Origin: Octopus vulgaris
Lineage: Eukaryota
Direction: 5' to 3'
DNA: 64,000 bases
Assembly: GCA_951406725.2 (NCBI GenBank)
Contig: OX597825.1
Location: forward strand, 16,802,001-16,866,000
The stretch's first letter is position 1. Every line of letters begins with the position of its first letter. Shown in pieces: positions 1 to 64,000 of this stretch. Position numbers and translations under genes: made by a program. The notes below the pieces were generated by a model. The model saw nothing but the letters and a program-made list of their open reading frames with translations. It was not told where the DNA came from and did not search any database.

Positions 1-395
1 TGCAACAGTAAAGCCGTTGTGTAGAGACTTCAGGTTTTACACCGGCAAATCAGATGTGCACATCTAGAAGAGAGTAAAATATAATCCAATATAAGAAGAC
101 AAAGAAGGCGTCCGTCACATCCTTAATACTCAGTTATAATTGTTTCTGAAGTAACTCTGTTTTCGATACCATTCCATGCAAGATTAGCTCCTGCGCCGAG
201 GGTGCTTTTGAAGCAGGTTTGCATAAAACGCAAATATGATGTGACCTGGAACCTTAAGGTGAACTGGCTTTGAAATCAGAGTTAGTACAGAAACAACTGT
301 AACTGGTCATTAAAGATATGACGGACTCTTCCACTCTGCTCTTTTTTGGCTTATACATACATACATATACACACACATATATATGTATATATATA

Positions 396-450
<55 letters not shown>

Positions 451-468
451 ATATATATTTAAATTTGA

Positions 469-545
<77 letters not shown>

Positions 546-1617
546 GGTGCCCCAGCAAGGCCACAGCTCGTGAGCTGAAACTAGATAAAATAAATAAAAA
601 TAAAATAAAAGTAAGCGTGTATATGTCTGTGTGTGTGTGTGTGTGCTTGTGTGTATGCGAAGTATTGTTGTGTATCACTGCGTTTTGGCGCTTTATCGAC
701 AGCATGAACAGACCGCATTTCAAGACAAAATTCGTTGCCACTGTAATGTTGCGCACTACGAATTTTTATTCAACTGATCAACATGTTTTCTTTGTCAGTA
801 GTGACGGATTTTTTGCTGGCATTTGTTTTCCTCGCGGGGCGCATGATGCTGATGAAGCTTCAAAAGGTAGAAATGCGCAGACAATACTATCCAACGAAAT
901 TTCGTCTGGCATTCACATATCTTTGTTTTATTTAACACAGTACGTCGATAAGAAATATTATCCCTGAACGAATATCGCGGTTAACCTGACGTTTACGACG
1001 TATTTGCATTAAGTATGAAGTAGAGATCGTTATCTAAATCTAATAATCTAATATTGATTCCGCTGCACGCAACGAATTTAGACTTAAATGGGATATAATA
1101 CGGAAAGCTCAGCCTTAATGAGATAGTCGATGCGACTGTGAGCTGTACTCTATGGAAACCTGTGAGATAGGAACAAGAACAACCTGATTAATAATAGATT
1201 AAACCTAAGGGTATCAGGTATGCATAGCGACTCACACACACATTTAAGTATTTTCGAATCTAACGAGTAAAAGCGCCATACTTGGATTTTGATGGTGGAA
1301 ATTTATTCTGGTGTTGTATCCGTTGTAAACTTAACCTCTAGTATTAAATATAATAAAATCATGGGATATTATGTTATATGGTGAATTAAATTGCATTACA
1401 TATGCTATAAGCTATGTGCTATGGTATGTGGTATGCTATATATAATACTATCCCATAATAACCCCTGCCTATTTAGTCTGACTATTTTGGTGATTACACT
1501 ATTTTCCTTTCTTTGATGTTCTACCTTACTAGTCATATTATGTATATTTGTACTGGCTTTATGTAACTAAGTGTCCTTTCGACTAATTCATATACTCACT
1601 AGAAACTAAAAATCCAT

Positions 1618-2005
1618 GGTGGAAGCACTCCGTCGGTTACGACGATGAGGGTTCCGGTTGATCCGAATCAACGGAACAGCCTGCTCGTGAAATTAACGTG
1701 TAAGTGGCTGAGCACTCCACAGACACGTGCACCCTTAACGTAGTTCTCGGGGATATTCAGCGTGACACAGAGAGTGACAAGGCCGGCCCCTTCAAATACA
1801 GGTACAACAGAAACAGGAAGTAAGAGTGAGAGAAAGTTATGGTGAAAGAGTACAGCAGGGATCACCACCATCCCCTGCCGGACCCTCGTGGAGCTTTTAG
1901 GTGTTTTCGTTCAATAAACACTCACAACGCCCGATTTGGGAATCGAAACCACGATCCTATGACCGCGAGTCCGCTGCCCTAACCACTGGGCCATTGCGCC
2001 TCCAC
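1618..2005 (-). mobile_element. tRNA-derived SINE, full length, with 13-bp target-site duplication
   Basis: Minus strand begins GGAGGCGCAATGGCCCAGTGGTTAGG (A box) ... GGTTTCGATTCCC (B box); direct repeat ACTAAAAATCCAT at 1605-1617 and 2004-2016. Confidence 0.85.
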
Positions 2006-3283
2006 TAAAAATCCATACACACAAAAGTGTTGTAACATTAAAACTTATAAAATCTCTTCTTTAACTGCCCTCGCTAGTTCCATACCTATTATCCCCTCTT
2101 TTCGGGCTACCTTTATCTCTTCCCTACCTCTCATTTTAATCCCCTGTCTCTTTATATGTAGGTTATATGTATTTCATATTATTTCCTATAGATTCTTATT
2201 TTGTTTTCTTAATTTGATATCCTTACTTATTAACCTCTTATCCATTACAAATTATTTTTCTTGTTCTTAAATAGATATTTTTCCAATACTCAAGTTTATG
2301 CGAGATGGTTAAGCTATATCCATATAAACGTATTATAAATATTTGTGTATGTGTATACATGTATATATGCCCATATATAAATGTGTGTGTATCTGTATGC
2401 ATATTTACTGATTTCCGATTCATGGCTTAAAATAAATAGATAGCATGTATATCTTTCTAGTTATTCCATAAATGCCCTGAGCAGTCTTTATAGAAACCAA
2501 CAAATAAGTAATTAATTAAGTACATGAATGAATATTAAACTGATTCTACGTAGTTTTCCCTTTTTAATGTTTATAATTGATATATACACACCTCTTACCT
2601 ATTTTCGTTATCATTTTTGAGATTCTTAGATTTTAATTTTTATGCAACATAATATTCTTTATAAGCAATCACACATAGTACTCCAAAATAAAGTTTCCTC
2701 TATATTAACATCTTAGGGGTCTTAGCGTCTTGTCCCTTTAACTGGTAAATAACATCATGATTTACGCTGACTCTTTTTATAGACAGTTCCTTATATCCAC
2801 CTGATTACTCCCAATGTCTTATTTCCTTCTTGATGAAAAGAGATACATGTAATAATATTTATGATGATACCTAGCCATGAGCTGTCAACTTACTTTTGTC
2901 CTTTATTCAAAATAGACAGTATTCTAGTCTTAAATTTTGCAGTTGGTATAGAGATAAATGAATTAGAAATGAATTACAATCACTTACTATGACCCCACTA
3001 GGCTTCATGCGATTATTGGAATTGTAGTTTATTCTTAGCTACAATAGCGACAACATGAATTTCTTCTATCTTCTTGGTCAGTTAAAGTATTTGAGAAAAA
3101 TTATATTAAAGTGTCCTATTTCTAAAATTCAATTTATTTATTTGTGCAGCTGAAGATGGTACTGCATTTAAATTCATGTAATGATTGCATTGTTCAATTT
3201 ATATGGAGCCGCTTGGTGTGTGCATGTGTGTGTGATCCTGTGTGTGTATGCATGCACACACGTTCCTTCACACACATACAAAT

Positions 3284-3340
<57 letters not shown>

Positions 3341-3881
3341 TCATTACACTGCCGTCATGCTGGTGCGCAGCCTCCAAGATTTTAGTCGAATGAAAGTAGG
3401 TGTGTATGTGTGTGTGTGTCTTTGTTTGTGTACGTATGTGTGTGTGAAATTGATAAAATATAAACCATTTAGGATTAAAATCTAGTTTCGTTTTAATTCA
3501 GATACCGATGAATTCAAGGCAAAACATTTAATTACAGTCAACATTCAATTTGCATCGCTGAATGAATTCTCCGTTCGTTGCTTTAGTTTCCATCGAGCAG
3601 CAGGACTGATTCATTGCATGTTACTATATGTAAGGTAAGATAAGAAAGTTCAATGAACTTTCTAGTACAAAAGACAAATAAAACAAGTAGAGATGCTGGT
3701 ATAACAAGAGAGTAAAAACGCTGTTGGACAAATGAGAAACCTATTTCATTAACAGTTATGAGACAAATGAAAAAGAATAAACGGGACGACTGAAATCGTT
3801 GGAAATCATTTAGAAAGTATGAAGCTCATCAGTTGTAATAAATTCAAGAGATTGAAATTCTTAAGTGTTACTCACAAAAGC

Positions 3882-3999
<118 letters not shown>

Positions 4000-4059
4000 G
4001 TAAGAAAAGGTAGTAGGAAAATTTCGATTAGTGAGTTGTAATTCCAAAAATATATATAT

Positions 4060-5000
4060 AAATTAGAAGGTAAAATGAACACGGTTTAGATAGTTTTAAT
4101 ATACTTTTCAATATATCTTATAAATGAAAGAACATTGTGTTTGTTGACCGGATTCCCTTTCGCTAATCATGATATTGAAATGACTGTAATTTCGTATTTT
4201 CTAAAGAAGATTTCAGTCCATATTCAGTATGGAAGTTTGTGAATGAATCAACAAGTATAAAATCTAAGGGGAAGTAATTGGTGATCCTTATTTTACGGGA
4301 CAAGGGAGGGAATTGCTCATTTTTTGGGTGGTGGGTGATAAATAAATCTACAATAGCTGAATTAGAATAATTAAATATGTATAGTGATGGGTATGTGATC
4401 CTGAATTAAAATATATACTGAAACCAAAGTTGTTATGGTTTCATATTTTGTCATTTTCTGTATTTAAAAAAAACAGATTTTCTTTATTGAAACGTTCTTG
4501 CACAGAAACTGTTTCTTTGTACTGGTAGATGGGGAAAACTGTGATGTTTGGTTGGATAATAACTGTTCATTTCTCTGAGTTCACTGAAAGGAATGTGTAC
4601 AGAATACGCCTAAACATGAGCGCATAACCAACTTTGAGTTCAGTATATATTTTAATTCATGACCACATGGCCATCACTGTACTTATTTCAACTCACTACT
4701 TAAGCTTTTGAGTTTTTGTATATTCATTTATACCTCTCGCCAAAAATTGAGCAATTACCCCTTGTCCGAAAAATAAGGATCACCAATTATTTCCCCTTAG
4801 ATTTCTCTACTTGTCGATTCATTCACAAACTTCCATACAAAATATGGACTAAAATCTTCTTAAGAATATACGGCATTACACTAATTTCAATGTCATGATT
4901 AGCTGAAGCGAAACCGGTCGACAAACACAATAATCTTGAGCTTATAAAATATGTTAAAAACTCAAAAGAAGTCTGTAAACTTTGTGTATTTCTTTCTTTT
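4060..5000. mobile_element. Old PLE remnant in head-to-head inverted arrangement
   Basis: ~4130-4330 is a diverged reverse complement of ~4738-4930; minus strand ~4480-4560 reads IQPNITVFPIYQYKETVSVQERFNKE, resembling a PLE GIY-YIG C-terminus; HHR-like GAAACCGGTC at 4910-4919. Confidence 0.6.
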
Positions 5001-5504
5001 ATTTTACACACACACACACATATATGTATATATATATATATATATATATAAATATATATATTGATATGTCCATGTAGATACGAACGCTACATGCCAAAAT
5101 GCATAAAGAATGGCAAATTACGTCATTGTTTCGATTTTCGCTGTTCTCTGTGTACGTCGCAATTCAAATTTATTATTTTACACTCTGTCGAAATGTGTTT
5201 TTAAACATGTTATTATTTCTATAAAGACGCCTGAAACTTCTCGTTATATATTTAGTGAGGTAGCTTTGGCATTGATATCCGTACAAACTAACATTATACC
5301 TAAATATCGTTCTGTAATCGCATACACATTATAACTTTTATAACTCGTGATGGTTATTGTAACTATTCTACGCCTTCTGAAGAGTAAAGCTCACACATAT
5401 AAATTATATGTAAACTAATCAGCAAACAATCACATCCAGACATATTTATGTATGCACGTGCGTATGTGGTGTTCGTCATTGTGTGTGTGTGTGTGTGTAT
5501 GTGT

Positions 5505-5735
5505 GTATATATATATATATTTTATGTACACACGCACACACACATATATACGCAAATATACATCCCACATATAAATATACACTTATGCACGCATATAGCA
5601 TGTATATATAACATGCATGTGTGTATGTATACTTATATATATTTTACGTACACACACACACACATATATATATACACAAATATACATCCCATATATAAAT
5701 ATACATTTATGCACGCATATAACATGTATATATGT
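5505..5735. repeat. Tandem duplication of ~120 bp low-complexity unit
   Basis: CAAATATACATCCCA.ATATAAATATACA.TTATGCACGCATATA occurs at ~5552 and ~5677. Confidence 0.75.
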
Positions 5736-6583
5736 GTATGTGTGTAAGTATACTTATATATGTATTTGTATGTGTGAGTATGTATTTGTGTGTGAAATAA
5801 CTAATACATCAAACGTGTCGTGAAGTTTTCTTGCTTTCATTTTTACCTTGGTAACTGCAATTCTCACTAAATATTATAATATCATAATATGGAAACTTAT
5901 ATTATAGTTACCAAACAAACGTATACATGCACGTACGCACACACCGAATGCATAAACACTCACATGCAGGTACGTAGAAACGAAGCTCACACTCTGACAG
6001 ACATTACACAAGAGTCGTATATTTAGTCTTTGTTTTATGTATCCGAATGTATATATCTGTGTACAACTGCGTAAGAGAGAAACAGAGTTAGTGAGTTTGT
6101 GTGTATTTAGCTGTCTATCGACAATGCTTAATCTTCGCTAGCAGTCTGCGTCTATTTTACAAGGCACGAAACGGCATAAAACAAGATTAAAGTTGCATCA
6201 AATGGATATTCTGTCCTCGTAGGCTGTCTCTATATGTTGTTCATATAATTTTTCTCTCAGCATAATCGTTTCAAACAGCCTATTCAACTTGTGTAAAAAT
6301 ATGAATGCTTAATTATAGGAATGTGATAGGTCTCCATATGATATGAAATTCTAGCGGTCCTTCTCATAAAATCAGTGAAGCGTTTTGAATAATAGACTTG
6401 TCTGTGTTTTATAAGGTTTTGTACTTACCATTTAGGCGTCGCGAGTTTCGCCATTTTCAACATCTCTTCTAGATGGAAATGACATAAAGATCGATGAAGC
6501 ATCAGCTAATACAAATACAATTCTACGAGTGTATACTTGCATGTATACTTGTACAGATATATATACGCATACATACTTATACG

Positions 6584-6625
<42 letters not shown>

Positions 6626-6785
6626 CACACACACACACATATATATATATACATAAATATACGTAGGCAGTTATATGCATGTATGTCTGTAAATATGTAT
6701 ATATAAATATGTGTGTGTATGTCTCTACATATGGGTGTGTGTATACATCCACATATATTACGCCTACATATACGTTCTAACAATG

Positions 6786-6799
<14 letters not shown>

Positions 6800-6824
<25 letters not shown>

Positions 6825-6873
6825 ATATACACATAGATATAGATATGAGTGGACATATATATATATGTATATA

Positions 6874-6920
<47 letters not shown>

Positions 6921-7077
6921 TGATATATTTATATGTAGGTATATATATATGTGTGTATATATATATATACACACATATATATATACCTACATATAAATAT
7001 ATCAATGTATATATATATATATAAAATATATATACATATATATATATGTCCACTCATATCTATATCTATATGTATAT

Positions 7078-7120
<43 letters not shown>
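6800..7120. repeat. Long imperfect palindrome centred near 6960
   Basis: TAGATATAGATATGAGTGGACATAT (~6834) pairs with ATATGTCCACTCATATCTATATCTA (~7044); CATTGATATATTTATATGTAGGT pairs with ACCTACATATAAATATATCAATG. Confidence 0.85.
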
Positions 7121-7139
<19 letters not shown>

Positions 7140-7142
<3 letters not shown>

Positions 7143-7480
7143 GGCGCATGGCTCAGTGGTTAGAGCGTCGAGCTTACGATCGTGAGGTTGTGAGCTCGAA
7201 TCCCGGACCGGGCTGCGTGTTGTGTTCTCGAGCAAGGCACTTTTCACGTTGCTCCAGTTCACTCAGCTGTAGAAATGAGTTGCGACGTCACTGGTGCCAA
7301 GCTGTATCGACCTTTGTCTTTCCCTTAGATAACACTGGTGGCGTGGAGAGGGGAGGCTGGTATGCATGGGCGACTGCTGGCCTTCCATAAAAACAACCTT
7401 GCCCAGACTTGTGTCTAGGAGGGTAACTTTCTAGGTGCAATCCCATGGTCATTCATGACCGAAGGGGGTCTTTACCCTTT
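7140..7480 (+). mobile_element. tRNA-derived SINE inserted in a (TA)n tract
   Basis: GGCGCATGGCTCAGTGGTTAGAGCG (A box), GAGCTCGAATCCC (B box), non-tRNA body, (TA)n on both sides. Confidence 0.85.
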
Positions 7481-7979
7481 ATATATATATATATATATAT
7501 ATACCGGTCTCACGCCATTTCCGCTCCACCGGTCACTCCTTGCAACACCTATCTGTGTTCGGTTTGTCCTTACACAGAGGCCATCCGGATTCCCGTTTGC
7601 GCCGTGAACAGGAATTAATCTTCTCTCTTCGCTCTTATACGCCATTTGGTCTCAACTCTCCCCCCTCCTCATCTAACCCCCTCTCCCCCCTCCTCACCTA
7701 TCCTTTCTCCCCCCGACCCCTACTTCTTCAGTCCTTCATCCTTTCACCCCTACTCCCCTTCCCTTCTTCCCTCTTTCTCCCTCCCTCTTCCCTTCCCTCT
7801 GCTCCCTCACTCCCTCTCTCTCCCCTCTCCCTCTTTCCTCCTTCATCCCCCCTCCCCTTCCTTCTCCCCATCCTCTCCCTCTCCCCCTTCTCCTCCCCCT
7901 CTTCTTCCCCTCCTCTTCTCTCCCCCTCTTCTTCTCCTCACTACACCACATGACTTTACACATCACATCACATGATGTG

Positions 7980-8320
7980 CCATACTAATACACACACCAA
8001 CTAATATATACTAATACGTACTAATACATACTAGTACATACTAATACTTACACCAACCCTATACATACACACGTCCAGACCCCGCATACGCACTTATACT
8101 CTCTCACACACACACACACACACCTATACATACCAATACGTACTAATACATACTAATACATACTAATACATACACCAACCCCATACATACGCACGTCCAG
8201 ACCAATCTTATGCACTAATACTCTCTCATACACACACACACACACACACACACACCCTTATACATACTAATACATACACCAACCCTATACATACATACAT
8301 CCAGACCCCTCCCACGCACT
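7980..8320 (+). repeat. (TACTAATACA)n decamers and three ~110-120 bp subrepeats inside the pLTR (also ~12478-12815)
   Basis: Repeated TACTAATACA; CACCAACCC.ATACATAC...TCCAGACC occurs three times. Confidence 0.8.
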
Positions 8321-8489
8321 TTTAGCTGGTCCCTCAACCCATTTATCAACCCTATTATCTCCCCTTATTTCGCTCTCGCGTCTCATGTTTGATCTTTGAC
8401 CTCTGGCCGAAATCAGATCGCCATGTTGATTCGTTAGCTACTGCACGCATTTTTTTCTCTCCTTCTTTCTGTGTTTTTCTCTCTGTGTA

Positions 8490-8527
8490 TCTTTCTGTTG
8501 AAGAGCGTAGGCTCGAAACGTTAAAGA
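8490..8527 (+). ncRNA. Minimal type I hammerhead ribozyme, variant core
   Basis: TCTTT-CTGTTGA-A-GAGC(GTAG)GCTC-GAAA-CG-TT-AAAGA: stem I TCTTT/AAAGA, stem II GAGC/GCTC, palindromic AACGTT stem III. Confidence 0.75.
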
Positions 8528-9259
8528 CTTGTTTTATTTATATTTCCTGAGCGCCATACTAATACAATTGTTCGTTTGTTTTCCACCTGCCTTCGTCTTT
8601 TGTTTATTTTCATAAAGCTTCCCGTTATATATTACGCGCTCACGTGGTCTCACTTTCATCCTATATTCTACCAATACCACTATCAACACTTACCTCTACC
8701 TTGGATTTTCTTTACCTCTTGGATACTTACCATTGGCTGCACCTCTCTTTCGCGCATCAAAGTGACTTTGCATTGATGTGAAATCCTTAAAAAATATACC
8801 ACGACGTCTACACATTTCTCACCTTGAACTTTCAACCTTGAACTTGTTCGCATAAACTGTCCCGTTTGTTGTATTTTTATTTCTTCTTATATTACCACTT
8901 TTTTTACATTCATTTCATGCTTCCCACATTTTCCTGAATTTTTGTTCTTCTTTCCGTCTTTCTTCCCTCTCTGGATGTCCATACTCCGTTTCCTCTGCCT
9001 GCACCCCCCTTTTTTTGCCTCCCCCTCTCTCTGCTTCCCTTCTTTCTTTCCCTTTTCCGTTTGCCCCGTCTTTTCTGCCCCTATCGCTTACTTATCTAGT
9101 TTTTTCATACGATTATTTTATTTTTTTTGTTTTTTTGAACGTTTGTTTTTTCCCCTTTTTTCTCTATTTTTTTTCATACGACAATTTTTGTTTTTTGTTT
9201 TTTTTGTTTTTTCGAACGTTTTTTTTTTTTTTTTTTTTTTTTTTTTTCGCTATCCCATC

Positions 9260-12200
9260 ATGCCGGATCCTAGGTCCTACCTCCTCACCCTCCATCACCG
9301 TTTGAAGGATCATCTACGTTCGCTTCCTGTATTTTGCCTTCAGCCGTCCGTTAATCTCTCTCTACTTCTTTTTAAAAAAACCCGCTTCTCTAGCCATGTC
9401 TCTTTCCTAAGCCGCTGCCTACATCACCGACTCATCCCTAAAGGTTTCCGCCTCCACTTCCACCCTGCTCTCCACTCGGATTCTTCCATCTTACCCATAC
9501 TCCGCACCACATCTTACCGCCTTATGCGGGCCACCATTCGCTCTAATCTCTCCAAACTACATGCCATCAACCGCCTTCTTCCTCCTGCTTTCTCCACCTT
9601 CTTCTCCTCTCTGCCGCCTCTCTATGCTCCAAACACGCTACGCTTCATTATCCATTTGAATCAACTCTTCCATCAATTTCTTTCTGATACCAAACTTCGT
9701 AAACTCCAATCACTCTTCCATTCCACCCTACCCGACGCCACTACCCCAACTCCTCCACCACCCTTCTCCCCTCCCGATAGGCTCCATCCACCCACACCTA
9801 ACCCCACTGCCCCTCCCTACAACCCCTTCTCCCCTCCCGTTAGGCTCCATCCACCCACACCTAACCCTACTGCCCCGCCCAACCACCCCCCACACACCTC
9901 TCCAATCCCTCCCCCTCAGACCTCCACGAGACCTACCACCCCTCCTACTTCTATTCCATCCACCCCTTCTCCACTTCCGTCTGTTGTTACCATTCCCCCC
10001 GATCTTCCCCTCTCTGCGGCTGAACGCTCCGTCCTTGGTAGGGGTCTGCGTTTCATCCCCCTCACTCCATCCTGTAAGGAATTCCAGACGCGAGTTGATG
10101 TCCACAGCTTTGTGCGCCGGGTCCGGTTGGGTGCGCATTACCACGACTCGCCACCCACACCCCACGAAGAGGACGACGGCTTCACTGGCCTGGGCCGCCG
10201 ACCATCCCCGTGGACGCCTGCCCCTGGCCAGATCCTAGCAGTGGATCTTTTCGCGGGCGCTTGTCAGCGTGCATTGGAGCGGTTCAACTTCTCCAGGCGC
10301 CAACGCCGCCTCAACATCTCCCCGGCTGAGCTCTTGGCTCTTCGTTCCCTCCAACGGCGCGCTGACATTATCATCAAACCGGCTGACAAGGGTGGAGCTG
10401 TAGTGGTGTGGCGCGCGGACCTCTATAGGGCCGAGGCTTTCCGCCAACTCAATGACACCTCCTTCTATTCCCCTCTGCCCTCTAACCCCACACGTAGCTA
10501 CCAACAGACGGTATCCTCTACTGTCCAAGACCTCATCTCGTCCTCCCGTCTCCCCCGCACCGCATCCAACCTAATTGTGCGAACCCCACGTACCCCCACC
10601 ATTTACTTCCTCCCCAAAATCCACAAACCCAACAACCCTGGCCGCCCCATCGTCTCCGCCTGTAACTGCCCCACGGAGCTCATCTCTAAATACCTCGACC
10701 GTGTCCTTGCCCCCCTAGTAGCATCTCTTCCCTCCCACATCCACGATACCAACCATGCTCTCCGGCTTTTCAACTCTTTCTCCTTTCCTCCCGGCTCCTC
10801 CAAAATCCTTTTTACTATGGACATCCAAAGCCTCTATACTGTTATCCCTCCACCACGAAGGACTGCAGGCCCTTCGACACTTTCTTGACCTCCGCTCTAA
10901 CCCTGTACCTGACACCTCCACACTCATTCGTCTGGCCGAACTTGTCCTTACTCTGAACTGCTTCTCGTTCGCGGGCGAGTTCTACCATCAGGTCTCGGGA
11001 GTGGCCATGGGAACGCGAATGGGCCCCAACTATGCGAACCTGTTCGTTGGCTATGTTGAGGCCCAAATATTCTCTAATTTCACTGGTCCCACTCCTGAAC
11101 TATATGGTCGTTATATTGACGACATTATCGGTGCCACCTCACTCTCCCGCGAACATCTAGATTCCTTCCTCTCTTTCGTCCAATCTTTCCATCCAGCCCT
11201 CCACTTCACTTCCACTATCTCCAACACCTCTGTCTCCTTCCTCGACATTTCGGTTAGCATTCTTCACTCCACTCTTACCACCTCCATTCACTACAAACAC
11301 ACAGACTCACACTCATACCTCAACTTCTCTTCCTCCCACCCAGAACACACCAAGCTTTCCATCCCCTATTCCCAATTCCTCCGTCTACGTAGGCTCTGTA
11401 GTGACGACCATGACTTTGAGACTCAGTCTCAACGTATGGCTCACCACTTCACCCTACGTGGATACCCCCTCACCACTATCCACACCGCCCTTGCCAGAGC
11501 ACGGTCCGTGGACCGTGTATCTGCTCTCTCTCCCCGAACCCGCCCTGTAGTCTCCCGCCTCCCTTTTCCCCTCACTTACCACCCCACGACCCTACGTCTC
11601 CAACGCACCATTCTTCGAGCTTTCCGTCATCTCCAGTCCGACCCGTCCACTTCACACCTCTTCCCTAACCGACCCCTCCCCTCTTTCAAACGAGCCCACA
11701 ACCTTCGAGACCTTTTGGTCCATAGCTCCTTCCCTGACCCTACCTCCCAACCCGGCTCGTTCCCCTGCTCCCGCCCACGTTGCCGCACTTGCCCTTACCT
11801 CTCCAACACCACCCGCCTCACTAGCACCCACCATCGACCCTATCCCATCATCCACTCCTTCACCTGCACCTCCAGCAATATTATCTATTGCATCTCTTGC
11901 TCTCTCTGCAATTCCTTGTACATCGGACAAACGGGACGCCGCTTGGCTGACCGGTTCGCGGAACACCTTCGTGACATTCACCTTGCGAACGACACACCGG
12001 TCTCACGCCATTTCCGCTCCACCGGTCACTCCTTGCAACACCTATCTGTGTTCGGTTTGTCCTTACACAGAGGCCATCCGGATTCCCGTTTGCGCCGTGA
12101 ACAGGAATTAATCTTCTCTCTTCGCTCTTATACGCCATTTGGTCTCAACTCTCCCCCCTCCTCATCTAACCCCCTCTCCCCCTCCTCACCTATCCTTTCT

Positions 12201-12485
12201 CCCCCCGACCCCTACTTCTTCAGTCCTTCATCCTTTCACCCCTACTCCCCTTCCCTTCTTCCCTCTTTCTCCCTCCCTCTTCCCCTTCCCTCTGCTCCCT
12301 CACTCCCTCTCTCTCTCCCCCCCTCTCCCTCTTTCCTCCTTCATCCCCCTATCCCCTTCCTTCTCCCCATCCTCTCCTCTCCCCCTTCTCCTCCCCCTCT
12401 TCTTCCCCTCCCTTCTCTCCCCCTCTTCTTCTCCTCACTACACCACATGACTTTACACATCACATCACATGATGTGCCATACTAA
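9260..12485 (+). CDS. PLE polyprotein (reverse transcriptase + GIY-YIG endonuclease) with one +1 frameshift at ~10850
   Basis: ATG 9260 (MPDPRS); FLSRC..LIPKG; IKPADKGGAVVVW; YFLPKIHK..GRPIVS; MDIQSLYTVIP|HEGL; GVAMGTRMGPNYANLF; RYIDD; CSRPRCRTC linker; IIYCISCSLCNSLYIGQTGRRLADRFAEH; PFGLN. Joins track ORFs 8942..10888 and 10755..12485. Confidence 0.92.
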
Positions 12486-13129
12486 TACACACACCAACTA
12501 ATACATACTAATACGTACTAATACATACTAGTACATACTAATACTTACACCAACCCTATACATACACACGTCCAGACCCCGCATACGCACTTATACTCTC
12601 TCACACACACACACACACCTATACATACCAATACGTACTAATACATACTAATACATACTAATACATACACCAACCCCATACATACGCACGTCCAGACCAA
12701 TCTTACGCACTAATACTCTCTCATACACACACACACACACACACACACACCCTTATACATACTAATACATACACCAACCCTATACATACATACATCCAGA
12801 CCCCTCCCACGCACTTTTAGCTGGTCCCTCAACCCATTTATCAACCCTATTATCTCCCCTTATTTCGCTCTCGCGTCTCATGTTTGATCTTTGACCTCTG
12901 GCCGAAATCAGATCGCCATGTTGATTCGTTAGCTACTGCACGCATTTTTTTCTCTCCTTCTTTCTGTGTTTTTCTCTCTCTGTGTATCTTTCTGTTGAAG
13001 AGCGTAGGCTCGAAACGTTAAAGACTTGTTTTATTTATATTTCCTGAGCGCCATACTAATACAATTGTTCGTTTGTTTTCCACCTGCCTTCGTCTTTTGT
13101 TTATTTTCATAAAGCTTCCCGTTATATAT
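11996..13129 (+). repeat. 3' pseudo-LTR region
   Basis: Direct repeat of 7503-8632. Confidence 0.93.
12987..13024 (+). ncRNA. Minimal type I hammerhead ribozyme, variant core (second copy)
   Basis: Identical to 8490-8527. Confidence 0.75.
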
Positions 13130-13979
13130 ATACAGACATTGTTAGAACGTATATGTAGGCGTAATATATGTGGATGTATACACACACCCATATGTAGAGA
13201 TATACACACACATATTTATATATACATATTTACAGACATACATGCATATAACTGCGTACGTATATTTATGGATATATACATATATATATATATGTGTGTG
13301 TGTGTGTGTACGTACACACACACACAAACACACTCCAACAACTCCACTAACACACACAGACACACGCATACACGCTTGTCCACAAACACACAAACACACA
13401 CACACCTACATCTCGTATCTGTACACCGGTGCCAATTTTGTATTAGTCTGAAAACAAGAAATGTAAATTGATACGAAATGTGATTTAGAATTATTGTATT
13501 TATTTTGTCCTATGTTGTTTCTTCTGACCTACATTGAAAATATCCATATCTCTCTCCAAAATTACCTTCAAAGTAAAATAGAAACAAAAGCGGAATGAAA
13601 AAGAGAAATAACTGGTTGGGAATCAAATCTTTGAGTCATAAAAATTCTTCAACGTTTTTTCTGCGCTCCTTCATTTTTGCTTATAGTAGAATATTTGGAC
13701 GTTTATTCACAGGCTATTTTCACTCATTTTGTTTCTTTCATGTTTTCAAGCTGCATGTTCTCAATTCTAATGTCTCTGCAAGCACATTGCAATTCCTTTG
13801 AGGGACCGTAATGTGTTTGGGACATTTATATTTGCAAAAGTTGTCTTAGATATTAAATCTGTTCTTAAAATTCCACTTTTAAATATCATATCTTCAAAAT
13901 GTCTGTCGTCGATTTCAAATAACATGAATAAGGGAAAAGAATGTATTTAATTATTTGAAATTTAATTCGTGCATATTTT

Positions 13980-14388
13980 AGGCGCAGTTATAACTGTTTG
14001 GCCAAGAAGCTCCTTTTGATCCCACGTTGTAGCACCTTGGTCATATTAGGTAAATATTTTCAACTATAGCCTCGGGTAGACCAATGCCATGAATTTGGTA
14101 GACAGAAACTGTTTGGAATCGTGTCGTGAATAAATGAATGCATATACATCTTTAGTTGTGCTTGAGTGTTTGTCTCCTACACCACTTGCCAAAGATGTTG
14201 GCATGTTTCCATCCCTGTAAGTGACTGGTTTGGCAACCCTGCATCCCACCAAAAAAAAAAAAAACCCCAAAAAACAATAAAATAAAATAAGTACCAACTT
14301 TAAAAAAAAGCATTGGCTTCGATTCCATCGTTTAAACATTTCAAGGTTATACTCCAGCATGGCCGCAGTCCGATAACTGAGACATGAA
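13980..14388 (+). mobile_element. Decayed OK-type SINE
   Basis: AGGCGCAG head, CTATAGCCTCGGG, TTTGGTAGACAGAAACTG, CTCCAGCATGGCCGCAGTC tail shared with other copies. Confidence 0.7.
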
Positions 14389-14911
14389 AAAGTTGTTCAT
14401 GTAAAGAAATCATGCTTAATTATAATACTATATAAGTATCGGTAATAGCAGTCGGAAACAATTATATTCCGCATAAAATATAAGTATGTATCATATAACT
14501 GTCATTATTGAAATTCCTCCTTCAAAAAAAACCAGAACACTTTTCTAAAAGTCCATAATCATAACCGTTTTCAAATACCAGAAAAACTCAAAATAGTTTA
14601 TTGTTTATATTATTTCACGTTGAAATTTGTTTATACTTCTAAAATATTCAGGCATCGTATTCTTTGAATCAGACCGATATTTTTTTTACCCTGAAATTTA
14701 AATATATTCAAGGATTATATAATTAACAATGCAATTCTTAGAGCAAAGAACCTGAATATTGTAGAAAAATAAAGAAATTTAAATGTGAAACAATGGAACA
14801 ATATTTTTTTCTTTTTCTGCTTTCTGTTATTTTGAACTGAGGATAATATTATTTATAAATGTAGAATTTTAAATAACAATCGGCTTCCAAATTTTATACT
14901 TCTGTCCGTAC

Positions 14912-14960
<49 letters not shown>

Positions 14961-15009
14961 CGTGCGTATGTGTTCGGCATGTCTGTGTGGTTAGAAATCT
15001 TCCATTGTA

Positions 15010-15244
15010 TAAGGCGGCGAGCTGGTAGAAACTTTACAACGCCGGGCGAGATGCTTAGGAGTATTTCGTCTGTCTTTTACGTTCTGAGTTCAAAGTCCGC
15101 CGAGCTCGACTTTGCCTTTCATCCTTTCGGGGTCGATAAATTCCGTACCAGTTACGCACTGGGGTCGATGTAATCGACTTGATCCGTTTGTCTGTCCTTG
15201 TTTGTCCCCTCTGTATTTAGCCCCTTGTGGGTAATAAATAAATA
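15010..15244 (+). mobile_element. OR-type SINE with 17-bp TSD, nested in an older SINE
   Basis: AAGGCGGCGAGCTGG head, GAGTTCAAAGTCC B box; AGAAATCT(T/C)CCATTGTA at 14993-15009 and 15245-15261. Confidence 0.85.
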
Positions 15245-16385
15245 AGAAATCTCCCATTGTAACTACGGGGTTTTGGGTTCACTCAGTAGGTATGGCTCCT
15301 ACTGTGCGCACTGTGCGTAGTGAATGATTTTAGTAGACACAAGATGTGCGTACGCCTGACGTATTTATATAGTGTTTATGTCTGTATTTATTCCTCACCG
15401 CTTGACGACCAGCTTTTATTTGTTTATGTTCCTTTCACCTAGAGCTGAAAGTAGAGTACCGCATTTCAATAAAGTAAAGTAACTGTGAGAACAGTCAGTA
15501 GTCGACGAGTCGTCGTAAGCCATTGCATTTCTTTTCATTCGATTTTATTGTCACATACGTTTTCATTATACATTTTATGTACCCCGCGTTTTGTGTTGTC
15601 TCTCTTCGTGTTGTCCCCTCTATTTTCAAGCTATATGTCGATAATAAAGAAATGAGTTGACGTGTCGTTCATAGCGGTGATCGTTCGCATTGGTTACTGT
15701 GTTAGATTCATATCGTAACTACAATTGGTGTAGTGTGGAGTGCATTCTTGTGAACATATTAATCCTGCAGATGGTTATTCAAAATAACCATATCCAAATA
15801 TTTATTTCGGTGATGCTATTCTTACACCCGACATTTACAGCTCACATCAGAATGGTTACAAGGTTCACCCTTATAGCTATGAGATCCCGATTTCGATACC
15901 ACTGCGAATATACGCTCAGCTGGAGCCAGACCTTGTGACTGAAAATATGTAAACGGTAAACGTTGGGGGATTCTATTTGTAATTCAAAAACCTAGGTTTG
16001 CTGTGCAGATTCCGTCTGAGAACTATATTAAGCGTATATGGAATACTCAACCACTCGTACATTTATTCAACGTGCCTAGAAGTTCATGTCGGAAATTGCG
16101 AGATAAAAAGAAAAAGATTAAAGAATGAAAGAATAAAGAATAAATGATTGACGATTGCGAGATTGAAGGAAAAATATCAGCATTTCACGGAACGAGTTTT
16201 ATGACATATTTTTTTCTTATTGAATCATAGTTTTTGCCCACGGTTTCTTTGAACCCTTAATATGTTATTGCATAAATATGGCTTCCATCGAGATCTTTCT
16301 CAGAAATTTGTCAATGATTCGTTGAGAAATGGTGACGTCTGCACGTGTAAGCTTCATCGATTACATTGGCCCCAGTAATTTATTA

Positions 16386-16792
16386 TTTTACTCTTTTACT
16401 TGTTTCAGTCATTTGACTGCGGCCATGCTGGAGCACCGCATTTTAATCGAGCAAATCGACCCCAGGACGTATCCTTTGTAAGCCTAGTACTTATTCTATC
16501 GGTCCCTTTTTGCCGAACCGCTAAGTTACAGAGGCGTAAACACACCACCATAGGTTGTCAAGCGATGTTGGGGGAGGGGACATACACAGACACACAAACA
16601 TACACACACAGACACATACATATATATATACATATATACGACGGGCTTCTTTCAGTTTCCGTCTACCAAATCCACTCACAAGGCTTTGATCGGCCCTAGG
16701 CTATAGAAGAAGACATTTGCCCAAGGTGCCACGCAGTGGGACTGAAACCGCAGCCATGTGGTTAGTAAGCAAGCTTCTTACCACACCGCCAC
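16386..16792 (-). mobile_element. OK-type SINE
   Basis: Reverse complement of the family seen at 19574-19990. Confidence 0.85.
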
Positions 16793-18069
16793 GATCCTGA
16801 AAGAATGAAAGGTAAAGTTGACCGCAAGTAGGATTTGAGCGTAGAACGTACACATTCAGAAGAAATGCCTCTGTGCTGAAGACTCTGCTTCCTCGCCGTC
16901 TTAAAGAATCTTTAATAATCTTCACTCACTGGGACAATGAATCGAGTATAGTTAATTGAATTGCCATCTATACATCCACGTTGATTATCGCCCTTGGGGG
17001 GATATGGAATGCAAATTATATTTGAGCGCTGCTTCATTTTATTACATAATACAACCTCATGAAACAATGCGAAGTAATTTTGGTCTGCGTTCTATATTTT
17101 CTTTCCCTCCACCACTTACGTGACAACAACAATTATAAATATAATTACCGTATCCTGGAGATTTTGGAACATCAAAAGAGATCCGAATATAATTAGGATG
17201 ACGTTATGAATTTGTATTTTAAATTACCATTAAATGGAAAATAGCTTGCAACATTAACGGGTCGTGCTAGTTTTGCATCTCAGTTAGCTTCGGTACCTAC
17301 TACATTTTTTCTTAGTGATGGTGGTTAAATTTGTTTTATTATGAAAATCCAGTGTAATGTTGTTCAAAGAGCATTTACCGACGCTGTTCTTTAATACAGA
17401 CCATCAAATATTAATAGGACGAAATATAAAAGAAAAAAGGAAAAAGCGAATATAAATGATTAAAGGAGCTAAACATCACATCAACATGCATTTTAATATC
17501 GGGAACTGTTGCTAAGGAGGAAAATAACACTGCATAGAGCAACATTCCACCATAATTGATCTAAATGCGACATAATCTGGTCAAATCAGAGAAATTCAAA
17601 TCCAGTTGGAATTTGGCCAAAACAGCGGAAAAGAAAATCCTCGCGTTAATTTCCCAATGACAGCAGATTTTTGCCTTTCGGTTAGAATAATAAAGAAAAA
17701 GAAAAGTAAAATAAAGAACAAGGAATGAAAAAGAAAAACGAAACAGCATTTGTGTTATGTAGTTGCTGTTTGGCGTGAAGCCAAGGGTTGCCAATGCAAG
17801 AGTTCAGTGAAGTATAAGTTCTCTCTATTTGTGTGCTGCTTGTTAAATGCCAAACATCACATGAATATTTCTCGATTAAAACGCATTTATACATAAAAAA
17901 AATATATTGATGGATACATCTATAGAAACACTCACTGACACACACATACACATATACTGATATATACTTACATATATTCATACACACACATATACACACA
18001 CATGAATATATATCTTTCCCTTTCTCTCTGTATTTCTCTCACTCCCTATATGCATACACATACATAAAT

Positions 18070-18365
18070 ATATATCATATTTGATATACATATACATATA
18101 TACATACACAAATATATATCATATTTGATATACATATACATACACAAATATATATCATATTTGATATACATATACATACATACATACACAAATATATATC
18201 ATATTTGATATACATATACATACATACATACATACACAAATATATATCATATTTGATATACATATACATACATACATACATAAATATATATCATATTTGA
18301 TATACATATACATACATACATACATAAATATATATCATATTTGATATACATATACATACATACAT
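18070..18365. repeat. Minisatellite, ~7 units of ATATATCATATTTGATATACATATACAT(ACAT)n
   Basis: TCATATTTGATATACATA recurs every ~35-47 bp. Confidence 0.85.
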
Positions 18366-18886
18366 ACAAACACACATCTATATATGTAGATAAATACGCA
18401 CATGCACCATACATAATTATATACATATATACAAATATATGCGTATATGCAAACATGCGCTCATTCAGCCTCACATACATATACAAATCTATACACGAGT
18501 GACTGTGCAACCATCTGCATAGTTTTACGTATTAATTCAATTCTGGCAAGAAGGTATCCAAATTTTTCGCACTCCGTATTGTTTCTTACGTAAATTCATG
18601 CTTATTTGAATACGTAATTTTTGTGCGTTCATCTTCCCCTCTATATCTACCTAACAAGGCATTTATTTATTTTATGTGGAACCATCGAGGTTGATGGACG
18701 ATACTTATGTAACTTTGTGCGAATTTACACTTCTGTGTGAAATATACAAAAATTCGTTGCTGCATTTATTATGATTCCTTGCTTTCTCACGATGCAAGCT
18801 TTCGTTATGAGACATACTGGCACAGCTGTTTTGGCGTCATCATTTTCATGTCGCTGACATATCTGACATCATATTTTTCTCTCATA

Positions 18887-19043
18887 GGGCGGCGAGCTGG
18901 CAGAAACGTTGGCACTTTGCTTTTCATCCTTTCGGGGTCGATAAATTAAGTACTAGTTACGCACTGGGGTCGGTGTAATCGACTTAATCCGTTTGTCTGT
19001 CCTTGTTTGTCCCCTCTGTGTTTGACCCCTTGTGGGTAGTAAA
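18887..19043 (+). mobile_element. Internally deleted OR-type SINE
   Basis: GGCGGCGAGCTGGCAGAAACGTT joined to CTTTCATCCTTTCGGGGTCG... Confidence 0.8.
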
Positions 19044-19360
19044 AATATATATGTTTCTCTCATTCTCTCACCCACATTTTCTCTTTTTTCCTTCTAGCTC
19101 TCTTCCTCTCCTCGTTTATGTCTGTGAGCATATTTTCCCGTTGTTTGAATGAGAAGAGTGAAAGTGTTTCTGTCAATCATTTTACTATAGTTCTCAGACA
19201 GAATCAGCACGACAAAACTAGACTTTTGAATTAAAAATGCAATCATTCAACGAGATCTGCAGTTTCCGACCACCCAATTTCAATCACAAGGTTTCGCTCC
19301 AGCCGAGTCTATATCAACAATGCAATCGTGACTGGTAACCATTCATATGAAAAATCGAGG

Positions 19361-19424
<64 letters not shown>

Positions 19425-19573
19425 TTTATGTATTCTCTTGCTTTTGTTTTTTGGCGTTGTTTCAATCATTGGGCTTAACAATGCTGGATCCACCCTGAAG
19501 TCGAACAAATCGTTATTATTTAGCTATGATGTATATTTTTCTCGACTTGTAGGCGCAGGAGTGGCTTGTGCGT

Positions 19574-19990
19574 AGGCGCAGGAGTGACTGTGTGGTAAGT
19601 AGCCTGCTTACCAGCCACATGGTTCCGGGTTCAGTTTCACTGCGTTGCACCTTGGGCAAGTGTCTTCTACTATAGCCTCGGGCCGACCAAAACCTTGTAA
19701 GTGGATTTGGTAGACGGAAACTGAAAGAAGCCCGTTGTATATATGTATATATATATATATATATGTGTGTGTATGTGTGTGTGTGTATATGTCTGTGTTT
19801 GTCCCCCCAACATCACTTGACAACCGATGCTGGAGTGTTTACGTGCCCTTAACTTCGCGGTTCGGCAAAAGAGCCCCGATAAAATAAGTACTAGGCTTAC
19901 AAAGAATAAGGCCTGGGGGCGATTTGCTCGAGTAAAGGCGGTGCTCCAGCATGGTCACAGTCAAATGAATGAAACAACTAAAAAGTAAAA
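19574..19990 (+). mobile_element. OK-type SINE, full length
   Basis: GGCGCAGGAGTG.CTGTGTGGTAAG A box, GGGTTCAGT B box, internal (TA)/(TG) tract, CTCCAGCATGG..CAGTCAAATGA tail. Confidence 0.85.
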
Positions 19991-21001
19991 AAAGTATACT
20001 CGGGCATTCACATATATGTGTATTTAAAAAATTGGCATAAGGCTGTTTCGCATATTTCAGGTGACGATAGAAATGATTAAATTTGAAACCGTCCCTATGT
20101 AAATATGACAAAAATAGGAAGAGTGTAGAGCAAAATCTGCTGTGGTTTATTTTTGATTTCCCTTTCATTTCTGAGTTCAAATCCTGTAGCGGTCATCGTT
20201 GCTGTTAATTCATTTAGGATGATGCTGAATGAAATACATCAAGCACAGATTCAATTTAGGAGACTGTTGTCCACCTCCTTTAAAAAGACAAAAAGAAAAA
20301 CGAAAAAAAAATACCCTTCTTGTTTCGACGTTAAAACTGATTATTATCTACGTGATAACCACTATGTAAAGTTATAATCTTTTATTATATTACCTCTATA
20401 AGAAATCGTTATTATTTCACTGTAGATTTTGTGATTGATGTTATGTTTCACTAAAGGAGGGAGAAAAAATGGATATTTATGACTTGTCACTTTTAATCAG
20501 TATTGCACTTAGATGACTGTGTCAGAAAACGACTGTTCACATAGAGATTCGTGAGTGTTTCAATAATGTACCAATAAAACATTTAACACGGAACTTAACT
20601 GGCAGAACTATGTTATATAGAGAAAACATCAATTTTCTTAAAGTGTTTCGTTTAAGTGAAATGTCTGGATTGATGAAATAAAGACAGCATCTTCATCACA
20701 TATATTTTGTATAATTCTATGTCATAACTAGAATGACATAAGTTAGAAGTATTAAATTCTTCATAATATCGGAGGTATAAAATTTTTAGAAGCAATAAGT
20801 AGATTTTTGTTCTTTCGTATTTCCTTGAAAAGAAAGACACATATTCATTGCAAAAAGTTTTATAATTAGCATTGTGAAAGCAGTAAGGGAAGACAAGTAG
20901 CATAGAACTTGCGTTGTTAAGTCAGTCATAAAACGCACGTTCAAATCGTTGTCATGTTTACAAACTGGAAGATCAATGTTATGGTAATTTGTTGGCTCAA
21001 G

Positions 21002-21462
21002 TGATCTATTCGGTTTGAACGGCAGTTTTTAACATAATTCCTAGGTAACTAAAAAATTTTAAACTTCGTATACTGGTAGAATGTGTTTATAAAACATCTT
21101 TTTCTCTTGGCTTTATTGAGAAAACTCTATAGTTTGCAAGATATTTGCTGTTTTTTTCTTCAATTTCTGTAATTTCAACCAATCACTGACGTCTATTGAG
21201 GTAAAAAAACATTCTGTGCCATATGAATATGTCCCTCGTTCAAGAAACAGATTGGGTTTATTTACATTTGTGAAGAAAAAAAGAAACCCTTCCCCCTACT
21301 CCTAATCCCAACCCTAACACTAACCCTAACCCTAACTAACCCTAACTAACCCTAACCCTAAAACACATTGAAATGCAATAGATCGATACTAGGGTCATAA
21401 TTATGGGTGACAATTTCATATGACACCGCTAGAAAAAACTGTCGTTCAAACCGAAAATATCC
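21002..21462. mobile_element. Non-autonomous DNA transposon (MITE) with ~28-bp TIRs and internal CCCTAA repeats
   Basis: TTCGGTTTGAACGGCAGTTTTT / AAAAACTGTCGTTCAAACCGAA; flanking direct repeat GCTCAAG at 20995 and 21464; CCCTAA-like array 21293-21361. Confidence 0.8.
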
Positions 21463-21479
21463 CGCTCAAGTTCCACACA

Positions 21480-21789
21480 TACACTAGAACATTAGCTTAC
21501 GACTTAAATTCGTTCCTTAAGGCCGTTCGTCGGCCGATATATTCGTAAAACAAAACTATTTTTTCCACAGGGAGTTCAAAAGACGGCATGGCTAATTCGA
21601 GCTGGGGTGTGAACTGAGCAAAAGATAGACAGCAACCGACGGTGTCCCGTTGACACCACCAGCTTGTCACCAACCGTTGCTGCTAGTTTATGCGTTCATT
21701 ACACGAGACACCGTTCGTCAACCGAGACGTTACATATTCGAAAAATTGTTCGTAAATCGGCTTCTTCGTAAACCGAAGTAGCTTTGTAT
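21480..21789. mobile_element. Possible decayed Tigger-derived MITE
   Basis: Right end TTCGTAAACCGAAGTAGCTTTGTA resembles a Tigger-type TIR; repeated TTCGTA motifs. Confidence 0.35.
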
Positions 21790-21878
21790 TCTGTATATTC
21801 TAGAAATGCGTGTGTGCATGTGTGCGTGCGTGTGTTTGCGCGTATTTGTGTATATTGATATATATGCATACAGTTGTT

Positions 21879-21913
21879 CTGAAAGAAGCCCATCGTATAT
21901 ATATACATATATG

Positions 21914-21994
<81 letters not shown>

Positions 21995-22214
21995 TATGCG
22001 TGTGTATATGTTTGTGTGTCAGTGTTTGTCCCCCCCCAACAACATCGCTTGACAACCGATGCTGGTGTGTTTACGTCCCCGTAAATTACCGGTTCAGCCA
22101 AAGATAGAATAAGTACTAGGCTTCCAAAGAATAAGTCCTGGGGTCGATTTGTTGCTCGACTAAAGGTGCTGCTACAGCATGGCCACAGTCACATGACTGA
22201 AACAAGTAAAAGAG
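21879..22214 (+). mobile_element. 5'-truncated OK-type SINE
   Basis: CTGAAAGAAGCCC..., expanded (TA)n, family tail. Confidence 0.8.
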
Positions 22215-22379
22215 ATATTGTTCGAACCTAGTAAACAGTTTTCCTCCAACTCAATTCTTGCATAAAATTCTCAATTTTCGTTGAAAATTATACCATATAA
22301 GGCTTCATTCTTTGTTAAATAGACAATATTAAATGTCAGAGCTTTTTGTCATTGACACCCTTATTTTTAAGACATACTC

Positions 22380-23480
22380 CGGGAAGAAAGGCCTTCTAGC
22401 ATGCATTCAAGATGCTTTTCTGAATTTCATGAATTACTAATGCCATTCCTAACACACAGTGCATCATGTTAATATTTTTTGCTCAATGCCTTACGGACAT
22501 CCAATTGGTTATATTCCTATATCATCCAATACGTTTTAAAGGGGTATTTCAAAACATATTGCGTTAAAATTAGAAATTATGCCCTGACCACATGGTTAGA
22601 TAAGTGGTGTGGTAATGACTCGTGACAACACAACCTGAACGTGGAGATATTTAATTGAGAGGGATCTGATGTAGCGCTGTCAATGTGTTATGAAATCTTT
22701 GAAGTTAATATCATTTCCTTTTGTAAGAATTTCAGCTTCATGAGCAGAGTTTTTGACCAAACATTTCATCAATCAGCCAAGATTTTTTCATTTGCATGCC
22801 AATGAACTAGGAGAATGTTTTATTCCATTCTCTCATTGCCCGTGAATTAAGAGGCCTATTAATTAATAATGGTTTTATAAAGCATTCACCTAATTCGTTA
22901 TTGCATAATAATAATGTGACTCGATCTTTAGATCCTTTGAATCTGTCAGATGTTTTTATTTTCTGATGTTATAAAATTCCTTCAGATTTTTTTTTTTTCG
23001 AGAACAGACCAGTTTCATGAACATTAAAAATTTGTTTTAAAGAATTTTTGCAATTATTTTAGCTAATGGTGGCACAAATTCTTCTGCAGTTTTCTTATCT
23101 CCTTGATCAAGTTTAACCAAGCAATTTAATAATATGTAGAAACATTCCATTAAAAAAAAACAACTTGTTCATGACATCATTTAATACACGAAAAAAATGG
23201 TTGTTCTTCATGAGATATTTCGAGTTTGATATCGATTTTATTCAACATTTTTAGTGCTTCTTTTCGTTTAAGAAAGTTTTGTATCGACAATCATGTTAGT
23301 ATTTTACCGTCCATCCAAAATAACCGAGTTTTTACATTTATCTTCACGATATTAGTCCATATGTATGATGCAGCCTTATCGTAAATACTACAACTCACTA
23401 GATCCGAATTTTTCGTCAGTTATTTGAATCGTACTCAATGCCCCCAGTATTTATAAGTAACTGATTCGCAATTTCTGCGC
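22380..23480 (-). pseudogene. Decayed Tigger/pogo (TIGD-like) DDE transposase
   Basis: Manual minus-strand translation: QIFNVHETGLF (~23000-23034; cf. FNADETGLFWK), LCNNELGECFIKPLLINRPLNSRAM, VHWHANEK, PCGQGIISNF (cf. QPLDQGII); many stops and frameshifts. Confidence 0.7.
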
Positions 23481-23689
23481 AATCTTTTTTTTTTGTTTAA
23501 ATTATAATTACTATTTCTAGAGATACAGATACTCTTGTCTCCTTTTCATTTGGTATTTGAAATTCTCTTACATAATCATGAAATTCTTTAATAAATTTGA
23601 AAACATATTAATACGTAGAGAGAAAGAGATTCAGTGATGAAGAAATGTAACATTTGATGCCAACGTTCAGGTTTCACATTATCAATATA

Positions 23690-24255
23690 CTGGGTTGTCC
23701 GGAAAGTTTGTGCCGAACTTTAAAGGAAAGAAAAAGGTCAATAAATATTTGCCATTACATTTTTAATCAACCAAATATGAACTATTTTGTTGCACAATGC
23801 GTCTCCATCTTTCCTTTAACTTGAAAATACCATCTTGCCAGAAGTGAGGTGATTTCATGGCAAAGAATTCATCAAGGTATCTTTTTACGTCATCCAAGGA
23901 ATTGAAGTTTTTACCATTAAGACTATTCTGCAGAAACCTAAACAAGTGGAAATCCGAAGCAGCAATATTTGGTGAATATGGAGGGTGGGGCAACACATCC
24001 CAGCCGCGCTGCAGCAATTTTGGTCTGGTTCTCAAATCATCAAGTGCCGAAAATGAACTTTCTTATCTTCAAATTTAAAGGGTTACAGAATTAACACATG
24101 TTATTGGAACATAAACCTTCTTCTACGAAAAGATAGTTTAAACTCTGCTCTAAATGTAGGTGCAGTCAAATCATATTTTATGGATTCAACCATATTCTAA
24201 AATAAGTCGAAAAGTACGCTGCTATAAATCGGCACGAACTTTCCGGACAACCCAA
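23690..24255 (-). mobile_element. Internally deleted mariner element
   Basis: TIRs CTGGGTTGTCCGGAAAGTTTGTGCCGA / TCGGCACGAACTTTCCGGACAACCCAA, TA on both sides; LPHPPYSPNIAASDFHLF (YSPDLAPSD motif) joined near 24027 to N-terminal EDKKVHFRHLMI. Confidence 0.92.
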
Positions 24256-25418
24256 TATATAATGATGCTGGTTATGAATGTCAACTTTATAGCTGAAAGA
24301 AAAAATACCAGCGTGTTTTCTGCCTATTTTATACAACATATAATATAGTCTAACTTTGAAGTCACATAGAAAACTTTGATATGTGCGTTCTTACTGCACA
24401 GATATTGTCAGTTACTTGTCATATTTAAACTCACATATATTATAATAAATGCAAGAGAACTCGCACGTAAAATGTAGAATGCGCTCTAGGAGTAAATACG
24501 TATTGGCGTATCGATTATACAGACAACCAACATCACTAGATACCCTCAATTCCAATACATACTCACCAATTCTAAGTTTAGTAACGGAGTAAAATATTCT
24601 TCACTGAGGAGGACTAATAAAACCGAAATATGTCAACCATATTCTCTATGCACATTACATTTATTATCTAGAAAATCTGGTTAGATGATTTTATTGAAGT
24701 TATCTTCTTTGATAATTCATTCCAGATTTTTAAACATCATTTAGCGGTAAATTTTGTGTGCACCAAGTCTATGAATAAACTGATTTAATAGAAGTATTTT
24801 CAAGCAAGAATATTATATATGTTACTGCAGTACGTGTTTTCACTATGCAGAATCTCCCGTGAGGCACTTTTCATCACCCATATAGCAAGTTACATACCTT
24901 GACTCATTTGTGGAGAAACAACCCGCATAGACAAAATAGATGAGGCCCGATGGATTTGCTTCAAAAATTATATGTCAAATAGTAAAACTTTTTATAAATT
25001 TTATTTTGCTTGAATGAACCAGAAGCAATAAATCACGAGAATCAAAGAAAAATCAGTTGATACATTTATATATTTCTTTGCAAAATGAATTCGAAAATAC
25101 TATGGCGTAAAATAAAAATCATTTTAAGAAACAAACGTTATATAAATGTATCAACGAGATTTTGTTTGATTTTCGGAAGTTATTGCTTCGTGGTCATTCA
25201 AGCAAATATTAATTTGTAAAATGTTTTACAATTTCACATACAAGATTTGATGCATTTCTATCAGATTAATCGACATGATATCAAAGCCGGACTTGCCAAC
25301 TAAAAGTCTCTTTGAAACGCACACAAATGTTCATGGATCGCAACGCCAAAGTAATCGTGCATTTCACATTAATGAAAATCTAAACTGTGCTAAAGTGTAA
25401 GCAAGTACCGTGTACACG

Positions 25419-25507
<89 letters not shown>

Positions 25508-25648
25508 ATGTGTGTGTGTGTGTGTCTGTGTGTATGTATATATATATATACGCATACATACATACACAGAGACACATAGATATATATATATATATATACA
25601 TATATGTCGATATCTATCTATTTATCTACCTATCTATTTGTCTGTCTG

Positions 25649-25715
<67 letters not shown>

Positions 25716-25789
25716 GTATATATATATTCGTTTATCTTTAGTCTTTACTGGTTTCAGCCGATGACCGGAGCCATGCTAGAGAAGCACTT

Positions 25790-26790
25790 TCTCTTGAGTT
25801 TAGGTTCCTTTTCAAACTGTTTTTTGGCGAACTTCCAAGATGGATGGAGTCGCGCTTCCATGTGTCTCCTGTTGCGATATGAGTTCATCTGTTGTTTCAG
25901 AAAAAAATTTGGCCAACCACTCTTCAAAGGCATCCGCATCTACAGCTCTAAAACTCTGATGTTGTTTGGCAGAATGCTGTTGTGGGACCCTGAGCACCAA
26001 GCTGTTACAGTACTGGATTCTAATTGGAAAAGGAGAAGATGGGATCTTTGGTATGATGCTATCCAGTTCCCTGGCTGGTATAGCTTCCAATTCCAAAGTT
26101 TGCAGCTAGAACTTCCAGGATGGTCTAAATGCATATCACTTCATATTTTGCATGCCTTCTATCTAGGGAGTAGAGCTTCCGTTTCCTTTAACCTCTCCCA
26201 GTAGCACATCTCGTGAAGGCGTGTGGCTGAGTGGTTAGGCTACTGGTCTTATGATCGTAAGATTGTGGCTTCGATTCCTAGACCAAGCCACGCGTTATGT
26301 TCTTGAGAAAATCACCTTATTTAAAGTTGCTTCAGTCCACTCAGCTGAAAAAATTAGTAATCCGGTGACGGACTGGTGTCCTGTCCAGTTTCGGAATATA
26401 TCTGCCCTGAAATCGGGAAATTGGCACCAGTAGCTCATCTGTTTCACCGTGTCAATCTTCTTTTTGTAGAGGAGCTGGATCGCTTCAAGTTCTGCCACAG
26501 ATTTGATGCTCTGCAGCGACAACAGTTCGGAGTATTAATGACAGTTCTATATAGAAGCAATATGATATCCTTTATTTCTAGTTCTGAATAAGCTCAGAAT
26601 CCATCTAGCTACTTGCTAGCACAGTGTTGACAATATGAACTTGGAATGTTTCATCATTATCGTTTGATTCCCAGCTCAAGTAGTGACTCTGACTCACTGA
26701 TTGAACTACTGTATTCCGAATATAGTCTGTTTATAGGCCAATAGTGCAGTGCTTGAAACTCTGCAGCATTAAACACCAGATGAAATACAG
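25790..26790 (-). pseudogene. 3' part of CR1/jockey-group LINE ORF2, interrupted by a SINE
   Basis: VFNAAEFQALHY...LLELGI; VAELEAIQLLYKKKI; YWERLKE..KLYSLDRR; IIPKIPSSP..YCNSL..; DAFEEWLAKFFSETTDE. Confidence 0.75.
26215..26458 (+). mobile_element. tRNA-derived SINE inserted in the LINE
   Basis: GGCGTGTGGCTGAGTGGTTAGG A box, GCTTCGATTCC B box; body GACGGACTGGTGTCCTGTCCAG resembles the V-domain of V-SINEs. Confidence 0.75.
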
Positions 26791-26955
26791 AAAAAAGATT
26801 GACTCGGTGAAACAGACGAGCTATTAATGCTAGTTTCCCGATTTCAGGGCAGATATATTCCGAACCCGGACATGACACCAGTCCGTTACCGGATTACTCA
26901 TTTTTGCCAGCTGAGTGGACTGCCATCTGTGTGGACTGAAGCATTGAACTGCAAG
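26790..26955 (-). mobile_element. Second, headless copy of the same SINE in inverted orientation
   Basis: Reverse complement of ~26325-26465 with scattered mismatches. Confidence 0.75.
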
Positions 26956-26974
26956 TTATATATATATATATAAA

Positions 26975-27217
26975 TATTGAGAGAAGGACGGGATGGACGC
27001 TTCATTTTTGTGCTGGTACCGCATTATGTCGTACGCGACTAAGAGGATTTGCATCCCCAACGTAGAATTTTTGATGTAATACATATCCTTGAGGTAGTAA
27101 TTGTGCGCGGCTGAAGAAGGCCATAGACAGACATTATGCATTGTTATACATCCGTCCAATAAAAGCCCGAAACATATGTACCGCTGAATCCTTGGCATCA
27201 TGTTTTTATTTTGATTA

Positions 27218-42614: not shown

Positions 42615-43019
42615 TAAAAATGATACACTCAAGATATTCCCAAGAATTCATTAAAAAGCAGTCCTAATCACTGCTATAATCCATAATGTGCCAATTTAAA
42701 GTTATTTGAACATTTAACACCATACTACTTTCACACTACCTACATTCCTTCTTCGTCTCCCTTCTCTTTCTTCTTCTTCTTCTTCTTCTTCTTCTTCTTC
42801 TTCTTCTTCTTCTTCTTCTCCTTCTTCTTCTTCTTCTTCACCTTCTTCTTCTCCTTCTTCTTCTTCTTCTTCTACCAAGAATTCACAACAACCTCGAACC
42901 CACAAGAGTAAACAAAAGTGACAGAGAAAGGCAGAAACAAGGAAAATGCCCCTTGTATTTGAATACTATACAAATATTCTTTTAAATAAACTTTTCTAAA
43001 TTTAATTGTTTTCCATATT

Positions 43020-43145
43020 TAAAGTTGAAAAAGTCTCAATGACTGAAACCGGTACTGAAATTTTTTTATAAAATTGTTTTAGCATTTTTTACCTTGACAT
43101 TTTTCCGTATATATCAACTCGTGTGTTCCTTTTCAACCTTCAACA
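43020..43145 (+). mobile_element. Decayed PLE 3' end with HHR-like relic
   Basis: TTGAAAA-AGTC(TCAAT)GACT-GAAA-CCGG-TA followed by T-rich tail then (TA)n. Confidence 0.45.
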
Positions 43146-43159
43146 TATAATTCTATATA

Positions 43160-43233
<74 letters not shown>

Positions 43234-44166
43234 ATGTATACAGTTAAGCTGTCAGATACACACTCACACACTTGTATATAAATATATACATGCATACTCC
43301 CATATGTTATGTCGAAATCAGTGACTTCGGTCAATGGAAACTCTTTATGTACTTATTCCCAAAGAATATCGCCCAGAAAAGAAAAGAAATTGCTATTGAT
43401 ACGTACATTTTAAAAAGATGATGGTAAATGTAAATGCGAAGGGGTGCCTCGTTTCCTGACGGTCGGAGCAGTAAACAATAAAATTTATATCATATTCCAT
43501 CCGTCGGATTAACTTAGGTGCAGTATGGTTGCAAATGAGACTGTGATTAGCTATGGCAGGTCATCGAACTATCAAGAGAACTGAGGTAGATCTTTGAAAT
43601 GAACCAAGTATTCTACAGTGTCTATAAACATGCAAAGAATATCCCTGTAAAGCTTAAATTTAAATCACGAAGAAAGATACGGTTGCAAATTACCTATCTA
43701 TTCAAGAATGTCATGGGGTCTTCTTTTTGGCTTCATATGTCTCCTGGCATAGATATCGAAGTCCATCTAATTCATTCCTTTATCTCTGTCTCTCTGTCTC
43801 TCTTTTCTTCTAGATGCCTTCAGCTGGGAAGTAATATTACCGGTAAAGGCATGCAGTTGCGTTATACTCTATGATCAATAACTGATAAGGAATTAGAGAC
43901 CTTCTGCGCCTGGTTTCTCTTCATCTGTGCATTTAATACATGTTTTTTAACTTACGACTCTATGACTGTTTTCCGTTTGTGCATTTACTGTACATCTTCT
44001 CCCTTATCAACTAACGGAACGCAACGTACTTTGGTTTATATATATATATATATAGAAATTCGGGGTGAGTACTTGGTAATTATAAGCACCTGTGTATACC
44101 GTTTGGTGGTATAGGTGGTGGAGTAAATTAATCAAAATAAAATAAAAACATGATGCGAAGGATTCA

Positions 44167-44244
44167 GCGGTACATATGTTTCGGGCCTTTATTAGACAGA
44201 TTTATAACAATGCATAATGTGTGTCTGTGGCCTTCTTCAGCCGC
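44167..44244 (-). ncRNA. Type I hammerhead ribozyme with long stem II
   Basis: Reverse complement of 45427-45504. Confidence 0.8.
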
Positions 44245-45426
44245 GCACAACAGCTTCCACAAGGACATGTGTTACATCAAAAATTCTTGGTTGGGGATGC
44301 AAATCCTCTCATTCGCGTACGACATAATGCGGCAGCAGCATAGAATTGAAGCGTCCATCTCTTTCTTCTCTCAATGTAGAATGAGGAAAACTGGATGTTG
44401 AGGTAATGTAAATAAATAAATACATATATAGGCGTGAGGATGGAGGGGCGAGAATTCGGGACCAGGGATAAAAAATGTATAAAAGGTGTAAGTATAGAAA
44501 AATATAAAAATGTAGAGCATAAAGATATAAAGAGTTATAAGGAGATGTAAAGGGGGTATAAAGAATATAAAGAAATGTAAAGAAATATAAATAAATGTAA
44601 AGGCATAAGGTTATAAAGTAAAAATAGAAATAGAAATAAAAGTAAAAAAACATGATAAAAACATGATAAAAATGTAAAAGAATGTAAAGATAAGGGATGT
44701 ATAGAGGTTACGGACCAAGCATGGTGGTCAGGAGATTGATAAAATTTAGTTGTAGACTTGGAGGCGTATATGTACGCGTGTATGTGGGTGTATATATCCA
44801 TGATGATATGTATGTACTAGAAGTCCATTTAATTCAAGAAACCAGATTAAATGCTCATCAACTCTGATTTACAACACATTAGGTCCCCAGAGGAAACTGT
44901 TGATTTACTGACAATTCTACAACTAAATTTTATCAATCTCCTGACCACCATGCTTGGTCCGTAACCTCTATACATCCCTTATCTTTACATTCTTTTACAT
45001 TTTTATCATGTTTTTATCATGTTTTTTTACTTTTATTTCTATTTCTATTTTTACTTTATAACCTTATGCCTTTACATTTATTTATATTTCTTTACATTTC
45101 TTTATATTCTTTATACTCCTTTACATCTCCTTATAACTCTTTATATCTTTATGCTCTACATTTTTATATTTTTCTATACTTACACCTTTTATACATTTTT
45201 TATCCCTGGTCCCGAATTCTCGCCCCTCCATCCTCACGCCTATATATGTATTTATTTATTTACATTACCTCAACATCCAGTTTTCCTCATTCTACATTGA
45301 GAGAAGAAAGAGATGGACGCTTCAATTCTATGCTGCTGCCGCATTATGTCGTACGCGAATGAGAGGATTTGCATCCCCAACCAAGAATTTTTGATGTAAC
45401 ACATGTCCTTGTGGAAGCTGTTGTGC

Positions 45427-45504
45427 GCGGCTGAAGAAGGCCACAGACACACATTATGCATTGTTATAAATCTGTCTAATAAAGGCCCGAAACATATGTA
45501 CCGC
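45427..45504 (+). ncRNA. Type I hammerhead ribozyme with long stem II
   Basis: GCGG-CTGAAGA-AGGCC-(~40 nt)-AGGCCC-GAAA-CATATG-TA-CCGC; canonical core, GUA cleavage triplet. Confidence 0.8.
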
Positions 45505-45542
45505 TGAATCCTTCGCATCATGTTTTTATTTTATTTTGATCA

Positions 45543-45591
<49 letters not shown>

Positions 45592-45637
45592 TACATATAT
45601 ATATACACACATATATATATATATATATACGTATATA

Positions 45638-45673
<36 letters not shown>

Positions 45674-45753
45674 CATGTATATATGTGTGTATATATATAC
45701 ACATGTGTGTTCGTGTGTTTGTATGTGTGTCTATAAGCATATACATTTAATTA

Positions 45754-45804
<51 letters not shown>

Positions 45805-45807
45805 CTA

Positions 45808-46631
45808 CTATATAGGATGAAGTTTTTTTACAGAAAAAGATTCCATCAAAAAATGGCAGCATAATTAAAATACCTTTAAAGGTTAAAATTACAAACGACT
45901 TATAAACAAGGGCAAAAGAAAATTATTTCTATGTCAATATGTTGATAACAGACTTTTAAATCGTCAATTTCCACATATTATTATAACCACTACAGAAATA
46001 CGTTGTGCTGAAATCGAGGAACGCTAGCCAACAGAATTTGTTTTAAATGTTAGTTATTTCTATATTGAATCAATTTCGGAATTATTCTCATAATAGATTT
46101 TTTTCCTCGTCAGTAGAAAATACGAATAGAAATATATGAAATACTTACATGCGCCCATGAAAAAAAAAACGGAGCAAAATTCATGAGTACATATAAGTAC
46201 CCCAGATATATCTAAATATAAAATCCTTTGGTTAGCCTCAGCACATGTATGAATGTTCTCCACCACAGATTATAGTGGTTACCAGTCCCTATAGCGAATA
46301 GTAATAAATCTACCAGTAATATAGGATGAAGTTTTCTTACAAAAAGAAAATCCATCAAAAAAGTGGCAGCATATTTAAAATACCATTAAAGGTTAAAATA
46401 TAAACAACTTATAAACAAGGGCAAAAGAAAATGATTTCTACGCCAATATGCTGATAACAGACTTTTAAATCGACAATTTCCATATATTATTAAACCCACT
46501 ACAGAAATACGTCGTGCTGAAATCGAGGAAAGCTGTAGTGGGTATAATAATATGTGGAAATTGACGATTTAAAAGTTTGTTATCAGCATATTGGCATAGA
46601 AATAACTTTCCTTTGCTCTTGTTTATAAGTT

Positions 46632-46637
<6 letters not shown>
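45808..46637. repeat. ~210-bp unit repeated twice directly (45808-46021, 46319-46531) and once inverted (46533-46637)
   Basis: TATAGGATGAAGTTTT...GTGCTGAAATCGAGGAA twice; then CTGTAGTGG...CTTGTTTATAAGT reverse complement. Confidence 0.8.
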
Positions 46638-46688
<51 letters not shown>

Positions 46689-46694
<6 letters not shown>

Positions 46695-46844
46695 AAGGAG
46701 CTTCTACAGGACTAGAACTGTTTCATTCAAAAGAAATCATCAGTTCTAGTCCTGTAGAAGCTCCTTCTATAAAATAAATTAATTTACTCTGCTATGTATT
46801 GAGTACCTTATTTACTGTGGTTAACCCCGACTCAACCCGGGACC

Positions 46845-46847
<3 letters not shown>
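46689..46847. mobile_element. Miniature head-to-head PLE remnant with HHR core in the loop
   Basis: 32-bp perfect arms 46689-46720 / 46741-46772; minus strand CTGATGA-T-TTC(TTTT)GAA-T-GAAAC. Confidence 0.65.
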
Positions 46848-46878
<31 letters not shown>

Positions 46879-46879
<1 letters not shown>

Positions 46880-47165
46880 CATTAATAAATCTCTGAACGA
46901 GATGTAAACAGTAACCGCTCGACAAGGTAAAGTGTACTAGCCATCTGAATGTGGCTGGCCACCGGGGGTGGGTGTTACTGAAGCTTATAGCCCCGGGAGA
47001 TCATCGTCTCCAGCTGGCTTTAGACACACTTTCTGTGCCCTGTGCACAGAAGGGCACAGAAAGTGTGTCTAAAGCCAGCTGGAGACGATGATCTCCTGGG
47101 GTTATAAGCTTCAGTAACACCCACCCCCAGTGGCTAGCCACATTCAGATGGCTAGTATAATTTAC

Positions 47166-47166
<1 letters not shown>
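46879..47166. repeat. 107-bp-arm hairpin insertion in (TA)n
   Basis: 46935-47041 pairs with 47051-47157 (about 4 mismatches), 9-nt loop. Confidence 0.85.
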
Positions 47167-47206
<40 letters not shown>

Positions 47207-48313
47207 CACCACAGAGAGAGAAACACACAGTCACACACACACATATATATATGTGCAACTACCATTTAGTGTGGAATAATATAATGTTCAGCGCTTATTG
47301 TTCTTTTCTGTATGTTAAGGAAAGGCGCTCTGTAGAACATGAGATTTCTGTAGCTAATAACTGACTATAAGGTCTCTTTCAAATAATTTTCGGTTCAGTA
47401 ACTTTGTAATAACTGTTAGTAGAGTTTTGCTGTTGGTGATACGAGACATTTGCACAACAGTAATTTAGTACGTAGAGCTCATTAACCACATTACATCATG
47501 GTTGTGTTCGTTGCTCATAGTACTAGTGTTACGAGAACCTGATCATCGTTGCAGTAGAACCTTTTACTATGTTCATTGTATGGCTTTTATATACTGTGGT
47601 ATGAATTTAAAATATCTTACTTATCCGTACCTCACCTTAATTGTGTAAAATAATGTATGTACTTTCACGACGATTGGTTTAGAATTAATTTCCCACCTCT
47701 TTAGCATATGCAGGTTTTTTTTTGTATTGTTTTCCTTTTTCTGACATTCATTTAAATTCCTAGTTGACATCAGTTCTGGGAATGTTTTCACACTCTCTCT
47801 TTTACGTTTTTGGCTTGGAACATTTCAATTATATCAGTATGAATTAATTGAAACACTATCAAAAGGCTGAAAAAGAAGATCTAACAATACAAAATTATGT
47901 TTGATTATTGATTCTCAAAGAGCTTGAAGAAGCCTTTTGACATATCAAATAAGAGATACAGATTTTCCAAGTTCTAAGATTCAAATTTCAAAGGAACAAA
48001 TTCTTCTTGTACAACTATCCAGACTCTTCACATAATTTGTGTGCGTATACATTAGATATATACGCGCGTGCGACAGACACACACATATAGAGAGAGAAAG
48101 AAAAAGGAGAAAATTAAATTTAGACGTATAGATGTATGTATAAGTACACGTACATAATATATATAATACAATTATGTATAAATATATAGGTCTTGGTTTT
48201 CAACAGGCGTAAATTATAAAGTGATATTTTGAAGTGGTTAGACGAACTTAGAGTCTATTTTCAGCATATAGACACAGAAATCTCTGGATCCTTAATTATA
48301 ATGATATTTTATA

Positions 48314-48384
<71 letters not shown>

Positions 48385-48583
48385 TTATCTATCTAACCAT
48401 CCATCCATCCATCCATCCATCTATATGTTTGTGTGTGTGTGTGTGTGTGTGTGAGTCTTTTTATATGATCGCCACTGATAAAATTCGAAAATATTTTAAC
48501 CTTAATTATATTTGTATATATATGTATACACAAACACATACACACACATACATTCACAGACACAGACGCACACATATGTATGC

Positions 48584-48650
<67 letters not shown>

Positions 48651-48653
<3 letters not shown>

Positions 48654-48895
48654 AAGCTGAGTTTGAGAGGGAACTGAAATCTCCGCATACGGTAGGGGTA
48701 GTCTGTTGGGGTTGGCGGAATTTTCGGAATAAAAACAGTAGCGTTGTTGCCGCATCTCTTGATAATTTGGACTTCAATGACGTGGTCCATCATTTGTTTG
48801 ACCTCAAGGCCAATTCCATTGCACAGTGTGGGTGCGTTTAGCTTGCGTGGGCGGATGATAGGGCAACTGACGTCTAAGTGAAATTCATGTCGTCT
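48651..48895 (-). pseudogene. Helitron PIF1-like helicase fragment
   Basis: [43 protein letters not shown]...[25 protein letters not shown] matches the LKVG.PIILLRNL..LCNGTRL..VFIPRI..R.QFP pattern. Confidence 0.85.
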
Positions 48896-49055
48896 GGTAT
48901 AGGAAAGATCTCTTTCTAAATATAATGTTGAGAGGAAGAACTGAAGAAATTGACGAAAAATAAAATGATATACTGAACCAGCTTCGGGCAAGAGTCTCAT
49001 CTTGAATACTCTTTGTCTTCTCTGTGAAAACATCTGCACACACTCTCACTTGTGC

Positions 49056-49161
<106 letters not shown>

Positions 49162-49562
49162 CAATATACATATTATGCGCGCCTGCGTGTGAGCGTGCGT
49201 TGTGCGTGCATATATTAAAAAAGAAAAAAGAACATACTTCTTGAACTTTATCGTGGAGAAAAGAAAGAAAATTTTAAAATGTTTTAATCCAAATATGCTA
49301 CCAGTTTCAATCGTTTTATAAAACGATTTAGTCATGTCGCATAATAATAAATTAGATTCAAATGAATGACATTCAGTTCAATTAATCTTTCATTATATTG
49401 ATTCAGGAAGTTCTCATGCTTTTCTTTTAAAATTTACATGCTGTTTCTGGCTGGATCCCTTCTGAATATTGCTGGGTTAGAGTAGGAATAGTATCAATTT
49501 AAATCACGGCATTTCTTTTTAGCATCCAATCTTGGATGCTGTTCTTACGGAGTGAGCATTAG

Positions 49563-49747
49563 TAATCCTTTCTACTACAGGTACAAGGCTTGAAATATTT
49601 TTGGAGGGGGTCTAGTCGATTACATCGACCCCAGTGTTTAACTGGTACTATTTAACCAACGCCGAAAGAATGAAATCTAGAATCAACCTCGGATAATATG
49701 AACTCGGGTCGTAAAAACGGACCAAATGCCGAAAAGCTGACCGCCTT
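49563..49747 (-). mobile_element. Decayed OR-type SINE
   Basis: GTCGATTACATCGACCCCAGTG..AACTGGTAC. Confidence 0.7.
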
Positions 49748-49777
49748 TGTGTGGGTATTAATAATATGGTCATTGGT

Positions 49778-50320
<543 letters not shown>

Positions 50321-50767
50321 TGTATCAGTATCACTAGCAGAATCAGCAGTGGCGACCAGTTACCATAGAGAGACGGAATCAACGATATCTTCATAGAAAT
50401 GAAAACCGCTTCAACCTGTGTTTTTCCTCTACTCAAATAATGTTCAAAATATTCAGCCGATGATGCTTCGCAGGTTTTGTTTCTCCATATTCGTTCTACG
50501 TAAAATTATAATCTATGTATAGATGTCTCGTCTATTTCGACCAGAAAGATTATATATGGGAGGTAACAAATGTGCCTGGAAATCAATAGAATTACTTAAA
50601 GAATCTTTCATTGTCTCTATTGATTTGAAATTGTCCGGTAACAAGAGGAAGTAAATTTCTGTCCGCGTTGTATCTTATTTCTCTTTCCTTCTATTTCCAT
50701 ACATACATAAATGCGTATAAACATACATACATACAACAATACATACATAACATCAATACTGGCATGT

Positions 50768-50813
<46 letters not shown>

Positions 50814-50898
50814 GCATATATATATATATGTGTGTATATATATGTATATATATATATATGTATATATATGTATATATATATATGTATATATATGTATA

Positions 50899-50971
<73 letters not shown>

Positions 50972-51071
50972 ATTAATTTATATATATTATATATATATCA
51001 AGAATCTTACAAAAGAAATATATAAACGTATATATATATATATATATATATACATACACGTATGTATATTA

Positions 51072-51110
<39 letters not shown>

Positions 51111-52115
51111 TACAGACGCACACATATATGTATATATACACATGTATGTTTAAATTCATAGACACACACAAATATATATTTATATGCACACGCGTATATA
51201 CACATACGTGTGTGTATATGTCTGTGTGTCTGTGTGTCTACGCGCGTCCTGTCGCCCATTATATTTTCTACACTATCACTGCGGCTCCACTTCTCTTTCA
51301 GCTAAGCTGAAGTATTCCACCATAACCTTTTGCCAAATTCTCACCTGCAGTTATTGCATTGTTCGTGAACAATCAAATTCAATTTATCATTTATTTTATT
51401 CGCTTTCTTCTCGGTGGTCTTGTTTTATTTATTTATTGAATACGTTTTTACATTCCCTCTATGAATTAAGTTCTCGACTGCCATCATACTTGGCACGGTT
51501 TGCAAATTTTTTAAATGACTAAATTATGCCAGCTTATAGGATTTTGAATATTTTTACACATTCTGTATTTTCCATCTTGGCAAAGACTTCTTGAAATAAT
51601 AATAATAGTAACAATAGTAATGGTAATAACAATAAATGTCCTGATGCAAGACCAAGCGGTGGTTCTCATAACTTCTCATCTTAACTGACTCGAAGTATTA
51701 ACATGTACATTGTTTTGTCTTGGTGTAAAAGATGGACTTCAACAAATATTCTGCCCAATACTACAGATTTGCTTGTCAGTTGTTTGACTATGACCTGTTG
51801 AATATGTCCCTTACTGGCTCCGAATATGTGCATCTCTGATGAAGAACAGGAGTAGTGGTGAAGTACTATAGTAATGTGATGAGAGGAGTTCTTTGGGGTT
51901 TGCATGATTCAACCTTAGAAAGATGAGTGTTTCGGTTTTCATCCTGCAAGGTCACATGTTGTTTATCTTGTTATATGATTACCATGTCGCACACATATTG
52001 TTGTGAAGCATGTGCCTGTTGTACCCTTATTAGCGGGTAGTCATGATGGGTACATTGGGCTTCGTATATTTGCATTCCAATTTTCACTCTGATGGCATGC
52101 GTTGCACTCTCACTC

Positions 52116-52183
<68 letters not shown>

Positions 52184-52241
52184 TAATAATAATAATAATA
52201 ATCATAATCATAATAATAATAATAATGATGATGATAATAAA

Positions 52242-52282
<41 letters not shown>

Positions 52283-52293
52283 TGATAATAAAA

Positions 52294-52324
<31 letters not shown>

Positions 52325-52340
52325 TTATAATAAAAATAAA

Positions 52341-52394
<54 letters not shown>

Positions 52395-52395
52395 T

Positions 52396-52940
52396 AATAT
52401 CCTACGCTGTACATCCACTGGAATACTTGTAAATACTACGAAATTATATCGCATCATAAGTGGTACAGGCACCGTCCTTTGGAACTTCCCAATGCAAACA
52501 GACAGAAAAAAGTTTACTCCAATCGACCAGACATTGTGATCAAGGACTACAACAGAGCAACTTGTCTGTTGATGGATATGTCTGTCCCACAAGCTCAAAA
52601 TGTTTCAAGAAAGGGATTCGAAAATATTTCTCACTATAAAGGTCTGCAAAGTGAAATCACAGCAATGTGGATGCTTAGTACTACGATCATACCAATAGTA
52701 ATTGGTATGTTGGGATTGATAAAGAAGGGAGCTGAGAAGTATATTAAGCCACTCCCTGCAACTCCGTGAAGTACAAACGATAACGTTGATGGTTACAACC
52801 CATATACTACGGAAAGCACTCTGCATCTAAAATGGAATAAATGTGGTGATAATTTTAGCATGCATAGCAAAACAAACGTGCATTTGGTACTTTTGGCCTC
52901 CGGAGGATGTCCGGTACTAAGGCAACTGAAATAAATTTAT
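52396..52940 (+). mobile_element. 5'-truncated R4/Dong-like non-LTR element (restriction-like endonuclease domain) abutting (AAT)n
   Basis: TVLWNFPMQTDR|VYSNRPDIVIKDYNRATCLLMDMSVP...HYKGLQSEITAMW...IPIVIGMLGLI, frameshifted. Confidence 0.8.
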
Positions 52941-53061
52941 AATGAAAGGAAACCGTAAAGGATGATGACAATTATAATAATAGTAGAAGGAATGACCTTC
53001 TGTCCAAATTGTAAACGATTATCGTTAGTAAATTGGACAAGATGCTTAGTAACATTTCGTA

Positions 53062-53165
53062 CAAAGTTGACCTCGGCGGAATTTGAACTAAGAACGTAAT
53101 GGCAGACGAAATACAGCTGAGCATTTCGCCCGGCGTGCTAACGTTTCTGCCAGCTCACCGCCTTA
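53062..53165 (-). mobile_element. OR-type SINE head
   Basis: CTGCCAGCTCACCGCCTT, GCGGAATTTGAACT. Confidence 0.75.
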
Positions 53166-53809
53166 ATAATTACAAGAACAACAAATAAAATCAGCGCCCT
53201 TGTTACATATCAGTATGAGATACGTGCAAAACTACTATAAGCTTTAAGAAAATAAATGACAAAATGGAAATGGAATGCCATAATGAGAAATATATAGAAA
53301 AAACATGGGATAAAAACAGACACATACGTTTTGATATTAGTTGCATAAAATCAATGTTTAATCACCACTAGCTCAAGTAAAGAAATAAGTCATTGAAATA
53401 AAGTAGTGAAAGATACACTAATGATTAGTGTTTAGTGTTCAAGAAGCACAATGAGTTAGTTTACCACATCGTCTTTATCTTAGGCACCTTTGCCAAGTTG
53501 GTGTGTATTCACAAACACTGTTGGTCGGTAGCCTATATCCACTTGGCAAGGCGACAAAACTTCAATATCAACACGTACAACAAATGTAATAAACATGAAC
53601 GGAACATGGTGCATGAAAACAGCCCAGTTACAATAAAGCGGGACATGTCTATCTAAGCTACCTAAGAAATCAAGGTAAACAAATCAGATGTAATAAGAAA
53701 GGACAGGAAAAAATACAAGTAGGCTGAAGAACAACACGATTGCCACAGACATTCTACTACTACTACTACTACTAGTAATAATAAGAATAATAGCATAATA
53801 ATAATAATA

Positions 53810-54390
53810 TTTTCCATTATACGCACAAGGCCTGAAATTTTGGGGGAGTTGCCAGTCGATTAGATCTACTCCAATACACAACTGGTACTTATTTAATCGA
53901 CCCCGAAAGGATGAAAGGCAAAGTCGACTTCGGCGGAATTTGAACTCAGAACGTAGCGGCAGACGAAATACCCATTTCTTTACTACCCACATGGGGCTAA
54001 ACACAGAGAGGACAAACAAGGACATACAAACGGATTAAGTCGATTATATCGACCACAGTGTGTAACTGGTACTTATTTAATCGACCCCGAAAGGATGAAA
54101 GGCAAAGTCGACCTCGGCGGAATTTGAACTAGGACATAGCGGCAGATGAAATACCTATTTCTTTACTGCCCACAAGGGGCTAAACACAGAGAGGACAAAC
54201 AAGGACAGACAAACGGATTAAGTCGATTATATCGACTCTAGTGTGTAACTGGTACTTATTTAATCGACCCCGAAAGGATGAAAGGCAAAGTCGACTTCGG
54301 CGGAATTTGAACTCAGAACGTAGAGGCGGACGAAATACTGCTAATCATTTTGCCCGGCGTGCTAACGTTTCTGCCAATTCGCCGCCTTAA
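53810..54390 (-). mobile_element. OR-type SINE with a triplicated ~183-bp internal unit
   Basis: AACTGGTACTTATTTAATCGACCCCGAAAGG at ~53880, 54065, 54247; single head at 54390. Confidence 0.85.
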
Positions 54391-55904
54391 CATTAACAAC
54401 AACAACAACAAGCAGCAGCAGCAACAACAACAACAACACGACCACCACCACCAACAACAACAACAATAACAATAATGTTTTCTACTATATTCTGCTCTTG
54501 AAATTCTGGGGGAGGGGACTAGCCGATTACATCAACCCAAGTACATGAATGGTACTTATTTTATCGACCCCGAAAGGTTAAAAAGCAAAGTTGAACTCAG
54601 ACCATCACGATGTACGAAACGTCACTAAGCATTTTATCCAATTCGCTAACAATAATGGTTTAAAATTTGGACAGAAGGTCATTCCTTCTTTGATTATTTC
54701 AGATTCCCTTTATTTATTACGTCTACATCCCGTTTCTCGTTATCAGTTTTATAACTCTTTCATGCGCTGTGTACATTTTAGTAGACATATTTCAGGTTAT
54801 TGAGGTTAACCTTCCTGCCAAAACTAGAACATATATCGAACGCAATCTTTCGCTTAAATGTTTCCACTATTTCTGATGTTATTACAACATTATCTCCTTC
54901 TTTTATGGTTATAGTCTTGTGGTATGAGGCATATACCTGTTCTGTCGGAAATATATTATTCTCATAAAAGCGTGCAAATTATGAGTTTTTGATCACGCAG
55001 GTATATCAGATACACCGCCCCTTTACAAATCCGACTACAAGAAGACGTTTTGCACAGTTAGGTATTAAGAGATTACTTCGAAAATATACAATACTATATC
55101 ATTGGGTCGAAATGTGCTCAGACATCTTCGCTGAAACAGCGTATATTTCTTCATTAGATTTCTCAAATGATTTCCGTTTAAGGGTTAATAAAGCTGATAG
55201 GCGAAGATAACAGACAATTAGGAAATGAAAATTGTTAAGTTTTGTTTTCTTGAGAGAAACGTGAGAAAGCGGAAAGGTCGATTATTGTAGAAATGTAATT
55301 GACAACATAAGCCGAGAGGTACTTATGGCTCTAATAAAATTTCAGTCAAGAAATAAGAATGGTAAATGCGGTCAGTAGATGGCATTAAGGGGAGACCACA
55401 AACAATTGCAAACAGATGTATCTGGATAGGTATGTTTAATTCATGTGTCTGGGTATGTACGTGTGTATGTGTGTATGTGTGTATGTGTGTGTGTGTGTGT
55501 GTGCCTCTCTGTGTTTATGTGCGTTTATGTGGGTGTGCTTCAGTTTGAGTTTGTGTGTGTGTGCCTCTGAGTGTGTTTCATGTGTGTGCGCATATCTAAG
55601 TTTACGTGATAAAGTGTTATGTAAGGACAAGCACGCAGGCTTTGAAAATGTAAATATATGATGATTTACACACACACACATACACACACACACACACATA
55701 CGAATATATACACATACGTACACGTAAACAACACAGACACTCACATATATGATTACACACTTATACGTCTGTATATATTATACACAAATATATACATACA
55801 TATATATGTATATGAACACACACACACACACATATATATATGTCTGTATATATTATACATACATATATACATACATTTATATATATATATGAACACACAC
55901 AGAT

Positions 55905-55935
<31 letters not shown>

Positions 55936-56261
55936 CACATTTATTTTGTTATGTGTGTATTTGATTTTATGATATGTGTATTGTATGCGTGTATGTATAT
56001 TCACAACAAGAAAAGACTGATTGACATTATCAGAACGGTTTATTTTTATTTTCCTTTGCTTCTAATTCTAGCGCTTAGTCATTGAAATTTAATCACTTCT
56101 AACCTATAGTTTCTATGTAAAACAATGCGAAAACAGACGAGATAAAAAAAATACACAACCAATTATATTCTAAATATTACTAACAAACAATTTATCTCGG
56201 ACGTCAAATTCTGGATAACTAGCAGACAAGATACAAACACGTGAGTATGCGTGTTTCTATG

Positions 56262-56345
<84 letters not shown>

Positions 56346-56356
56346 GGTTAAGTAAT

Positions 56357-56410
<54 letters not shown>

Positions 56411-56411
<1 letters not shown>

Positions 56412-64000: not shown

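Follow-up and report, generated by a model that had tools for sequence, protein, structure and literature searches.

The window, i.e., the whole stretch of 64,000 nucleotides of Octopus vulgaris DNA analysed here, contains a Penelope-like retroelement with two pseudo-LTRs (pLTRs), each of which carries one hammerhead motif in the sense orientation relative to the RT-GIY-YIG open reading frame (Table 1). The 5′ pLTR is preceded by a (TA)n run and consists of the end of the endonuclease region, the 3′ UTR, the hammerhead and a tail; it differs from the 3′ pLTR by 3 substitutions and 15 gap positions. The alignment of the family ended at 13129-13132 in all 20 of the 20 fetched regions, about 110 nt past the predicted cut, and loose ends at the matching place, 8632, continued into TA repeats. 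Thus, the partial-tandem pLTR structure with a tail and the insertion into a microsatellite were both found for this element, in a microsatellite-rich genome of 2.8 Gb.

Table 1. Features of the Penelope-like element and of its two hammerhead motifs, in window coordinates
Feature	Position	Strand	Remark
5′ pseudo-LTR, partial tandem copy	7503..8635	+	98.4% identical to 11996-13133
Minimal type I hammerhead, copy 1	8490..8527	+	sequence, folding
Copy 1, stem I	8490-8494/8523-8527	+	
Copy 1, core	8495-8501	+	extra A at 8502
Core position 6, U for A	8498	+	pairs with A15.1 (8518) in the predicted monomer
Copy 1, stem II	8503-8506/8511-8514	+	
Copy 1, GAAACGUU	8515-8522	+	
Predicted cleavage site, after GUU, copy 1	8522/8523	+	hammerhead numbering applied to the sequence
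Penelope-like ORF: RT (DKG, YIDD), CX4CxxC linker, GIY-YIG	9260..12485	+	frame shifts near 10850
3′ pseudo-LTR	11996..13133	+	
Minimal type I hammerhead, copy 2	12987..13024	+	identical to copy 1
Predicted cleavage site, copy 2	13019/13020	+	hammerhead numbering applied to the sequence
Tail beyond the predicted cut, ~110 nt	13020..13133	+	family copies terminate there, in (TA)n

A first-pass annotation of the window had called the element near-intact, which stands except that the ORF of the window copy is split over two frames near 10850. A copy elsewhere in the genome (L120; 97% identical) has an open frame of 1059 aa with DKG, YIDD, CX4CxxC and GIY-YIG, in which Pfam reported RVT_1 at 454-643 (E 1.4e-7, above the cut-off) and GIY-YIG at 874-907 (E 0.006, below the cut-off). 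The two window frames, which have low-complexity ends, gave no Pfam match at 0.001 and weak matches after trimming. Of 7,987 candidates scored against the RT region of L120, 971 were homologues at E values of 1e-30 or lower; their Pfam set was identical, and those with names came from shark, anemone, urchin, snails and tick. The linker between the RT and the endonuclease is CSRPRCRTC, at 836. According to Craig 2021, the Neptune and Nematis clades are defined by a CX2-5CxxC linker at this place; because such a linker is present, that definition, taken alone, puts the element with Neptune or Nematis, the two not being told apart.

The surroundings of the insertion showed an additional feature. 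The 3′ flank of the element (13123-13314) has an inverted copy with 94% identity at 6612-6799, i.e., ~700 nt before the element begins. Over the 66 nt that adjoin the junction, the identity was 100%, and this stretch was absent from the other loci compared; the target may have been duplicated in inverted orientation in connection with the insertion. The sequence between this copy and the element (~7140-7470) has what we take to be a resemblance to the head of a tRNA-derived SINE.

The 38-mers in the two pLTRs are identical, and each is a minimal type I hammerhead with a CUGUUGA core, stems I and II, GAAA and a GUU triplet, as the first-pass annotation had described. Stem I is UCUUU/AAAGA (5 bp); the core, C3 U4 G5 U6 U7 G8 A9, is followed by one extra A; stem II is GAGC/GCUC (4 bp), closed by loop II GUAG; and the 3′ half reads G12 A13 A14 A15.1 C15.2 G16.2 U16.1 U17. 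Compared to the canonical core, C3 U4 G5 A6 N7 G8 A9, the only mismatch is U at position 6, and all remaining letters agree. A6 is counted among the invariant bases of the hammerhead core. G12 A13 A14, the A15.1-U16.1 pair and an H17 nucleotide (GAAAC GUU) are present and retained across subfamilies. In addition, the motifs have the features of Penelope minimal hammerheads, namely the lack of helix III, the ACGU palindrome, the extra A and the G8503-C8514 pair. The palindromic AACGTT proposed earlier as stem III does exist, but the part able to form helix III in a dimer is ACGU (15.1-16.1); the outer A14 and U17 lie outside an active helix III, and U17 is A in most subfamilies. The cut had been placed at 8523 and 13020, in agreement with hammerhead numbering. 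When the two strands of the window were scanned loosely for hammerheads, both motifs and one unrelated AT-rich match were returned, and Rfam (E up to 5) reported no hammerhead at the motifs.

Occurrence of the motif was assessed in the whole genome with a degenerate pattern unconstrained at positions 6 and 7. It had 25,333 matches and its reversed control had 0, and thus the motif is not a product of chance. Position 6 was U in 23,910 matches, A in 556 and C or G in 867, counts that are restricted to motifs of this stem II shape and are no census of all genomic hammerheads. A 251-nt query gave 40 scored matches among 72 candidates, from which 30 loci were fetched; CTGTTGA was present in 30/30, and the complete 38-mer was unchanged in 29. 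These data exclude a private mutation of the window copy and bear out, on a larger scale than assumed, the earlier proposal of a family-wide natural variant, U6 being fixed in a whole lineage of subfamilies that standard descriptors miss. Published descriptors, as far as their available text goes, require CUGANGA.

An unrelated family (L170-L199) is also abundant in this genome. It has a canonical core, stem I GACAC/GUGUU and a different stem II, GGCUG/CAGCC, with 3,819 exact-pattern matches; A6 was found in 98 of the 100 matches listed, implying that U6 belongs to one lineage and not to the genome. For the same reason, a candidate independent second U6 family with this stem II was rejected, since U6 was sporadic in it. 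The motif was also found in contig sets under four organism labels (X1, X2, X16 and X19), possibly close relatives. In sets X2 and X16, position 8498 was absent among T-to-A places at 3% or more, i.e., A6 accounted for <3%. At one site (L047/L048; G000:C1:1878305 and 1878452), two U6 motifs occurred head to head, about 150 nt apart. Such an inverted head-to-head arrangement is known for Penelope-like elements.

The 556 A6 matches, many of which have compatible stem I arms, could suggest that U6 copies serve as substrates only and are cut in trans by the rarer A6 copies through the shared palindrome and stem I. This is very improbable: for a substrate, GUH and the 3′ arm would suffice, but conservation in U6 copies extends to the 5′ core and to stem II, and the A6 copies are either sporadic revertants or members of the oldest, 15%-diverged family.

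At least five U6 subfamilies were distinguished by their flanks; they diverge from their respective majority sequences by 0.2, 6.6, 8.4, 10 and 10% (30, 23, 13, 7 and 20 loci, respectively; the middle three include loci picked for A6, C6 or G6, and in the oldest set 10/30 loci did not match the motif and were omitted). The window subfamily is young, because its loci are only 0.2% from the majority. In the oldest U6 subfamily, position 6 was U in 82, C in 10, A in 7 and G in 1 (hand count, 100 listed of 909). An older and more distant A6 sister family, represented by 11 loci (L061, L065, L070, L072, L081, L082, L084-L087 and L089) about 15% from their own majority, had A6 in 11/11 and GUUU or GUCU as loop II. 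One stem I pair was C-G in the U6 lineage (24/30) and G-C (10/11) or A-U (1/11) in the A6 sister. With regard to covariation in the stems, which the first-pass annotation had raised, stem I therefore provides one compensatory pair, and stem II provides none because it is invariant.

Given this A6 sister family and the A6 rule in all 56 published representatives, the simplest reading would be that one A-to-U change preceded the oldest U6 wave; it is based on a majority comparison and on a tree of flanking sequences that are short and rich in gaps, the root being placed at the midpoint. A path from A6 through C6 to U6, suggested by a tree of A6- and C6-enriched loci, was unsupported, as the spectrum of the oldest U6 subfamily is what decay would give. 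If an octopus calibration (PMC13282606), in which a distance of 0.09 equals 25 million years, fits this host, the A6-to-U6 change would be approximately 25-30 million years old.

N7 and H17 are the positions left free by hammerhead chemistry. When majorities of the five U6 subfamilies were compared, 27/79 tail columns varied vs 2/28 motif columns, which were N7 and H17 themselves (Fisher p 0.006); with these two excluded, 0/26 motif columns varied (p 0.0002), and both p values are guides, as changes in different alignment columns cannot be treated as independent along a tree. The chance that both variable sites would be N7 and H17 was 0.003; it rises to 0.056 if the nucleotides of loop II and the extra A are also treated as unconstrained. 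At the subfamily level, position 17 was A or U, never G. The subfamily majorities derive from loci chosen by core-containing patterns, and unbiased support comes from lists in which positions were left free (the first 100 matches of each list, which all lie on the same contig). With core positions 3-9 free, departures by hand count in the first 100 of 17,642 matches were 1 at C3, 3 at U4, 3 at G5, 4 at position 6, 4 at G8 and 0 at A9; N7 was U in 43, A in 25, C in 22 and G in 10. With 11.3-17 free, position 17 was A in 76, U in 22 and G in 2 (hand count, first 100 of 20,297), and the other positions had scattered departures of 9 or fewer each, the highest (8-9) at CpG sites. No alternative subfamily state of stem II and loop II was seen among the 100 matches listed of 21,901. 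The unrelated A6 family had the same profile, with N7 variable and the rest scattered.

The fact that the subfamilies differ within the motif only at N7 and H17, together with the compensatory pair of the A6 sister, implies that the fold has been under selection after the loss of A6; judged from these alignments, a hammerhead-shaped constraint is what persisted in this lineage over several waves of spread. Selection on the rest of the motif also argues against a decaying relic. The idea that the ribozyme died with A6U and that its decay is still to come has the expected harm of A6U as its sole point, and it is largely refuted by the comparison of the 26 motif columns with the tail, which leaves it the least probable of the alternatives considered here.

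Loop II (GUAG) and the extra A were unchanged across U6 subfamilies as well. Catalysis does not fix these nucleotides, and thus a part of the constraint appears to be non-catalytic. A further reading is that U6 is compensated, e.g., through the extra A or a contact between loop II and the extended stem I, such that the dimer would cut as efficiently as those of canonical minimal hammerheads. The fixation of GUAG in all U6 subfamilies, with GUUU or GUCU in the A6 sister family, and the long persistence of the lineage in 24,000 copies are in line with compensation. However, GUAG is also present in older A6 copies of the lineage, and position-6 changes in the literature reduce activity, making this reading improbable. 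We also considered that U6 might belong to a 3′ splice site, given the pyrimidine tract that precedes it, but UAG arises at this place only in the A7 subfamily; no GT-AG joints over 8290-9400 were listed in four contig sets, a result that falls short of an exclusion.

Folding provided another view of position 6. The monomer is predicted to contain a U6-A15.1 pair, which adds to U4.G16.2 and G5-C15.2 to give a complete helix, here also with U7-A14; the fold has -10.2 kcal/mol and a z of -2.2. This rod helix was present in the minimum-energy fold of 23/23 distinct natural U6 motifs, 2/14 A6 motifs, 4/12 C6 motifs and 0/2 G6 motifs. The closed monomer compares with -7.8 kcal/mol for the open monomer and -7.7 kcal/mol for the half-dimer three-way junction, energies that ignore tertiary contacts. 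According to these predictions, U6 closes the monomer into a hairpin. Weaker rods were likewise predicted for canonical A6 motifs of the unrelated family; hence, the rod is not unique to U6, and what U6 is predicted to add is a stronger off-state only.

Both full-length copies, the one in the window and L120, extend through both motifs. Since copies end about 110 nt past the cut, their template must have been uncut or re-ligated RNA. A pattern for tails without the letters before the cut had 38 places, of which 30 were inspected: 21 retain the core upstream with small indels, 1 has an internal deletion and 1 starts 10 nt earlier. The remaining 7/30 start within ~1 nt of the cut, vs roughly 8-40 expected from ordinary truncation, a rough expectation that uses 6/30 loci as the denominator and a rate of ~12/89 from 15 rows. 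Copies beginning at the cut were therefore rejected as a cleavage footprint, there being no excess over ordinary truncation. Routine cutting is disfavoured both by this lack of a pile-up and by the copies that extend through both motifs.

A comparable case is the hammerhead of the Poseidon element of the lizard Anolis carolinensis, which, as described by Frangieh 2024 (PMC11167929), cuts only with the element's protein and whose cutting is dispensable for insertion in vitro. The octopus element shares with Poseidon, as it is described there, a pLTR hammerhead upstream of an internal start of reverse transcription, a tail past the cut and copies that are not bounded by the cut. Unlike Poseidon, which has a canonical core and an ORF starting inside the motif, the octopus element has its ORF ~740 nt downstream; the clade also differs, the octopus ORF having the CX4CxxC linker of Neptune/Nematis. 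Because the lizard element with its canonical core shows the same copy structure, genomic copies neither prove nor exclude cutting. Naiad elements are reported, in the text available, to have spread without canonical hammerheads.

These observations raise the possibility that the motif does not cut at all, its sequence and shape being kept for binding by the element's protein or a host factor, for loading of the RNA and positioning of reverse transcription; U6 would then have been fixed since it blocks a template-destroying cut. Loop II and the extra A being as fixed as the core, the predicted closure of the core into a hairpin by U6, the copies that span both motifs instead of starting at the cut, and the normal in vitro insertion reported for cleavage-dead mutants of the related element (PMC11167929) all favour such a function. 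On the other hand, the sole sites that changed between subfamilies are those freed by hammerhead chemistry, with A or U and not G at position 17, whereas a mere binding site need not obey the N7/H17 rule, and N7 varies although U7 would strengthen the rod. We regard a non-cutting function as possible and as the stronger among the rivals, and still as rather unlikely.

Minimal type I hammerheads in pLTRs of metazoan Penelope-like elements were reported by Cervera and De la Pena 2014 (PMC4209133), who found that they cleave weakly and only as dimers. In the parts of that paper available, 56/56 aligned representatives and the consensus CUGANGAH have A6, and the only core variant named is U3-A8. 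The octopus motifs share with those described there their presence in both pLTRs on the sense strand, a short stem I, an extra base between A9 and stem II, G10.1-C11.1, a palindromic 15.2-16.2, the lack of helix III, a U-rich upstream sequence and thousands of dispersed copies; they differ from these A6 motifs in that U6 is the norm of the octopus lineage. A natural change of position 6 with the remaining core intact is also known from the phage Bcep176, an A6C hammerhead that cuts slowly, with a kobs under 0.1/min (Perreault 2011, PMC3088659). By contrast with that single, assayed phage sequence with C, the octopus motif has U in a retroelement lineage of 24,000 copies and is read from sequence. 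A6C is rescued by Mn2+, reaching 0.31/min in 1 mM Mn2+, and in one fast hammerhead it caused a ~10^5-fold loss in 0.3 mM Mg2+, according to Naghdi 2020 (PMC7151607). In a deep mutational scan (PMC9901934), single and double mutants of the CUGA region had, in the text available, low activity except for the C3/G8 swap. As published position-6 changes lower activity, a U6 hammerhead should be slow at best, and A6U together with the missing helix III and the competing helix may mean no cutting at all.

Short-stem-III, dimer-cleaving minimal hammerheads of Penelope-like retrotransposons were reportedly also described by Lunse, Weinberg and Breaker in 2017. A natural A6U hammerhead was not found in the available text of the hammerhead-variant and hammerhead-Penelope literature, which excludes Lunse 2017, the largest variant survey, where one may be contained.

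Taken together, we favour, with a probability of about 0.55, that the U6 motif is an attenuated hammerhead that would cut only as a dimer or with the help of a protein or a metal, its cleavage being predicted. In the proposed sequence of events, A6 changed to U in a Neptune/Nematis-type lineage; U6 is fixed there, and the other core and stem positions are conserved between subfamilies apart from N7 and H17. A lone motif is predicted by folding to be shut as a closed rod via U6-A15.1. Two motifs of a tandem transcript could swap strands through the ACGU palindrome and form helix III, which would draw A15.1 off U6 and release the core; alternatively, the element's protein may refold the motif. 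The lost A6 contacts would slow cutting, probably to such an extent that full templates remain. Slow cutting would suit the element, whose reverse transcriptase begins ~110 nt past the site and has to read through a motif that is either uncut or cut and re-ligated. In a more specific and tentative form of the attenuated-hammerhead reading, one that we hold possible but doubtful, A6U would be a selected built-in switch, shut by pairing with A15.1 and firing on dimerisation, binding of the element's protein or Mn2+, i.e., the mark of a conditionally active U6 class. If so, a switch-like class that escapes every CUGANGA descriptor has carried a dominant lineage of retroelements over tens of millions of years.

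The role of Penelope hammerheads has been called a mystery (PMC7761336). The U6 lineage provides a natural experiment on this question, in which selection on the fold continues despite a substitution that would be expected to impair cleavage severely. Cutting by the U6 motif would mean that the hammerhead core tolerates more than is taught and is perhaps switch-like; if the motif does not cut, such motifs are kept for something besides cleavage. Genome screens demand A6 and therefore overlook this class, which has ~24,000 copies in a single genome.

Two further observations were made in the course of this analysis. A short motif, CTGTTGAG-GTAGCGAACCAC-GAAACGTA, with no clear stem I recurs at five places, one of them L152. 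In addition, the window contains a perfect 430-nt inverted repeat (44124-44553 and 45118-45547, with 564 nt between the arms), which could represent a second young element or stem from the assembly.
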